In this document: one piece after another, positions 1-64,000 of the stretch
Layout: each line of letters starts with the position of its first letter
Numbering within the stretch: the first letter of the stretch is position 1
From: Candidatus Binataceae bacterium
GTDB taxonomy: Bacteria; Desulfobacterota; Binatia; Binatales; Binataceae
DNA length: 64,000 bases
Direction of reading: 5' to 3'
Assembly (NCBI GenBank): GCA_035508495.1
Contig: DATJMX010000030.1
Location: 33,894-97,893, forward strand
Translations under genes and position numbers: made by a program
Notes under the pieces: model-generated
Told to the model about the DNA's origin: nothing
The model's database searches: none
The model's input: only the letters and a program-made list of their open reading frames with translations

Positions 1-797
1 TTCTTGCCGTCGGCGTCGGCGATGAGCAGGTTCGCCTCGGCGTGATAATTCGCGATGTACGCGAAGCGCTTATGGTCGGGCGACCAGCACGGCGTCTTGA
101 AGGGCGTGCGTCCGCTCGACAAGACCTTGACGACCCTCTGGCTGCTGGGCGTTACCGAAATCAGCGATACCTGTTCGGTGCGATCCGAGTTGAGGCCGAC
201 GGTATGTACCGCGACCTGGTCAGCGTCCGGACTCCAATCGAAATAAAGTGGCATCCCGGTCGTGACGATCCGTACCGGCGCGCCTTCCTTCACTTCCGCG
301 AGGATGAGGCTTAGCCCTTGCGGCTCGCCGAGGAGGAATGAGAGATGGCGTCCGTCGCTCAGCCAATCGACGTACACGATTCGCTGACTGCGGCTCTCGA
401 AGATCTGCGTCGCCTGATGCTTGGCGATGTCATAGACCCAGACGGCATAGGTCGAGCCGTCGGGCTTCTCATCGATTGACGAGTAGGCGATCTGTTTGCC
501 ATCGGGCGAGAACGTCGGCCATCCGTATTCGGTGTGCGATTCCTCGGGATGCTCGGCTTGGGCGAGATCGAACGCGGCGCGCAAGATGCCGGTCTCGCGC
601 TGGCGCATCACGTGAGCGCCTTCGCCTTTGCAGGTTATGCATTGCGGCTCGCCGCAGTTGCCGTCGCAATAGTAGATGTTGGAGTCGGTGCCGACGTAAA
701 CGATCGCGCCTGCGGGCGAAACGCTTGCCGCGATCGCACTGGAAATTGCGAACAAAAGCAGGGCCGTGGCGGCGGTCAGGATCGCACCAGCCGTCAT
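1..797 (-). CDS. TolB-like periplasmic beta-propeller (PD40 repeat) protein, N-terminal part; gene runs off the window start
   Basis: Minus-strand translation from ATG (complement 795-797; an upstream ATG sits at 823-825) gives a signal-peptide-like MTAGAILTAATALLLFAISSAIAA, then PD40-type repeats (WPTFSPDGKQIAYSS, TPCWSPDHKRFAYIAN). The reading frame continues to position 1, so the gene is partial and absent from the ORF track. Confidence 0.55.
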   Translation of the reverse strand, partial: MTAGAILTAATALLLFAISSAIAASVSPAGAIVYVGTDSNIYYCDGNCGEPQCITCKGEGAHVMRQRETGILRAAFDLAQAEHPEESHTEYGWPTFSPDGKQIAYSSIDEKPDGSTYAVWVYDIAKHQATQIFESRSQRIVYVDWLSDGRHLSFLLGEPQGLSLILAEVKEGAPVRIVTTGMPLYFDWSPDADQVAVHTVGLNSDRTEQVSLISVTPSSQRVVKVLSSGRTPFKTPCWSPDHKRFAYIANYHAEANLLIADADGK

Positions 798-937
798 CTT
801 CGAGCAGCGGAATCGTGATGCCATCGCAATCAGAATTGCGCGCGTGCGCCGAACAAGGCAAGAACGTATCCGATCCCTACGCCCCCGATACGTTTCGGCG
901 GTTGACTTAGTCGGCGCGGATCGGAAAGAGTGAGCTC

Positions 938-1369
938 ATGAAGCGAGCAGCGATGGTTATTGCCGCGGCGTTGTTTCTGCTGGCGCCGCAATTCGCTCAT
1001 GCGCAGAGCTTCGTCGAGGACCGGCAGCACCCTGACGACTACACCGACGAAGATTCCCAGCCGCTCGCGATTGCGAGCTACGTGCTCTATCCAATCGGAT
1101 GGGCGGTAGAGTGGGGTATCGCGCGGCCGCTGAAGTGGAGCGCCACCAAGGGTCCGCTATCGTTCATTTACAAGCCGGCGGATGCCGACGAGAACGGACC
1201 GCCGCCGCCGATCGCATACATCCCGGATAATTCGCTCACAGCCGAGAGCTCGAGCCCGATTCCCGCTCCGGTCTCCGGTGCGCCCACGGCGCGTCCGCGC
1301 TACGGCGTAGTCCAGGCTCCGGTTGAACAGCCGATAGCTCCTCCCTCGAGTCAGCCAGCACTTCATTAA
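938..1369 (+). CDS. hypothetical secreted protein (signal peptide, Pro-rich C-terminus)
   Basis: N-terminus MKRAAMVIAAALFLLAPQFAHAQ looks like a Sec signal; no recognisable domain. Confidence 0.4.
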   Translation: MKRAAMVIAAALFLLAPQFAHAQSFVEDRQHPDDYTDEDSQPLAIASYVLYPIGWAVEWGIARPLKWSATKGPLSFIYKPADADENGPPPPIAYIPDNSLTAESSSPIPAPVSGAPTARPRYGVVQAPVEQPIAPPSSQPALH

Positions 1370-1543
1370 GCCGCATCGAGCGGCAATTTTCTCTTCGATG
1401 CATCACGGCAAAATACCGCGGTGCATCGATTTGCCTTGAATCATCCACCCTTTTCCGTCATAGAATTTTCTCTAATCACATCCGTCCAATTCGATGAGGG
1501 CGATTGAAGTGGTTCGTCGCCAGATGGGAGGATTTCGGTTTAG

Positions 1544-2155
1544 ATGGCTGCTGCACCCAAACCTCAGATTCCGACCGACCCCGAAGAGCTCAAAAAGTGG
1601 CGCGAGGCCGAACAGGCTCGCGAGCGCTCCAAGCGCGACCGTGAAAAGGCCGAAATCGGCTCCCTGTGGAGCCGTCGCGACTTCCTGGGCAGGCTGGGAT
1701 GGGCGGGATTCGGCGTATTCTCGCTCGTCGGATTGCTAGCCGCGCTGCGCTCGGCGTTCCCGCGCGTGCTGTTCCTGCCGCCTTCGAAATTCAAGGCCGG
1801 TTATCCCGACGATTACGTAGTAGGCGAAGTCAGCGAGAAGTATAAGCAGGACTATCGTACCTGGATTATCCGCACCAAGGCGGGTTTCTACGCGATCTTC
1901 GCCAAGTGCACGCATCTCGGATGCACGCCGCGATGGCTCAAGGCGGAGCAGAAGTTCAAGTGCCCGTGCCACGGTTCGGGCTACTACATCAGCGGGCTGA
2001 ATTTCGAAGGCCCCGCGCCGCGCCCAATGGATCGGTTCAAGATTTACGTCGGCGACGACGGCCAACTCGTCGTGGACAAGTCAGTACTATATGAAATGGC
2101 GCCCGGCGTAGATCCCAACGTCCAGCATCCTGAGAGCATCCTGAAAATCGCCTGA
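1544..2155 (+). CDS. Rieske [2Fe-2S] iron-sulfur protein with twin-arginine-like leader
   Basis: Rieske boxes CTHLGC and CPCHGS about 17 aa apart; RRDFLGRLGWAG Tat-like motif; RBS GGGAGG upstream. Confidence 0.8.
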   Translation: MAAAPKPQIPTDPEELKKWREAEQARERSKRDREKAEIGSLWSRRDFLGRLGWAGFGVFSLVGLLAALRSAFPRVLFLPPSKFKAGYPDDYVVGEVSEKYKQDYRTWIIRTKAGFYAIFAKCTHLGCTPRWLKAEQKFKCPCHGSGYYISGLNFEGPAPRPMDRFKIYVGDDGQLVVDKSVLYEMAPGVDPNVQHPESILKIA

Positions 2156-2164
2156 GGCGGGCAA

Positions 2165-2255
2165 AGATCAGAAGCAGAAAAAGATCACCACGAAGACACT
2201 AAGAACCCAAAGCAATAGAATTTCTACGAGGCGGCGCTGCGCCGCCTCGCTTCGC
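2165..2255. repeat. dispersed repeat family D copy (GC hairpin AGGCGGCGCTGCGCCGCCTCGCTTCG with CACGAAGACACTAAG flank), between convergent gene ends
   Basis: Related copies at about 3352-3452, 6334-6490 and 60353-60470 share ACCA(A/C)AGGCACGAAGACACTAAG, the hairpin GAAGCGGCGCAGCGCCGCTTCG, and an inverted flank. Confidence 0.6.
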
Positions 2256-2290
2256 GCCTCAGCGATCCAATTCTTCCGCCTGCCCGCCGA

Positions 2291-3301
2291 TCATTGACGA
2301 CGCGGAGCCTCGGCCGGCGTTATTTCAAGGCTCACCTTCTCAGTACCGCGAATCAGCGTGATCGGAATCTTTGCGCCGATCTTCTCCGCCGTCAGCACAC
2401 GCTGCAGGTCGTCGATTCCCGCGATTGCGGTGCCGTCGAACTCGACCATCACGTCGCCTTCATGGATTCCGGCTTGCTGCGCGGGGCTGTTGGCTTCGAC
2501 GCCCGCGATTCGCACGGCGCTGTCCTTGGCGAAACGATAGAAGCGCACCATCCGGCGCGGCAGCACGACGTTGTGGCCCGCGATTCCGATATAGCCGCGG
2601 CTGATCTTGCCGTCCTTGATCAGATGGCCCGCGACGAGCTTCGCCGTGTTGATCGCGATCGCAAAGCAGATTCCCTGCGCCGGCAGGATGATCGCCGTGT
2701 TGACGCCGATCACGTCGCCGCGCGAGTTCACGAGCGGACCGCCGGAGTTGCCGGGGTTCAGCGCCGCGTCGGTTTGTATCACGTTGTCAACCAGCCGCCC
2801 GCTGTTCGTGCGCAGCGATCGTCCAAGTGCGCTCACGACACCTGCGGTCACCGTGTACTGGAAGCCGTACGGATTGCCGATCGCGATCGCAAGCTGGCCC
2901 ACGCGAATCGCCTGCGAATCGCCAAGCAACGCCGCCGAGAGACCCGGCGCACCGATCCTGATTACGGCGAGGTCCGTATCGGGATCGTCGCCCACTGGCT
3001 CGGCCGTCACGCGCCGCCCATCTGCGAGCGTCACGTTGATTCGCGTCGCGCCGTGCACGACGTGACTATTTGTCAGAATGTATCCATCGGGAGTGAACAC
3101 AAAACCCGATCCACTACCGCCATTTGCATCCTGACCGTGGCGCACCTCGATATATACGACCGCGGGGCTGACCGCATCGGCCGCGCCTGTGACTGCGTGC
3201 GAGTAAGCGTCGAGTAAAAGAGCTTCGCGATCATCGGAAATCGATGTCCGCGCCGCCGTGTTGAAATCATTGTTCGAAACGAGACGAATGCTTCGAGGCA
3301 T
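2291..3301 (-). CDS. HtrA/DegP-family trypsin-like serine protease with C-terminal PDZ domain
   Basis: GNSGGPLVNSRGDVIGVNTAI catalytic-serine motif with His and Asp blocks and a PDZ-like C-terminus. Start placed at the internal Met (MPRSIRL...) because the longer ORF to 3388 runs into a family D repeat. Confidence 0.75.
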   Translation of the reverse strand: MPRSIRLVSNNDFNTAARTSISDDREALLLDAYSHAVTGAADAVSPAVVYIEVRHGQDANGGSGSGFVFTPDGYILTNSHVVHGATRINVTLADGRRVTAEPVGDDPDTDLAVIRIGAPGLSAALLGDSQAIRVGQLAIAIGNPYGFQYTVTAGVVSALGRSLRTNSGRLVDNVIQTDAALNPGNSGGPLVNSRGDVIGVNTAIILPAQGICFAIAINTAKLVAGHLIKDGKISRGYIGIAGHNVVLPRRMVRFYRFAKDSAVRIAGVEANSPAQQAGIHEGDVMVEFDGTAIAGIDDLQRVLTAEKIGAKIPITLIRGTEKVSLEITPAEAPRRQ

Positions 3302-3351
3302 CTGACCTACACCACTCCTTGCTAACGAATGTAACCACGATCCGCGGACTG

Positions 3352-3452
3352 GAAAGCAGAAGGGAAAAAGATCGCCACAAAGGCACAAAGGACACTAAGG
3401 AAGATCCGCCGAAGCGGCGTCGCGCCGCTTCGCTTAGTGCCCTGGTGCCTAA
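3352..3452. repeat. dispersed repeat family D copy
   Basis: CACAAAGGCACAAAGGACACTAAGG ... GAAGCGGCGTCGCGCCGCTTCG ... CTTAGTGCCCTGGTGCCTAAG, an inverted-repeat architecture around a GC hairpin. Confidence 0.6.
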
Positions 3453-3627
3453 GAGCTTTTCACGGTTTGCCCGCTGAAGGCCTGCATTTTCCGAAAATGC
3501 TTGTCCAGGACAAGTATAAATAGTCGCCGCTTGGCGCGTTTTTCTGATTGGTTCGGCCAGAGAAGCTAGAATTAGATGACGGAAGGAAATCGCAACCGAA
3601 CGCGAATCGAGCAGGGGGCAGAGGGCG

Positions 3628-4380
3628 ATGAATGTAGAAGGGGCGGAGCGTGAAGAAGAGCTGATTCAATCACGTGTGCGTGCAGTCGTTCGCTCGAAGC
3701 ATTACGCGTACGAGAAAATCTGGTTCAATCCAGGCTACGTCTACCGGATTCAGGAACTCGAACGCGCGATACTGGCGGCACTCGGACGAACCGGCCATGC
3801 AAATATGGAAACTCTAACCGCACTCGATATCGGTTGCGGCAGCGGAGACTGGACGCGGCAACTGATAAATTGGGGCGCACAGCCTCAGAATCTATGCGGA
3901 GTCGACCTTGTCAAGGAGCGCGTCGACGCAGCGCGCCGGCTCTGCGCCCCGGGCGTGAGAATCGATTGCGGCAGCGCTCTGCAACTGCGCCATCCCGATC
4001 GCAGCTTCGATGTCGTGATATTGTTTTCGGTCTTCTGCATGATCCTCAATGACGACGTATGCCGCGGAATCGCGCGCGAGGCCATGCGCGTGCTCAAGCA
4101 TAACGGCGTGATTCTCTGGTGTGACTATCGGTATCACCCGCCAGGCGAGAAAGACGCCCGCGGGGTGAACCTGCGCCAGCTCCGGCAGTTCTTTCCCGGT
4201 GCCCGGATAACCGCCCGTCCGATTCATCCTCTGCCGCCGTTGCTGCGCAGGATCGGCCCATATGCGCCATTCATGTGCGGCATCGTCGGCCTCGTCCCGT
4301 TCGCCCGCACGCACTACTTTGCCACCATTGAGCACGCGGTGAGAGCAAAAGAGGTCGCCTTGTCTGAACTTGAGGGGTAG
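3628..4380 (+). CDS. class I SAM-dependent methyltransferase
   Basis: Motif I LDIGCGSGDWT, a later VVILFSVF acidic-loop region, and RVLKHNGVIL. Confidence 0.7.
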   Translation: MNVEGAEREEELIQSRVRAVVRSKHYAYEKIWFNPGYVYRIQELERAILAALGRTGHANMETLTALDIGCGSGDWTRQLINWGAQPQNLCGVDLVKERVDAARRLCAPGVRIDCGSALQLRHPDRSFDVVILFSVFCMILNDDVCRGIAREAMRVLKHNGVILWCDYRYHPPGEKDARGVNLRQLRQFFPGARITARPIHPLPPLLRRIGPYAPFMCGIVGLVPFARTHYFATIEHAVRAKEVALSELEG

Positions 4381-4440
4381 GCTAAGCACGTTCGCAGGGC
4401 GCGATTGGCATGCAGATGCGCCCGCAGGAGAGCAGCGGCT

Positions 4441-4653
4441 ATGGTGGAAAAGACGCTCGAGCTTACCGGAATCTCGGCCAACTCGGTTGAAGATGCCGTT
4501 CAGCTCGCGGTGACGCGCGCCGGGGTGACGATTTCAGGCATCCACAGCGTGCACGTCGAGGACATCGCGGCGGCTGTGGAAAACAACAAGGTCGTGCGCT
4601 GGAAGGTCAGAATCAAGGCCACCTTCCTGGTCAAGGACGAGTTGCACGAGTGA
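4441..4653 (+). CDS. dodecin-family flavin-binding protein
   Basis: About 70 aa: MVEKTLELTGISANSVEDAVQLAVTRAG...VRWKVRIKATFLVKDE, matching the dodecin pattern (VxExxGxSxxSxEDA...V.V...F). Confidence 0.6.
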   Translation: MVEKTLELTGISANSVEDAVQLAVTRAGVTISGIHSVHVEDIAAAVENNKVVRWKVRIKATFLVKDELHE

Positions 4654-4765
4654 GCGCGCCGCACCGCGCGTCACGCTACTTCCGCCTGCTCGCGGCTTAA
4701 GGCCGCGATCGATGCGGAGCGCGAGGATCTTTGGGTCCAGCGAAACCGAATCGGAGTGTTGAGCG

Positions 4766-5764
4766 ATGGCGTCCAAAGTCGTTGAGGTTCACCCGGGAAT
4801 CTACGAAATCTTCCTGCCGCTGCCGATGCGGCCCACGATCATCAACGTCTACCTGGTCGATTGTCACGGCGGGTGGGCGCTTGTTGACACGGGGATGAAT
4901 TCGCCCGAAAGCGTGGCGACGCTCGAAGAGGCGTTCGACCAGGTCGGGATGAAGGCCGAGGATCTCACGGTGATCATCGGCACGCATCATCACATTGATC
5001 ACTTCGGCGCATCCGGCGAGCTGCGGCGCAGGAGCCGCGCGATTGTGCATCTGCACGCGCTTGAGGCGGAGCGTGCAAACCGCATGATTGCGTTCGGCTC
5101 AATGGGTGGGCACGCCGAGCGGCCCGAATCGCGCGCGTTCTTTACGAGCCACGGCTTTCCGATCGAGCAGTTCAATCCGACCGGGATGCGCCCGGCGTGG
5201 ATGGGCACCTCGATGTACGATCCCGTCGTGACGCCGGATCGTTTCATAGGCGACGGCGATGTGATCAAGGTCGGCGATCGCGAGTTCGAAGTGATCTGGA
5301 CACCGGGTCATTCACCTGGTCACAACGTGATCTATCTGCGGCGCGAGAAAGTGATGATCGTAGGTGATCATCTGCTACCCAAGATAACTCCTCACGTCGG
5401 AATCTACCCTGATAGCAGCGGGATGAATCCGCTTGGCGATTTCATCAACTCGCAAAAGAAAGTGCAGAAATTCGATGTCGAGCTGGTGCTACCTGCCCAT
5501 GGTGGCGTCTACCATGACCATCGGCATCGCGCGAATCAGCTCATCGAGCATCATCGCTATCGCGAAGAGGAGATGCTCGATCTGACGCGCAAAAAACCTC
5601 AAACAGCTTTTGAAGTCGCGCATCAGATTTTTGGCGAGGAGCGCCCGATCTTCCATGTAATGGCGGCGACGTTCGAGACGTTGGCCCATCTGGAACTTGC
5701 CTATTTGGAAGGCCGTGCTAAAAAAATGGAACATGAGGCGCGAATTGTTTATCAGGCCTTATGA
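4766..5764 (+). CDS. MBL-fold metallo-hydrolase
   Basis: THHHIDHFG (HxHxDH) zinc-binding motif, then GHSPGH. Confidence 0.8.
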   Translation: MASKVVEVHPGIYEIFLPLPMRPTIINVYLVDCHGGWALVDTGMNSPESVATLEEAFDQVGMKAEDLTVIIGTHHHIDHFGASGELRRRSRAIVHLHALEAERANRMIAFGSMGGHAERPESRAFFTSHGFPIEQFNPTGMRPAWMGTSMYDPVVTPDRFIGDGDVIKVGDREFEVIWTPGHSPGHNVIYLRREKVMIVGDHLLPKITPHVGIYPDSSGMNPLGDFINSQKKVQKFDVELVLPAHGGVYHDHRHRANQLIEHHRYREEEMLDLTRKKPQTAFEVAHQIFGEERPIFHVMAATFETLAHLELAYLEGRAKKMEHEARIVYQAL

Positions 5765-5896
5765 ACAACCCTTGGATTATGCCGAGATTACAGGGGGTTT
5801 GCTAATTCTTTGAATCGGTGTATTTTGGCGCTGCTTTGACCTGCGCGGCGGTGACTTGTTAGATAGCGGAGGGGTCCAAGACTGAAGGAGGATGCC

Positions 5897-6274
5897 ATGA
5901 AACGCACAATAGGATTTGCGCTGGCCACAGGGCTGGCATTGCTGGTTGCCGGATGCGCCAGTCAGGGGGGAGGCGCAAGCAGCGGGGCAGCAGGCGGAGG
6001 GATGGCTGAGGCTCAGCCCGCCGCGGCCAGAAATTTCAATCTCGCGGTCAAGTGTCCGGGAGTTCACTATCTGAAGAAGAAGGGCTGGACCGATCAGCAG
6101 ATCATGGAGCAGGAGTCGCTGACCGAAGCGTCCGACATCCCTGCTTGCGAGGACTGGGTAGCGCATCAGCCCAAGGGCTACGTGCCTGCCGCACCTCCGG
6201 GATCGACTGCGGCGGCGGCTGTCAAGGCGTCTAACGCGCCTGGACCCAATGCTGCGCCGTCACCTGCGCAATAA
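5897..6274 (+). CDS. hypothetical lipoprotein
   Basis: MKRTIGFALATGLALLVAGCASQ: signal peptide plus lipobox LVAGC. Confidence 0.5.
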   Translation: MKRTIGFALATGLALLVAGCASQGGGASSGAAGGGMAEAQPAAARNFNLAVKCPGVHYLKKKGWTDQQIMEQESLTEASDIPACEDWVAHQPKGYVPAAPPGSTAAAAVKASNAPGPNAAPSPAQ

Positions 6275-6333
6275 GGTTCTGATCGAACAATCGGTCGCGC
6301 ACATCGCGTGACCGGCGCCGGCTCGGGGGAAAA

Positions 6334-6490
6334 CGAAGCGGCGCAGCGCTCATGGAAGCGCCGCGCCGCTTTTGTTCATTTGTGGCGAGCACAAAAGACT
6401 CACCGCAAAGACCCGAGGGCACAAAGCCAAGGGATCTTACTTCCCTTGGTGGCTTGGTGGTTGTCTGATTTTCTGCGGCGAAGCTTCGAC
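6334..6490. repeat. dispersed repeat family D-related copy (rearranged)
   Basis: ACGAAGCGGCGCAGCGC...GCGCCGCGCCGCTTT hairpin, then GGCACAAAGCCAAGGGATC and a second hairpin CCAAGGGATCTTACTTCCCTTGG. Confidence 0.45.
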
Positions 6491-6572
6491 GATCGCGACG
6501 GTCGTACCAGCGAAAAAGAAGCGCGGCGCCCAATGAGCGCCGCGCCTTCCTTACTTCTACGTAGATGCGAGC

Positions 6573-7007
6573 TTAGTTTGCGCGCGCGGCGCGCTTCGCT
6601 TCGCGATGCGCCGGGGCGCTGATACGCCCACTGCGGACCACCGGTGAACGGCGCGCGAGACGGCGCGTCGACACGCCGGCCAGCTGCTGGCTGCGCCATT
6701 CGCGCAGACCCTTGCGCAGGAACCCAGGCTCGATGCCGAGCGTTTCGCAAACCACCTCGAACGAGAACGGGCCTTCGCCGCCCTCGCCGCACAGCCACTG
6801 CTCGGCCTCATTGAACAGGCGCTTGCGGGCGCCAGTCTTCGCGTCGGCGTTATTCTGGAAGCATCGCAGCGCGTCCTCGAGAATCGCCATCATCAGCTTT
6901 TTGACGGGGCGGATCGAGCTATCGTCGCGCCGGCTGTCATAGAACTGCTCGGGCGTCAGAACGTCCGGAACAAAGAGATTCCCCAATGCGCTGTTTTCCC
7001 ATTCCAT
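6573..7007 (-). CDS. hypothetical protein with basic C-terminal tail
   Basis: Start placed at MEWENSALGNL (ATG complement 7005-7007, GGAAGG RBS). No recognisable domain. Its upstream region 7008-7377 is AT-richer and carries palindromes. Confidence 0.4.
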   Translation of the reverse strand: MEWENSALGNLFVPDVLTPEQFYDSRRDDSSIRPVKKLMMAILEDALRCFQNNADAKTGARKRLFNEAEQWLCGEGGEGPFSFEVVCETLGIEPGFLRKGLREWRSQQLAGVSTRRLARRSPVVRSGRISAPAHREAKRAARAN

Positions 7008-7197
7008 TGTCGTGTGCCTTCCCACTGACCCGGCTGTTAATCGAAGTGCTGCTCTCATGAGCCGCCGGGTTCTGAACTTAGACGCCAGTAGCTCAAGCAA
7101 TATTCATACCGCTGCCCAATTCAGCACCATCGAGCACGCGCAATCGAATGATCACATCAATCAAACACAAAATTAGTTCCGCTTTTCAGTGCGAATC

Positions 7198-7241
7198 GCG
7201 GAAATCATTAGGATTTCGCAAACGTATACGCAATTTGCGAA
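7198..7241. promoter_or_regulatory. two adjacent palindromes (GGAAATCATTAGGATTTCG and TTCGCAAACGTATACGCAATTTGCGAA), candidate operator upstream of the 6573-7007 gene
   Basis: Inverted arms GAAATC/GATTTC and TTCGCAAA/TTTGCGAA seen directly in an AT-rich promoter region. Confidence 0.3.
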
Positions 7242-7377
7242 GGTACTTCGGCGTCTCTAATCGTAACGGATCTGAGGCGATGTTGCCTCAGGTGCGGTCC
7301 ACATTTCGACGCGGTGTCACCCGATTGACGCCATCGCATCGATTGGGATGCATGCAATCGGCTTCGATGCCGCCTGG

Positions 7378-8031
7378 CTACTGCACCGTATCCGACCCGG
7401 GACCAGAGGATCCGCCCCGGCGGCGCTCTTCAAGCCGGAACGTCAAAACATCGATCAGGCAGTCGGCGCGGTTGCGTGTAGCTTCGAGCAGTGTCTGCTT
7501 TTCGATCGGGGTCACGTCGAGATGGAAGCACAGGAAGTTCACAAGGTCCGCGCCGCGCAGCCGCCGCTCCTCGACCATGGTCTTCCACGCTTCCAGCGCT
7601 GGCTCGCCGAGATAGCTGAACAGCACCTCGCGCAGACCCTCGATCGTCTCGTCGTCACATTCGCGTTCGGCTGGTGTTGCCGAATTCCACTCGATCTCGG
7701 CTTGGCGATACGAACGTTCGCGAATCTCGCGCCGCAAGCGGAACTCATCGATACCGTCGAGCACGATGTTATAGCGGCCGTCGGGTAGCTTGACGAGGTC
7801 GCTGATCTTGCCGGCGCATCCGACTTCGAAGATGTCAGGTTGGCCGTAGTACTGCTCCTGCCAGTCGCCCTTGAGTAGCGCCATCCCGATGATCCCGTGC
7901 GACGCCGACACTTCGGCTACCATCTCGCGATAGCGCGGCTCAAAGATTCGCAATGGAACGCTGACTCCCGGAAAGAGAACCAGGTTCGGTAACGGGAAGA
8001 GCGGGATTATGGACGGTAACTCTGTCGGCAT
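7378..8031 (-). CDS. LON N-terminal (substrate-binding) domain-containing protein
   Basis: PLFPLPNLVLFPGVSVPLRIFEPRYREMV is the classic Lon N-domain signature; no AAA or protease domains follow. Confidence 0.7.
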   Translation of the reverse strand: MPTELPSIIPLFPLPNLVLFPGVSVPLRIFEPRYREMVAEVSASHGIIGMALLKGDWQEQYYGQPDIFEVGCAGKISDLVKLPDGRYNIVLDGIDEFRLRREIRERSYRQAEIEWNSATPAERECDDETIEGLREVLFSYLGEPALEAWKTMVEERRLRGADLVNFLCFHLDVTPIEKQTLLEATRNRADCLIDVLTFRLEERRRGGSSGPGSDTVQ

Positions 8032-8180
8032 CGCCGCCTCGGCCCAGCCTAGGACCGTTGCAGTGGACCGGTCAAGATTGACTCTACCCGTATTCGCTTC
8101 GCCAAGTGGATTCGCTAGTCACGCGCGCATATAAGGCGATCAGACGTTAGCCTGCCGAGCACAGGCAGCCGGAGACAGCA

Positions 8181-9356
8181 ATGAATCAATCCGCGCGTCA
8201 ACTTGCAGACTGTATCGATCGCGTTCGACAGCTTGGCCCGACCATCACGGGACACGCCGCCGAGTCCGAGCGGCTCGGCCAACTCGCGCCAGCAATCGTC
8301 GACGCGTTTCACGATTCGCGCTTGTTCCGCGCTCTCTTACCGAAAGAACTGCACGGCTTCGGGCTGACGATTCCCGAGCAGAACGAAGTGATTGAGGAGG
8401 TCGCGAGCTTCGACGGCGCCGCCGGATGGAACTTCGCGATAGGCTCGGGCGGCCCTGCGATTGCAGGCTTCGTCGCGCGCGATGCATTCGAGGAAATCTT
8501 CTCCGACCCGCGCGCACTCGTCGCCGGATCGTTCAGCCCGATGGGCAATACCGCCGTGCGATGCGACGGCGGCCATCGCTTCACCGGCAAGTCCACCTTC
8601 GCCAGCGGCTCGGCCCAGGCGACCTGGCTCACGGCCAACGGCGTCGAGCTCATCGACGGCGCACCGCAAATCCAAAACGGCATTCCGCGCTTCAAGGCCG
8701 GGATGATGCCGATCAAGCAAGCGAAGATTCTCGACACCTGGTCAGTCTCCGGACTCTGCGGCACCGGCAGCAATGACGTGGTTTTCGAAAACGTCTTCAT
8801 TCCTGAAAAGTTCACCTTTGATTTTCCCAACGCCAAGCCCACCTGGCAGAAGGGCGCGCTCGCACAGATTCCCCTGATGGTGCAACTCGGCGGCGCGCTC
8901 GCGTCGGTATCATTAGGGATCGCGCGTCACGCGATCGAAGCGCTCAAGGAACTCGCGATCTCCAAGGTCCCCCTCGGCACGTTCGCCTCGCTGCGCGAGC
9001 GTCCCGTCGCGCAGCTTCAGTTAGGCGAGGCCGAAGGCACGCTGCAGGCGGCGCGCGCGTATCTGCATCAGAGCGTCAACGAGGTCTGGCGCAAAGGCGA
9101 AGCCGGCGAGCCGTTCGATCTGCCCACGCTCGCAGCCGCGCGCCTTGCGACGGTGACTGCGGGCAAGCTAGCCGCCCGCGCCGTTGACCTCATCTACGAC
9201 GCCGCCGGAATCAGCGCGATGCAGACCGCGCTGCCGATCGAGCGATGCTGGCGCGACGTACATGCAGTCACCCAGCACGTAACGATGAACACCGCCCGCT
9301 ACGAAGTAGTCGGCCGCATCCTGTTCGGCCTGCCGCCAACGACGCCGTTGGTTTAA
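8181..9356 (+). CDS. acyl-CoA dehydrogenase-fold flavoprotein (group D flavin-dependent monooxygenase-like)
   Basis: About 390 aa with an ACAD-like domain layout. It sits next to the aromatic catabolic genes. Confidence 0.55.
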   Translation: MNQSARQLADCIDRVRQLGPTITGHAAESERLGQLAPAIVDAFHDSRLFRALLPKELHGFGLTIPEQNEVIEEVASFDGAAGWNFAIGSGGPAIAGFVARDAFEEIFSDPRALVAGSFSPMGNTAVRCDGGHRFTGKSTFASGSAQATWLTANGVELIDGAPQIQNGIPRFKAGMMPIKQAKILDTWSVSGLCGTGSNDVVFENVFIPEKFTFDFPNAKPTWQKGALAQIPLMVQLGGALASVSLGIARHAIEALKELAISKVPLGTFASLRERPVAQLQLGEAEGTLQAARAYLHQSVNEVWRKGEAGEPFDLPTLAAARLATVTAGKLAARAVDLIYDAAGISAMQTALPIERCWRDVHAVTQHVTMNTARYEVVGRILFGLPPTTPLV

Positions 9357-9516
9357 GCGACACGCCCTGGAATGTGGCGTGAGCCGCGCGGCTACGTGTC
9401 CAACTGCGGGCAGGGACGCCCATAGGGACGCGCACCCCACAGATTCTTAGAGGCATATTGCGCCCGTTCATCAACAGTCACCGCCCAGCGACCATTCGTC
9501 ATGATCGAAAAATTCC

Positions 9517-9592
9517 GTCATCCCCAGCGAAGTCGAGGGATCTTGGAGGCCCCCAAAGGGGCCGGTGCCAAACATCGCGCGCAGCGCTTTCG
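9517..9592. repeat. dispersed repeat family C copy (GTCATCCCCAGCGAAGTCGAGGGATCTTGGAGGCCCCCAAAGGGGCCGGTGCCAAACATCGCGCGCAGCGCTTTCG)
   Basis: Near-identical units at 27101-27178 and 56821-56905, and a partial one at 28998-29013. It creates the spurious N-terminal extension of ORF 9501. Confidence 0.7.
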
Positions 9593-9659
9593 TTTGTTGC
9601 CTGTGAACCCCGCCGCAACATCCTGCCGCCCATCCCACATTCTGGTAAGGTCACGATCG

Positions 9660-11135
9660 ATGGAGACCCGGCTATTCATCAACGGCGCGTATGTCGATGC
9701 GGCGGGCGGCGCGCGCTTCCTTGATATCGAACCCGCAACCGAACGCGAGCTCGCCCAAATCGCGAGCTCCTCCGATGCCGACATCGACCGCGCCGTCGCC
9801 GCCGCGCGCGAAGCCGCCGATCGTGGTCCATGGCCGCGCATGAGCGCCGAGACGCGCGGCAAAATCCTCGGCCGCTTTGCCGATACGATCGAGCGCCACG
9901 CGCGCGAGCTCGGGATGCTCGAGGCGCGCGACGTCGGCAAGCCCGTCGCCGAATGCGTCAATCACGACGTCGCGCGCGCCGCGCGCAATATCCGCTTCTT
10001 CGCCGCCGCCGCCGAAACCTGGACCCAGGAAGCCGCCGCGAGCGAGGCGAAGTTCCTCAGCCGCGATCTGCATCTCGTCAACTTCACTGAGCGTCCGCCA
10101 CTCGGAGTCGGCGCGATCGTCATCCCGTGGAATTCGCCGATCATGCTCGGCACCTGGAACCTCGGCCCCTGCCTCGCCGCGGGCAACACCTGCGTGTTGA
10201 AGCCATCGGAGCTTGCGCCGCTCACGTCGATCGCCCTCGGCGCGATCGCCAATGAAGCGGGTCTGCCGCCCGGCGTGCTCAATATCGTGCCCGGCCTTGG
10301 CGATGCGGGCGCGGCACTCGTGGCGCATGCTGGAGTGCATGCGATCGCGTTCACGGGCGGTGTCGCCACCGGCAAGCGCGTGATGGCTGCGGCGGCCGAG
10401 TCGCTCAAGCGCGTTACGCTCGAGCTCGGCGGCAAGTCGCCGAACCTCGTCTTTGCCGACGCCGACCTGAAGCTCTCCGCCGCAGGCGTCGCGCGTTCGA
10501 TCTATCGCAGCCAGGGACAATCGTGCGTTGCGGGATCGCGCCTGCTCGTCGAGCGGCGCATTGCCGACGATTTTATTTCAAGGCTCATCGCGGAAATTCC
10601 CAAGCTCAAAATCGGTGACCCGCTCGTCGATGGCACCGAATATGGCCCTCTGATCTCGGGCGCCCATCGCGAGCGTGTCCACGCCTTCGTCGCCGAAGCG
10701 ATCGCATCGGGCGCGAAGCTGCTCGCGGGAGGCAAGGTTCCCGAATTGCCGCGCCCCGGGTTTTACTACGAGCCGACGCTTCTCGACGAAGTTGACGAGA
10801 AGTCGCACGCCGTCAACGAAGAGATATTCGGGCCCGTCCTGACGATCGAGCGCTTTGACGACGAGGACGGCGCAATCGCAAAGGCCAACGCCTCGCGCTA
10901 CGGCCTGGCGACGTACCTGTGGACCTCCAAAGTCGATCGCGCGTTGCGCGTAGCGTCGCGGATCAAAACCGGGATGGTCTGGGTCAACAGCTTTTTCCTG
11001 CGTGACCTGCGCACGCCCTTCGGCGGCGCCAAGCAGAGCGGCCTCGGCCGCCAGGGCGGCCGTTTCAGCCTCGAATTCTGGACCGAGCCGAAGCTCGTGT
11101 GCCTGGCCTATGGCGAGGAGGAGCGCGATGGGTGA
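9660..11135 (+). CDS. NAD(P)-dependent aldehyde dehydrogenase (semialdehyde dehydrogenase of a meta-cleavage pathway, HpaE-like)
   Basis: ALDH family hallmarks: ELGGKSP, a catalytic Cys region QGQSCVAGSR, and EEIFGPV. Start at METRLFINGAYVD; stop overlaps the next gene by 8 bp. Confidence 0.8.
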   Translation: METRLFINGAYVDAAGGARFLDIEPATERELAQIASSSDADIDRAVAAAREAADRGPWPRMSAETRGKILGRFADTIERHARELGMLEARDVGKPVAECVNHDVARAARNIRFFAAAAETWTQEAAASEAKFLSRDLHLVNFTERPPLGVGAIVIPWNSPIMLGTWNLGPCLAAGNTCVLKPSELAPLTSIALGAIANEAGLPPGVLNIVPGLGDAGAALVAHAGVHAIAFTGGVATGKRVMAAAAESLKRVTLELGGKSPNLVFADADLKLSAAGVARSIYRSQGQSCVAGSRLLVERRIADDFISRLIAEIPKLKIGDPLVDGTEYGPLISGAHRERVHAFVAEAIASGAKLLAGGKVPELPRPGFYYEPTLLDEVDEKSHAVNEEIFGPVLTIERFDDEDGAIAKANASRYGLATYLWTSKVDRALRVASRIKTGMVWVNSFFLRDLRTPFGGAKQSGLGRQGGRFSLEFWTEPKLVCLAYGEEERDG

Positions 11136-11994
11136 GATCAGGGCCGCGATTTTCACGACCCACGTGCCGCGCCTGATGATAATCGACCCCGCGGCGCGCC
11201 GGGCTTACATGGGCCGCAACGTCACGACCTTTTATGATGCGATGCCGCAGGTTGAGCGCGAGCGGCTGAGCTCCCTCCACTTCGACACCTTCGTGCTGAT
11301 CGATTCGCACTGGTTTACCACGCTCGAATACGTGATCAACGCGCACGAGCGCCTCGCCGGCGTGTACACCTCCGAGGAGTTGCCGGCGATGCTGCACGAT
11401 CTCGAATACGACTATCGCGGCGACCCCGAGCTGGCGCGCGCGATCGAGCAATCAGCTAAGGAGCATGGGATGCGCGCGCTCGCCTCGGCGCATCGCAATC
11501 TGCCGCTCCATTATCCGACCCTCAACGTGATGTACTATTTCAATCCCGGCGCGCGCCGCCGCGTCGTCTCGATGAGCGTGTGCCAGACAGCGTCAGTCAA
11601 AAACGACCTCGCGCTCGGCGCAGCAGTCGGCGACGCGATTCGCAAATCAGATCGGCGCGCGGTGATCGTCGCGTCGGGCGGCATGTCGCATCGCTTCTGG
11701 GACTACGATCGAGTCCTCGATCACGCGTCGGCCTCGCCCGAGGACATCAGCTCGACGGCCAATCGCCTCTACGACGAGCGCATCATGGAATGGTTCAAAG
11801 CGGGGCGGCACGACGAAGTGCTGAAGTGCGCCGACGATTTCCGCGCCCACTGCTCGCCCGAAGGCCGCTTCTCGCATTATCTCGTAATGGCCGGCGCGCT
11901 CGGCGCAGAAAAATGGAACTGGCGCGGGGAGCAATTCGGCCGCTACGAAGCCGCGATAGGCACGGGGCAGTCGATTTTCTACTTCGCGCCCTAA
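11128..11994 (+). CDS. LigB-family (class III) extradiol ring-cleavage dioxygenase, HpaD-like (3,4-dihydroxyphenylacetate 2,3-dioxygenase-like)
   Basis: Blocks DSHWF, AGVYTSEELP, YDYRGDPEL, ASGGMSHRF and TGQ near the C-terminus align with E. coli HpaD from memory. Translationally coupled to the aldehyde dehydrogenase. Confidence 0.7.
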   Translation: MGEIRAAIFTTHVPRLMIIDPAARRAYMGRNVTTFYDAMPQVERERLSSLHFDTFVLIDSHWFTTLEYVINAHERLAGVYTSEELPAMLHDLEYDYRGDPELARAIEQSAKEHGMRALASAHRNLPLHYPTLNVMYYFNPGARRRVVSMSVCQTASVKNDLALGAAVGDAIRKSDRRAVIVASGGMSHRFWDYDRVLDHASASPEDISSTANRLYDERIMEWFKAGRHDEVLKCADDFRAHCSPEGRFSHYLVMAGALGAEKWNWRGEQFGRYEAAIGTGQSIFYFAP

Positions 11995-12010
11995 CCTGGG
12001 TATCGAGGAT

Positions 12011-12041
12011 TTGACAGAAGAACGTAACTATATATAGTTAC
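12011..12041 (+). promoter_or_regulatory. near-consensus sigma70-like promoter (TTGACA-N16-TATAGT) overlapping an 18-bp perfect palindrome GTAACTATATATAGTTAC, candidate HicB operator
   Basis: TTGACA at 12011-12016; TATAGT at 12033-12038; the palindrome at 12024-12041 is its own reverse complement. Confidence 0.45.
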
Positions 12042-12044
12042 AAA

Positions 12045-12287
12045 TTGAACAAGCTAAGCAAGCTGCTGGCCGAGGCCCGAAACAATCCTGGTGGACTTTC
12101 CTTCAGCGACTTCGAAAGTTTGATGAATCAGGCCGGATGGAGATTTGATCGCCAGCGCGGCAGTCATCGCATCTGGTATTCCCCTGAGAGGTTGATGCTT
12201 TCAGTGCAACCCAGGCGCAACAAGGCAAAGAGCTATCAGGTCCGGCAGTTTCTGCAGATTTATGAAAAAGAAACCTCGAGTGGCTAA
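12045..12287 (+). CDS. hicA: HicA-family type II toxin (mRNA interferase)
   Basis: LSKLLAEARNNPGG...GWRFDRQRGSHRIWYSP...LSVQP matches the HicA/YcfA fold, including the conserved GSH. Start is non-ATG (TTG) and uncertain. Confidence 0.65.
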   Translation: MNKLSKLLAEARNNPGGLSFSDFESLMNQAGWRFDRQRGSHRIWYSPERLMLSVQPRRNKAKSYQVRQFLQIYEKETSSG

Positions 12288-12624
12288 GCAAGACCTGTTC
12301 GACGGATACGGCGTCGAACTCTTTATAGACGAGGACAACGACTGGCTCGCACATCTCACCGAGCTTCCTTCTATCTCCGCCTTCGGCTCATCGCCGCAGG
12401 CCGCGCTCAAGGAACTCGCTGCGGCGTGGGAACTCGCCAAGGAATCGTACGCCGCGAATGGCCTCGAAATTCCAGTCGCACCTGCGCGGCGGGAATATCG
12501 TGGCGTGTTTCAGGTGCGGATCGACAAGCGGGTCCATCGCGCGCTTGCAATCGAGGCCGAGCGAGCCGGAGTGAGCTTAAACGCGCTTGTCGCAGAGAAG
12601 CTCGCCAAGTCGACGGACATCTAG
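12262..12624 (+). CDS. hicB: HicB-family antitoxin with C-terminal ribbon-helix-helix DNA-binding domain
   Basis: N-terminal HicB-like YGVELFIDEDNDWLAHLTELPSISAFGSSPQAALKEL; C-terminal RHH-like RVHRALAIEAERAGVSLNALVAEKL. Overlaps the hicA 3' end. Confidence 0.65.
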   Translation: MKKKPRVAKQDLFDGYGVELFIDEDNDWLAHLTELPSISAFGSSPQAALKELAAAWELAKESYAANGLEIPVAPARREYRGVFQVRIDKRVHRALAIEAERAGVSLNALVAEKLAKSTDI

Positions 12625-12645
12625 CAGCTTCGGAGGAACGCACTG

Positions 12646-13533
12646 ATGAAACTCGTGCATGGAATTATTGCGATGCTGGTGACCCCGTTTCATGACGACT
12701 ACCGGCTTAATGAAGATGCATTGCGGGCCGAGGTCAGGTGGGCGCTCGACAATGGCGCCGAGGGTGTCGTCGCCGCGCCGAGTATCGGCGAGTTCCTGCA
12801 CTTGAACGAGGCCGAGCGCACTCGGGTCTTCGAGATCGTGATCGAAGAGGCGCGCAAGCGCAGCGGTGTCTCCGCACTCGCGATGACCTCCGGCGCGACC
12901 ACGCTCGAAACTCTGCACTACGCGAAGATCGCCGCGCGCCTCGGCTACGATGCGCAGCAGGTGATCGCGCCGTACTACTGGCGATGCGGCGAGACCGAAG
13001 TCGAGCATCATTTTCGCATGGTCGGTGAGGCGGGCGACCTGCCGGTTGTCATCTACCACAATCCCGCGCTCAGCAAGTTCAACATCTCGCCGCGCTTCGC
13101 CGGCCGCCTCGCGACGCTGCCGGGCGTCGTCGCGTTCAAGGAAGTGCTGACCGACTTGCAGCATCTCGAGGCGCTCTACGACGAGGTCGATGGCCGCGCG
13201 GATATCTACAACACCTTCCGCGTGCTGCTCGCAGGTCTCATGCTCGGCGCGGCGGGCGGCTTGATTAATATTTTCGCCGTGCCCGCTTCGGCCGCGCTGC
13301 TCCGCGCGTTCAAGGCCGGCGATTACAAGCGCGCCGAGGAAATCCAGCGCCGCCTTAATCGATGCTTCCCGCGCGGCGGCGAGGAAACTCTCGGTCATCT
13401 CGGCACAACCAAGGTGACAGCCTCCGTCGCGACCGGAATCGAGATGGGACCGGCGCGACCGCCGTACATGGCGCCGGCAGACGCCGCCGAGCGAATCAAG
13501 AAACGGCTGCCGCTGCTCAAGGAGATCCTCTGA
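12646..13533 (+). CDS. DapA/NAL-family class I (Schiff-base) aldolase/lyase
   Basis: TPF...GEFLHLNEAER, YHNP, a conserved Lys in VVAFKEV, and the TIM-barrel DHDPS-family layout. Confidence 0.7.
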   Translation: MKLVHGIIAMLVTPFHDDYRLNEDALRAEVRWALDNGAEGVVAAPSIGEFLHLNEAERTRVFEIVIEEARKRSGVSALAMTSGATTLETLHYAKIAARLGYDAQQVIAPYYWRCGETEVEHHFRMVGEAGDLPVVIYHNPALSKFNISPRFAGRLATLPGVVAFKEVLTDLQHLEALYDEVDGRADIYNTFRVLLAGLMLGAAGGLINIFAVPASAALLRAFKAGDYKRAEEIQRRLNRCFPRGGEETLGHLGTTKVTASVATGIEMGPARPPYMAPADAAERIKKRLPLLKEIL

Positions 13534-13534
13534 G

Positions 13535-14980
13535 ATGGGCGCGCGCTCGGGCAACAACTACCTGTCATCGATAAAGAAGCTGGGCGGCGAGATCTGGCTC
13601 GGCGGCGAGCGCGTCAAAGATCCGACTACGCATCCGGGCCTCATGCACGCGGCCCGCTCGCTCGCCTCGCTCTACGACATGCAGGCCGAGCGGCCCGAGG
13701 CGATGACGTTCCGCACCGAAGACGGCGGCCGCGCCGGAATCTCGTTCATGATTCCGAAGAGCGTCGACGACGTGCGCAAGCGCTCGCGGATGATGAAGGC
13801 GTGGGCCGATTACAGCGGCGGCATGATGGGCCGCACCCCCGACTATCTCAACGCGAGTATCGCGGCGATGGCGGCCGCGCGCGAGTTCTTCGCCGAGAGC
13901 GATCCACGCTTCGGCGACAATATCTGGAACTACTATTTGAGCGCGCGCGAGCATGACTGGTGCGCGACGCATACTCTCGTCAATCCGCGCGCGAGCCGTG
14001 CGCAGGGATGGGCGGGGCATACCGACGCCGACCTCGCACTCAAGCTCGTCGACAAGACGAACGAGGGAATCATCGTCAACGGAGCGCGGATGCTCGCGAC
14101 GCTCGCGCCGCTCTCGGAAGAACTGCTCGTGTTTCCATCGACGGTGCTTAGGGCGGAGTCTGCTGCGGAGCCGTTCGCGCTCTCGTTTGCGATCAACTGC
14201 AACGCCAAGGGCCTCAAGTTCCTGTGCCGCGAGACGTTTGACCTCGGACGCTCGCATTTCGATCATCCGCTCGCCTCGCGCTTCGAGGAGATGGACGCCG
14301 TTGTCATCTTCGAAAATGTGACGGTGCCTTGGGAGCGCGTATTCCTGTGCGGCGATGTCGCGCGATGCAACGCGCTCTACGGCGCGACCAATGCTGTCGT
14401 CCACATGATGCACCAGGTCGCGGTAAAGAACGTCGCCAAGAGCGAGTTTCTGCTCGGTCTCGCAACGCGAATCGCCGAGGTCGCCGATGCGATGCCACTG
14501 CAGCATGTGCGCGAGCGCCTGGCGGAGATGATCACGACGACCGAGACGATGCGCGCGTGCCTGCGCGCGTCGGAAGCCGATGCGTCCGTCGATAAATGGG
14601 GCGTATGCGTGCCGGCGCGGCCGCCGCTCGACACGGCGCGCAACCTGTTCCCGAAGCTCTATCCGCGGATGGTCGAGATCATCCAGCTCAACAGCTCGAG
14701 CTCGCTGATGGCGACGCCTGCGGCGAGCGATTTCGCTAATCCTGCCGAGTTGCCCGATATCGAGAAATACTTTGCATCTGTAGATGCGGCCGCGCGCGAG
14801 CGCGTCGCGCTCTATCGCCTCGCCTGGGACGTCGCATGCAGCGCATTCGCGGGCAGGCAGGTGTTATACGAGCGCTTCTTCTTCGGCGATCCGGTCAGGA
14901 TGGCTTCGGCGCTGGTCGATAATACCGACCTGAAGCCCTTGGTAGAGCGGGTAAAGCAATTCCTGAATCGTCCCACATGA
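13535..14980 (+). CDS. HpaB-family two-component flavin-dependent monooxygenase, oxygenase component (4-hydroxyphenylacetate 3-hydroxylase family)
   Basis: YLSSIKKLGGEIWLGGERVKDPTTHPGLMHAARSLASLYD aligns with the E. coli HpaB N-terminus YLKSLQDGREIYIYGERVKDVTTHP; RTPDYLNA and a C-terminal helical domain. 481 aa. Confidence 0.8.
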   Translation: MGARSGNNYLSSIKKLGGEIWLGGERVKDPTTHPGLMHAARSLASLYDMQAERPEAMTFRTEDGGRAGISFMIPKSVDDVRKRSRMMKAWADYSGGMMGRTPDYLNASIAAMAAAREFFAESDPRFGDNIWNYYLSAREHDWCATHTLVNPRASRAQGWAGHTDADLALKLVDKTNEGIIVNGARMLATLAPLSEELLVFPSTVLRAESAAEPFALSFAINCNAKGLKFLCRETFDLGRSHFDHPLASRFEEMDAVVIFENVTVPWERVFLCGDVARCNALYGATNAVVHMMHQVAVKNVAKSEFLLGLATRIAEVADAMPLQHVRERLAEMITTTETMRACLRASEADASVDKWGVCVPARPPLDTARNLFPKLYPRMVEIIQLNSSSSLMATPAASDFANPAELPDIEKYFASVDAAARERVALYRLAWDVACSAFAGRQVLYERFFFGDPVRMASALVDNTDLKPLVERVKQFLNRPT

Positions 14981-14996
14981 TGATTGCCGATCTCTT

Positions 14997-15048
14997 TGAA
15001 TAACCTCGCCTTGAATAACCTCTCCCGTTTTGCGGGCGAAATTATTCA
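14997..15048. repeat. collapsed remnant or solo inverted-repeat of MITE family A (TGAATAACCTCGCC + TTGAATAACCTCTCCCGTTTTGCGGGCGAAATTATTCAA)
   Basis: Matches the terminal inverted repeats of the 238-bp element at 44113-44350. Confidence 0.55.
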
Positions 15049-15198
15049 AACCAGGCAGAGCGAATGCATCGAGCGTTGTGCGGCTTGACTGTTGGAGGGC
15101 GCGACGATACTTTCGGCGCGTCACGTTTCGCGTGCTCCTATGAAGGCAACCTTCGCAGATATCCAAATCGTTTAGGGAAAATTCGAAACCTGACTTGT

Positions 15199-15240
15199 AA
15201 AAAGCCCCGGGCTTCGATGCCCGGGGCTTTTTCTTTTTCT
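15199..15240 (+). terminator. rho-independent terminator after the hpaB-family gene
   Basis: AAAAAGCCCCGGGCTTCGATGCCCGGGGCTTTTTCTTTTTCT: 9-bp GC stem, 6-nt loop, T-run. Confidence 0.6.
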
Positions 15241-15256
15241 GCTTTGAGGATTTGCG

Positions 15257-16567
15257 ATGGATATGCGTGAAGATTCTCGCGAGCGCGCCGAGGTGCGGGT
15301 GAGCCTGCTCCGGCGGCATCGCGATTTCCGCCGGCTGTGGACCGGCGAAACGATTTCCGTGTTCGGCACAAGGATGGGCGACGTTGCCGTGAGCTTCGCC
15401 GCTGTTATCGCGCTCGGTGCGACTCCACTCCAGATGGGAATGCTCGCGGCGGCGCGCCTGGTCCCTAAACTTATCTTCAGTCTCGTCGCCGGAGTGTGGG
15501 TCGATCGCGTCCGCCGGCGGCCGCTGATGATTGGCGCCGATCTTGGCCGCTTCGCGCTGCTGGCGACGATTCCGCTCGCCGCGATGCTCGGTCATCTCGA
15601 GATGAAGTACCTCTATCCAGTGATTCTCATCGTCGGGCTGCTCGATCTGCTGTTCGATGTCGCCTACGGCGCATATCTGCCGTCGCTCGTCGATGCGTCC
15701 GACGTGGTCGAGGCCAACAGTAAGTTGTCCGCGAGCTACGCCGCGGCCGAAGTGGGCGGCTTCGCAATAGCCGGATGGCTGGTGCAGATTCTCACTGCAC
15801 CCTACGCGATCCTCGTCGATGCGCTCTCGTTCATCGCGTCGGCGGTCGCGATTCGATCGATCGAAAAGCCCGAACTCGAGATTGCGCCGGGCCGTCGTCA
15901 ACGCAGTTTTTTTCACGAAGCGCGCGAGGGCATCGGAGTCATGGTCGCTGACCGGAGGCTGTACGCGTTGACCGCGATCAACGGAATCGCCGGACTCGGC
16001 TTCGCGACGTTCTCGACTTTGTACATGCTGTTCGTCGTCGATGAACTGCGCTTCCGACCAGGCCCGCTCGGTGTGATCTTCGCTGTTGGCGGCGTCAGCT
16101 CGCTTATCAGCTCGATCGCGGCGCCGAATATCATCAGGAGAATAGGCGAAGGGCGGGGCTTTGCGATCGGTCTCGCGCTGCAGGGCGCTTCATGGATATG
16201 CGTCCCCGCAGCGCGAGGTGCCACGATGCTCGCGGCCTTGCTGCTCATCGCGCAGCAGCTCTTTGGTGACGCGGGCGGCACAGTAGCGCTGATCAGTGGG
16301 CAGACGATCCTGCAGATCCTCGTGCCGACGCGGATGCTGGGACGAGTCAGGGCGACGATCTCGTTCGTGGCGCTGGCTTCAATGATCGTCGGCTCGATCG
16401 GCGCCGGTCTGCTCGCCGAGTTCGTTGGCATAAGACCGGTGATGTACGCGGGTGCGATCGGCCTCGCGCTCGCGGGCGCTTCGCTCGCTCTATCGTCTGT
16501 GTGGTCTGTTAGCGCTACCGATCGCGCGATTGCGTTGCCTGAGGAAGTGAAAGCGACGGCCGGGTGA
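15257..16567 (+). CDS. MFS transporter (EntS/MFS_3-like, 12 predicted TM helices)
   Basis: Hydrophobic profile with the RRLW motif near the N-terminus (RHRDFRRLWTGETIS) and the VDRVRRRPLM loop typical of this MFS subfamily. Confidence 0.75.
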   Translation: MDMREDSRERAEVRVSLLRRHRDFRRLWTGETISVFGTRMGDVAVSFAAVIALGATPLQMGMLAAARLVPKLIFSLVAGVWVDRVRRRPLMIGADLGRFALLATIPLAAMLGHLEMKYLYPVILIVGLLDLLFDVAYGAYLPSLVDASDVVEANSKLSASYAAAEVGGFAIAGWLVQILTAPYAILVDALSFIASAVAIRSIEKPELEIAPGRRQRSFFHEAREGIGVMVADRRLYALTAINGIAGLGFATFSTLYMLFVVDELRFRPGPLGVIFAVGGVSSLISSIAAPNIIRRIGEGRGFAIGLALQGASWICVPAARGATMLAALLLIAQQLFGDAGGTVALISGQTILQILVPTRMLGRVRATISFVALASMIVGSIGAGLLAEFVGIRPVMYAGAIGLALAGASLALSSVWSVSATDRAIALPEEVKATAG

Positions 16568-16640
16568 AAACCACCATATCGCGAGGTTCGGGTTGCGATG
16601 CTATTGTGCATCGCAGCCTCGACTTCCGATTCCTTCTGAA

Positions 16641-17660
16641 ATGCGACTGGCCGATCTCGATTACGAATTGCCCGAGGAACTGATTGCGCAGGAGCCGCTC
16701 GACCAGCGCGACTCGGTGCGCATGATGGTCGTCGATCGGCGCGCGAAGAGTGTCGAGAACTCGCGCTTCTATAAGATGCCGCGCCTTTTGCGCGAGGGCG
16801 ATTTGATCGTCCTCAACGATACGCGAGTGCTGCCGGCGCGCGTCTTTGCCAAGAAGGAATCAGGCGGCAAGGTAGAGCTGCTAATGATCCGCCCTGTCTC
16901 TGACGCGCCCGGCGGATGGCTCGCGATGATGCGGGCGCATCGCCCGCTCAAGGAAGGCGCGCGCCTGGAGCTCAGCGACGGTCACACGCTCGTTGTCGCG
17001 AAGTACGCGCGGCACGGCCGTCCGATTCTGATTGCCGAGGGCGAGCAATCCATCGAGCAGATTCTCAAAGCGTCGGGGACACTCGCGCTCCCGCACTATA
17101 TTCATCGCACGGTCGAGCCCGCCGACTTCGATGACTACCAGACTGTCTATGCTGAGAAGGAAGGCGCGATCGCGGCGCCGACCGCGGGACTTCATTTCAC
17201 CGAAGAGCTGTTCAAGGAGCTCGCCGACGCGGGAATCCGCACGGCGCGTGTGACTCTGCATATTGGACCGGGCACGTTCGCTCCGCTGCGCGCGCCCGAG
17301 GTCGAGCGGCATACGATGGAAGCAGAGTGGTTCACGATTCCGCCTGCGACGCAGGATGCGATCGCGCACGCGCATCGCGTGGGCGGGCGCGTGATCGCAG
17401 TCGGCACCAGCACGACGCGCTCGCTCGAATCGTGGGCGATCACGGGCGACGCCGAAGGCTTCACAGGCCTGTTCATTTATCCCGGCTTCCGCTTCAAGCT
17501 CATCGACGCGATGATCACGAATTTCCACATGCCGCGCACGACGGTACTTGCGATGGTAATGGCGCTGGCGGGGCGCGATCTGATCCTCCACGCGTATCGC
17601 GAAGCCGTGCGCCATCGATATCGCTTCCTCAGCTACGGCGATGCGATGCTGATCATCTAG
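16641..17660 (+). CDS. queA: S-adenosylmethionine:tRNA ribosyltransferase-isomerase
   Basis: MRLADLDYELPEELIAQEP...RDSVRMMVVDR is the canonical QueA N-terminus. Confidence 0.85.
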   Translation: MRLADLDYELPEELIAQEPLDQRDSVRMMVVDRRAKSVENSRFYKMPRLLREGDLIVLNDTRVLPARVFAKKESGGKVELLMIRPVSDAPGGWLAMMRAHRPLKEGARLELSDGHTLVVAKYARHGRPILIAEGEQSIEQILKASGTLALPHYIHRTVEPADFDDYQTVYAEKEGAIAAPTAGLHFTEELFKELADAGIRTARVTLHIGPGTFAPLRAPEVERHTMEAEWFTIPPATQDAIAHAHRVGGRVIAVGTSTTRSLESWAITGDAEGFTGLFIYPGFRFKLIDAMITNFHMPRTTVLAMVMALAGRDLILHAYREAVRHRYRFLSYGDAMLII

Positions 17661-18793
<1,133 letters not shown>

Positions 18794-18794
<1 letters not shown>

Positions 18795-19141
18795 TGTTTT
18801 TTGAAGGCGTTGCATGGGCGCAGGCTGCGGGCGGCGCGACGGCGGGTAGCACGGAGCAGACGATGCTCCAGACGGTGGTGCCGCTGGCGGCGATTTTCGC
18901 GGTCTTCTATTTCCTGTTGATTCGGCCGCAGACCAAGAAGGCGCAGGAGCACAGCAAGATGCTGGGCGAGCTCAAGCGCAACGACGAAGTGGTAACGACC
19001 GGCGGTATCGTCGGCAAGATCACCGAGCTCGGCGACAAGATCGTCACGGTGGAGATTGCGCCCAACGTGCGGATCCGCGTCGAGCGCTCGCAGATCTCGG
19101 GAATCTCCAACTACGGGAAGACCTCGTCAAAATCATCTTGA
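18794..19141 (+). CDS. yajC: preprotein translocase subunit YajC
   Basis: LAAIFAVFYFLLIRPQTKKAQEHSKMLGELKRNDEVVTTGGIVGKI; 1-nt overlap with the tgt stop. Confidence 0.8.
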
Positions 19142-19169
19142 ATTGAGCGAATTTGCGGCGCGCCTTTAA

Positions 19170-20846
19170 GTGGTGGCCGATTCGAGAAGCATAGTGGAAA
19201 ATCAAAGTTTCGCACCGATGTTGATGCTGCTGGCGCTGGTGGTAGCCTTCCTCTACCTGCATTTCTCGGGTGGCAGCGGGCTGACGCGGCTCTACGTCGC
19301 GGGGCTTCTGCTCGTCGCCTCGGCGCTTATCCTGATACCGAGTTTCGTCACTGATTTGCCCGACTGGTATTCGACGTGGCTCGGCGCGGCGAAGATCCAG
19401 CTCGGACTCGATCTGCAGGGAGGGACGCATCTGCTGTTGGGCGCCGATCTCGACTCTGCCGTGGTGACCCAGCTGCGACGCCGTGGCGACGATCTCAAGA
19501 GTCAGCTCAAGGCTGACAAGCCTCCGATCGATGTCGATATCACGCAGGACAAATCAGGGGCGCTGGTCGTAAAACTCAAGAACCCCAGCGATCGCTCCGC
19601 GTTCCTCGACCTGCTCTCGTCGGCCTTTACGGACCTCACCGTTAACACCTCGCCGACTGATAACGGCGGCCCGGCCTACACGCTGGCTTACAAGCCGCGC
19701 GAAGCTACCGAGATCCAAAAGAACGCGATGGACCAGGTGCTCGAGACGATCCGCAATCGTATCGACCAGCTCGGTGTTCGCGAGACGACCGTGGCGCAGG
19801 AAGGCAGCAATGAAATCCTGATTCAGCTCCCCGGTATCCAGGATCCCGAACGCGCCAAGGAGCTGATCGGCAGAACTGCGGTGCTGCAGTTCAAGCTGAT
19901 CGACGACTCGCACGACTTGCAGGACGCGATCAAAAACGGACCGCCTCCCGGAGACGATCTGCTCTACAGCTCCGATCGCCACACCCAGTACCTGGTCGAG
20001 TCTCCCGTGTTGCTCAGCGGCGATACGGTGACCGATGCGCGCGTGCGGCCCGGCGGGCGCCTCGAGGGACCGTATGTCGCGGTCGAGCTCGACCCGCGCG
20101 GCGCGGACATTTTCGATACGGTCACGGCCGAGAACGTCGGCAAGAAGCTCGCGATCATCCTGGACAACACCGTCTATTCCGACCCCGTCATCAAGGAGCG
20201 AATCCCGGGCGGGCACGTGCAGATTTCCGGGCGCTTCTCGATGGAGGAAGCGCACGACCTCGCGATCGTGCTGCGCTCAGGCGCGTTGAGCGCTCCTGTA
20301 TCGATCGAAGAGGAGCGCACCGTCGGTCCGACGCTCGGCCGCGAATCGATCCGCCAGGGTGAGATCTCTTTCGTGATCGGCGCGGGTGCGGTGCTGATCT
20401 TCATGGCGGTGTATTACAGCGGCGCGGGATTGCTTGCCGACTTTGGCCTCACGCTCAACATTATCTTGCTGCTGTGCGTGATGGCCGCGATGGGCGCGAC
20501 ACTCACGCTGCCGGGTATCGCGGGTATCGTGCTGACGCTCGGAATGTCGGTGGATGCAAACGTTCTCGTCAACGAGCGAATGCGCGAGGAACTGCGCAAC
20601 AACAAGTCGCCGCGCGAGGCGGTCAAGCTCGGCTATCAGCGCGCCTGGTCGGCGATTCGGGACTCGAATATCTCGACTTTCGTCGCCGGTCTCATCCTGT
20701 TTCAGTTTGGTACCGGGCCGGTTAAGGGTTTTGCGGTCACCCTGTGCGTCGGCGTGCTGACAGGCCTATTCTCATGTATCGTGGTGACGAGGGCGTGGTA
20801 CGACTATCGAATCATGGTGCGGCGTCTTGACAGGATTAGCGTGTAA
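19170..20846 (+). CDS. secD: protein translocase subunit SecD
   Basis: Periplasmic domain plus a C-terminal 6-TM bundle (GAGAVLIFMAVYY...GIAGIVLTLGMSVDANVLVNERMREEL). 558 aa, so SecD alone rather than a SecDF fusion. Confidence 0.85.
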   Translation: MVADSRSIVENQSFAPMLMLLALVVAFLYLHFSGGSGLTRLYVAGLLLVASALILIPSFVTDLPDWYSTWLGAAKIQLGLDLQGGTHLLLGADLDSAVVTQLRRRGDDLKSQLKADKPPIDVDITQDKSGALVVKLKNPSDRSAFLDLLSSAFTDLTVNTSPTDNGGPAYTLAYKPREATEIQKNAMDQVLETIRNRIDQLGVRETTVAQEGSNEILIQLPGIQDPERAKELIGRTAVLQFKLIDDSHDLQDAIKNGPPPGDDLLYSSDRHTQYLVESPVLLSGDTVTDARVRPGGRLEGPYVAVELDPRGADIFDTVTAENVGKKLAIILDNTVYSDPVIKERIPGGHVQISGRFSMEEAHDLAIVLRSGALSAPVSIEEERTVGPTLGRESIRQGEISFVIGAGAVLIFMAVYYSGAGLLADFGLTLNIILLLCVMAAMGATLTLPGIAGIVLTLGMSVDANVLVNERMREELRNNKSPREAVKLGYQRAWSAIRDSNISTFVAGLILFQFGTGPVKGFAVTLCVGVLTGLFSCIVVTRAWYDYRIMVRRLDRISV

Positions 20847-21053
20847 TAGCGATAGTAGGATTGCGTGAGGAATAGTTAACTCGTTGTTCATGGCAGAATA
20901 ATATCAACGCTAGCATCCGAGTCATGAGGCACGCAGCTCAATCAACAATCTACAGATTTCCGTGGCAGTTCCTTGACTTGTTCGACAACGGCGTATTAGA
21001 ACCGGCGACGCTCGAAACAATCCTGTAGAAAGGGCGTCTTGTTGGACTAAGAC

Positions 21054-21248
21054 ATGGCCGATAAAGACGACATCTTGTTGAATTCGCGTGAGGTCGCGTT
21101 TCTTCTGGACCTCAGTCCCGACACGGTCAATGAATTTGCCCGCCGGAATATTATTCCCGCCTTCAAGAAGGGCCGCCAATGGCGCTTTCGCAAGCGGGAC
21201 ATTACCTCAGTTAAACGACAGTTAAGGGGGATCAACGCTGCCGCTTGA
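21054..21248 (+). CDS. small HTH_17 / excisionase-family (MerR-like) DNA-binding protein
   Basis: LLNSREVAFLLDLSPDTVNEFARRNIIPAFKKGRQWRFRKRDI; a paralogue of 61632-61826 (LPAFKVGSDWRF). Lies in a visibly AT-richer stretch after secD. Confidence 0.5.
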   Translation: MADKDDILLNSREVAFLLDLSPDTVNEFARRNIIPAFKKGRQWRFRKRDITSVKRQLRGINAAA

Positions 21249-21352
21249 CGCCTGCTGAGATGGGATGTGCGGGGCGGTAGGCGGCAATCCTCGCCGTCGT
21301 CTGGCGCTCGGACCTCTCGCGTTGCGGTGCATTCTCAGGGAGTTCAAAACGA

Positions 21353-21964
21353 ATGGCAGAACCGCATGAGAGCCGAATCTATTCTGACCTGGCGCGCTTC
21401 TACGACCAGTTTTTCGGCCGCGCGTTTACCGATCACGAGCATGAGATAATCGAAGAGCTGAACCTGCGTCCCGAGCAGCAGGTGCTCGAGGTGGGCGTCG
21501 GAACCGGCATCGCGCTCGACGGCTATCCGCCCTACGTGCACGTCGTCGGCATCGATCCGTCGACCGACATGCTCGCGCAGGCCGTCAAGCGCGCCAATGA
21601 CAACGGATGGAAGCACGTCGAGCTCCGGACTGGCGACGCGCTCAATCTCGATATTCCCGATAATACTTTCGATTGCGTGACCTGCTTTCATGTGATCACC
21701 GTCGTTCCCGACCCATACAAGATGATGGCGGAGATGGTGCGCGTGTGTAAGCCGGGCGGCCGGATTGTGATCACGACGCACTTTCAGAGCGAGAATCCGG
21801 TGCTTTCGATTTTCGGCAACCTGCTCAATCCGATCACGCGCGTGCTCGGATGGACCTCGAAGCTCAAGAAGAGCAGGTTGCTCGAAGGCCAGCAGATCAG
21901 CGTCGTGACCGACAGCCCGTGCGGGCCTGTTCACCGCCTGTTGATTTTGCGCAAGACCGCCTAG
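21353..21964 (+). CDS. class I SAM-dependent methyltransferase (PmtA-like phospholipid N-methyltransferase candidate)
   Basis: Motif I VLEVGVGTGIAL and motif II FDCVTCFHVI; about 200 aa, like the small PmtA family. Confidence 0.55.
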   Translation: MAEPHESRIYSDLARFYDQFFGRAFTDHEHEIIEELNLRPEQQVLEVGVGTGIALDGYPPYVHVVGIDPSTDMLAQAVKRANDNGWKHVELRTGDALNLDIPDNTFDCVTCFHVITVVPDPYKMMAEMVRVCKPGGRIVITTHFQSENPVLSIFGNLLNPITRVLGWTSKLKKSRLLEGQQISVVTDSPCGPVHRLLILRKTA

Positions 21965-21979
21965 TTCCGTAGCCCTGAT

Positions 21980-23386
21980 TCAGACGGAACCTCGCCACTG
22001 GCCGTGGAAGCCCACGGGCACGCGATGGTCGAGGTGCGCCCGCGCGATCGGACCGCGCTCGATTTCGCTCGCATCGAAGATCGCAAGATGGCTCGCGTCC
22101 CGCGCCTCATCGTAGATGTTGGTCAGCAGGTAGCCGTCGCCCTCGGCGGCATCGTGCGATTCAGGCACGAAGACCGGTTCCGCAAGTGCGAACGCGGGAC
22201 CCGCGTTGTAGATGCGCATCTCGCGCGTCGAATGATCGAAGCGGCCGATGCCGCGATGGAATAGATCGTCGCTGCCAGGACCTCCAATGCATGCGACGTA
22301 GCCGTAGCGATAGGCGGCGCTCGTACGGCGCTCGTCGATACGCGGATACTCGCATTGCTCCTCGCACAGTCTCTCGATTGCGAACTTGCCGGGCTTGTCC
22401 CAATCGATCACCCATCGCGCGAGGCGCTGAGTCGCGAGTCGAGGTTCTGTCGGCGTTCCATCAGGATAGGGAAAAACCGCGGCGTCCTGTTCGCACACGT
22501 CGACGAAGATCCTGGAGTCGTTGCTGAAGGCATTCATCGAATGCCACGCCATCCGCGCTCCCGCCGCGAACCATCGGAAGTCTCCCGCGCCGCCATTGCG
22601 CGGTATCACGCCGATCTGCGTGCCATGGTTGGGCTCCCACGCGATCGCCGGAAGCCCCACCATCGCCCGTTTGATCGAAACGGTCACGGGACAGAACCAC
22701 ACCACGATAAAATCCTGCGTGATTGCGAAGTCATGAATCAGCGCCGGGATCGGACCGCGCATACTCATCGAGCGAACAATCTCGCCTGACGCGTTTGCGA
22801 CGTAGAGCTCAACGTCGCCGTTGAATCTGCCGCGAGGAAAGTTGGCGAAGAAAATCATCTCGCCCGTTTCACGATCGATCTTTGGATGCGCTGTCATGTT
22901 GCGCGGCAATCGATCGTTGAACGACCATCTACCGATCGTATCGAGCGAGTCGGGATCGATTTCGATCGGCGCGTGCCCTTCCTCTAGCGCGAGCATCTTT
23001 CTGCCGTGCCAGACGAGGTTGGTATTCGCGACGCCATCGGTGCGTATCGCGGCGACGCTTGGATCGGCATCGGAAGGATTTCCCGTCGTCGCGAAGAGGG
23101 CACGGCCAGCTTCGTTTTCGAGCTTCCACTGCTGCGTCCGCACCCATCGATTGCGATACGACACTCGTCCGCCGCGGATTCGAAACGCGTGTACCATCCC
23201 ATCGCCGCCGAGTGGATTGTAGATGCCGCACGGCGGAAATTGCGGATTCGGCCCGATGCGGTAAAACGTGCCATCGAGCGATTCCGGCACCTGACCTTCA
23301 ACGACCAGGTCCGCGTCGTCGTACTCAACCCGAACCGGCGCAAAACCCTTCGCCAGATATGGATTCGCTGCAACAGGCGTCGCCAT
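21980..23386 (-). CDS. carotenoid/stilbene cleavage oxygenase (RPE65/CCO family)
   Basis: The four His ligands are dispersed (e.g. MTAHPKID, HDFAITQ, HSMNAF, and a terminal FHGQW); seven-bladed propeller family. Start at MATPVAANPYL. Confidence 0.75.
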   Translation of the reverse strand: MATPVAANPYLAKGFAPVRVEYDDADLVVEGQVPESLDGTFYRIGPNPQFPPCGIYNPLGGDGMVHAFRIRGGRVSYRNRWVRTQQWKLENEAGRALFATTGNPSDADPSVAAIRTDGVANTNLVWHGRKMLALEEGHAPIEIDPDSLDTIGRWSFNDRLPRNMTAHPKIDRETGEMIFFANFPRGRFNGDVELYVANASGEIVRSMSMRGPIPALIHDFAITQDFIVVWFCPVTVSIKRAMVGLPAIAWEPNHGTQIGVIPRNGGAGDFRWFAAGARMAWHSMNAFSNDSRIFVDVCEQDAAVFPYPDGTPTEPRLATQRLARWVIDWDKPGKFAIERLCEEQCEYPRIDERRTSAAYRYGYVACIGGPGSDDLFHRGIGRFDHSTREMRIYNAGPAFALAEPVFVPESHDAAEGDGYLLTNIYDEARDASHLAIFDASEIERGPIARAHLDHRVPVGFHGQWRGSV

Positions 23387-23721
23387 AGGCACCTCCAACG
23401 ATTTCAAGCTGACAATCGCCGACGCTAGCAGCGCCTCAATATCCAAACAACACAAAAAGTCGCAAATTCACCGATTGTTGCTGACTTTGAGTTACCGGCG
23501 GAAAAGATTGTTTCTGTCAAGAGGATTCTGAGTCGGGAGAATATGATGGTTTTCCAGATTTTCAGGGGCAGAGGATTAATTGCTGCCGCTCGCATGCAGC
23601 CGCGTCCGATGAGCCGCTTATCACCAGCCCTGTGCATCAGCTTTCTCCGATCAATTGCCGTTGCCGCCGTGCTTTCGGATAATCGGCTTAGCGCCTGAGC
23701 CGAGAGGAGGGGCAGGTTTCG

Positions 23722-24261
23722 ATGCGATGTCCGCAGTGCGGGAGCGAACTGGCAGCCGGCGCGGCTTTTTGCTCGCGATGCGGCACGCGGCTCTACGTCC
23801 CAAAGCCGGCTGACGTTCGCGAGTACGCGCTCGCCAAGCTGCGGCCGTCGGCCTGGCAATTCGCGCACGCGTTCGTACTCGGCGCGATCATCATCGGCGG
23901 GGGTTCCTTCATCGTTTACAACAACCACGACGCCTGGCGGCCCGGCTTCGCGCTGGTCGCCTTCGGAATCCTCGTGATCACCTTCGCCGTGATCGCGGTG
24001 CGCGCCGTAAGTTGGAGTATCACTTCCGATCGCGTGATCGAGCGGCGCGGCTACCTCGCCTCGCGGCGGCGCGAGATGGAGCTGGCGGATATCCGCTCGG
24101 TCGAAGTGGATCGGCGCATCCTGCAGCGCCTGCTCGGACTCGGCAACGTGACGATCGCCTCGGCGGCGAGCGCCGATTTTGCGATCCAGCTCCGCGACAT
24201 CTATGATCCCGAGGCGGCGGCGGAAACGATCCGCAAGGCGCGCCTCAAACGCCTCGCCTGA
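23722..24261 (+). CDS. zinc-ribbon plus bacterial PH (bPH_2/YdbT-like) domain membrane protein
   Basis: MRCPQCGSELAAGAAFCSRCG zinc ribbon, two TM helices, then a PH-like module (ITSDRVIERRGYLASRRREMELADIRSVEV). Confidence 0.5.
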   Translation: MRCPQCGSELAAGAAFCSRCGTRLYVPKPADVREYALAKLRPSAWQFAHAFVLGAIIIGGGSFIVYNNHDAWRPGFALVAFGILVITFAVIAVRAVSWSITSDRVIERRGYLASRRREMELADIRSVEVDRRILQRLLGLGNVTIASAASADFAIQLRDIYDPEAAAETIRKARLKRLA

Positions 24262-24267
24262 ACGACG

Positions 24268-24918
24268 ATGTCGAAGCGACCTGACCTGCGCTACGAGCGC
24301 AAACTGTGGAAGACCGGAATCGAGGTCGTTGCCGGTGTCGATGAGGCGGGAGTCGGTCCGATGGCGGGGCCGGTGGTCGCGGCGGCGGTGATCTTCGCGC
24401 CGGAAAAATTTATCCGGGGTGTGCACGATTCCAAGCAGCTCACCGCTGAGCGGCGCGACGAGCTTCACGAACTGATTCGCACGGGAGCGCTGGCGATCGG
24501 TGTCGGAATCGCCGAGGTCGAGGAAATCGATCGGCTCAACATCTTCTGGGCGACGATGGCGGCGAGCCGGCGCGCGGTCACAGCGCTCGGCGTCGCGCCG
24601 CAGCACGTGCTGGTCGATGGCCGCAGGATTCCCGGCCTGGCGCACGAGCAGACGCGAATCGTCGGCGGCGATCGCAAGAGTTTCTGTATCGCGGCGGCGT
24701 CGATCATCGCCAAGGTCACACGCGATCGGATCATGGCCGAGCTCGACGCGCTCCATCCCGGTTACGGCTTCGCCCGGCACAAGGGCTACTGCACCGCGGA
24801 TCACTTCGACGCGCTTGAAAAGCTCGGTCCGTCGCCGATTCATCGCCGCTCATTCGCGCCCGTTGCCGAGAGCGCCCAACTCAGACTCTTCGTGGACGCC
24901 GATGACCTCGCGGACTGA
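24268..24918 (+). CDS. rnhB: ribonuclease HII
   Basis: VAGVDEAGVGPMAGPVVAAAV, DSKQL, GDRKSFCIAAASIIAKVTRDRIM. Confidence 0.9.
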   Translation: MSKRPDLRYERKLWKTGIEVVAGVDEAGVGPMAGPVVAAAVIFAPEKFIRGVHDSKQLTAERRDELHELIRTGALAIGVGIAEVEEIDRLNIFWATMAASRRAVTALGVAPQHVLVDGRRIPGLAHEQTRIVGGDRKSFCIAAASIIAKVTRDRIMAELDALHPGYGFARHKGYCTADHFDALEKLGPSPIHRRSFAPVAESAQLRLFVDADDLAD

Positions 24919-25642
24919 GCTGCTCGCGCTTTATCGAACTATCGGACTGGTCAGTCGATTCAACGGAAACGCAGACGTCGCGGCAGCGGCGGCGGTCCTG
25001 TGCGGCGCGCTTTCTCCGATGCGCGAAACTGACTGTATAGTCGCAAAGATTGATCGCGAAGTTCTGAAACTCGCGAACGAAGCGCCGCAGATCGCGACCG
25101 GCGGAATGCGCCACGCGCTCGAGCCGGCCTACACGGCACAGAATCGTAACCAACAGGCGATAGTCTGCTGCCTCTTTGATGACTCGATTCTGGCTGACGG
25201 CGAATTTCACGAGGCGATGAATGAAGCCGCCGTCGCCGCGCTACCGATCGTGTTCGTGTGCGAGAACAATTTCTACGGCCTTGGCACGCTGTTCGACGGC
25301 GCGAGCTGCCAGGAGGAGCTGTACCGTTTCGCCGCCGGCTACAAGATTCCGGCGTGGCGCGTCGACGGCGCCGACGTGCTGGAAGTCCGCGCCGCCGCGC
25401 TCGCGGCGGCAAATCACGCACGCGCCGGTGAGGGTCCCGCGCTCATCGATGCCGTCACGTATCATCCGCGCGGCGATTCGGCCGAGCCCGAGGGCTTCAA
25501 GCCGCCGCACGAGGAGATCATCCTGCATGAGCGCGAGCCCCACGCGACGTTGCGCGCGCGAATCGTTGCGGAGCATCCGGGCATTCAAACTGCCCTCGAT
25601 GAAATCGATCGCGAGTGCGGCTTTGCGCGCCATCGCGCTTAG
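24902..25642 (+). CDS. truncated/degenerate TPP-dependent 2-oxoacid dehydrogenase E1 alpha-like protein (possible gene remnant)
   Basis: Keeps the E1-alpha ends (ELLALYRTIGLVSRF; LPIVFVCENNFYGLGT; YHPRGDSAEPEG) but lacks the central GxHLYxGQEA, HRxHG and GKGGSMH blocks. About 246 aa, versus about 330 aa for a full E1 alpha. Confidence 0.45.
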   Translation: MTSRTELLALYRTIGLVSRFNGNADVAAAAAVLCGALSPMRETDCIVAKIDREVLKLANEAPQIATGGMRHALEPAYTAQNRNQQAIVCCLFDDSILADGEFHEAMNEAAVAALPIVFVCENNFYGLGTLFDGASCQEELYRFAAGYKIPAWRVDGADVLEVRAAALAAANHARAGEGPALIDAVTYHPRGDSAEPEGFKPPHEEIILHEREPHATLRARIVAEHPGIQTALDEIDRECGFARHRA

Positions 25643-25671
25643 GCCCAAAATGGTGATCGAGGATCTTCATC

Positions 25672-27084
25672 TTGGCGAACACACGTTACGACCTCGTGGT
25701 TATCGGCTCGGGACCCGGCGGATATGTCGCTGCGATCCGCGCGAGCCAGCTCAAAATGAAAGTCGCGGTTATCGAGCGCGATCGGCCCGGCGGCGTATGC
25801 CTTAACTGGGGATGTATCCCGTCGAAGGCGCTGCTCAACTCGGCCGAGACGATGGAGAAAATTCGTCACGCAGGGAAGGAGCACGGAATCGAGGTCGGCG
25901 AGATCAAGTTCGACTTCACTAAAGTGATCGCGCGCTCGCGCGGCGCCGCCGAGAAGCTCTCCAAGGGCGTGCTGTTTCTCCTCAAGAAAAACAAGATCGA
26001 TTTCTACCCGGCGAGCGCCTCGATCACCGGGCCTAATACCGTCGCACTCGCGCAGGCCGAAGGTCTGCCGGCACCAGCGGCGCCAGCGCTCGATGCGGAC
26101 AAAATTTTGATCGCCGCAGGATCGGGCGAGCGGCTTTTCCCCGGCATGAACGTCGGCGACGGCGTTGTGACGAGCAAGGAGGCTCTCGTGCTCGACAAGC
26201 TGCCCGCGAGCGTCATCGTCATTGGCGCCGGCGCAATCGGATGCGAGTTCGCATATTTCTACCAATCGTTCGGCGCCAAGGTGACGATGGTCGAGCTCGA
26301 AAAGCAGATGCTCCCCGGGATGGACGCCGAGGTCGCCGAGGAGCTGCGGCGCGCATTCGTGAAACGCGGCGTCGCCGTGATGCTCGGGCATGGCTACAAG
26401 TCGATGGCGAAGCACGGCGACCTGTGGTCGGTTACGCTCGATGCGTCAGGGACTGCGAAAACCCTCGAAGCCGAAGCTGTCCTCGTCGCGGTCGGGCGCA
26501 CGCCGCTCAGCCGCGACATGGGCCTCGAGAAACTCGGCATCGAGGTCGAGCGCGGCGGATTCATAAAGATTGATGAGTCATTCCGCACGGCCGTGCCGAG
26601 TATCTGCGCGATCGGCGACGTGGTGCGCCCGCCGTTGCTCGCTCATAAGGCGTCAGCCGAAGGCATCGCGGCCGTCGAAATCATGGCGGGAGTGCGCGAG
26701 CCGGGCTTCGATCTGCTGTCGATCCCCGGTTGTATTTATTGCATCCCAGAGGTCGCGACCGTGGGATTGAGCGAGGCCGACGCCAAGGCGCGCGGCCTCG
26801 AGGTGAAAGTCGGCAAGGTGCCGTTCCGCGCGATCGGCAAAGCGGTCGCGATCAACGAGGCGGAAGGCTTCGTGAAGATCGTCGCGACCACCCAATACAG
26901 CGAAGTCGTGGGATGCCAGATCATCGGCCACAACGCGACCGACATGATCTCCGAAGTGGTGCTGGGCAAGACCCTCGAAGCGACGACCGCCGAGCTCGGC
27001 CGCACCGTCCATCCGCATCCCACGATGTCCGAAGGTATAATGGAAGCCGCGCTGAACGCGGAAGGCGAGTCGATCAATTTTTGA
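25672..27084 (+). CDS. lpdA: dihydrolipoyl dehydrogenase (E3)
   Basis: YDLVVIGSGPGGYVAAIRA FAD motif, redox disulfide GGVCLNWGCIPSKALL, C-terminal HPHPTMSE. TTG start. Confidence 0.9.
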   Translation: MANTRYDLVVIGSGPGGYVAAIRASQLKMKVAVIERDRPGGVCLNWGCIPSKALLNSAETMEKIRHAGKEHGIEVGEIKFDFTKVIARSRGAAEKLSKGVLFLLKKNKIDFYPASASITGPNTVALAQAEGLPAPAAPALDADKILIAAGSGERLFPGMNVGDGVVTSKEALVLDKLPASVIVIGAGAIGCEFAYFYQSFGAKVTMVELEKQMLPGMDAEVAEELRRAFVKRGVAVMLGHGYKSMAKHGDLWSVTLDASGTAKTLEAEAVLVAVGRTPLSRDMGLEKLGIEVERGGFIKIDESFRTAVPSICAIGDVVRPPLLAHKASAEGIAAVEIMAGVREPGFDLLSIPGCIYCIPEVATVGLSEADAKARGLEVKVGKVPFRAIGKAVAINEAEGFVKIVATTQYSEVVGCQIIGHNATDMISEVVLGKTLEATTAELGRTVHPHPTMSEGIMEAALNAEGESINF

Positions 27085-27100
27085 TGATGAATGACTCTCT

Positions 27101-27270
27101 GTCATCCCGAGCGAAGTCGAGGGATCTTGGTGGTCCCGAAGGGACTGGTGCCAGACATCGCGCGCAGCGCTTTCATAATGAAAGGGCGCGGTCCCGCCCG
27201 CTGTCCGGAACCGGCCCCTTCGGGACGCTCCGAGATTCTTCGACTCCGCAGACTCCGCTTAGAATGACGG
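27101..27270. repeat. full-length palindromic MITE-like element of repeat family C (two inverted arms)
   Basis: Arm 1 TGTCATCCCGAGCGAAGTCGAGGGATCTTGGTGGTCCCGAAGGGACTGGTGCC...; the reverse complement of the 3' end (CCGTCATTCTAAGCGGAG...CCCGAAGGGGCCGG...) mirrors it. Confidence 0.6.
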
Positions 27271-27323
27271 AATAGATGGCAGCCAGTGATCGAGGGGACG
27301 ACAGGTAGTAGAGCGTAGTTTTT

Positions 27324-28028
27324 ATGAGCCCGCACAGATCACTCGATGTGGCGCGGCTGGGCGTCGTTCAGTATGAGACGGCGCTTACGCTGCAGACTGC
27401 GATGGTCGCGGCGCGTATCGAGGATCGTATCGGCGATACGCTCCTGCTCCTCGAGCATCCGCACGTGCTCACGCTCGGGCGCGGCGCTGACGAACGGTTT
27501 ATCGTCGATAACGGGGCGCATCTTCCGGTGTTTCGCGTCTCGCGCGGCGGCCAGGTCACGTATCATGGGCCCGGCCAGCTCGTTGCGTATCCGATTCTCA
27601 GGCTCGAAGGCGCGGCGCGCGACGTGGGTGCGTATCTCAGGAATCTCGAGCAGGTGATGATCGACGCGCTCAGCCGTTACGGAATAGTCGCCGAGCGGCG
27701 CAAGGGCCTCACCGGCGTATGGATCGGGACGCGCAAGATCGCATCGATTGGCGTGGGGCTCAAGCGCTGGGTGACTTATCACGGTCTCGCGATCAATGTT
27801 TCGACGGATCTGGATCGATTCGCCGCAATTGTTCCGTGCGGAATTGATGGATGTGAGATGGCATCAGTAGCCGGCGAAGGCCATCCGGAAGTCACGATGC
27901 GCGAGTTCGGCGACGCGCTCGCGATGGCGTTCGGCGCGGTGTTCGGCCACGACGTCATCACGACGATCGAAAGCGCGGCGCTGTGGCGGCTCGTTGATAC
28001 ATCCGCGAATATCCCGCAAGCTCGGTGA
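27324..28028 (+). CDS. lipB: lipoyl(octanoyl) transferase
   Basis: HPHVLTLGRGAD and RVSRGGQVTYHGPGQLVAYPIL, with a catalytic Lys region. Confidence 0.9.
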   Translation: MSPHRSLDVARLGVVQYETALTLQTAMVAARIEDRIGDTLLLLEHPHVLTLGRGADERFIVDNGAHLPVFRVSRGGQVTYHGPGQLVAYPILRLEGAARDVGAYLRNLEQVMIDALSRYGIVAERRKGLTGVWIGTRKIASIGVGLKRWVTYHGLAINVSTDLDRFAAIVPCGIDGCEMASVAGEGHPEVTMREFGDALAMAFGAVFGHDVITTIESAALWRLVDTSANIPQAR

Positions 28029-28897
28029 TCACGATGCCCGAGCGGAAACATCCCGATTGGATCAAGGTGCGCGCACCGGCGTCGCCGGAATTTTTCCGCA
28101 CCAAGCAGATCCTCGGTGAGCGCAAGCTTCACACCGTGTGCCAGGAGGCGTGTTGCCCGAATATCGGCGAATGCTTCTCGCATCGCACGGCGACTTTTAT
28201 GCTGATGGGCGACGTATGCACGCGCAATTGCCCGTACTGCGCGGTCGCTCACGGCAAGGTGCGGCCTCTGGATCCCGACGAGCCGCGCCGTATCGCCGAC
28301 GCCGTGCGTGAGTTGGGCTTGCAGCATGTCGTGGTCACGTCGGTCGATCGCGACGATCTTCCCGACGGCGGCGCGGGGCACTTTGCCGCGACCGCGCGCG
28401 CGATCAAGTCGATGCTGCCGAAGACACGCGTCGAAGTTCTGGTTCCCGACTTCCAGGGATTGCTCGCGGCGGTCAATACCGTCGTCGCCTCGCCGGTCGA
28501 CATCTACAATCACAATATCGAGACCGTCCCGAGCCTCTATCGCACGACGCGCCCGGGCGGGAAGTACGAACGATCGCTCGATGTGCTCCGCCATGCCAAG
28601 GAAACCGCGCGCGCGGCGCATAATCCGATGCTGACGAAGGCGGGAGTCATGCTCGGCCTCGGCGAGCAGCGCGACGAGTTGATCTCAGTGCTGCGCGATC
28701 TGGCTGAAATCGAGTGCGACATAATCACGCTCGGCCAGTATCTGCGCCCATCGAAGGATCATCTGCCGGTCGTGCGCTACGTGCCGCCGGCGGAGTTCGC
28801 CGAACTGAAAGTCGAAGCGCTGAAGCTAGGCTTTCGCCACGTCGAATCAGGCCCGCTTGTGCGCAGCTCCTACCACGCCTGGGAACACGTCAACTGA
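28025..28897 (+). CDS. lipA: lipoyl synthase (radical SAM)
   Basis: CQEACCPNIGEC and CTRNCPYC cysteine clusters. Confidence 0.9.
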   Translation: MITMPERKHPDWIKVRAPASPEFFRTKQILGERKLHTVCQEACCPNIGECFSHRTATFMLMGDVCTRNCPYCAVAHGKVRPLDPDEPRRIADAVRELGLQHVVVTSVDRDDLPDGGAGHFAATARAIKSMLPKTRVEVLVPDFQGLLAAVNTVVASPVDIYNHNIETVPSLYRTTRPGGKYERSLDVLRHAKETARAAHNPMLTKAGVMLGLGEQRDELISVLRDLAEIECDIITLGQYLRPSKDHLPVVRYVPPAEFAELKVEALKLGFRHVESGPLVRSSYHAWEHVN

Positions 28898-29406
28898 TTC
28901 GGCCCGAACGAATTCAGTGGGACGTCCACCCTACTATTTTTCGAACAGCACCATTGCTCACTGTTTGTCGTGCTGAATGGTTGGCTGCTATCAACTCCGT
29001 CATCCAGAGCGGGCCGCCACGAGCCACCTGCCAGCGTCTTCGATGAAAAGCTCCTTCCACTCGTGTTCTGCCTCCTCATTTCACTCACGAGCACAGGGGC
29101 TGCCGTGCGGAAACTGGAACGAAGTTTCAATACTTTACCGTTTCGGCCCGCTGCGGTTGAAAATGATTTTGCGGGAGGCGATCTATGAAAAAACGCTGGA
29201 CACCTTGGGGCAGTGGTGATGGACACCAGGGTACCGTTCCAGTGGATATCGAAATAGACAATTCGGAAGAAGCTCGCACAAACTTGCAAGCATTCGCTGA
29301 GGTGGGTGTTTCAGCTCTTTATAAAGATCAGCTCTCGTTTTTCAAGAAGCCGCCGGAGCGTGTTGACATAACGAGAGGTCGCTCGACACTTCGACCTTCT
29401 GCGCTT

Positions 29407-29754
29407 TCAGTCCGTCAGGTCCAGCACTTCTTTGATCGCTTCGCCGATTTTAGCCATCAGCGGAGCGTCGAACGTTACCAGCGGCCCTTCGATGAGGCGG
29501 CGGTTGTCGATTGCGCGCATCTGGTCGATGAGCAAATCGGAGCGCTCGCGCAGCTTTCCCGCGGGCAACATCCCGATGCGAAGCGGTTCCGCACCCGGGA
29601 TGGTGTTGGTGGTCAAGGGAATGATTAGTGTCGAGGGATAGGATTCGTCGAGCAGGACTTGAGCCTGAACGATCAGGACGGGGCGAAGCTTGGCCGGCTC
29701 GGCGCCGCGTTTGGGGTTCAGATTCGCGAGCCACACTTCGCCGCGATTAGGCAT
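29407..29754 (-). CDS. mazF: MazF/PemK-family type II toxin endoribonuclease
   Basis: MPNRGEVWLANLNPKRGAEPAKLRPVLIVQ is the classic MazF/PemK N-terminus. Confidence 0.8.
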   Translation of the reverse strand: MPNRGEVWLANLNPKRGAEPAKLRPVLIVQAQVLLDESYPSTLIIPLTTNTIPGAEPLRIGMLPAGKLRERSDLLIDQMRAIDNRRLIEGPLVTFDAPLMAKIGEAIKEVLDLTD

Positions 29755-29983
29755 CGGGGTTACGCTCGGCCGCCTCGAACTCGGCGCTTACGCGCATGTT
29801 CTCCTTGCGGACTTTGCGCGAGGCGCTCACCAGTCGATCGGCTCGAAGCCTTGCCTCGGTATCGCGGTTCATCCGCTCGATCGCTTGCCGGATGTATTCG
29901 GCGCGGGCGAGCCCGAGCGCGCGGGCATTTCGTTCGCTACGCTCGAGAGTGCCTTGGGGCAACTTGAGGGAAATGGCTTCCAT
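29747..29983 (-). CDS. ribbon-helix-helix (CopG/MazE-like) antitoxin
   Basis: 78 aa, RHH-like (AEYIRQAIERMNRD); overlaps the mazF start by 8 bp. Confidence 0.6.
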   Translation of the reverse strand: MEAISLKLPQGTLERSERNARALGLARAEYIRQAIERMNRDTEARLRADRLVSASRKVRKENMRVSAEFEAAERNPDA

Positions 29984-30080
29984 CGATGTCTAGATTAGAT
30001 ATCTCTTGAGAATATTTCCAGGCCACAAAAAAACCCCCGGCGGGTGCCGAGGGCTTCTGAAAATCGTCTTTCGACTTCTG

Positions 30081-30617
30081 TTACTCGATACCCAATCGTT
30101 CGCGGGCTTCGGGCGTGATCATTTGCGGCGTCCAAGGCGGATCCCATACCAGATCGACATCGGCTTCCGACACGCTCGGCAGGCCCATCAGTTTCTGCTT
30201 GGCATCGTATGCGATCGATGCGCCCATGCCGCATCCCTGCGCCGTCAGCGTCATCTTGACCTCGATGCGCTTGGTGCCGTCGTCCTGGTCCTTGATCTCC
30301 ATGCCGTAGATGAGGCCGAGGTCAACGATATTCACCGGGATTTCCGGGTCGTAGCAGCTCTTGAGCTGCTCCCACACCATCGCTTCGAGATCGCCGCCCT
30401 GCGCGGCTATGCTCCCCGCGTCCTCGGGCTTCTTGCCGACGGCGTCGGCGTCCTTGCCCGCGATGCGATACAAGCCGCCGTAGGCAGGAACCTGGATGGT
30501 GAACGTCCCGCCGAGCGACTGGGTGATGTAAGCCTCCAGTCCTTTCTCGAGCGTGACCTTGGTGCCGGCCGGGATCTGTACGGCCTCGCACTCGCGGGAA
30601 ATCTCAACGCGTTCCAT
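30081..30617 (-). CDS. DUF59/MIP18-family Fe-S cluster assembly protein (SufT-like)
   Basis: IVDLGLIYGMEI...VKMTLTAQGCGMGASIAYDAKQKL...VDLVWDPPWTPQM matches the DUF59 pattern; about 178 aa as for SufT. Confidence 0.5.
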   Translation of the reverse strand: MERVEISRECEAVQIPAGTKVTLEKGLEAYITQSLGGTFTIQVPAYGGLYRIAGKDADAVGKKPEDAGSIAAQGGDLEAMVWEQLKSCYDPEIPVNIVDLGLIYGMEIKDQDDGTKRIEVKMTLTAQGCGMGASIAYDAKQKLMGLPSVSEADVDLVWDPPWTPQMITPEARERLGIE

Positions 30618-30758
30618 CTGCCAATACCTTCCTTATCAGACCCACTATTGTACTTTGCGCGCCCGAGGCTCGCCATAGCGCGATTGCGAGCAGATTGAGA
30701 CATAGCCGCAAAGCGCGCCGAGTGGGATAGTCGCCGCATCAGCTAAAGGAGTGTTGCG

Positions 30759-31061
30759 ATGGCCAACTACGTTATCTTTTTCCATATCACTCATCAGGGT
30801 CTAGACCATCTCAAAGGCGGGCCGGAACGGATCGAAGCGATCCGCCAGGACTTCGACAAACACGGCGCGAAGGTCAAGGATTTCTACGCCTTCATGGGGC
30901 ATCCGACCTACGACACGATGTTTCTGGTCGAGGCGCCGAGCGACGAGGCGATCTCGCAGCTCGTCTTGAAGATCGAGGCGGCAGGCAACGTGCGCAGCGA
31001 AACCCATCGCGCATTCAACTTCGACGAGTGGAAGAAGCTCGTCGCTGGCGTAGGCAAGTAA
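30759..31061 (+). CDS. GYD domain-containing protein
   Basis: MANYVIFFHITHQGLDHLKGGPERIEA...FMGHPTYDTMFLVEAPSDEAI...GNVRSETHRAF matches the GYD family layout. Confidence 0.65.
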   Translation: MANYVIFFHITHQGLDHLKGGPERIEAIRQDFDKHGAKVKDFYAFMGHPTYDTMFLVEAPSDEAISQLVLKIEAAGNVRSETHRAFNFDEWKKLVAGVGK

Positions 31062-31087
31062 GCTTTTGCCGGATGATGCGTTCGACC

Positions 31088-31200
31088 AAATTCCCGTGCG
31101 GGAAGGGAAAGAGAGTTAGTTTTTTTCTGGATTCGGCTTGAGTAAAAAATCCAGAAACGACCTAAACCCCTAGCCCCTTCCGGCACGGGAAGGGGAACCG
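31088..31200. repeat. MITE-like palindromic element, repeat family B (TTCCCGTGCGGGAAGGGAAAGAGAGTTAG ... spacer hairpin ... ACGACCTAAACCCCTAGCCCCTTCCGGCACGGGAAGGGGA)
   Basis: Inverted arms with an internal TCTGGATT/AATCCAGA hairpin. Related copies at 58364-58471 (full) and 41921-41962 (single arm). Confidence 0.65.
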
Positions 31201-31973
31201 GAAACGGAGCGGCGGCCCGGGCGGGCAAGATGCTTTGAGGCTTCGGCGATGCTTAGGTTCGAGAGGCGCTTTTCGTTGCGTTTGATGAAGGCGCCGACGG
31301 CGCGAGGATCGCTTTTGCTGTATTCGCGCAGGGCCCATCCAATTGCCTTGCGGATGAAGAATTCCTTCTCATGAGCGCGGCGCAGGCAATGAGCGAATAG
31401 CTGCCGCGCGTCGGTCTCGTGCTTGTGCTTCAGATGCGCTATCAGCGCGGTGCGTCGAATCCACATGTCGTCGTCGTCGATCCACTGCTCGATGATCGGC
31501 CTCACTTCTTTGCGATTGGCGCTAAGTACGTTGCCGACGAGATGCGCCGCGATTTCATCGACGAAGTCCCACCACGCTCCCTCGCGAACCATCCGCTCGT
31601 ACAGCGCGAGCGATTCGAGCGCGATGAAATCGCGATGCTGCCGCGCGTAGGCGATCGCGATGTACTGTTCTTCGCGGTGCGGCAACTTCCACAACGCGAG
31701 CACGCCGCTTTCGTATGACTTGCGATCCGTCGGCGCGAATCTGGTGCGTATTTCCTTGATGATCGGTGCGCGCAGCGGCGTCGGCACGCCATAGAAGGTC
31801 TGCGACGTTTTCATATAGGCGGCCATCTGCACGGCCTTCTCAGGATCGGCGAGCCGCTTCAGCTCTGCCGTGACGAATCGCGCGAGCGCGGCGCTCTGGT
31901 CGGTCGATTTCACAGCCTGTTGACTAGCATCCGAGAGCATCCGTGAGCGAGCTTCCGGCTTGCCCGCCAACAT
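31170..31973 (-). CDS. DNA alkylation repair protein (AlkD-like HEAT-repeat glycosylase family)
   Basis: All-helical, with WWDFVDEIAAHLVGNVL, HLKHKHETDARQLF and RKAIGWALREYSKSDP matching the PF08713 pattern. Its last 10 or so codons and its stop lie inside the family B element. Confidence 0.65.
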   Translation of the reverse strand: MLAGKPEARSRMLSDASQQAVKSTDQSAALARFVTAELKRLADPEKAVQMAAYMKTSQTFYGVPTPLRAPIIKEIRTRFAPTDRKSYESGVLALWKLPHREEQYIAIAYARQHRDFIALESLALYERMVREGAWWDFVDEIAAHLVGNVLSANRKEVRPIIEQWIDDDDMWIRRTALIAHLKHKHETDARQLFAHCLRRAHEKEFFIRKAIGWALREYSKSDPRAVGAFIKRNEKRLSNLSIAEASKHLARPGRRSVSGSPSRAGRG

Positions 31974-32020
31974 CTGTGGGAGTTAAATCCACCAGAGCTC
32001 ACGAGCGACGCTCTTTCTCT

Positions 32021-32180
32021 GCCCCTCTCTCTGAGCAGGGAGAGGGCAAGGGTGAGGGTATTCTGGGTTTTGATCTCGCGGGGATCAGCGCAGAGTCAGG
32101 CGACCCTCACCCGGCGCCGGGGTGCGGCGCCGATCTCTCCCTGGTCAGGGACAGGGATTTTGAGCGAGAGGCGGTCGCGA
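32021..32180. repeat. composite palindromic repeat, family E (CCCCTCTC(T/C)CTG(A/G)(G/T)CAGGGAG...GGGATTTT), with internal GGGTGAGGG/CCCTCACCC inverted repeat
   Basis: CTCTCCCTGGTCAGGGACAGGGATTTTGAG at about 32144 matches CCTCTCCCTGGTCAGGGAGCGGGATTTTCGG at 48957-48988; a related half-copy sits at 32021-32078. Confidence 0.55.
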
Positions 32181-32201
32181 AGCTCTAGCGAGGAGGGGAC
32201 G

Positions 32202-34115
32202 GTGGAGGGAGACGCGGCATCGGCAGGCGCGCATCAGCGCCATTTCGGCGAATCGATCAGGCAGAAGCTCTACGCCTATCTCGAGGCGCGCCCGGCGGGT
32301 GCCGATGCGCGCGAGCTGGTCGGACTGCTGCTGAGCGGTGCGGGCAACGATCCCGAGCTCGGCGCGCGGCTCGTGCGCGGGCTGCTCGACGGCGATCCCA
32401 ATTTCATTTTCGATCAGGCGACGAGTCTCTGGCGCCTCAGCAAGAGCGAACGCCTGCGCGTGCCGCTGGACGAGGCCGAATTCGTCGTCGTCGATCTCGA
32501 GACCACCGGCGGGCGGCCCGGCCCCGGTGGCATTATCGAAATCGGTGCATGGCGGATGGTTGGGCGGCGGCTGGTCGAATCGTTCCAGACGCTGGTGCGG
32601 CCGCAAGGCGTGATTCCGCGCTTCGTGATGGGACTCACGTCGATCACCAATGAGATGGTGCGCGAGGCGCCGCCGATCGAAGCCGTGCTGCCGGCATTTC
32701 GCGACTTCCTGCGCGATCGCGTGATGGTCGCGCACAACGCCGCGTTCGATTTTTCATTTCTCGATTTCGAGTTCAGGCGCCTATTTGGGCTGGGCCTCAG
32801 AAATCCGGTGCTGTGCACGCTTCGGATGTCGCGGAGGTTCGTGCCTTCGCTCAAGCGCCGGCGGCTCGACCTGCTGGCCGAGCATTTCGGGCTTTCGACC
32901 GAAGGACGCCATCGCGGACTCGGCGACGCGCGGATGGCGGCCGAGATTCTCAGCATCTTTCTCGATATCGCGATGAAGATGGGCGTCGCGCGGCTCGACC
33001 GCCTGCTCGACGATCATCAGCGCGGGGCGGCGGGTCGCAGGATCGAGCGTCATGTGCCGCCCGAGGAAATCGCGGCACTGCCCGTGGCGCCCGGTGTGTA
33101 CATCATGCGCAACGAGCGCGGCGATATCCTATATGTCGGCAAGGCGCGTCGGCTCAAGGATCGCCTCGGCTCGTATTTCAATTCCAACGTCAGCGCGAAG
33201 ACGGCGGAGCTTATCAGTCACGTTTATAAAATCGAGACGCGCGTGACGCGATCGTCGCTCGAAGCGGCGCTCGACGAGGCGCGGCTGATTCGCGAGCTCA
33301 AGCCGGCGTACAACAGGATGCTCAAGTCGGCCGCGCCGGCGTATTTCATCAAGCTCGACATGATGGAGGATTTTCCGCGCATCGCGGTCGCGCAGAAACT
33401 TTCGGCCAAGCGCGGCGCGATGCATCTTGGACCGTTTGTCGGCCGCGCCAATCTCGAAAAGTCGGTGAATGCGCTCTCGCGGATACTTGGCCTGCGCACC
33501 TGTGCCGGCAAGCTCGCGCTCGACGAGGATTTCTCGCCGTGCATGTACGGCCAGATCGGCCACTGCACGGCGCCCTGCAATCTGAGTATCGGCGAGGAAG
33601 CCTACGCGGACCGCGTGCGGCAGGCGCTCGCATTCATGCGCGGAAGAACTGGTCCGATACTCGGCGCTCTCGTGAGGGCGCGCGATCAAGCCGCATCGAG
33701 TCTGCGCTACGAGGAAGCGGGGCGTATCCGCCGCGATTTGGAGGCGCTGACGACGCTCGCGCATCGCGCGACCCGCCTGAGCCAGGTCGTGACCGAGAAC
33801 AATGTCGTCATCGTGACGGGCGAGGGCAGCGATCGCGTGGCGCATATCGTCCTCAGCGGCAGGCTCGCGCTGAGCCGCGCGCTCGACAGGCCCGAAGCGG
33901 CGGCCGAGGTGGCGTCGTTCGTCGGCAGCAACTACGAGCGTATGAAATTGAAAGCAGTAGAGCGCCCCGAGCTCGAAGCGATGGCGATCGTGGCGCGATG
34001 GCTGAAAGAGCGCCGCCCCAACGAAGGCCAGGTGATCAATCTACGTGGCGCGCATCTCGACCAGCGGTTATTGGAAAGCAACGCAACGAACGCTGTTGGC
34101 TGCGAAGAAACCTGA
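32202..34115 (+). CDS. DEDDh 3'-5' exonuclease (DnaQ-like) fused to a GIY-YIG (UvrC N-terminal-like) nuclease domain
   Basis: Exo motifs FVVVDLETTG, HNAAFDFSFL and HRGLGDARMAAEI; GIY-YIG GVYIMRNERGDILYVGKARRLKDRLGSY...EARLIRELKPAYNR. Start placed at GTG 32202 (RBS GAGGAGG 6 nt upstream), because the ATG at 32052 lies inside the family E repeat. Confidence 0.75.
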   Translation: MEGDAASAGAHQRHFGESIRQKLYAYLEARPAGADARELVGLLLSGAGNDPELGARLVRGLLDGDPNFIFDQATSLWRLSKSERLRVPLDEAEFVVVDLETTGGRPGPGGIIEIGAWRMVGRRLVESFQTLVRPQGVIPRFVMGLTSITNEMVREAPPIEAVLPAFRDFLRDRVMVAHNAAFDFSFLDFEFRRLFGLGLRNPVLCTLRMSRRFVPSLKRRRLDLLAEHFGLSTEGRHRGLGDARMAAEILSIFLDIAMKMGVARLDRLLDDHQRGAAGRRIERHVPPEEIAALPVAPGVYIMRNERGDILYVGKARRLKDRLGSYFNSNVSAKTAELISHVYKIETRVTRSSLEAALDEARLIRELKPAYNRMLKSAAPAYFIKLDMMEDFPRIAVAQKLSAKRGAMHLGPFVGRANLEKSVNALSRILGLRTCAGKLALDEDFSPCMYGQIGHCTAPCNLSIGEEAYADRVRQALAFMRGRTGPILGALVRARDQAASSLRYEEAGRIRRDLEALTTLAHRATRLSQVVTENNVVIVTGEGSDRVAHIVLSGRLALSRALDRPEAAAEVASFVGSNYERMKLKAVERPELEAMAIVARWLKERRPNEGQVINLRGAHLDQRLLESNATNAVGCEET

Positions 34116-34196
34116 CGATACCTGTACGATAAGCACCACCGCTAAGCACGCTTGGGGGAGCTTCTGAGGTACGCGCTCATCTGATAATCAGATAAT

Positions 34197-34463
34197 ATGA
34201 CCAAGCGAATATCGGCCACCGAGGCTGCGCGAAATTTTTCTGACCTCCTCAATCGAGTTGCATACCGGCACGAGTCTTTTGTGGTCGAGCGCGGCGGCGA
34301 GCCTTTCTGCGAAATAGTGCCGCCGCAACCGAAGCTCGCTTACGGCCGGGACCTCATCGACTTGATCGAAAAAGCACCTCGACCCGATAAGCGCTACCTG
34401 GATTTGGTGGAAGAACTCGTAAGGCGCCAACCTAAGATTGCTAAGTCGCCATGGCAGCGCTGA
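34197..34463 (+). CDS. Phd/YefM-family type II antitoxin
   Basis: MTKRISATEAARNFSDLLNRVAYRHESFVVERGGEPFCEIVP is a Phd/YefM N-terminal fold. Confidence 0.65.
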   Translation: MTKRISATEAARNFSDLLNRVAYRHESFVVERGGEPFCEIVPPQPKLAYGRDLIDLIEKAPRPDKRYLDLVEELVRRQPKIAKSPWQR

Positions 34464-34851
34464 TCGATTCAAGCATCTTGATCGCCGCAGAACGTGCGGT
34501 ATTCGACTTGCAGGTATTATTCGCGCAGCGCCCCGACGACCAGTTTGGGATCTCCGCGATTACCGCTGCCGAGTTACTGCACGGTGTCATGCGGGCAAGG
34601 ACCGCGAAGCTGCGGGAGAGGCGACAGGATTTTGTGGAAGCGTCTTCGCGCGTCTGCCGGTGCTTCCGTTCGATCTCCATGTAGCACGCGTTCACGCTGG
34701 TTTGTGGGCCGATCTCGCGAACAAGGGCGCGCTCGTTGGTGAGCGAGATCTGATGATCGCTGCGACCGCAATCGCCCACGACCTTCAAGTTATGACCCTC
34801 GACCTGAGAAGCTTCCCAAGAGTCCCCGGCCTCAGCACCATCAGAGCCTAG
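34451..34851 (+). pseudogene. vapC: PIN-domain VapC toxin disrupted by a 1-nt frameshift near 34640-34650
   Basis: Frame 1 gives MAALIDSSILIAAERA...AAELLHGVMRARTAKLRERRQDFVEA, then a stop. Frame 2 continues FARLPVLPFDLHVARVHAGLWADLANKGALVGERDLMIAATAIAHDLQVMTLD, the VapC C-terminal half. Confidence 0.6.
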
Positions 34852-34879
34852 CCGTTCAGCAGTCGCGCATCTCGCGCCT

Positions 34880-35854
34880 TCACTCCGCGGCGGCGATTGG
34901 GATGAAGCCGACGGTGCCGGTTCGCAGGCGCACTTGCAAGTAGTTGCCGGCGATGCCGGTTACGTGGACGTATTTGTTGGCGCGCACCTGGGCGACGACG
35001 GCGCTCGCGTTATCGGGATTCTGATAGACGGGTGAATTTTTCGTCAGCAGGAACAGCTTGTTGAGCGGCTTGATCTTCACCGGCGCTGCGGCGGCGGCAG
35101 TCGGCATTGCTGGCATCGGCGGCGACGGTGCTGCGGCTGGGGTCATCGCGGCAGCCTCGCTCGGCGCGGCCGACGGCGCCGCTGCCGGTGCTACAGTCGC
35201 GGCCGCTTCGGGCGTCGATTCCGCATTCTCCGGCGCGGGTCCCGTCAGCTTCGGATCAAGCGCACGCGCCTGCTCGTATTCGGTCTGCGCCTCGGCCTGG
35301 CGATTCGGAATCGTGTTGAGCAGATTCGCGAGCGCGTAGTGGGCCTGCGCGTTCTTCGGATCGAGACCGAGCGCGGTGCGAATCTGATCTTCGGCGGCGT
35401 CGAGCTTGTTTTGTTTAATTAGCGCCTGCGACAGATCGAGGTGATAAGCGGGCCGCTCGGGCTCGAGCGCGACCGCGGCGCGATACTGATTCTCCGCCAG
35501 CGGATACTGGCTCTGATCCATGTAGAGGTTGCCGAGCGCGACGTGGGTCGCGGCATTCTTGGGATCGAGGTCGAGGACCTTCATGAACTCGGCCTGCGCC
35601 TGCGCGGTCTTATGCTCGAAGATGTAGAGATTGCCCAGCGCGATATGCGTGCGCGGATCGTTGGGCGCGGCTTTGATCGCTTCGTTGTAGTCGCTCTCTG
35701 CTTCCCCGAGCTGATTGGTCTGCATCGCGGAGTCGCCGGCTGCAAGATCGTCGTCAACCGAACGATGATGACATCCACCGAGAAAGAGGATGGCCGCGCC
35801 AAGCGCTGCGAGCGCAGTTAGCGACGGGTAGAGGTGGCGGATTGTCTTGAGCAT
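34880..35854 (-). CDS. TPR-repeat lipoprotein with C-terminal SH3b-like domain
   Basis: Start MLKTIRHLYPSLTALAALGAAILFLGGCHH (lipobox LGGC; RBS AAGGAG). Repeated TPR units (ALGNLYIFEHKTAQAQAEFMKVLDLDPKNAATHVALGNLYMDQSQY...), a Pro/Ala linker, then YVHVTGIAGNYLQVRLRTGTVGFIP. Confidence 0.6.
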   Translation of the reverse strand: MLKTIRHLYPSLTALAALGAAILFLGGCHHRSVDDDLAAGDSAMQTNQLGEAESDYNEAIKAAPNDPRTHIALGNLYIFEHKTAQAQAEFMKVLDLDPKNAATHVALGNLYMDQSQYPLAENQYRAAVALEPERPAYHLDLSQALIKQNKLDAAEDQIRTALGLDPKNAQAHYALANLLNTIPNRQAEAQTEYEQARALDPKLTGPAPENAESTPEAAATVAPAAAPSAAPSEAAAMTPAAAPSPPMPAMPTAAAAAPVKIKPLNKLFLLTKNSPVYQNPDNASAVVAQVRANKYVHVTGIAGNYLQVRLRTGTVGFIPIAAAE

Positions 35855-35920
35855 CGAGGGGCTCCTTTCCAGGAAGAGGAAAATGGTGCGTCGCGCTGAA
35901 TAGTTGTCGGCAGACAACAG

Positions 35921-36751
35921 TTGAATATGTTGGAGACGCAATCGGAACGATGTCAAGCTGAGTCCATGGCAGCCCTCGAATCCGGCGTAATCACCGTGCA
36001 ACAAAGGCCGACTCGCGTGTGGCGCGGAGGCACTGGTGATGCGCTCCTGCTGCTTCATGCGGCCGGCGGCGACGCCTATACCGGATGGCATTGGATCTGG
36101 GACGATCTGGCGCGCGATTTCACCGTTATCGCACCCGATTGGCCCGGCTTTGGCCAATCGCAAGCGATGCCGATCTCGCAGGTCAATCTGTCGAGTCTGG
36201 CCGGCTGGGTTGAGGACCTGCGCGAGGTATTGGGCCTTGAGAAATTGTCAATCGTCGGAAATTCCTTCGGAGGAACATCGGCACGGCTCTACGCTGCTCA
36301 GTATCCCGCGCGGGTCGAGCGGCTGGCGGTGATTAACGGCGCCGGTCTGCCGGCCCCCGGCGCTCCGCTGCCGGCGATCGCCGAGATTGTTGCGTCGGGA
36401 AAAGTTTCTGGTCCCGACGATGTCGCGCGCGAGGTGCTGAAGCTAATGTTTCATGATCAGAATCTGCTCACGCCGCAACTCATGGCGGAGTTGAGCGCGG
36501 ACATGCTGACAATCATGTCGATCCTCGGCAAGTTGGGAGCGAGCCCACTGCCGCAACACACGATGCCGAAAGCGCCTACGCTCGTGCTGTGGGGCGAAGG
36601 CGATCGCTTCGCGCCGCCTACGGTCGGTCAAGCGCTTGCCGCAGAACTACCGAAGGCCACGTTCAAGGGCTTGCCAAACGCGGGTCACCTGCCACAAATT
36701 GAGCAGCCCGCCGCGGTGGTGGCCGCATTGCGACAATTCCTGCTGGATTGA
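35921..36751 (+). CDS. alpha/beta-fold hydrolase
   Basis: LLLHAAGGDAY and VIAPDWPGFGQS; nucleophile elbow GNSFGG; C-terminal GHLPQIEQP. Confidence 0.75.
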   Translation: MNMLETQSERCQAESMAALESGVITVQQRPTRVWRGGTGDALLLLHAAGGDAYTGWHWIWDDLARDFTVIAPDWPGFGQSQAMPISQVNLSSLAGWVEDLREVLGLEKLSIVGNSFGGTSARLYAAQYPARVERLAVINGAGLPAPGAPLPAIAEIVASGKVSGPDDVAREVLKLMFHDQNLLTPQLMAELSADMLTIMSILGKLGASPLPQHTMPKAPTLVLWGEGDRFAPPTVGQALAAELPKATFKGLPNAGHLPQIEQPAAVVAALRQFLLD

Positions 36752-36824
36752 TTCTGCGAGGCGACTTTTAAGCGGATGCTGCCGGCGTTGGATGCTTTTG
36801 GATGGTAGGTTATAAAGAATCGCC

Positions 36825-37472
36825 GTGCGTTCGATTCTGATTGCCGCCAAGGAACTCGATCACGCCAAGACGCGGCTTGCGCCCGCATTGCCGCCAGGAG
36901 AGCGGCGCGTCCTGGCCGAGGCGATGTTCCGCGACGTGCTCGCAGCGTCGCTGGCTTCGCGCGTGGCCGACCAGGTTGCAGTGATCACATCGGATCGATT
37001 GCTGCTCGAAGTTGCGCGCGCGGCCGGCGCGTACACGATCGATGAGGAATATCCGCGCGGGCTTAATGTTGCGGTTGGGATAGGGACGGCCCATCTCGCC
37101 AACCTCGGCGCGGATACGGTCTGTACGGTGCTGTCAGATATCCCGATGATCACTGGCGACGATATCGACGACGCCTTCCACGCGATGCCGCCCGCCGGGG
37201 CGGGCGTGGTGCTGGTGCCGTCGCGCGATTTCTCAGGGACCAACGTGATCGTGCGATCGCCCGCGGGCGTGGTGCGCACCCGCTTTGGCCGGATGAGCCT
37301 CGTCAAGCATCGCGAGGACTGCCGCAATCGCGGCGTTCCCTGCGAAGTTTTGCGCCTGATGCGGCCGGCGCTGGACCTTGACCTGACGACCGATCTCGCG
37401 GAGTTTGTACGTGCCGGCACGACGACGCATACGCACAACCATCTTGCCCGCCTCGGAATTGCCCATCACTGA
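36825..37472 (+). CDS. cofC: 2-phospho-L-lactate guanylyltransferase (coenzyme F420 biosynthesis, CofC/FbiD family)
   Basis: ILIAAKELDHAKTRLAPAL corresponds to FbiD IIAVKRLAAAKTRLAP; FSGTNVIV, RFGRMSLVKH and DLDLTTDL also correspond to the family blocks (from memory). Confidence 0.7.
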   Translation: MRSILIAAKELDHAKTRLAPALPPGERRVLAEAMFRDVLAASLASRVADQVAVITSDRLLLEVARAAGAYTIDEEYPRGLNVAVGIGTAHLANLGADTVCTVLSDIPMITGDDIDDAFHAMPPAGAGVVLVPSRDFSGTNVIVRSPAGVVRTRFGRMSLVKHREDCRNRGVPCEVLRLMRPALDLDLTTDLAEFVRAGTTTHTHNHLARLGIAHH

Positions 37473-37494
37473 TATTCAAACCGGACCGATATCG

Positions 37495-38265
37495 ATGGTT
37501 GGACTGATCGAGCGCCTCGGCGCCCTGATAATAGATGGGATTCTGGATCTCGGTTATTTCGTACTTTTCCTCGTTTACTCATTGCTGAATATCTTCCTGC
37601 CGCCCTACAAGCCGCGGCTGTGGATTCGCCAGATTCGCATCATCGGCGCCGACTCGACGATGCTGATCGTTCTTATCGGCACCTTCACCGGGATGGTGCT
37701 CGGGCTGCAGGGCTACAACACGCTCAATCGTTTCGGTGCTGCCGGCGCGCTCGGCACGCTCGTCGCGCTCGCGCTCGTGCGCGAGCTGGGTCCCGTGCTC
37801 GCGGCCCTTATGATCGCGGCGCGTTCGGGCTCGGCGATGGCGGCGGAGCTGGGCTCGATGCAGGTGACCGAGCAGGTCGACGCGCTTACCGTGATGGCGA
37901 TCAACCCGGTCCAGTACCTGGTATCACCGCGGATGCTCGCCGGGCTCATAAGCTTTCCGCTTCTCACGACGATATTCGACGTGGTCGGAATCTACGGCGG
38001 CTACCTTGTCGGCGTGAAGCTGATGGGCGCGCCGCGGGGACCGTACTTCAGCGGAATCTCGTCCAACATGGACCTGCATGATATCGCGACCGGTTTCTGG
38101 AAGTCGGTGGTGTTCGGCGTAATCGTGATGTGGGTCTGCTGCTACAAAGGCTACAACGCCGAACGGATGGCGACCGGGGTGAGCCGCGCCACCACCGAGG
38201 CGGTAGTCCTATCAAGTGTGCTGATCCTCGCGTTTGATTATGTTATAGGCGCTATCCTCATCTGA
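37495..38265 (+). CDS. mlaE: phospholipid ABC transporter permease MlaE
   Basis: MlaE/YrbE signature RQIRIIGADSTMLIVLIGTFTGMVLGLQGY...ELGPVLAALMIAARSGSAMAAELGSM. Confidence 0.85.
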   Translation: MVGLIERLGALIIDGILDLGYFVLFLVYSLLNIFLPPYKPRLWIRQIRIIGADSTMLIVLIGTFTGMVLGLQGYNTLNRFGAAGALGTLVALALVRELGPVLAALMIAARSGSAMAAELGSMQVTEQVDALTVMAINPVQYLVSPRMLAGLISFPLLTTIFDVVGIYGGYLVGVKLMGAPRGPYFSGISSNMDLHDIATGFWKSVVFGVIVMWVCCYKGYNAERMATGVSRATTEAVVLSSVLILAFDYVIGAILI

Positions 38266-38266
38266 T

Positions 38267-39076
38267 ATGAGCGGCGGAACCACAAACGGGACCTTTCAGA
38301 ATGGCGCAGTCAGCAACGCGATCGAGGTTCGCGAGCTCTGCCGGCACTTCGGCCGTCAGCAGGTGCTCGATCACCTGTCGCTGGACATTCCCGAAGGCCA
38401 GATCACGACGATCGTGGGACCCTCAGGATGCGGCAAAACCGTGCTGCTCAAGCATCTGAACATGTTGCTGGTCCCCGATTCCGGTACAATTACGATTTAC
38501 GGAACCGACGTGACGCGGCTCGGGAATCGCGGGCGCGACGCGGTCCGCGAAAACCTCGGCATGCTGTTCCAGGCGGGAGCGCTGTTCGATTCGATGACAG
38601 TTTACGACAACGTTTCGTTCCCGCTGGTCGAGAAAACGCGGCTGCCTGAAAACGAGATCCGCAGCCGTGTCGGCGAGACCCTCGCCGCTGTCGGCCTCGA
38701 AGGGATGGAGAACAAGTTCCCCTCGGAAATGAGCGGCGGGATGCAGAAGCGTGCGGCGCTCGCGCGTGCACTCGTGCGGCGGCCCAAAATCCTGATGCTC
38801 GACGAGCCCACTACGGGGCTCGATCCCACACGCACCGGCGCGATCCACGAACTGATCCGCGAAACGCAAAAGAAGTTCAACCTTACGGCCGTGATGGTCA
38901 GTCACGACGTGCCGGCGGTGTTCCAGGTCTCCGATCGCGTCGCGTTTCTCAATCACGGCAAGACTCATCTGAATGGAACCGTCGCGGAGGTGATGGCCGC
39001 CGACGACGCGGTCTTCAAGCGGTTCCTCGCCGGACGTGCCGCCGGCGACGACGACGGCGCCTCGCTCGGGGGCTGA
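38267..39076 (+). CDS. mlaF: phospholipid ABC transporter ATP-binding protein MlaF
   Basis: Walker A GPSGCGKT, signature MSGGMQKRAALARAL, Walker B ILMLDEPTTGLD. Confidence 0.85.
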   Translation: MSGGTTNGTFQNGAVSNAIEVRELCRHFGRQQVLDHLSLDIPEGQITTIVGPSGCGKTVLLKHLNMLLVPDSGTITIYGTDVTRLGNRGRDAVRENLGMLFQAGALFDSMTVYDNVSFPLVEKTRLPENEIRSRVGETLAAVGLEGMENKFPSEMSGGMQKRAALARALVRRPKILMLDEPTTGLDPTRTGAIHELIRETQKKFNLTAVMVSHDVPAVFQVSDRVAFLNHGKTHLNGTVAEVMAADDAVFKRFLAGRAAGDDDGASLGG

Positions 39077-39088
39077 AAAACCATAATC

Positions 39089-39565
39089 ATGTACGCGAGC
39101 CGCACTACTAAAATCCTGGTCACGATTTTCGCACTTGCGGGATTAGCTGCGCTCGTCGTGCTGACGACATCGCTCCGCGGCGTCGCGATCTTCGAGCCGT
39201 CGGGCTACGTGCTCTATACGACCCTTGATCAAGACGCGTCAGGCCTAAAGGCGAACAATCCTGTCGAGTTGAATGGCGTGCTCGTCGGCAAGGTTCTCTC
39301 GGTTCGCCTCAAAGACCTGCGTACGCATCTGGCGCTCCTTATCGACGATGGTGTTCGGATCAATCGGTGCGCAACGGTGAGTCTCAAGACGGAAGACAGC
39401 GTGTTAGTGACGAAGTTCGTTTCGATCGAAAGCCAATCGAACGGGCCGCCACTTATGGCGCACGATACGATCGGCGGGTGTCACGGGCCCGTTGTACTGG
39501 AGCAGGCGATCGGCGCCTATGGGCCCCACGTTGAGCAACATTCGAGCCTGCGACGCGATAGCTAG
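39089..39565 (+). CDS. divergent MlaD paralogue (MCE-domain protein), upstream copy of a tandem duplication
   Basis: Shares MYASRTT...IFALAGLAAL and the MCE-domain N-half with the next gene. The first 21 nt of the two genes are identical (ATGTACGCGAGCCGCACTAC) and the C-terminus has diverged. Confidence 0.55.
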   Translation: MYASRTTKILVTIFALAGLAALVVLTTSLRGVAIFEPSGYVLYTTLDQDASGLKANNPVELNGVLVGKVLSVRLKDLRTHLALLIDDGVRINRCATVSLKTEDSVLVTKFVSIESQSNGPPLMAHDTIGGCHGPVVLEQAIGAYGPHVEQHSSLRRDS

Positions 39566-39583
39566 AGGACGGAACCTACCCTA

Positions 39584-40186
39584 ATGTACGCGAGCCGCAC
39601 TACACAGTTCCTGGTTGGGATCTTCGCGCTGATCGGAGTCGCGGCGCTTATTGTGCTGTCGATCACGCTCGGCAAGGTGCAGATCTTCGCGCCGCCGGGC
39701 TACGTTCTCTATGCCAACTTCGACAATATCTCGGGGCTCAAGGTCGGCGATTCGGTGGACCTTGCCGGCGTGCATATCGGCAAGGTCGCAAGTGTCAGGC
39801 TGAAGGATTTGCGCGCACACGTGACGCTGTTTATCGACCGCGGCGTCGACATCGATAAGGACGCGATCGCCGGCATCAAGACCGAAGGTCTGCTCGGCAA
39901 CAAATACGTATCGATCGCGCTCGGGCCGAGCGACAAGATGCTGACCGATCACGATACGATCCGGCAGACCGAATCAGCCTTCGTGCTCGAGGATGCGATT
40001 GGAACATTGATCAACAACCTCGGTTCGGGCGGGAGCAAGGACTGCAAGGACAAGGATTCCGACAAGCAGGCGAGCAGCGGCGGCCCGGCGTCGGGCGACG
40101 ATATCAGCCTGCCACCCGGCGTCGCCGATTCCAAACCTTCGCCCGCGGCCAAGCCGTCTGCGGCGTCGAAGCCCGGCCAGAAGTGA
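39584..40186 (+). CDS. mlaD: MlaD (MCE-domain periplasmic substrate-binding component) with Lys/Pro/Ala-rich tail
   Basis: MCE domain with GLKVGDSVDLAGVHIGKVASVRL...IKTEGLLGNKYVSIALG. Confidence 0.8.
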   Translation: MYASRTTQFLVGIFALIGVAALIVLSITLGKVQIFAPPGYVLYANFDNISGLKVGDSVDLAGVHIGKVASVRLKDLRAHVTLFIDRGVDIDKDAIAGIKTEGLLGNKYVSIALGPSDKMLTDHDTIRQTESAFVLEDAIGTLINNLGSGGSKDCKDKDSDKQASSGGPASGDDISLPPGVADSKPSPAAKPSAASKPGQK

Positions 40187-40205
40187 GATAACAGCGAGAT
40201 TACAA

Positions 40206-40874
40206 ATGACCAACTTAATGATGAGCGATAAATCTTCGGTTTCACGGCTCCGAGCGATGGTGCGCGTTGCCGCCCTCGCGCTTTGTGCAACGATCCTTGG
40301 AGCCGGCGCGAACACACCAGCCCGGGCCGACGAGCCGATGAGCGTGGTGCAAACCACCGTCAACCAGGCGCTCGAGGTGCTGCGCAACAAATCGATTCCG
40401 CTCCCGCAGCGCCAGGATCAGCTGCGCAAGATCGTCGACGCGACCTTTGACTTCAAGGAAATGGCACGCTCGGCGCTGGGATACCATTGGCGGCAGATCA
40501 CGCCCGACCAACAGCAGGAGTTCACCGACGCCTTCGTCGCGTTCATCCAGGATTCCTACCTCGGCAAGATCAACGAATACACCAACCAGCAGGTGCAGTT
40601 CGTGACGACCAAGAGCCTTGGGCAAGGTTATGCGCAGGTAAACACCGATATAGTCAAGCCGAGCGGCAATGGAGACGCGATTAAGGTCAATTATCTGCTC
40701 GAGCAGGAAGGCTCGAGTTGGAAAATCTACGACGTGACGGTTGACGCGATCAGCATTATCGCGAATTATCGCAACCAATTTAATCGCGTCATGAACAACC
40801 AAGGATACGATACGCTCATCAAGGATCTGAAGAGCAAACAAGCAGCGCTGGCTGCGTCCCTTGCCAACCATTGA
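40206..40874 (+). CDS. mlaC: MlaC (Ttg2D-like periplasmic phospholipid-binding protein)
   Basis: Signal peptide, then QQEFTDAFVAFIQDSYLGKINEYTNQQVQFV...VNYLLEQEGSSWKIYDVTVDAISII. Confidence 0.8.
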   Translation: MTNLMMSDKSSVSRLRAMVRVAALALCATILGAGANTPARADEPMSVVQTTVNQALEVLRNKSIPLPQRQDQLRKIVDATFDFKEMARSALGYHWRQITPDQQQEFTDAFVAFIQDSYLGKINEYTNQQVQFVTTKSLGQGYAQVNTDIVKPSGNGDAIKVNYLLEQEGSSWKIYDVTVDAISIIANYRNQFNRVMNNQGYDTLIKDLKSKQAALAASLANH

Positions 40875-40967
40875 TGGATTCAAGGTGCGCGCCGCGCTAT
40901 GCTGCGGGGTCTGAAATCGGTGGTGGTTGACGCCGACGGTCCTCCATTCAAGGAGAATAGAGCCAAG

Positions 40968-41807
40968 ATGGAACGAGCTGCCAAACTCGCCAAGGGATCC
41001 GCCGCGCTTCGCGCGCTGGTCACCTCGGCATTCGTTGCAGGACTGTTCTGCGCGTCGTCTGCATTCTGCCAGGATGCCGCTCCGATCGCGCAAAACCCCA
41101 CCGCGCAGTCGGCGGCTCAGGCCAAGCCGCTGCCCCCGGGCGAGAACGGAGGACCTCCGGGCGAGAACATGAGCGTGCGCGCCGATCCGCTCGAACCGTT
41201 CAACAGCGCGATGTTTAAATTCAACCTCAAGCTCGACGACTGGGTGCTCCATCCGGTTGCATCGGGCTACGCCTTCATCGCGCCCGAGCCGGTGCGCAAA
41301 AGCGTCGGTCACTTCTTCAACAACGTCGACGTGATCCCACGCCTGGCCAACAATCTCTTCCAGTTGAAGATGGCTGAGGCGGGTGTCGAGGTGGCGCGCT
41401 TCGGAATCAACAGCACACTTGGCGTGGCGGGATTTTTCGATCCAGCCAAGGACTGGTTCGGACTTGACCAGCATGACAACGACTTCGGACTGACGCTGCG
41501 CTACTGGGGCGCGCCGACTGGTCCGTACCTGATGCTGCCGTTTTTTGGTCCATCGACGATCGGCGACACCATCGGCAAAGTCGCCGACGGTGCAATGAAT
41601 CCCATGGACTACTTGCTGCCGTGGTACGTATACATACCGGCGAACGCTGGATGGCGCATTGGCGAGGCGGTGAACTATCGCTCGATGCATCTGAACCAGT
41701 TCGAAGAGGCCGACCGCTATGCGATCGATCTCTACGGCGCGGTGCAGGATGCGTACATGCAGCAGCGCGACAACACGGTGAAGAAGCTCCACGAAGAAGA
41801 GTGGTAA
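40968..41807 (+). CDS. mlaA: MlaA/VacJ-family lipoprotein
   Basis: DPLEPFNSAMFKFNLKLDDWVLHPVASGY and GFFDPAKDWFGLDQHDNDFGLTLRYWG. Start at MERAAKLAKG with AAGGAGAA RBS. Confidence 0.8.
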   Translation: MERAAKLAKGSAALRALVTSAFVAGLFCASSAFCQDAAPIAQNPTAQSAAQAKPLPPGENGGPPGENMSVRADPLEPFNSAMFKFNLKLDDWVLHPVASGYAFIAPEPVRKSVGHFFNNVDVIPRLANNLFQLKMAEAGVEVARFGINSTLGVAGFFDPAKDWFGLDQHDNDFGLTLRYWGAPTGPYLMLPFFGPSTIGDTIGKVADGAMNPMDYLLPWYVYIPANAGWRIGEAVNYRSMHLNQFEEADRYAIDLYGAVQDAYMQQRDNTVKKLHEEEW

Positions 41808-41920
41808 GCTGAATTAGTTTCGACGCTGGCGCGCCGCGAGCGATATGCTCGCGGCGCGCTGTTTTTGGCTCTGCCTCGTATTCGACATGCTCGGAATCAA
41901 CGCCGCCGCCTGGCCAAGGT

Positions 41921-41962
41921 TTCCCTTCCCGGTGCGGGAAGGGGACAGGGGTTAGGTCGTCT
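41921..41962. repeat. single-arm copy of repeat family B (TTCCCTTCCCGGTGCGGGAAGGGGACAGGGGTTAGGTCGTCT)
   Basis: Matches the arms of the elements at 31088-31200 and 58364-58471. Confidence 0.55.
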
Positions 41963-42023
41963 GTCTTGATTCTGACGGAAGGAAGACTCTCGGATTAGTC
42001 CGCTGACAAAGGGAGGCCGTCAA

Positions 42024-42221
42024 ATGAAGACCCTCGGAATCATCATTGTGTTGGCCGGTGTGATGCTCTGCGGCGTTACCGTGCTGCTCGCCGCTCGCGC
42101 CACCGGCGAGAATCAGGTTGCATCAGTCGCCGTATCGTTGGCCTCGATCGGCACGGTGATGGCGGGCGCGGTCGTAATCTGGGCCGCTCGCGGCGGAATT
42201 GACCGCCCACGGTCGGCATAA
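42024..42221 (+). CDS. small hypothetical membrane protein (2 predicted TM helices)
   Basis: 65 aa, hydrophobic, with a possible GGAGG-like RBS (AAGGGAGG); no homology recognised. Confidence 0.3.
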   Translation: MKTLGIIIVLAGVMLCGVTVLLAARATGENQVASVAVSLASIGTVMAGAVVIWAARGGIDRPRSA

Positions 42222-42264
42222 GCGACTGAAACTGGTAGCCAATAATCGCGAAGCCACGCCGCAT

Positions 42265-42292
42265 TGACAGGCTCGGCGCGCTCGGATACTTA
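42265..42292 (+). promoter_or_regulatory. candidate sigma70-like promoter for rplU-rpmA (TTGACA-N16-TACTTA)
   Basis: TTGACA at 42265-42270; a weak -10 follows. Confidence 0.3.
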
Positions 42293-42311
42293 AATTTGTT
42301 CCGGTAGAGAA

Positions 42312-42686
42312 ATGTTTGCAATCGTAAAGACAGGCGGAAAGCAGTATCGCGTCGGCGTCGGCGACCAGATAACGGTCGAGCGGCTCGAGGGTGACGTCGG
42401 CGCTCAAGTTTCCTTGAATGAAGTTCTGGCAGTCGGCGGCGACGCACCTAAGATCGGTACGCCGATCGTTGATGGTGCATCGGTGACGGCGAAGATTGTC
42501 CAGCAGCCGCGCGGCACCAAGGTTATCGTCTTCAAGAAGAAGCGGCGCAAAAATTATCGCCGCAAGCGCGGTCATCGCCAGGAACTTACCGTGCTCAAGA
42601 TCCAGTCGATCTCGGCCGACGGTTCCGAACCGGTCGCATCGAGCTCGAACGAACCCGCGGCTGAAACGCCGCCGAATCAGGAGTAA
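42312..42686 (+). CDS. rplU: 50S ribosomal protein L21
   Basis: [20 protein letters not shown]...VLAVGGD. Confidence 0.9.
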
Positions 42687-42690
42687 CGCC

Positions 42691-42975
42691 GTGGCTCACA
42701 AGAAAGGCCAAGGCTCTACGCGCAACGGCCGCGACAGTCCCGGACAACGCCGCGGTATCAAGATTTACGACGGCCAGACCGTCAAGGCCGGCAATATCCT
42801 CGTGCGCCAGTGCGGCACCCGGATCCATCCCGGACGCAACGTCGGTCTAGGGCGCGACTACACGATTTACGCGCGCGTCGATGGTGTGGTTAAGTACGAA
42901 CCGCGCGGCGAGAAGCGGCAGGTGAGCGTCGAACCGCTCCCGACCAGCGCCGGAGCAGCCGGGGCCGATGCGTAG
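42691..42975 (+). CDS. rpmA: 50S ribosomal protein L27
   Basis: GTG start, [48 protein letters not shown]. Confidence 0.9.
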
Positions 42976-43008
42976 CGCTTAAGCCGCATCGTAATTTCGA
43001 TCGTCATA

Positions 43009-43040
43009 AGCCCCGCGCACTCCGCGGGGCTTTTCATTTT
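43009..43040 (+). terminator. rho-independent terminator after rpmA
   Basis: AAGCCCCGCGCACTCCGCGGGGCTTTTCATTTT. Confidence 0.55.
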
Positions 43041-43061
43041 CAGACGCCGGAGGATTTCATC

Positions 43062-44087
43062 ATGCGACTCGGTCTCGTTACCGGATATTCAGGTGCCCAG
43101 ATGGGCATGCCGATGGACGTCATTCTCGAGGCGGAAAAATGCGGCTTCGATTCGGTGTGGACCGCGGAGGCCTACGGCTCCGACGCGATCGTGCCGCTCT
43201 CGTGGATCGCCGCGCTCACCAAGAAGATCAAGCTCGGCACCGCGATCATGCAGATGCCGGCGCGCACGCCCGCAATGACAGCCATGACCGCGATGACCCT
43301 CGACGCGCTCTCGGGCGGCCGCTTTATCCTCGGTATCGGCCCATCGGGACCGCAGGTGGTCGAAGGATGGCACGGCGTGCCCTACGGCAAGCCGCTCCAG
43401 CGCACCCGCGAATACATCGATATCGTGCGTATGGTGCTGGCGCGTCAAGTGCCCGTCGAGCATCACGGCAGCGAGTTCCGCATCCCCTATGACGGCCCCG
43501 GCGCGAGCGGCCTCGGCAAGCCGCTCAAAAGCATCCTGCACGGCCGCAAGGACATGCCGATCTACACCGCATCGATCAGCCCCAAGGGAATCGCGCTGGC
43601 GGCTGAGATCGCCGACGGTGTGATCCCGGTCTGGATGAATCCCGAGCGCTTCGATCTTTACGACGGGCCGCTCAAGGAAGGCTTCGCGAAGTCGGGCGGT
43701 AAGAAGTCGATGGCCAACTTCGAGGTCGCGCCGTTCGTGACCTGCGTGATGGGCAACGACGTCGAGAAATGCCGGATGCCGGTGAAGTCGATGCTCGCGC
43801 TGTACATCGGCGGGATGGGCGCGCGCAAAAAGAATTTCTACAACGACTACGCCAAGCGCCTCAACTACGAAGGCGAGGCAGTGGAGATCCAGGACCTGTA
43901 CCTGACCGGCAAAAGAAACGAAGCAATCGCGCTAGTGCCGGACAAGCTTGTCGACGAAGTCGCCTTGGTCGGTCCCAAAGAAAGAATCAAAGAGCGCCTC
44001 GCCGCGTGGAAAGCCTCCCCAGTAAAAAGCATCCTGATCGGGAGCGGCTCGATCGACACGGTGCGAGCGCTCGCGGAGATGGTATAG
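43062..44087 (+). CDS. LLM-class (luciferase-like) F420-dependent oxidoreductase
   Basis: TIM-barrel luciferase-like family with VWTAEAYGSDAIVPLSWIAALTKKIKLGTAIMQMP and RFILGIGPSG; GGAGGA RBS. Confidence 0.7.
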   Translation: MRLGLVTGYSGAQMGMPMDVILEAEKCGFDSVWTAEAYGSDAIVPLSWIAALTKKIKLGTAIMQMPARTPAMTAMTAMTLDALSGGRFILGIGPSGPQVVEGWHGVPYGKPLQRTREYIDIVRMVLARQVPVEHHGSEFRIPYDGPGASGLGKPLKSILHGRKDMPIYTASISPKGIALAAEIADGVIPVWMNPERFDLYDGPLKEGFAKSGGKKSMANFEVAPFVTCVMGNDVEKCRMPVKSMLALYIGGMGARKKNFYNDYAKRLNYEGEAVEIQDLYLTGKRNEAIALVPDKLVDEVALVGPKERIKERLAAWKASPVKSILIGSGSIDTVRALAEMV

Positions 44088-44112
44088 CGACCCAAGTCGC
44101 GAGCGCTCGATC

Positions 44113-44350
44113 TGAATAACCTCGCCCGCAAAGCGGGAGAGGTCGGATGGCGAGGAGCTTGAGATGTCTGAGTTCAAGCTGCTTGCCATCCGGGCGAGGG
44201 TGCAGCGGCGGGAGCGTGCAGGAACTTCTCGCTGCTAACATTCTGCCAGCTTCGAACGCCGCACCCTCACCCGCACGTCACGGCGCATGCGAAAAAAACG
44301 CAACCGCTGCGCCGCGCGACCTCTCCCGCGATGCGGGCGAGGTTATTTGG
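44113..44350. mobile_element. 238-bp MITE-like element (family A) with about 33-bp terminal inverted repeats, inserted between the LLM oxidoreductase and obg
   Basis: Left end TGAATAACCTCGCCCGCAAAGCGGGAGAGGTCG; right end CGACCTCTCCCGCGATGCGGGCGAGGTTATTTGG, whose reverse complement is CCAAATAACCTCGCCCGCATCGCGGGAGAGGTCG. A collapsed copy sits at 14997-15048. Confidence 0.65.
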
Positions 44351-44401
44351 GAAATCGGAGAGGCCCCATACACTCGCAGCAACTATATTGTTCGAACCGC
44401 C

Positions 44402-45415
44402 ATGCGATTTATTGATGAAACTCGGGTTTTTGTTAAGGCCGGCAACGGTGGCAATGGGGCGATTGCGTTCCTGCGCGAGAAATATCGCCCCTTCGGCGGG
44501 CCCTCGGGCGGCGATGGCGGCAATGGCGGCAGCGTCATTATCGAAGTCGATGAGGGCCTCTCGACGCTGCTCGATTTCAAGTACCAGCCGCGCCTTATCG
44601 CGCGCGACGGCGAGTCCGGCCGCGGCAAGCAGCAATACGGCCACTCCGCCGACGATCTCGTCGTGCGCGTGCCGCCTGGCACGATCGCCTTCGACGATGA
44701 AACCGGCGAAGTGCTCGCCGATGTTGTGATGCCCGGCTCGCGCGCCGTGATCGCCGAGGGCGGCAAAGGCGGCGCTGGCAATATGCATTTCGCGACCTCC
44801 ACTCGCCGCGCGCCGCGTATCGCGACTCCCGGCACGGCGGGTGTCCAGCGATGGGTGCGGCTCGAGCTGCGCCTGGTCGCGGAAGTCGGCCTCGTCGGCC
44901 TGCCCAACGCTGGCAAATCGACTCTGCTGCGCGCGCTCACCGCCGCGCGGCCCAAGGTCGCGTCGTATCCGTTCACGACGCTGACGCCGAATCTCGGCCG
45001 CGTGCATATCACTGATGAGGAGAGCTTCTCGATCGCCGATATCCCGGGACTTATCGAAGGTGCGCATCTCGGGCACGGCCTCGGAATCCGATTCCTGAAG
45101 CATCTGTCGCGTACCCGCGTCCTGCTTTACGTTCTCGATATTGCAGACAAGCCTGACGAGGCGTTCAAGACCGTGCGCGGCGAGCTCGAAGCCTTCGACG
45201 CGTCCCTGCTCGGGCGTCCCGCGCTCGTCGCACTCAACAAGATCGATCTCCTGGGCGAAGAAGACATTGCGCGTGCGACGCGCGAGGTTGTATCCGCAAC
45301 GAAACTCGAAGTGGTGACGATCTCCGCCGACAAAAAACTGGGACTCGAACCGCTCGTTGCGCGGCTCGCCACGATGCTGCATGAGTTCGATCAGCCCGCC
45401 ACATGTCCCACCTGA
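44402..45415 (+). CDS. obg: GTPase Obg/CgtA
   Basis: MRFIDETRVFVKAGNGGNGAIAFLREKYRPFGGPSGGDGGNGGSV Obg fold; G-domain GLVGLPNAGKST and DIPGLIEGA. Confidence 0.9.
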   Translation: MRFIDETRVFVKAGNGGNGAIAFLREKYRPFGGPSGGDGGNGGSVIIEVDEGLSTLLDFKYQPRLIARDGESGRGKQQYGHSADDLVVRVPPGTIAFDDETGEVLADVVMPGSRAVIAEGGKGGAGNMHFATSTRRAPRIATPGTAGVQRWVRLELRLVAEVGLVGLPNAGKSTLLRALTAARPKVASYPFTTLTPNLGRVHITDEESFSIADIPGLIEGAHLGHGLGIRFLKHLSRTRVLLYVLDIADKPDEAFKTVRGELEAFDASLLGRPALVALNKIDLLGEEDIARATREVVSATKLEVVTISADKKLGLEPLVARLATMLHEFDQPATCPT

Positions 45416-46548
45416 GCTACAAGGCGGAAATCGTCGCCCGCGCGCGCCGCGTCGTGATCAAAGTCGGCAGCGCCGTGCTTTCCGATGCTGACGGACTGCG
45501 TGCCGACGTAATCGATCAGTTAGCATCGCAAGTCGAGGATGCCGTTCGCGCGGAACTCGAAATCGTGATCGTAAGCTCGGGCGCCGTCGCCGCCGGCCGC
45601 GCGAAACTCGGCAAACTCGGCGGCGCGACGATCGCGGCGCGCCAGGCCGCCGCAGCCGCGGGGCAGATCGAGCTGATGTCCGCATGGGCGCGCTCCTTTG
45701 CGGCTCATGGCAGAACCGTCGGGCAGATTCTGCTGACGCATCAGGATGTTGCCGAGCGTAAGCGCAGGGCCAACGCGAATCAGACGATCTCGGAATTGCT
45801 CGGAGCGGGCGTGATTCCGATCGTCAACGAAAACGACACGGTCGCGGTCGAGGAAATCCGCCTCGGCGACAACGACGAGCTGTCGTCGCTGGTCGCAAGC
45901 CTCGTGCAGGCCGAGTTGCTGATAATCCTGAGCGACGTGCCGGGCGTGCTCACCGGCGATCCGCGCAAGCGTCCCGACGCGAGTCTCGTCCCCGTCATCA
46001 CCGATCCTGAAGCCGGGATGCGCGGGCTGGTCGCCGAAAGCGCGGGTCCGCTTGGCAGCGGCGGGATGGCGACCAAGCTCAAGTCGGCGCGGCAGGCCGC
46101 GCGCGCGGGTATCGCGACGATTATCGCCCCGGGCCGTGAGCCCGGCACGATCACGGCCGCGCTCGATCCGGCGCGCGAAGTCGGCACGCTCATCGTTCCC
46201 GCCAGTATCCGGATGAAAAGCCGCAAGCATTGGATCGCCTTCGCGCTCAGGCCCACGGGCGAGCTAGCAGTCGATCGCGGCGCGGCCGAGGCGCTCAAGA
46301 CCAAGGGCCGCAGCCTGCTCGCCTCCGGAATCCGCGAAGTGCGAGGAGAGTTCGGCGGCGGCGACTGCGTGAGCCTGCGCGATCCCGACGGCGTCGAGTT
46401 CGGGCGCGGCCTCGTCAACTATCCGGCCGCCGACGTAATGAAAGTGGCGGGGCGCCGCTCCGCCGAGATCGCATCTTTGCTTGGCTACAAGGTTGCCGAC
46501 GAGATCATACATCGGGATAATTTTGTCTTGCTCAAGGAACTTGAATGA
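45403..46548 (+). CDS. proB: glutamate 5-kinase (with C-terminal PUA domain)
   Basis: VIKVGSAVL, IVSSGAVAAG and IPIVNENDTVAV. Confidence 0.9.
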   Translation: MSHLSYKAEIVARARRVVIKVGSAVLSDADGLRADVIDQLASQVEDAVRAELEIVIVSSGAVAAGRAKLGKLGGATIAARQAAAAAGQIELMSAWARSFAAHGRTVGQILLTHQDVAERKRRANANQTISELLGAGVIPIVNENDTVAVEEIRLGDNDELSSLVASLVQAELLIILSDVPGVLTGDPRKRPDASLVPVITDPEAGMRGLVAESAGPLGSGGMATKLKSARQAARAGIATIIAPGREPGTITAALDPAREVGTLIVPASIRMKSRKHWIAFALRPTGELAVDRGAAEALKTKGRSLLASGIREVRGEFGGGDCVSLRDPDGVEFGRGLVNYPAADVMKVAGRRSAEIASLLGYKVADEIIHRDNFVLLKELE

Positions 46549-47801
46549 GTCTCGAAGCTGAAGTAATTGGCGCGCTCGAGCGTGCCCGCGCCGCCGCGCA
46601 TCCGATGTCGCTCGCGACCACGGAGCAGAAGAACGCGGCGCTGCGCGCGCTCGCCACCTCGATTCGCGCAAACTGCGAGGCGATCGTCGCCGCCAACTCA
46701 AAAGACTTGAAGCGCGCGCGCGACGATGGCCGCACGGGAGCGTTTATCGAGCGACTCACGCTGAATGCGTCACGAATCGAGACGATGGCGAAGTCGGTCG
46801 AGGAGGTCGCCGCCTTGCCCGATCCGGTCGGCGGCGTACTCGAGGAATTCACGCGTCCCAACGGTCTCACGATCAGAAAGGTGCGCGTGCCGCTCGGCGT
46901 GATCGCGATCATTTACGAGTCGCGGCCCAACGTGACGATCGATGCGGGCGCCCTCGGATTCAAGTCCGGCAATGCGATCGTACTGCGCGGCGGCAAGGAA
47001 GCGCTCGAGGCCAACTGCTGTCTCGCCGATCTCATCATCGCGGCGATCCAAGGCGTGGGTCTCAATGCCGACGCGGTCACGCTGATTCGAAATCCCGACC
47101 GCGAAGCGATTCAGATCATGAAGCGGCAGACCACGCTGATCGATTTGATAATCCCGCGCGGCGGCAACGCGCTGAAAGACGCGCTCGCGGGATCCGCGGT
47201 GCCGCTGCTGCCGCATTTCGACGGCCTCTGCAACACCTACGTCGATCGCGCCGCCGATCTGAAGATGGCCGAGGAGATCTGCTTCAACGCGAAGTGCTCG
47301 CGGCCCTCGGTCTGCAACGCGATGGAGAACATGGTCGTTCACTCGGCCGTTGCGGAGCAATTCTTGCCCGCGATCGCGTCGCGATTGATCGCGGCCGGCG
47401 TCGAGTTGCGCGGCGACGAGCGCGTTTGCAGAATCGTTCCGCAAGCGAAGCCCGCTGCACTGAGCGAGTTCGATACCGAATATCTCGACATGATTCTTTC
47501 GATTGCGATCGTCGACTCGCTCGACCAGGCGATCGCCTTCGTCGAGCGTCACAGCTCGCATCTGGCCGATGCGATCGTGACCGGGGATCCGGCCGCGGCC
47601 GCGCGCTTTGAACGCGAGGTCGATTCGGCTACCGTTTACGTCAACGCGTCAACCCGCTTCACTGACGGCTTCGAGTTCGGGTTTGGCGCCGAAACCGGCA
47701 TTTCAACGAACCGCCTGCACGCGCGCGGTCCGATGGGACTCAACGAGCTGACCACTTACAAGTACGTGATTGAGGGCACCGGGCAGGTAAGGATCGTTTA
47801 G
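46545..47801 (+). CDS. proA: gamma-glutamyl phosphate reductase
   Basis: ALDH-like fold with IPRGGNAL, the catalytic Cys region FNAKCSRPSVCNAME, and NASTRFTDGFEFGFGAE. Confidence 0.9.
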   Translation: MSLEAEVIGALERARAAAHPMSLATTEQKNAALRALATSIRANCEAIVAANSKDLKRARDDGRTGAFIERLTLNASRIETMAKSVEEVAALPDPVGGVLEEFTRPNGLTIRKVRVPLGVIAIIYESRPNVTIDAGALGFKSGNAIVLRGGKEALEANCCLADLIIAAIQGVGLNADAVTLIRNPDREAIQIMKRQTTLIDLIIPRGGNALKDALAGSAVPLLPHFDGLCNTYVDRAADLKMAEEICFNAKCSRPSVCNAMENMVVHSAVAEQFLPAIASRLIAAGVELRGDERVCRIVPQAKPAALSEFDTEYLDMILSIAIVDSLDQAIAFVERHSSHLADAIVTGDPAAAARFEREVDSATVYVNASTRFTDGFEFGFGAETGISTNRLHARGPMGLNELTTYKYVIEGTGQVRIV

Positions 47802-47818
47802 GCCGCAGTCTTTGGGGT

Positions 47819-48463
47819 TTGCAGGTGCGGGTAGGACTGTTCGGCGGAAGTTTCAATCCCATTCATCTCGGACACTTGCGCTCGGCTGAGGAAGTGCGCG
47901 AGGCGCTGAAGCTCGACCTGATTTATTTCATCCCGGCCGCCTCGCCGCCGCATAAGGCGGAGGGCGATCTCGCCCCCGCCGAGCATCGCCTGGCGATGGT
48001 GCGCCTCGCGACCAAGGGCAATCGCCATTTCATGGTCTCGGATATCGAGGTGCGGCGCATGGGGCGCTCGTTCACGATCGAGACCGTCCGCTACTTCAAC
48101 TCGACGCTCCGTCAGCCCGCGCCGCTCTACCTTATGATGGGGATGGATCAGTTCAACGAATTCGACACCTGGCGCGAGGCCGACGAGCTCGTGCGGCTGT
48201 GCAATCTCGCCGTTCACACAAGATTAAACGAGGAGCAGGACGGGCCGTCGCGAATTTCGGTTGCCACGCTCGATCGCTTTGGCTACAGTCGCAGTGACGA
48301 TCACTACGTGCATCCGAGCGGAAACACGCTTTCTTTCGTTCAAACCACTTTCCTTCCTATTTCTGCCACCGCGATCCGCCACAAGCTCCAGCAAGGCGAG
48401 TCGATCAACTATCTCGTGCCCGGCGATGTCGTCGATTATATCAAGCGCCACGCGCTCTACTGA
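47819..48463 (+). CDS. nadD: nicotinate-nucleotide adenylyltransferase
   Basis: GLFGGSFNPIHLGHL (HxGH nucleotidyltransferase motif). Confidence 0.85.
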   Translation: MQVRVGLFGGSFNPIHLGHLRSAEEVREALKLDLIYFIPAASPPHKAEGDLAPAEHRLAMVRLATKGNRHFMVSDIEVRRMGRSFTIETVRYFNSTLRQPAPLYLMMGMDQFNEFDTWREADELVRLCNLAVHTRLNEEQDGPSRISVATLDRFGYSRSDDHYVHPSGNTLSFVQTTFLPISATAIRHKLQQGESINYLVPGDVVDYIKRHALY

Positions 48464-48544
48464 GGTTTAGGAACTGGGTATTCCCCGCCAATCCGTATCA
48501 GCCCTACATACCGCCGCGGCACGCAGCCGCAGCGAGAGGAAGCA

Positions 48545-48934
48545 GTGACAGCAATCGAAAAAGCCTATGCTGCCGTCGAGGCGGCACTGGACAAGAAAGG
48601 CTATGACCTGGGCGTGTTCGAAGCCGAGCATCTGAAATCGGTCGCCGACTATTTCATGGTCGTGACGGGACGCTCGGACGTTCAATGCCAGGCGATTGCG
48701 CGCGGAATCGAGGAACGCCTCGCCACCGCAGGCGCTCGCCCGCTTGCGATCGAAGGCTTTCAGCATGCGCACTGGATCCTGCTCGACTACGACGACGTCG
48801 TGGTCCACGTCTTCTACGAACCGGCAAGAGAATTCTACAGACTGGAGACCAACTGGCTCGACGCAAACGCAGTCCCGCTCCCGGAGCCTCTCAGCCGGCA
48901 AGCGAAGGAACTGCGTCTACACGCCAGCGGCTGA
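48545..48934 (+). CDS. rsfS: ribosome silencing factor RsfS (Iojap family)
   Basis: KKGYDLGVFEAEHLKSVADYFMVVTGRSDVQCQAIARGIEE...WILLDYDDVVVHVF; GTG start. Confidence 0.8.
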   Translation: MTAIEKAYAAVEAALDKKGYDLGVFEAEHLKSVADYFMVVTGRSDVQCQAIARGIEERLATAGARPLAIEGFQHAHWILLDYDDVVVHVFYEPAREFYRLETNWLDANAVPLPEPLSRQAKELRLHASG

Positions 48935-48956
48935 TTCCTGTCCCCGATCCTTCAAC

Positions 48957-48988
48957 CCCTCTCCCTGGTCAGGGAGCGGGATTTTCGG
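48957..48988. repeat. repeat family E copy (CCCCTCTCCCTGGTCAGGGAGCGGGATTTTCGG)
   Basis: Matches 32137-32175. Confidence 0.5.
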
Positions 48989-49077
48989 ACCTGGCGAAAG
49001 TGGGCCGGTTGTTCCGCGATGCGCGGGTCTGTTAGATGAATCCTTAGCGTTGTATCGAACGGGTCTGGGCGAAAATC

Positions 49078-50106
49078 GTGGATCATCATGAAATGGGCGC
49101 CAGCGCGGGCGACGTGACCGCGCCTTCTGCCGCCTTCGCCACCGGCTATGATGCCGCGACGAAGGCCGCAGGCGTGCGCGTGATGCGCGAGCGGATGGTC
49201 GTGCGCGTGGTCGGCGACGATCGCGTCTCGTTCTTTCACGGGATGTGCAGCGCCGATGTGAAAGGCGCATCGGCGGGATCGATACTGCCCGCGCTCTTTC
49301 TCACCGAGCATGCTCATGTGATCGCTGATCTCTTTATCTGGGTGACGGATGATTCGCTCCTGCTCGAAATCGACTCTGGTGCATGGCAACGTACGCGAGA
49401 GCATCTCGAACGACTGCTCGTCGCAGACGATGTTGAGTTCGAGGATACAGACCTTGCCGTCATCGACGTCGAGGGTCCGCGATCATCCGATACTGCCGCG
49501 CTCCTCGGCGCTCGCGATGCATCGTCGCCGCAATCATGGCGCTATCTGCCAGTTAACGAATTGCTGATCGGCAACCTGCCGCGGGTTGGATCTCCTGCGT
49601 TCACGATTCTCGCGCCTGTGGAGCGTGCGGATTCGATCGCCGCGAAAATCATTGCGGCGATTCCGGGCGCGGCCGCGATCGATGATGCCGTCGTCGAAAC
49701 GCTACGCATCGAAAACGGTCTCGCGCGTGCCGGCGTCGATACTGGCGAGAAGACGCTCGCGCTCGAGGCTCGCCTCAATCGCGCGATCTCATTCAACAAG
49801 GGATGCTACCTGGGCCAGGAAACGATCGAACGTGCGACCGCGCGTGGAGCATTGAAAAAGCAGCTCTTTGTGCTTAAGTTTCCCGCCGGAAAGATTCCGC
49901 CCGCGGGCGCGGCGCTGATGCTCGACGGCAAGGAAGTTGGGCGTGTGACGAGTACGGCGATTTCGCCGCGCGCAGGCACAATTGGCCTCGCGATACTCCA
50001 TCACAGCGCATGGGCCGCGGGTACGAAACTCAGCCTCGACGGCGACGGCGACGCCGCGATCGTTGGTGACATCCCCTCGCAATCGAGCGGACGAATGTTA
50101 GATTGA
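49078..50106 (+). CDS. ygfZ: folate-binding Fe-S cluster repair/tRNA-modification protein YgfZ (GcvT-like)
   Basis: NKGCYLGQETIERATARG matches the YgfZ KGC(Y/F)xGQE signature. Confidence 0.7.
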   Translation: MDHHEMGASAGDVTAPSAAFATGYDAATKAAGVRVMRERMVVRVVGDDRVSFFHGMCSADVKGASAGSILPALFLTEHAHVIADLFIWVTDDSLLLEIDSGAWQRTREHLERLLVADDVEFEDTDLAVIDVEGPRSSDTAALLGARDASSPQSWRYLPVNELLIGNLPRVGSPAFTILAPVERADSIAAKIIAAIPGAAAIDDAVVETLRIENGLARAGVDTGEKTLALEARLNRAISFNKGCYLGQETIERATARGALKKQLFVLKFPAGKIPPAGAALMLDGKEVGRVTSTAISPRAGTIGLAILHHSAWAAGTKLSLDGDGDAAIVGDIPSQSSGRMLD

Positions 50107-50150
50107 ATCATGCTTTCACGCCGCCAGCGTGAAAACAGGGAGTTGAAAAG

Positions 50151-50294
50151 ATGGCTAACACTCTTGGAAAGCGATACATGTGCGAGAAGTGCGGTACCGA
50201 GGTACTCTGCAACAAGGCCGGCACCGGCGAGTTCGAGTGTTGTGAAGTGCAGATGAAGATCAAGGAGGCCAAGCCGCTTCCATCTTCCGACTGA
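50151..50294 (+). CDS. desulforedoxin-like small metal-binding protein (47 aa; below the ORF-track threshold)
   Basis: MANTLGKRYMCEKCGTEVLCNKAGTGEFECCEVQM fits the desulforedoxin pattern VYxCxxCGxxV...GGTLxCCGxxM (CxxCG ... CC); AGGGAG RBS 8 nt upstream. Confidence 0.55.
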   Translation: MANTLGKRYMCEKCGTEVLCNKAGTGEFECCEVQMKIKEAKPLPSSD

Positions 50295-50333
50295 CGTAGT
50301 GGAACCGCCCGCGTAATGCGGACGGCGTGGTGA

Positions 50334-51899
50334 TTGCCGCAAGTGACATCGACGCCTGGGAAGGCCGACCTGGTGCTGCATGAGGGCGTGGTCCTGGGAC
50401 ATCCAGGCAGCGACTCGGTAGCACTCGGCGGCGGATTTATCACGGCTCACGGCTCGTACTCGGATCTAAAGTCGGTGGTGGGTCCTCGCACCCACCTCAT
50501 CAAGCTCGCTGGCCGCGTCGTGGCGCCAGGTCTCGTCGATTCGCATCTGCATTTCTTCGAGGCCGCAGCGGTCACGACCGGAGTCTCGATTCAGCGCTGC
50601 CAGACGATCAAGGACCTCCTCGCGGACCTGCGCGTGGCTGCGGGCCGCACTCCGCCCGGCAATTGGCTGCGCGCCTTCGGATGCGATGAGGCGCTGCTCG
50701 CCGAGAAACGCGGACCGACGCGCGCCGAGCTCGACCTCGCGATTCCGAAAAATCCCATTCGCCTGCGCCATCAGACGCTCCACGCCTCGTGGCTCAATTC
50801 CCGCGCGATCAATCTGCTCGGCCTCGAAGCTCCGGGCTTCGCGCCGCCCGAGGGTGCGACGATCTACACCGATGCTGCGGGGAAGCCGAGCGGCCTCGTG
50901 CTCGGGATGGAAGAATGGATCACGCGGCATCTGCCGCTGGTGACCAAAGCCGAGGCTGAGGCACGCGCGCGCACGATGAGCCGCGAGCTATCCGCCGCCG
51001 GCGTGACCGCGTTCACCGATGCGACCTCGCGCAACAGTGCCGTCGAGGTGGAAGCGTTTGCGAAGTACGTGCAATCGGGCTCGATCTGCCAGCGCGTTGG
51101 CGTGATGATCGGCGCGCCGCATCTCGATTCGGCTGAGCAAGCGTCCGCACTCGCAAACGCCGCCGGCATGCGGCTGGCGGGCGCCAAGTTCATGCCGGGC
51201 GCGGGCTACGATGGTGAGGCCACTGTCTCTTTGACAGCGCAGGCAGCGACGATGGGCCTCGACTGCGCGTATCACGTCACCGAAGTCGAAGAACTCGAGC
51301 AGGCGCTCCTGGCGATTGAAGCGACCCGGCCGACGCTCACCGAAGCGCAGATGCCGGTTTTTAGAATCGAGCACGGCGGCACGATTCCGCCGAACTATAT
51401 CGATCGAATCACCGCCAGCGGCGCGTGGGTGGTGACAAATCCCGGCTTCGTTTATTTTCGCGGCGCCAAGTATCTCGCCGATCCCGGCATGGTGCCTCAT
51501 CTCTATCGCGCCGAGAGCCTGCGCAAGGCTGCGATTCATCTCGCGGGCGCGACAGATGCGCCTGTCACTCCGGCGCGCCCGCTGGCCGCGATCGCCGCCG
51601 CGATCTCGCGCACGACGGTGCAGGGCAAGGAGTTCGGGCCTAACGAAAAGATTGCGCCCGACGAGGCTTTCGCGATGTTCACCCGCGCGGGCGCTCGCTT
51701 GGCGCGGCTTCGCGCAGGTGTGATCGAGCCGGACAATCTTGCGGACTTGATCGTCCTGCCGCGCGACCCGACGACGCTCAAGCCCGCCGACCTGATGAAC
51801 ATGCAGGTCGATCTGACGATCGTCGGTGGACGCGTTGTCTATGAGCGCGGCCGTCCTGCGGTCGCCAATAGCGACAGCGCCGATCTCCATTCAGCCTGA
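50334..51899 (+). CDS. amidohydrolase-family metal-dependent hydrolase
   Basis: PGLVDSHLHFFEAA (HxH) and downstream His/Asp ligands; Amidohydro_3-like length. Confidence 0.7.
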   Translation: MPQVTSTPGKADLVLHEGVVLGHPGSDSVALGGGFITAHGSYSDLKSVVGPRTHLIKLAGRVVAPGLVDSHLHFFEAAAVTTGVSIQRCQTIKDLLADLRVAAGRTPPGNWLRAFGCDEALLAEKRGPTRAELDLAIPKNPIRLRHQTLHASWLNSRAINLLGLEAPGFAPPEGATIYTDAAGKPSGLVLGMEEWITRHLPLVTKAEAEARARTMSRELSAAGVTAFTDATSRNSAVEVEAFAKYVQSGSICQRVGVMIGAPHLDSAEQASALANAAGMRLAGAKFMPGAGYDGEATVSLTAQAATMGLDCAYHVTEVEELEQALLAIEATRPTLTEAQMPVFRIEHGGTIPPNYIDRITASGAWVVTNPGFVYFRGAKYLADPGMVPHLYRAESLRKAAIHLAGATDAPVTPARPLAAIAAAISRTTVQGKEFGPNEKIAPDEAFAMFTRAGARLARLRAGVIEPDNLADLIVLPRDPTTLKPADLMNMQVDLTIVGGRVVYERGRPAVANSDSADLHSA

Positions 51900-52645
51900 T
51901 GCCGGAATCATCCGCCGACGCGGTTCTCTATGAGAAGCGCGGCCCCATCGCATGGGTCACGCTCAACCGCCCCAAGCAGTACAACGCTTACAACGTAGCG
52001 ATGCGCGACGCGCTGTTCGGCGCGCTCAACGCCGTTCACGACGACCATGAAGTCCGCGCGATGGTGCTCTGCGGCGCGGGCTCGGCGTTCTCGACCGGCG
52101 GCGACCTCGCCGAGTTCGGATCCGCGCCGTCGCCGACCGTCGCGCGATGGGTCCGCTTTCGCCGCGACGTGTGGGGCACGATGCGCTCGTTGCCGATCCC
52201 GACGATCGCCGCGATTCACGGCTTTACGGTAGGCGGCGGGCTCGAGATGGCGCTCATTTGCGACTTTGCCATAGCTGCCGACGATACGCGGATTTGTCTG
52301 CCCGAAACCGGCTCGGGAATGATCCCCGGCGTCGCGGGAACGCAGACCGCCTCGCGCCGGCTCGGGCTCAGCCGCGCTCTCGATCTCTGCATCACCGGCC
52401 GTTGGATTGACGCGCAAGACGCGTTACTTGTAGGTTTGGTCGCCGACGTGGTGCCGCTCCCGGACCTCGAGCGCCGCGCCCTCGAAATGGCGCACGCGGT
52501 GGGTCGCCTGCCCCGCGAAACCTCCGCAATGTTGAAGCTTGCGGTGTGGGGTGGGCTGGAGTTGCCGATGCGGGACGGCCTCGAACTCGAACGGCATCTG
52601 GCGAAACGCCTTGAACAGATTACGGCGCGGGTTGCCCGCGGCTGA
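51899..52645 (+). CDS. enoyl-CoA hydratase/isomerase (crotonase) family protein
   Basis: ITLNRPKQYNAYN...RAMVLCGAGSAFSTGGDLAEF...GFTVGGGLEMALICDFAIAADDTRICLPE. Confidence 0.8.
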   Translation: MPESSADAVLYEKRGPIAWVTLNRPKQYNAYNVAMRDALFGALNAVHDDHEVRAMVLCGAGSAFSTGGDLAEFGSAPSPTVARWVRFRRDVWGTMRSLPIPTIAAIHGFTVGGGLEMALICDFAIAADDTRICLPETGSGMIPGVAGTQTASRRLGLSRALDLCITGRWIDAQDALLVGLVADVVPLPDLERRALEMAHAVGRLPRETSAMLKLAVWGGLELPMRDGLELERHLAKRLEQITARVARG

Positions 52646-52701
52646 AATCCGTTCGCCTCGCCATTGGATTGAATTGAAGCGCTCAGGAGGCTTCGCGGTT
52701 A

Positions 52702-54249
52702 GTGAACACGGTTAACTTCGTAACGATTCCGTCCGCTATCGTACCCGACCAGGAAATCCTGGTTTTCGGCGAAAAGCGGCTTAACTTTGCAGAGCTTGCC
52801 GAGCGAGTGGGGCGTCTTTCCACCGCTTTCAAGCAGTTCGGACTCGGCCAGCGCGACGTGGTTGCCGTGCTGGACACCAACTCGGACCTCTATATCTCGT
52901 GCTACTACGGCGCGGCCAAGGCGGGACTAACGTTCCTGCCGCTAAACTACCGGGCCAAGGAAGCCGAGCTCGAGTACATGATCAATACCGCGGCCGCCAA
53001 GGTCCTGCTGGTCGGCGATCGCTATCTCGATCTCGTTGCGAAGCTCCAGCCCAAGCTCAAGGTCGAGCAGATCGTGGCGATGGGCGACGGCCGGAACGGC
53101 ATGCCGCGAATCGGCGAGATCATTGCGAAGTCGGATCCCGACGAGGGCGAAGCAGAAGTCGATGACGAGGACACCTCGATCCTGATGTACACGAGCGGTA
53201 CCACGTCGCTGCCCAAGGGCGTGATGCTCTCGTTCCACGACTTCACCGCCTACGTGACGGCGAATGTCGATATGGCCGACGGCACCGATCGCGGCACGGC
53301 GCTCGTGTGCGTGCCTTTTTACCATATCGCCGGGACCACGGCGTACATGTCGAATGTCTGGACCGGCAGGCGCCTCGTTATTATGCCGCAGTTCGATGCG
53401 AAGACGTGGCTCGATCTCGTTCAGAAGGAGCACGTCACGCATGCCTTCGTCGTCCCGACGATGATGAAACAGCTTATCGACGATCCCGCCTTCGCCAAGA
53501 CCGATCTCACGAGCCTGACCAACGTCGCCTACGGCGGCGCGCCGATGCCGGTGCAGGTAATCCGTCGCGCGATCGAGGTCTTTCCCAAGACTGTCGGGTT
53601 CGTGAACGCATATGGCCAGACTGAGACGACCTCCTCGCTGACGGTGCTCGGCCCCGACGACCATCGGATTCAGGGCACGCCCGAGGAAGTCGAGCTGAAG
53701 CTGAAGCGCCTCAATTCGATCGGCAAGCCGCTCCCCGACGTCGAGATTCGCGTGCGCGACGATGACGGCGCGTTCCTCGATATCGGCAAGATCGGCGAAA
53801 TCGTGATTCGTACGCCGCGCATCATGAAGGGCTACGCTGGGCGCGAGGATGACGCCAAGCTCGCCGACGGATGGCGCGCGACCGGCGATCGCGGCTGGAT
53901 CGACGACGACGGCTACGTGTTCTTCGCCGGCCGCAAGGACGACATGATCATCCGTGGCGGCGAGAATATCGCGCCCGCCGAAATCGAGTCGGTGCTGATG
54001 AGCCATCCGGGTGTCGATGAGTGCGCGGTCATCGGTATCCCGTCGGTGGAATGGGGTCAGACGGTCAAGGCCTTCGTCGTTCCTCGCAAAGGCGCGAAAG
54101 TTACCGAGGAAGATCTCAGCGAGTATTGCCGCAGCCGTCTTTCGAGCTTCAAGCGGCCCGAAACGATCGAGTTTATCGACGAGCTGCCGAAGAATCCGCT
54201 CGGCAAGATCCTGCGCAAAGATCTGCGCGCCGCTTCCGGAGAGATCTGA
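52702..54249 (+). CDS. AMP-dependent acyl-CoA synthetase/ligase
   Basis: AMP-binding motif ILMYTSGTTSLPKGVML, YGQTETT, GWRATGDRGWIDDDGYVFFAGRKDDMIIRGGENI, and a C-terminal lysine region. GTG start with AGGAGG RBS. Confidence 0.85.
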   Translation: MNTVNFVTIPSAIVPDQEILVFGEKRLNFAELAERVGRLSTAFKQFGLGQRDVVAVLDTNSDLYISCYYGAAKAGLTFLPLNYRAKEAELEYMINTAAAKVLLVGDRYLDLVAKLQPKLKVEQIVAMGDGRNGMPRIGEIIAKSDPDEGEAEVDDEDTSILMYTSGTTSLPKGVMLSFHDFTAYVTANVDMADGTDRGTALVCVPFYHIAGTTAYMSNVWTGRRLVIMPQFDAKTWLDLVQKEHVTHAFVVPTMMKQLIDDPAFAKTDLTSLTNVAYGGAPMPVQVIRRAIEVFPKTVGFVNAYGQTETTSSLTVLGPDDHRIQGTPEEVELKLKRLNSIGKPLPDVEIRVRDDDGAFLDIGKIGEIVIRTPRIMKGYAGREDDAKLADGWRATGDRGWIDDDGYVFFAGRKDDMIIRGGENIAPAEIESVLMSHPGVDECAVIGIPSVEWGQTVKAFVVPRKGAKVTEEDLSEYCRSRLSSFKRPETIEFIDELPKNPLGKILRKDLRAASGEI

Positions 54250-54299
54250 CGCCGCGCCGAGCTAAAGCCGCCGCAAAGCGGAAAACTCGCCCAACCACC

Positions 54300-55034
54300 G
54301 TGGCCGGTGCGGTCGAGGTCGCACTCGCCAACGGATGCGTAACGGCGACGCTCAACTTCGGCGACGCGCGCGCAATCCTCGACGAGACGATGGCTGCTTC
54401 GCTGCTCGAGGTCTTCGAGCAGGTCGAGGACGATGACGACATCCGGATGCTCGCGATCACGGGCAGCGGCGCGAATTTCTGCCGCGGCTTCGAGCGCAAT
54501 TGCGATGCGCGCCTGGTCGAATCGCTCGCGGTTATCTCGAAACCTACCGTCGCGATTATCAACGGCTTTGCGATTGACGAGGGCCTCGAGCTCGCGATGG
54601 CGGCTGATATCCGCATCGCGCTTGGCGCTGCGCGCCTGGCGATGACGCAGCTGAATCGAGGCGAGCTGCCGCGCTTCGGTGGCACGCAGCGACTGCCAAG
54701 GCTCGCGGGTGCTGCGAATGCGCTCCGCATGATGCTCACGTCGGCCTCGATCGACGGAAACGAGGCGGCGCGAATCGGCCTCGTCAGTTACCTCGCCAAC
54801 GGCCATGTGCAGCTCGCTCAGATCTCAGCGCAGGTCGCTCAGGCTATAATAAGTCGTGCGCCCGTCGCGGCGCGGCTGGTCAAGGATGCCGTCCTCAAGG
54901 GCTACGACATGACGCTCGACCAGGGCATCAGGCTTGAGGAAGATCTCTATGCCCTGCTACAAACGACAGCCGACCGCGCCGAGGGCGTGCGGGCGTTCCT
55001 GGAAAAACGCAAGCCGCTCTTTCGCGGCGCGTGA
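54300..55034 (+). CDS. enoyl-CoA hydratase/isomerase family protein (second copy)
   Basis: GSGANFCRGFE, KPTVAIINGFAIDEGLELAMAADIRIA and RAFLEKRKPLF. GTG start chosen at 54300 to avoid overlapping the ligase; start uncertain. Confidence 0.65.
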   Translation: MAGAVEVALANGCVTATLNFGDARAILDETMAASLLEVFEQVEDDDDIRMLAITGSGANFCRGFERNCDARLVESLAVISKPTVAIINGFAIDEGLELAMAADIRIALGAARLAMTQLNRGELPRFGGTQRLPRLAGAANALRMMLTSASIDGNEAARIGLVSYLANGHVQLAQISAQVAQAIISRAPVAARLVKDAVLKGYDMTLDQGIRLEEDLYALLQTTADRAEGVRAFLEKRKPLFRGA

Positions 55035-55073
55035 TCGATGATTACTACATTCCTGAAGGAGTTCCGGTTCACG

Positions 55074-55193
55074 ATGCCTAATCAGCTTGGAAAAGTTTAT
55101 ATCTGCGGCAAATGCGGCTCGCAGGTAATTGTCACCAAGGGCGGCACCGGCGCACTCAAGTGCTGCGGCGCCCCGATGGAACAGAAGAAATAG
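55074..55193 (+). CDS. desulforedoxin-like small metal-binding protein (39 aa; below the ORF-track threshold)
   Basis: MPNQLGKVYICGKCGSQVIVTKGGTGALKCCGAPMEQKK; compare D. gigas desulforedoxin [30 protein letters not shown] from memory. GAAGGAG upstream. Confidence 0.6.
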   Translation: MPNQLGKVYICGKCGSQVIVTKGGTGALKCCGAPMEQKK

Positions 55194-55211
55194 GCGAGCA
55201 GGAGGCGCTGC

Positions 55212-55871
55212 ATGGACGCTGAAGCTTTCGTCCGGCAATTGGTCTCCGAAAATGACGAAATCCTGCGCCGACTCGCGCCTGCCCAGGCCCTCAAGGCCGA
55301 AAGCGGCGGCGACCTGAATCCGCAGCGGCTGCTGCGTATCGCGCTCAAGAACGAGATCGAAGCGAGCGAGATCGCCGCGCTCTGGATGCCGCACGCTGCT
55401 GGCGCCGAGCTGAAGCTCGCGCTCGCGCGGCAGGCGGGTGACGAGGCGCGGCACTATCGGCTTATCGAAGAGCGCCTCCATGCGCTCGGCGACGATCTGG
55501 CGGGCTACGATCCGCTCGCGCCGGGCTACAGCCCGATGTTCCAGTTTCTCGCGGGGCTCAAGTCCGACGTTGAGCGCGTCGCGGCGGGTCAGTTCACGCG
55601 CGAGGCGATCGCACTCGCGCGTAACGCGCAGTTCATCGAACTATGCGATATGACCGGAGACCACCAGACGGCGCGCCTCTACCGCGACGTGATCCAGCCC
55701 GACGAGCGCTTCCATCATGAGCTCGGTGTGCGCTTCCTGGAGCGGCTGGCGACCGGCGACGAGGCGCAGGCGCTCGCGCAAGGCGCGCGGGCGCGCACGA
55801 TCGAACTGGCCGAGGAACTGCAGACGCTCGCCTTCAAGCGCAGCGGGATTCATCACGCTCCCGGCTGTTGA
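55212..55871 (+). CDS. ferritin-like superfamily protein with putative di-iron carboxylate site
   Basis: All-helical, with paired E...ExxH motifs (EIEASE...DEARHY and REAIA...ERFHHE) spaced as in di-iron four-helix bundles. Confidence 0.5.
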   Translation: MDAEAFVRQLVSENDEILRRLAPAQALKAESGGDLNPQRLLRIALKNEIEASEIAALWMPHAAGAELKLALARQAGDEARHYRLIEERLHALGDDLAGYDPLAPGYSPMFQFLAGLKSDVERVAAGQFTREAIALARNAQFIELCDMTGDHQTARLYRDVIQPDERFHHELGVRFLERLATGDEAQALAQGARARTIELAEELQTLAFKRSGIHHAPGC

Positions 55872-55901
55872 TCGCGGGCCGACCGGCGCGAGTTAACCGC
55901 G

Positions 55902-56507
55902 ATGGAAAACGTCCACGACAACAGCACCATAATCAGCGAAGTATTCACTGCGCTATGCGCGAGCGATCTCAGAAAGGCGCGCTTCACGATCAAGGACAAG
56001 TACGAGTTCCAGCTCGTGACGCCCGCGACGCGTGTATACAGCGAGGTCGAGCTGCTCTCGGTCTTCATGCGCGACGGCTTTATCGATCGCTACTCGCCCA
56101 ATCGCCAGCGCCTGATGTTCCCGGGAGTCCTGCGGCTGCTGTCACATTTCATGCCCGATTTGTTCCCCTTCGATCCGCATTGGAAACTCTCCGAATGCCA
56201 TATCGCCTACTGGGAGCTGATGCCGACGATTGACCATCGCGTGCCGGTCGCGCGCGGGGGCGTCGATGCGGAATCGAACTGGATCACGACCTCGCAGATT
56301 CGCAACAGCGCCAAGGGCGCGTGGACACTCGAGGAACTCGGATGGAAAGAGCAGCCGCCCGGAAACCTCGCCGAATGGGACGGGCTGATGGCGGCATTCG
56401 TCGATTACTTCGACAAGAACCCGCCGCTCGCCGAGGAGCCCTCCCTGAAAACGTGGCGCGATGCGGTCGCCGCATGCGAAACCAATCGCGCCAAACAACC
56501 CGCCTGA
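55902..56507 (+). CDS. HNH (His-Me finger) nuclease-like protein
   Basis: CHIAYWELMPTIDHRVPVARGGVDAESNWITTSQIRNSAKG resembles an HNH motif (DH...GG...N...N). Confidence 0.4.
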   Translation: MENVHDNSTIISEVFTALCASDLRKARFTIKDKYEFQLVTPATRVYSEVELLSVFMRDGFIDRYSPNRQRLMFPGVLRLLSHFMPDLFPFDPHWKLSECHIAYWELMPTIDHRVPVARGGVDAESNWITTSQIRNSAKGAWTLEELGWKEQPPGNLAEWDGLMAAFVDYFDKNPPLAEEPSLKTWRDAVAACETNRAKQPA

Positions 56508-56526
56508 GACAGCAGCCGGAGAATCG

Positions 56527-56760
56527 ATGATCGCAACAATAGTGATCGGTCTCGTCGCAGGATGGCTCGCCGGCATCCTGATGCGCGGCAGCGGCTACGG
56601 AATGTTCGTCGACATCCTGCTTGGCCTGATCGGCGCAGTGATCGGCCGCTGGATCTTCGCAACGCTCGGAATCGCCGCAGTAGGCGGCCTCGGCTACCTC
56701 GCGATGTCCACGGTAGGCGCCGTGGTTCTGGTAGCGATCACGCATCTGTTCCATCGCTAG
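56527..56760 (+). CDS. GlsB/YeaQ/YmgE-family small stress-response membrane protein
   Basis: MIATIVIGLVAGWLAGILMRGSGYGMFVDILLGLIGAVIGRWIF matches this family. Confidence 0.7.
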   Translation: MIATIVIGLVAGWLAGILMRGSGYGMFVDILLGLIGAVIGRWIFATLGIAAVGGLGYLAMSTVGAVVLVAITHLFHR

Positions 56761-56820
56761 CGATGCGGAGGCTCCGAGCCTTTCCGTCGCCCATTTAAAT
56801 CGTTGGCCGCGATCGAGTCC

Positions 56821-56930
56821 GTCATCCAGAGCGGTGACCGCGAAGGATCTCGGAGGCCCCGAAGGGGCCGGCACCGGTAAGCGCGCGAAGCGCTTTCCTT
56901 AAGCGCGATCTATCGCGAGAAAACGCTTAA
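56821..56930. repeat. repeat family C copy (CGTCATCCAGAGCGGTGACCGCGAAGGATCTCGGAGGCCCCGAAGGGGCCGGCACCGG...) with CTTAAGCG/CGCTTAAG inverted tail
   Basis: Matches 9517-9592 and 27101-27270; its 5' end matches the partial copy at 28998-29013. Confidence 0.6.
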
Positions 56931-57023
56931 GGGTTGGACGCGAACAAGAAAGCTCGAACTGATCCAAACAACCAACCCGGCGATGGCCGATCTCAGTCCC
57001 GCATTGGCATAGAATACTGGACG

Positions 57024-58286
57024 ATGCGGTTTCACTTCGTGCACGCACGAATCTTTCTTGCACTCGCGATCGTGGTGGCGTTCTCAATCGCGCCCGCACC
57101 AGCGCACGCCGACACCCTCGCGGATCGCGCGGGGCAGCTTGCCGATGCTGCGTTTGTGATGCTCAATTCGCTCAACAATGCGGAGGCCGGCAAGTACAGC
57201 GGCGGGCCGCTGCTTGCGCCTACCGCTGAACTCGCGAGCAATGCGCAGGCGCTCGCTTCGGCAGTGAAATCCGGCGATACCTCGGGAGCGCGGCATGCGA
57301 TGGCCGCGATCGTTCGCGACCAGGGCACGATTGAGCCGCTCACCAATGGCATATCGCCCACAATTCTCGCCGAATGGGGTTCGCTGAAGACCCAGATCGC
57401 GTTGGTACAGAAAGAGGTGCCGCCCGAGCAGGGTGCGCCGCCTTCGATTCCGGCTGCATCTGAACCTCCTGCCGAATCACCGCCGCCGGTCGGCTCGGCG
57501 CCGGTATCGAGTCACGCCAGCGCACCGCAAATCGTGATCGACAAGCGCACTTCAAATCCCGAAGACGATTCGCTGACCGTGCATGGCTTTATCCAGGGCA
57601 CCGATCTCAAGGACGCCGGGATCTATCAGGGTGGCCGCAAGCTCAAGGATATCGAGGTCGCGAGCGTGCACGGTGAGCAGCGCCTCAACTTTACCTTCAA
57701 GATCAATGATCCCGAGCCCGACCAGTACATCAGTGCGACGGATATCGAGGGCCGCCAGGCGAGCGCCAGTATCACGGGCGATTCGAGCGCCCCGTCATTA
57801 GCACCGCCAGCGAGCGAAGCGGGCGGTGCGTCCGAAGCGGGAGTCGCACCCGAAGCGGGAGAGGCGCCGACGATCGGAGGCTCGGACAGCAGCACGGCCG
57901 AGATTTCACCGTCGGGCGGTCCCGAGCTTTCACCCGAGCCCACCCGCCGCCTGACTGAGCTTGGCAACGTGCAAATCAATATCGCGATGATCCGGCGCTC
58001 GCCGACCGCGACCAATGAGTACGAAGTGAGCGGCCAGATCGTTGGCAACGTGACGCGCGCCGGAATCTACGCCGGCGGCCGCATGATCAAGCAAATCCCG
58101 CTGATCCCCGGCGGCTTCAGCAACTTCGACGTGACCTTCTCACGACTCGGCCGCAAGAATATCGCGATTCGCGCCTACGGACCCGGCAGCGACTTCGTCG
58201 AGCAGCCTCTCGCCCCGGGCGCCGGTATCTCGACCTTCAGCAACGCCCGCCCGTCGAGTCCATATCCTTACGGTGCCGCCCCCTAA
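57024..58286 (+). CDS. secreted protein with Pro/Ala/Ser-rich linkers and two internally repeated beta-domain modules
   Basis: Signal MRFHFVHARIFLALAIVVAFSIAPAPAHA. Repeats HGFIQGTDLKDAGIYQGGRKLKDIEV...FTFKI and SGQIVGNVTRAGIYAGGRMIKQIPL...FDVTF. Confidence 0.5.
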   Translation: MRFHFVHARIFLALAIVVAFSIAPAPAHADTLADRAGQLADAAFVMLNSLNNAEAGKYSGGPLLAPTAELASNAQALASAVKSGDTSGARHAMAAIVRDQGTIEPLTNGISPTILAEWGSLKTQIALVQKEVPPEQGAPPSIPAASEPPAESPPPVGSAPVSSHASAPQIVIDKRTSNPEDDSLTVHGFIQGTDLKDAGIYQGGRKLKDIEVASVHGEQRLNFTFKINDPEPDQYISATDIEGRQASASITGDSSAPSLAPPASEAGGASEAGVAPEAGEAPTIGGSDSSTAEISPSGGPELSPEPTRRLTELGNVQINIAMIRRSPTATNEYEVSGQIVGNVTRAGIYAGGRMIKQIPLIPGGFSNFDVTFSRLGRKNIAIRAYGPGSDFVEQPLAPGAGISTFSNARPSSPYPYGAAP

Positions 58287-58363
58287 ACTGCGCGCGACGA
58301 CAAATCAGCGGCGGCGTGGATTTACACAACAATCGCCCGGGGCAGAGAACGCGGGCGATCGAA

Positions 58364-58471
58364 CTTCCCTTCCAGTGCAGGAAGGGAAAGAGGGTTAGGT
58401 CGTCTCTTTTTCTGAAAAGATCTCAGACAAACGACCTAACCCCCAGCCCCTTCCCGCATCAGGACGGGGGG
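58364..58471. repeat. MITE-like palindromic element, repeat family B, full copy
   Basis: CTTCCCTTCCAGTGCAGGAAGGGAAAGAGGGTTAGGTCGTCT, a spacer, then ACGACCTAACCCCCAGCCCCTTCCCGCATCAGGACGGGGGGG. Confidence 0.65.
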
Positions 58472-58515
58472 GCAGGCGCAGTCCTGCGACTACCCTGATC
58501 ATTCGCGGAGCAGCC

Positions 58516-58543
58516 TTGCTGCGTCCATCGGCTGTGGTAAAAT
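58516..58543 (+). promoter_or_regulatory. candidate sigma70-like promoter for efp (TTGCTG-N16-TAAAAT)
   Basis: Seen directly at 58516-58521 and 58538-58543. Confidence 0.35.
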
Positions 58544-58576
58544 TGGCTACTTAACCTTCACGAGAGTATTTCGACA

Positions 58577-59140
58577 ATGCAGATTCAAGCGACGCAACTC
58601 CGCGCCGGTATGGTGCTCGAGTACAACAAGGATCTATGGCGCGTGATGAGCGTCACTCACATCACACCCGGCAACTGGCGCGGGATGGTGCAGACCAAAC
58701 TGCGCAACATCAAGAGCGGCTCGCAGACAGAAAATCGCTTCCGCTCTGAAGACCGCGTCGAGCGCGTCATCCTGAACCAGCATACGATGCAGTTCCTCTA
58801 CCAGGATGGCGACGACTATCACTTCATGAACACCGAGAACTACGAGCAGATCACGATTCCCAAGGATCTGATCGAAGACGTCGTCGGCTACCTCACGCCC
58901 AACCTCGAAGTCGAAGTCGAGTTCTACGAGACCACGCCGCTCAACGTCACTCCGCCCAAAACGATCACGCTCAAGGTGATCGCGGCCGACCCGGGTCTCA
59001 AGACCGCCGCTGTCACCAACACGCTCAAGAATGCCACGGTCGAAACCGGGATGGTCGTGCAGGTGCCGCACTTCGTCAACGAAGGCGATACCATCACGCT
59101 CAACACCGAAACCGGCGAATATCTCTCGCGGAACAAGTAG
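58577..59140 (+). CDS. efp: elongation factor P
   Basis: MQIQATQLRAGMVLEYNKDLWRV...KLRNIKSGSQTENRFRSEDRVERV...PHFVNEGDTITLNTETGEYLSRNK. Confidence 0.9.
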   Translation: MQIQATQLRAGMVLEYNKDLWRVMSVTHITPGNWRGMVQTKLRNIKSGSQTENRFRSEDRVERVILNQHTMQFLYQDGDDYHFMNTENYEQITIPKDLIEDVVGYLTPNLEVEVEFYETTPLNVTPPKTITLKVIAADPGLKTAAVTNTLKNATVETGMVVQVPHFVNEGDTITLNTETGEYLSRNK

Positions 59141-60352
59141 GTGCAGACGCCTGGCGGCAAGCGTGCGCCCGCGCGCGGCCGCGCTAATGCGCCCACGGAC
59201 ACCAGCCGGCCGCGAGGTCCACGGCGCGCGCCGCGTCCTGAGCGCGAGTCGCCCGCGCCGCTGCGGCTCGTGCCGGGGCTCTACTCGGCATATACGCAGC
59301 CTGGATTCGAGGTGATCGCGGCGAACGAAATTGCCGCCCGGATCGCAGGCGCGCGCGAAGTCGCTCGGCGTTCGATTCCGGATCGCGCCGGGGTCACGAT
59401 CTTCTCCGCAAGGAACGCGGCCGATGCGCTCGCACGGCTGCGAACTACCGAAGACATCTTCACGGTTGCCGGCTATCGCGCGGGCCTTGGTATCGAGCCG
59501 CCGACGCTCGACAAGGTGCGAGGCGTATCGCGCGATGCGCCCTTTGTCGAAGCCGCCCTGCACGATCGCGCTACGATGACGCCCGGCTCGCGCGCGGGCC
59601 GCCGATTGCGCTATCGCGTCGTGGCGCGCCTGGTCGGCGATCACCAGTTTCGCCGCGTCGATCTCCAGCACGCCGTCGAACGTGGAATCGCCGAGCGCGA
59701 GGACCATACCTGGCGCCTTGACGAGGAAGCCGACGTCGAGTTCTGGGCCACAATGAACGCGGGCGAATTAGTGCTGGAAGTGCGGCTCACCGACGAGCGC
59801 ATGCGCCATCGCGAGTACAAGGCGGCGCATCGAATCGCGGCGCTCAGGCCGTCGGTCGCAGGCGCGCTCGCATGGCTCTCGGAGCCCGAGGAATCCGACG
59901 TAGTGCTGGATCCGTTCTGCGGCACGGGTACGATTCTCATCGAGCGGGCGCATCTGGGACGCTATGCGATGCTCTACGGCAGCGATCGCGATCCCGCGGC
60001 GCTCGAAGCGGCGCGCGCCAACGTCGGTCCGCGCTACAAACCGATCCAGCTCGAGCGATGGGACGCGGCTGCCCTTCCAATCGAACCCGCGAGCGTGTCG
60101 AAAATCGTGACCAACCTGCCGTGGGGCAAGACCTACGGCACGCACGGCGAGAATCGCCGCCTCTATCCAAAGTGGTTCGCTGAGTTCAGCCGCGTGCTCA
60201 GGAAGGACGGCCGAGTCGTCGCGCTCACCTCCGAATGGCGCCTGATGCGCGAGCTCGAAGAGCGCGGCATCTTCAAAGCCGACAAAGTCTTCCGCGTGTC
60301 GATCCTCGGCGCCTCAGCCGCAGTGTACGTCGGCCGCAATCGCGCTCAGTAA
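59141..60352 (+). CDS. THUMP-domain class I SAM-dependent RNA (m2G-type) methyltransferase
   Basis: Motif I LDPFCGTGTILIE and catalytic NLPWG (NPPY-type), with an upstream THUMP-like region. The first 40 or so codons are Arg/Pro-rich; an in-frame GTG at 59270 (VPGLYSAYTQPGFE) may be the real start. Confidence 0.7.
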   Translation: MQTPGGKRAPARGRANAPTDTSRPRGPRRAPRPERESPAPLRLVPGLYSAYTQPGFEVIAANEIAARIAGAREVARRSIPDRAGVTIFSARNAADALARLRTTEDIFTVAGYRAGLGIEPPTLDKVRGVSRDAPFVEAALHDRATMTPGSRAGRRLRYRVVARLVGDHQFRRVDLQHAVERGIAEREDHTWRLDEEADVEFWATMNAGELVLEVRLTDERMRHREYKAAHRIAALRPSVAGALAWLSEPEESDVVLDPFCGTGTILIERAHLGRYAMLYGSDRDPAALEAARANVGPRYKPIQLERWDAAALPIEPASVSKIVTNLPWGKTYGTHGENRRLYPKWFAEFSRVLRKDGRVVALTSEWRLMRELEERGIFKADKVFRVSILGASAAVYVGRNRAQ

Positions 60353-60470
60353 AAAAGCAGAAGCAGTTACCACCAAGGCACGAAGACACTAAGCGAAGCG
60401 GCGCAGCGCCGCTTCGTTTATTACCTTACTGACTTTCTGCCTTCGTGCCTTTGTGGTTCTCTGCCTGCCT
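60353..60470. repeat. dispersed repeat family D, best-preserved copy (ACCAAGGCACGAAGACACTAAG + GCGAAGCGGCGCAGCGCCGCTTCG + inverted CCTTCGTGCCTTTGTGGTT)
   Basis: Inverted flanks around a 10-bp GC stem, located at the 3' end of the methyltransferase gene. Confidence 0.6.
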
Positions 60471-60493
60471 GACTTTGTGCTAAATCCCGTCGC

Positions 60494-61336
60494 ATGAAAT
60501 TCGGATTATTCGGAATCAATAACGGCGCTTGCGCATTTCCCAAGACTGCCGCGGCCGTGGCGCGCGCGGCTGAAGCGGCAGGCTTCGAAAGCTTGTGGAC
60601 GGGTGAGCACGTGATCCTGCCCGACCCGCAGGTGGCGCCGTCTCCCGTCGCTCCCGATTATCCGATGCTCGACCCTGCGGTATCGCTCGCCTTTATCGCG
60701 GCGCATACGACGAAGGTGAAGCTCGGCACGGGGATTATCATCCTGCCGCAGCGCAATCCTGTAGTGCTCGCGAAGGAACTCGCCTCGACGGACACGCTGT
60801 CCGGTGGGCGGCTCATTTTCGGTATCGGAATCGGCTATCTCAAGCCGGAGTTCGAGGCGATCGGCGCGCCGTTCGATCACAAGGGCCCGCGTACCGAGGA
60901 GTTCCTCGCCGCGATGATCGCGTTGTGGACGATGGAGAAGCCCGAGTTTCACGGCAAGTGGGTGAACTTCAAGGGCGTCAATGCGATGCCGCGGCCGGCC
61001 TCGAAGCCTCATCCTGAGATCGTCTTCGGGGGCCATACCGCCGACGCCTACAGCCGCGCGGCGCGCCTCGCCAAGGGATGGTATGGGTTTGCGCTCGACG
61101 TTGACGGCGCGAAGAAGTGTATCGATGGCGTCAGGGAAGCATGCGCGAAGGCCGGCCGCAATTTCGCCGACGTTGAGATCAGCGTGACGCCGCGCGTGCC
61201 CATTGATCGTGATACGGCCAAGCGCTTCGCCGATCTCGGCGTGCATCGGTTGATCCTGCTGCAGCGCGCGCAGGACGAGGCCGGGATCCTGAAGCAGGTT
61301 GGCGAGGTCGAGCGGGAGCTTATCGGAAAGATCTAG
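60494..61336 (+). CDS. LLM-class F420-dependent oxidoreductase (Rv2161c-like subfamily)
   Basis: MKFGLFGINNGACAFPKTAAAVARAAEAAGFESLWTGEHV...RLIFGIGIGY is the typical N-terminus of this subfamily. Confidence 0.7.
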   Translation: MKFGLFGINNGACAFPKTAAAVARAAEAAGFESLWTGEHVILPDPQVAPSPVAPDYPMLDPAVSLAFIAAHTTKVKLGTGIIILPQRNPVVLAKELASTDTLSGGRLIFGIGIGYLKPEFEAIGAPFDHKGPRTEEFLAAMIALWTMEKPEFHGKWVNFKGVNAMPRPASKPHPEIVFGGHTADAYSRAARLAKGWYGFALDVDGAKKCIDGVREACAKAGRNFADVEISVTPRVPIDRDTAKRFADLGVHRLILLQRAQDEAGILKQVGEVERELIGKI

Positions 61337-61631
61337 GTTCGCTGACGGCTTGTTTAGTTAGTCTGCTTTCGTCCCGACTTGGGACAGAGCGTCCGCGATA
61401 GGACGAGGATGCCGCACGGCTGCGGAAATCGGCCAAGAGGTCGTTTTCGTGGCCTGATCGTCAATTTTGCGTCGCCCCGCCAAAAACATATCGACTGAGG
61501 CCATCCTTTTTTTGCCATCTTTCGCTACGATGCGTGATTTTTCCGAGCGCATTCTCCGGCACGCCGCTTGCGAGGTACGCAAACAAGTCTTGAATCGGCG
61601 AGCAAACGGTGGGAATGAGGAGGTTTGCGTA

Positions 61632-61826
61632 ATGGTGAAGAACGAAAGCAGTCGTGTCCTGACGGTCAAAGAACTGTCTGATTATTTGAAAGTGCATCCA
61701 TCGACGATCTACCGGCAGCTCAAGCGTGGTCGTCTTCCGGCGTTCAAAGTCGGCAGTGACTGGCGGTTTAATATCGAATCGATCGATCGCTGGCGCCTGG
61801 AACAGGACAGCTTCAAGGCGCTGTAA
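61632..61826 (+). CDS. small HTH_17 / excisionase-family DNA-binding protein (paralogue of 21054-21248)
   Basis: LTVKELSDYLKVHPSTIYRQLKRGRLPAFKVGSDWRFNIESIDRW; GAGGAGG RBS. Confidence 0.55.
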   Translation: MVKNESSRVLTVKELSDYLKVHPSTIYRQLKRGRLPAFKVGSDWRFNIESIDRWRLEQDSFKAL

Positions 61827-61867
61827 ACTGCGGGGCTGGGGTGAAGGGGGATGTGGCAAAGGGGAGT

Positions 61868-61920
61868 GTGGCCACGCGCGGGGTGCGGATGACGCTCCCC
61901 GCCGCGGCCACCGTTTTTTC
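61868..61920 (+). terminator. terminator-like imperfect GC hairpin plus T-run after the HTH gene
   Basis: GTGGCCACGCGCGGGG...CCCCGCCGCGGCCACCGTTTTTTC. Confidence 0.4.
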
Positions 61921-62118
61921 TGCAAGGAAGCGCGGCGGAAGCGCGAAGCGGTCCGAGGTGATTTGGCCCCCAAAAACCCCTTTTTTGCCCTAAACCATGT
62001 TGAGGGTATCGCCAGTCATTTGAAGTGATTGGCTGCGACTTACTCCGAGCCTTCGCGGCAGCCGCTCAGGATGACGGATTCGATCGCAGCGATAGGATCA
62101 GACGATAGAGTCATCTCC

Positions 62119-62192
62119 AAAAAAATACAGTGGGGTGGGCGTCCCTGCCCGCCATTAAGATGGCGCGCTGCGCGCCTTCGATGGCTGTGAAA
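62119..62192. repeat. repeat family F copy 1 (GGTGGGCGTCCCTGCCCGCCATTAAGATGGCGCGCTGCGCGCCTTCGATGGCTGTGAAA)
   Basis: About 75-bp direct repeat with two internal palindromes (GGGCGTCCCTGCCC; GGCGCGCTGCGCGCC). The second copy is at 62871-62946. Confidence 0.6.
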
Positions 62193-62361
62193 TCTAGCGC
62201 GAAGACGACCGCGCTCGATCAACGGCCACCCAAGGCCGCACCCGCTAACGGTCTTCCTCAACCTCGTCAGCGAGCTTTAGGAGCGATGGGCTTAGGCTGA
62301 ATTGACGTAGAAAGGGCAGTTTACTAACTGACGGCATTAGCTCACACGCTGGAGGGGGAAC

Positions 62362-62865
62362 ATGTCAAAACCAGGTGCCCTAATGTTGGTAGCACTTGCC
62401 GTTGGTGGAATTGCATTTACACCGATCGCTCATGCCCAGACCGACGGTGACAAGGCGGCGGTCAAGACACTCAACCAACAGATCATGGCCGGCTTCAACC
62501 ATCACGACGCCTCAGCAATCATGGCTTTCTACTCCAATGACCCGGACGCGATCTTCTTCGAGGACACTATCCCACTTCAGTTCAACAAGGCGGCGCTAAT
62601 CAAGGTTACTACGGACTTCTTCAAGTCCGCATCCGATTTTCAGGCCACCATGGACTCGTACGATTCGGTCGTAAGCGGCGACCTGGCCGCCGTGCATTAC
62701 GTCATTCGGAACAGTTGGACCGACAAGAACGGTAAGCATTCGCAAACCAGCCGCTACACGCAGATTGATAAGAAGGAGGGCGGCAAGTGGCTCGTATGGC
62801 ATGAGCATTATTCCGTGCCGTTCGACCCTGCGACCGGCAAAGCTGTGTTCAACGCAGCGCCGTAG
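62362..62865 (+). CDS. secreted SnoaL-like/DUF4440 (NTF2-fold) protein
   Basis: Signal peptide MSKPGALMLVALAVGGIAFTPIAHAQ, then NTF2-like GDKAAVKTLNQQIMAGFNHHDASAIMAFYSNDPDAIFFED...GKWLVWHEHYS. Visibly lower GC than its surroundings. Confidence 0.55.
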   Translation: MSKPGALMLVALAVGGIAFTPIAHAQTDGDKAAVKTLNQQIMAGFNHHDASAIMAFYSNDPDAIFFEDTIPLQFNKAALIKVTTDFFKSASDFQATMDSYDSVVSGDLAAVHYVIRNSWTDKNGKHSQTSRYTQIDKKEGGKWLVWHEHYSVPFDPATGKAVFNAAP

Positions 62866-62870
62866 TTCTG

Positions 62871-62946
62871 AAAAATCGGTGGGGCGGGCGTCCCTGCCCG
62901 CGGTTAAGATGGCGCGCTGCGCCGCCTTCCATGGCTGTGAAAAAAG
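62871..62946. repeat. repeat family F copy 2
   Basis: GGTGGGGCGGGCGTCCCTGCCCGCGGTTAAGATGGCGCGCTGCGCCGCCTTCCATGGCTGTGAAAAAA, a direct repeat of 62119-62192. Confidence 0.6.
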
Positions 62947-63050
62947 GTCGCGCCGAGAGGACTCCGCGCAATCAGTGGCCGGCTAGGATGCCCGCCCTAC
63001 TAGATTTTGAAAGCATCAGAAGCTGCGAACGACGCGATGCAAATTCGATG

Positions 63051-64000
63051 CTACGGCGCGCGACGCGCCTCTCGATCTCCCACGCCTATATAGTCAAATG
63101 CCAGCCAGCCGCGCAGCGGATCTACGCGGCTTACCTGCACGAGGATCTCCGCCTGGTTCGATAGCGATGGAGCGTTGTGCAGTGTGCCGCGGACTGCGTA
63201 GTCAATTAGCTCGGCGCTGGCGCCATCGCGCGTGGCCCAGGCCTTGAGCGGCACTCCGATGCTGTTTTCTTCGAGATAGCGCAGCGTCCAGTAGCGTTTT
63301 GCGCGGCGCTCAAGTTCGCGGAATGAATCCTCGGCGCTCTCGGCGCCTGCGAGCACCGCCAGCAATTCGTCGGCGTTGTATGGCGCCGGCTCGCCCGCCA
63401 GCGCGGCCAGGATTTGGCGCTGCAGCACCAGGTCGGCGTAGCGCCGAATCGGCGAGCTGAGCTGGGCGTAGTAATCGAGTCCGATTCCCGCGTGATATTC
63501 GGGATAGAGCGATAGCCGCGGCCGCTGCATCGCATAGTCGAGCCCGGTTTGCGGCTGGACGCGGTAAATGATCGGGATGCGATTCTCTGCCGCATAGCGG
63601 GCCGCGACGAAATTGCTAAGCACCATGAACTCCGCGACCAGCACGCGCGCGGGCGATCCGGAGTCGAGGATCTGAATTTCGATCTCGCGCCCGTTGCGAA
63701 CGCGAATCTTGGACTCGCGCCGCTGCGTGAGCATCGCTCCCGCGCGCCGCCGAATCTCCCGCATCTGCATCGCCATGCTGAACAGGCGCCGCACGGCGCC
63801 AGCCGCGTTCGAGTTCTCACCCTCGTTGGCGAGCATCGCATTGGCGCGGTCGTAGTCGACACGCTCGACGATCGGAATCGTTGCCGGATAGATCGACGAT
63901 TTCAGCAGTTCGCCTTCAGGCGAAAGCGTCACGTCGGTCGTCAGCACCGGCCGCTCCCGCCCCGCGAGCAGACTGGCAGTGTCGCAGCCGAGGACGTCGG
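63051..64000 (-). CDS. RNB-domain 3'-5' exoribonuclease (RNase R / RNase II family), C-terminal part; gene continues beyond the window end
   Basis: Minus-strand ORF open to position 64000. RNB signature SSPIRRYADLVLQRQ and a downstream S1-like tail. Confidence 0.75.
   Translation of the reverse strand, partial: DVLGCDTASLLAGRERPVLTTDVTLSPEGELLKSSIYPATIPIVERVDYDRANAMLANEGENSNAAGAVRRLFSMAMQMREIRRRAGAMLTQRRESKIRVRNGREIEIQILDSGSPARVLVAEFMVLSNFVAARYAAENRIPIIYRVQPQTGLDYAMQRPRLSLYPEYHAGIGLDYYAQLSSPIRRYADLVLQRQILAALAGEPAPYNADELLAVLAGAESAEDSFRELERRAKRYWTLRYLEENSIGVPLKAWATRDGASAELIDYAVRGTLHNAPSLSNQAEILVQVSRVDPLRGWLAFDYIGVGDREARRAP

Follow-up and report, generated by a model that had tools for sequence, protein, structure and literature searches.

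We analysed a 64,000-nt stretch of DNA (the window) from a Binataceae metagenome-assembled genome (MAG). Towards its right end lie, in this order, an LLM oxidoreductase gene, an HTH_17 gene, a terminator, a first repeat (A), a SnoaL gene, a second repeat (B) and, on the opposite strand, an RNase II gene. The HTH_17 gene (61632–61826, plus strand) encodes a DNA-binding protein and belongs to the conserved core of the locus; it is followed by an intrinsic terminator made up of a hairpin and a T-run (61868–61919, plus strand). The 3' part of the RNase II (RNB) gene (63051–64000, minus strand) runs convergently with SnoaL and forms the right border of the gap. Everything in between, from the HTH_17 terminator to the RNase II stop codon (61920–63050), is a block without counterpart in the closest relatives, and it contains the SnoaL gene (62362–62865, plus strand) as well as the REPIN-type elements A (62121–62247) and B (62871–62999), both on the plus strand. 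The original prediction saw here a visibly AT-rich, secreted NTF2-fold gene with near-identical direct repeats on either side, and proposed a mobile cassette, a product of site-specific recombination or a duplicated structured RNA element. The NTF2-fold assignment held: the 167-aa product matches the SnoaL_3/DUF4440 (NTF2-like) profile of Pfam with E=5e-11, and the ORF also matches SnoaL_2. Judging from the residues, the protein begins with a signal-peptide-like stretch (...IAHA|QT).

The direct repeats around the gene were recovered at the places proposed, both by repeat search and by alignment. The repeat search returned two segments, 62122–62173 against 62871–62922 (52 nt, 88% identity) and 62173–62192 against 62923–62942 (20 nt, 95% identity), with a 1-nt indel between them. 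In a local alignment of A and B, 101 of 123 aligned bases were identical, with an identity of about 92% over the first ~75 bp and about 65–70% over the remaining ~55 bp, so that the length of ~75 bp given earlier describes the high-identity part while the real extent of the repeat is ~128 bp. A 19-mer common to both copies, TTAAGATGGCGCGCTGCGC, has no other site in the window at up to three mismatches, and considering that shuffled sequences would be expected to yield 0.17 such sites, the repeat is not a chance occurrence. Towards its 3' end A also matches 31883–31917 over 35 nt; this second site lies inside an ORF, and we judged the match to be chance.

Both elements open with a short A-run followed by GTGGGG(Y)GGGCGTCCCTGCCCGC. 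This start contains a 23-nt unit built of a GTGG head, a 7-bp GC stem (GGCGGGC/GCCCGCC) and a 6-nt loop (GTCCCT), which in A occupies 62130–62152 (GTGGGGTGGGCGTCCCTGCCCGC) and in B 62879–62901, where it is an exact copy of a 23-mer that recurs across phyla (see more below). The 3' end of B, GGCCGGCTAGGATGCCCGCCCTAC, is a degenerate, inverted version of the same unit (62978–63000, minus strand, GTAGGGCGGGCATCCTAGCCGGC, 5 of 23 positions mismatched) and is the sole further match in the window at up to five mismatches. In minimum free energy (MFE) folds of B as RNA and as DNA, the 5' unit and the inverted 3' unit pair into one long hairpin (RNA MFE −70.4 kcal/mol). The ~75-nt spacer between the two units of B is homologous to the spacer of A, which holds a hairpin of its own, GGCGCGC-T-GCGCGCC; in A the inverted 3' unit has largely decayed, leaving the remnant of a REPIN, with a DNA fold at z=−3.25. 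Of the two palindromes earlier ascribed to each repeat, GGGCGTCCCTGCCC is present in both copies, while GGCGCGCTGCGCGCC is perfect in A only, B having a 1-nt insertion; the second palindrome of that pair sits in the spacer. B begins five nt past the SnoaL stop codon, where SnoaL and RNase II converge, and its hairpin has an A-run on the 5' side and a T-run on the 3' side. A simple terminator scan missed B as well as the evident HTH_17 terminator, its loop-length limit making it blind to such long hairpins.

The anatomy of these units agrees with that of repetitive extragenic palindromes (REPs), in which a terminal GT[AG]G tetranucleotide precedes a short (20–40 bp), GC-rich, imperfect palindrome (PMC3733652); for the terms REP, REPIN and RAYT we follow PMC3733652 and PMC3337134. 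A third member of the family lies at 9370–9440 (minus strand), with a gene for an acyl-CoA dehydrogenase on one side and one for an aldehyde dehydrogenase on the other, which brings the family loci in the window to three, all of them intergenic. It has the same head and hairpin and a 12-nt internal duplication, its downstream sequence is unlike that of A and B, and it lacks the ~50-nt part of the spacer that A and B have in common. It brackets no cassette. The spacer of A and B was found in no other sequence among the ~1.4 Mb that we fetched (blastn-short against all fetched loci). A search of JGI metagenomes with the spacer 19-mer gave no match, which is weak evidence considering that the collection does not include Ga0335076_10246043, a contig bearing the 19-mer.

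The REP unit itself is far more widely distributed. When GTDB genomes, one for each species, were scanned, the exact 23-mer GTGGGGNGGGCGTCCCTGCCCGC occurred in at least 120 stretches. The matches listed represent about 41 assemblies and at least six phyla, megabase-long contigs among them, and their sources included Planctomycetota, Chthonomonadaceae, Desulfobacterota, Binataceae, Pseudomonadota and Chloroflexi, with Desulfomonilaceae, Desulfobaccales and Syntrophobacterales among the groups listed and Binataceae represented by five MAGs. The flanks of these loci are unrelated, and only the 23-nt hairpin is conserved between genomes. Very often, in Binataceae too, the 23-mer forms an inverted doublet with a spacer of variable length, or else it stands in tandem arrays. 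Stem variants in the fetched loci (CGCGGGC, CGCAGGC, GGCGGCC, CCGGGC and others) keep the pairing perfect, with loops of GTCCCT or CTCCGT. The 23-mer was also seen on a single viral contig of IMG/VR. All-vs-all clustering of the ORFs from 120 of these loci, examined for protein families recurring next to the REP, returned housekeeping families only, for example acyl-CoA dehydrogenases.

REP-associated tyrosine transposases (RAYTs), which are usually single-copy, recognise and cleave GT[AG]G-tagged, GC-rich hairpins as single-stranded DNA. By inspecting REP pairs that lie about 0.5 kb apart we located such enzymes next to the 23-mer. In a Planctomycetales MAG (locus L076), a 179-aa ORF (1374–1913) sits between two exact, inverted 23-mers; it matches Pfam Y1_Tnp with 29.8 bits (cut-off 23) and the NCBIfam model REP_Tyr_transpos ('REP-associated tyrosine transposase') with E=4e-22 and 78.6 bits, just below the cut-off of 80. 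A second RAYT (L088), 54% identical to the first, starts directly after a 23-mer. In the complete genome of an isolate, Desulfomonile tiedjei, a RAYT is flanked by GTAGGG-TCCGGC-GTCCCT-GCCGGA, a repeat with the same head and loop as the 23-mer and a compensated stem. The L076 RAYT has 1252 relatives at E<=1e-10, and for many of them the source name is RayT or REP-associated tyrosine transposase; in the best 120 of the 1252, none was recognisable by source name as coming from Binatia. A tblastn search for a RAYT gene found none in the window, in L001 or in the Binataceae loci; of the source genome itself it covered about 84 kb.

Taken with the sequence and position of the units, these results make it very probable that A and B are REP/REPIN elements, that is, non-autonomous miniature mobile elements tagged by GT[AG]G and a GC-rich hairpin which would be spread by RAYTs. 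They resemble the systems already described (REPINs of Pseudomonas fluorescens SBW25, REP/BIME of E. coli with TnpA_REP, and the GTAG REPs of Di Nocera et al. 2013) in the GT[AG]G head with its GC hairpin and in the dispersed, extragenic copies of the family; B, moreover, shares with REPINs the inverted doublet whose two halves and spacer make a long hairpin, and the identical 23-mer flanks RAYTs in two other genomes, as an inverted pair in L076 and singly in L088. There are also differences: the host here is an uncultured Binatia lineage, the head reads GTGG rather than the GTAG of GTAG REPs, the ~75-nt spacer of A and B is long for a REPIN, and of the 3' REP, B keeps a degenerate version and A hardly anything. 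Miniature inverted-repeat transposable elements (MITEs) are likewise small, non-coding, structured, dispersed and non-autonomous, but A and B have no DDE-type terminal inverted repeats and no evident target-site duplication, and their ends are REP hairpins.

We turned to the gene between the repeats by comparing it with its closest homologues, which share 79–80% identity at the protein level and ~80–83% at the nucleotide level over the coding region. These homologues stand in other surroundings: the one in L124 adjoins BAAT/abhydrolase genes, the one in L126 adjoins GFA and SnoaL_2 genes, and a more distant homologue in L127 (60% identity) occupies a third context. None of the three loci has a REP near the SnoaL homologue. 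Nucleotide homology ends with the ORF (62354–62865 in the case of L126). Upstream, at 62300–62332 on the plus strand, the aligned upstream regions of SnoaL homologues from three unrelated contexts revealed a promoter-like motif, ATTGAC...GTTTACTAACTGAC, the form ATTGAC...GTTTACTA being common to the window, L124 and L127; from its sequence, this motif may function as a promoter. It lies between A and the SnoaL start codon, and therefore A is outside the conserved unit of the gene and probably outside its leader.

This arrangement bears on the proposal that the repeats are a duplicated structured RNA, such as a leader with a cis-regulatory role or the gene of an sRNA. Stable folds are indeed predicted (RNA fold of the A core z=−2.5; B −70 kcal/mol), but the fold of the B core alone is no better than that of shuffled sequences (z=−0.68), and A, being upstream of the promoter-like motif, would not be in the SnoaL leader. 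Across genomes only the 23-nt hairpin is kept and the flanks are unrelated. Rfam, too, matched nothing on the repeats, neither at the gathering score over the whole window nor at E<=1 over 61800–63100. We consider an RNA element to be very unlikely.

The gene is indeed AT-richer than its neighbours, as first described: 19 called genes around it average 0.617 in GC content (sd 0.037), while the gene itself has 0.546 (z=−1.9), and its GC3 is 0.69 against 0.76 (z=−1.6). The further claim that it is compositionally foreign was not established: the neighbouring HTH_17 gene is lower still (GC 0.518, GC3 0.646), and the homologues are equally GC-poor, the one in L124, on another Binatia contig, showing the same offset (0.531 against 0.612). 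Since homologues on other Binatia contigs have it too, the low GC belongs to the gene family as such, residing largely in first codon positions and hence in amino-acid composition, and does not clearly mark the gene as a recent foreign arrival.

One form of the cassette proposal is that the gene is an integron-type cassette, or another product of site-specific recombination, with the repeats as attC or attL/attR sites. A single short ORF with an imperfect palindrome of ~60–130 bp directly behind it is what an integron cassette and its attC would look like, and direct repeats do flank the ORF. At the same time, the core sites RYYYAAC/GTTRRRY are absent from the ends of A and B (the sole candidate with GTT in B, GTTAAGA, fails at the final Y, and A has ATTAAGA), so that the R''/R' cores of an attC are missing. 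No integrase (intI among them), tyrosine or serine recombinase or transposase is present among the genes called in the 10 kb to the left and to the right, and the window has no tRNA or tmRNA gene as integration target. There is one gene rather than an array, and, unlike an integron cassette, SnoaL has its own promoter-like motif. The repeat core, moreover, is a RAYT-associated REP that is found in many phyla without cassettes, and so is not private to this gene. What was found is essentially what the original prediction had named as speaking against it: a repeat widespread without cassettes, and a gene of family-typical composition within the local range. Such a recombination product appears extremely improbable, and neither A nor B is a recombination site delimiting a cassette; the parts of the mobile-cassette reading that survive are that the repeats derive from mobile DNA and that the gene is an insertion specific to the lineage.

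The gene does behave as an insertion when the locus is compared with its relatives. With the HTH_17 protein as query, a search of metagenomes yielded 80 orthologous Binatia loci, in 46 of which a convergent RNase II gene stands right behind HTH_17, across a gap of 49–723 bp (1825 bp in one). No SnoaL homologue is present in any of these 46 syntenic loci, showing that the gene is lineage-specific. RNase II homologues place the source organism as a relative of Candidatus Binatus, at ~67% identity, and the nearest relatives are at 92% (L128) and 80% (L129), two loci where the HTH_17 protein is identical to that of the window and the terminator is conserved. In L128, the closest relative, the gap is filled by a Gp49/HTH_37 toxin-antitoxin pair, and in L129 it measures 252 bp and has neither a gene nor a REP. 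Against these two, only 61847–61919 of the window, the HTH_17 terminator, aligns, the gaps being too diverged for insertion borders to be placed. The long gap of 1825 bp (L163, RNase II identity 57%) has an insertion sequence (IS) remnant in the form of a frameshifted rve-type transposase, and that of L137 (74%) has a REP variant in the same orientation plus two other types of miniature repeat. This varied cargo, together with the relatives that lack SnoaL, shows that the HTH_17/RNase II gap is a permissive, recurrently used insertion site, which has taken up toxin-antitoxin genes, IS elements, miniature repeats and small accessory genes. In the source lineage, both SnoaL and the REPINs are derived.

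How the gene and the two repeats came together is less certain. We think it probable that A and B belong to one REPIN subfamily and occupy the spacers beside an accessory gene that was acquired independently, in a permissive gap. SnoaL, with its own promoter, would have arrived by an unrelated insertion or recombination, and the REPINs would have landed separately or one of them would have been copied locally from the other. Once in place, B would probably also act as a bidirectional terminator, or as an mRNA stabiliser, for the transcripts of SnoaL and RNase II. The family has only three loci in 74 kb, of which two are neighbours that point the same way and have in common the ~50-nt spacer part that the third lacks, and a rough estimate, with three elements among ~70 intergenic gaps, puts independent insertion into adjacent spacers at ~10%; a common local history of A and B is therefore probable.

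Taken further, this shared history could mean that a single REPIN in the gap was doubled in cis, by replication slippage, by unequal recombination or during insertion of the SnoaL segment, and that the copies then diverged, the direct repeat being an insertion scar. The adjacency and common orientation of the copies, the spacer that is restricted to A and B among the ~1.4 Mb fetched, and the lone REP variant in the same gap and orientation of L137 would all fit such an event. However, both copies are whole ~128-bp elements, unlike a partial target-site duplication, and they are 18% diverged overall, yet the locus around them is 100% identical between samples. We regard this duplication as a realistic but distinctly less likely course of events than acquisition of the gene independently of the repeats.

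A different relation between repeats and gene would exist if the two REP hairpins, lying in the same direction, acted like the subterminal hairpins at the left and right ends (LE and RE) of IS200/IS605 elements, so that a RAYT acting in trans could cut out and paste the promoter and SnoaL in single-stranded form. The 'cassette' would then be real, though of the peel-and-paste kind. A and B do have the same orientation and a common REP and spacer, as the same-orientation hairpins around the cargo of an IS608-type element would; RAYTs are HUH/Y1 enzymes of the IS200/IS605 superfamily (PMC3733652), and the bracketed block is missing from all 46 syntenic relatives. Two contigs from other samples (L003 and L132) end exactly at A, which could reflect heterogeneity of the population at that point, but short-read assemblers are expected to break contigs at repeats. 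The exact SnoaL protein is present on four contigs from four samples or runs (ENA ERZ27256562 and ERZ27256474, Logan SRR8879133, JGI 3300032955), all at one and the same locus, the window itself belonging to a soil-metagenome contig of 117,925 bp, and neither a second copy of the unit elsewhere nor an alternative allele was seen. The 79–83% identical homologues have no REPs and their homology ends with the ORF, while the lineage-specific block (61920–63050) reaches 200 bp past A. A and B are complete REPIN-like units rather than half-sites, and the flanks are not LE/RE ends. Neither TnpA nor TnpB is encoded between them, where the only ORF matching a family is SnoaL_3, and tblastn found no local RAYT. 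A RAYT-mobilisable composite is, in our analysis, unlikely.

On the boldest reading, which we consider unlikely, the promoter and SnoaL would nevertheless be cargo moved by a RAYT in trans, and a domesticated or selfish REP system would occasionally capture and relocate host genes. Independently of this, the identity of the 23-mer in at least six phyla, next to RAYTs that are 54% identical, would mean horizontal spread of this REP/RAYT lineage or a very strong constraint on the sequence. Either outcome would oppose the mostly vertical picture of REPIN-RAYT evolution, the families in the REPIN literature being mainly vertical and lineage-specific. This identity across phyla, which differs from the pattern described there, is the only part of our results that might interest specialists in REPIN-RAYT evolution.

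On the favoured reading, that of REPINs beside an independently acquired gene, the practical consequence is one of annotation: the direct repeats by the small gene in this high-GC soil MAG are to be labelled as REP/REPIN elements and not as cassette sites. The elements document a REP/REPIN family in the uncultured class Binatia. The REPIN-RAYT kind is already well known and the Binatia family is a new member of it; we know of no REP family described for Binatia, and our search of the literature for the core REP sequence returned nothing. That contigs of other samples end at A is likewise accounted for by the REP repeats.

Exact matches to the 23-mer REP unit GTGGGGNGGGCGTCCCTGCCCGC, which in the window lies at 62130-62152 and 62879-62901, within the two REPINs that bracket the SnoaL gene (REPIN A upstream, REPIN B downstream), were present in at least about 41 assemblies, which span six or more phyla (GTDB loci L004-L123). 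The matches listed there come from MAGs only, with Mb-long contigs among them. At two of these loci (L076 and L088), where a REP-associated tyrosine transposase (RAYT) sits beside the unit, the RAYTs share 54% identity with each other, yet both are flanked by the identical REP unit. An exact unit in at least six phyla, together with RAYTs this divergent, would not be expected if REPINs and RAYTs were inherited mainly vertically. We also saw that in a Chthonomonadaceae MAG (CAZFLM01, Armatimonadota; L039, L098, L069, L010, L037, L043) the same unit occurs within tandem arrays, with periods of ~39, 72, 114 and 142 bp, and that these loci contain no inverted doublets of it.

Two contigs from other samples, L003 (681 bp) and L132 (1683 bp), both begin 141 nt before the SnoaL ATG, which corresponds to window position ~62221 and lies in the 3' tail of REPIN A, where conservation is weak; the far end of L003 falls inside the REP of B. 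These ends reflect assembly fragmentation, the contigs having broken because of the repeats.

The space between the convergent HTH_17 and RNase II genes, which in the window holds the REPINs and the SnoaL gene, has repeatedly received insertions in Binatia. In relatives it contains a Gp49/HTH_37 toxin-antitoxin pair (L128:10026-10677), a frameshifted rve-type IS (L163:4187-6010), miniature repeats of three kinds with a small signal-peptide ORF (L137:563-1286), or other genes spanning more than 4 kb (L145:4193-8192). The 64-aa HTH_17 protein (61632-61919 including the terminator) is a core regulator and not the prophage excisionase that its family name could imply. Its sequence is unchanged (100% identity) even in relatives where RNase II has dropped to 80% identity, and the terminator of its gene is conserved in the relatives with the identical protein.

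Upstream of the SnoaL homologues there is a promoter-like motif (ATTGAC, followed ~13 nt further on by GTTTACTA), found in the window at 62300-62332 and, with approximate coordinates read from the upstream regions, at L124:2945-2975 and L127:1330-1360. Its conservation in three unrelated genomic contexts suggests that the SnoaL family moves together with a regulatory signal of its own. A block of abhydrolase, adh_short, PKD and carbonic-anhydrase genes adjoins the 79% SnoaL homologue in L124 and also follows RNase II in L131 and L133, which hints at rearrangements connecting the two neighbourhoods. In the latter two, which are more distant relatives (RNase II 76-77% identical), a small unannotated ORF comes after RNase II (L131:10108-10470, L133:8094-8435).

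The window holds other repeats as well. A second intergenic family of ~80 nt (TCCGTCATCCCnAGCGAAGTCGAGGGATCT...CGCGCGCAGCGCTTTC) has copies at 9514-9591, 27098-27174 and 56821-56897 (and 28976-29012), one of them directly adjoining the third REP copy. A third, short family (CCCTTCCCGGTGCGGGAAGGGGACAGGGGTTAGGTCGTCT) lies at 31091-31128, 41923-41967 and 58367-58410, the last forming an inverted pair with 58425-58468; units related to both families are present in L137. The fourth, at 2226-2259, 3409-3450 and 60376-60417 in both orientations, combines a perfectly paired GC hairpin (CGAAGCGGCGCAGCGCCGCTTCG) and a conserved tail (CTTAGTG...), and looks terminator-like or REP-like. Finally, 39089-39228 and 39584-39723 form a direct repeat of 140 nt, with 73% identity and a distance of 495 bp, and 44115-44161 and 44301-44347 form an inverted repeat of 47 nt, with 81% complementarity and a distance of 139 nt.
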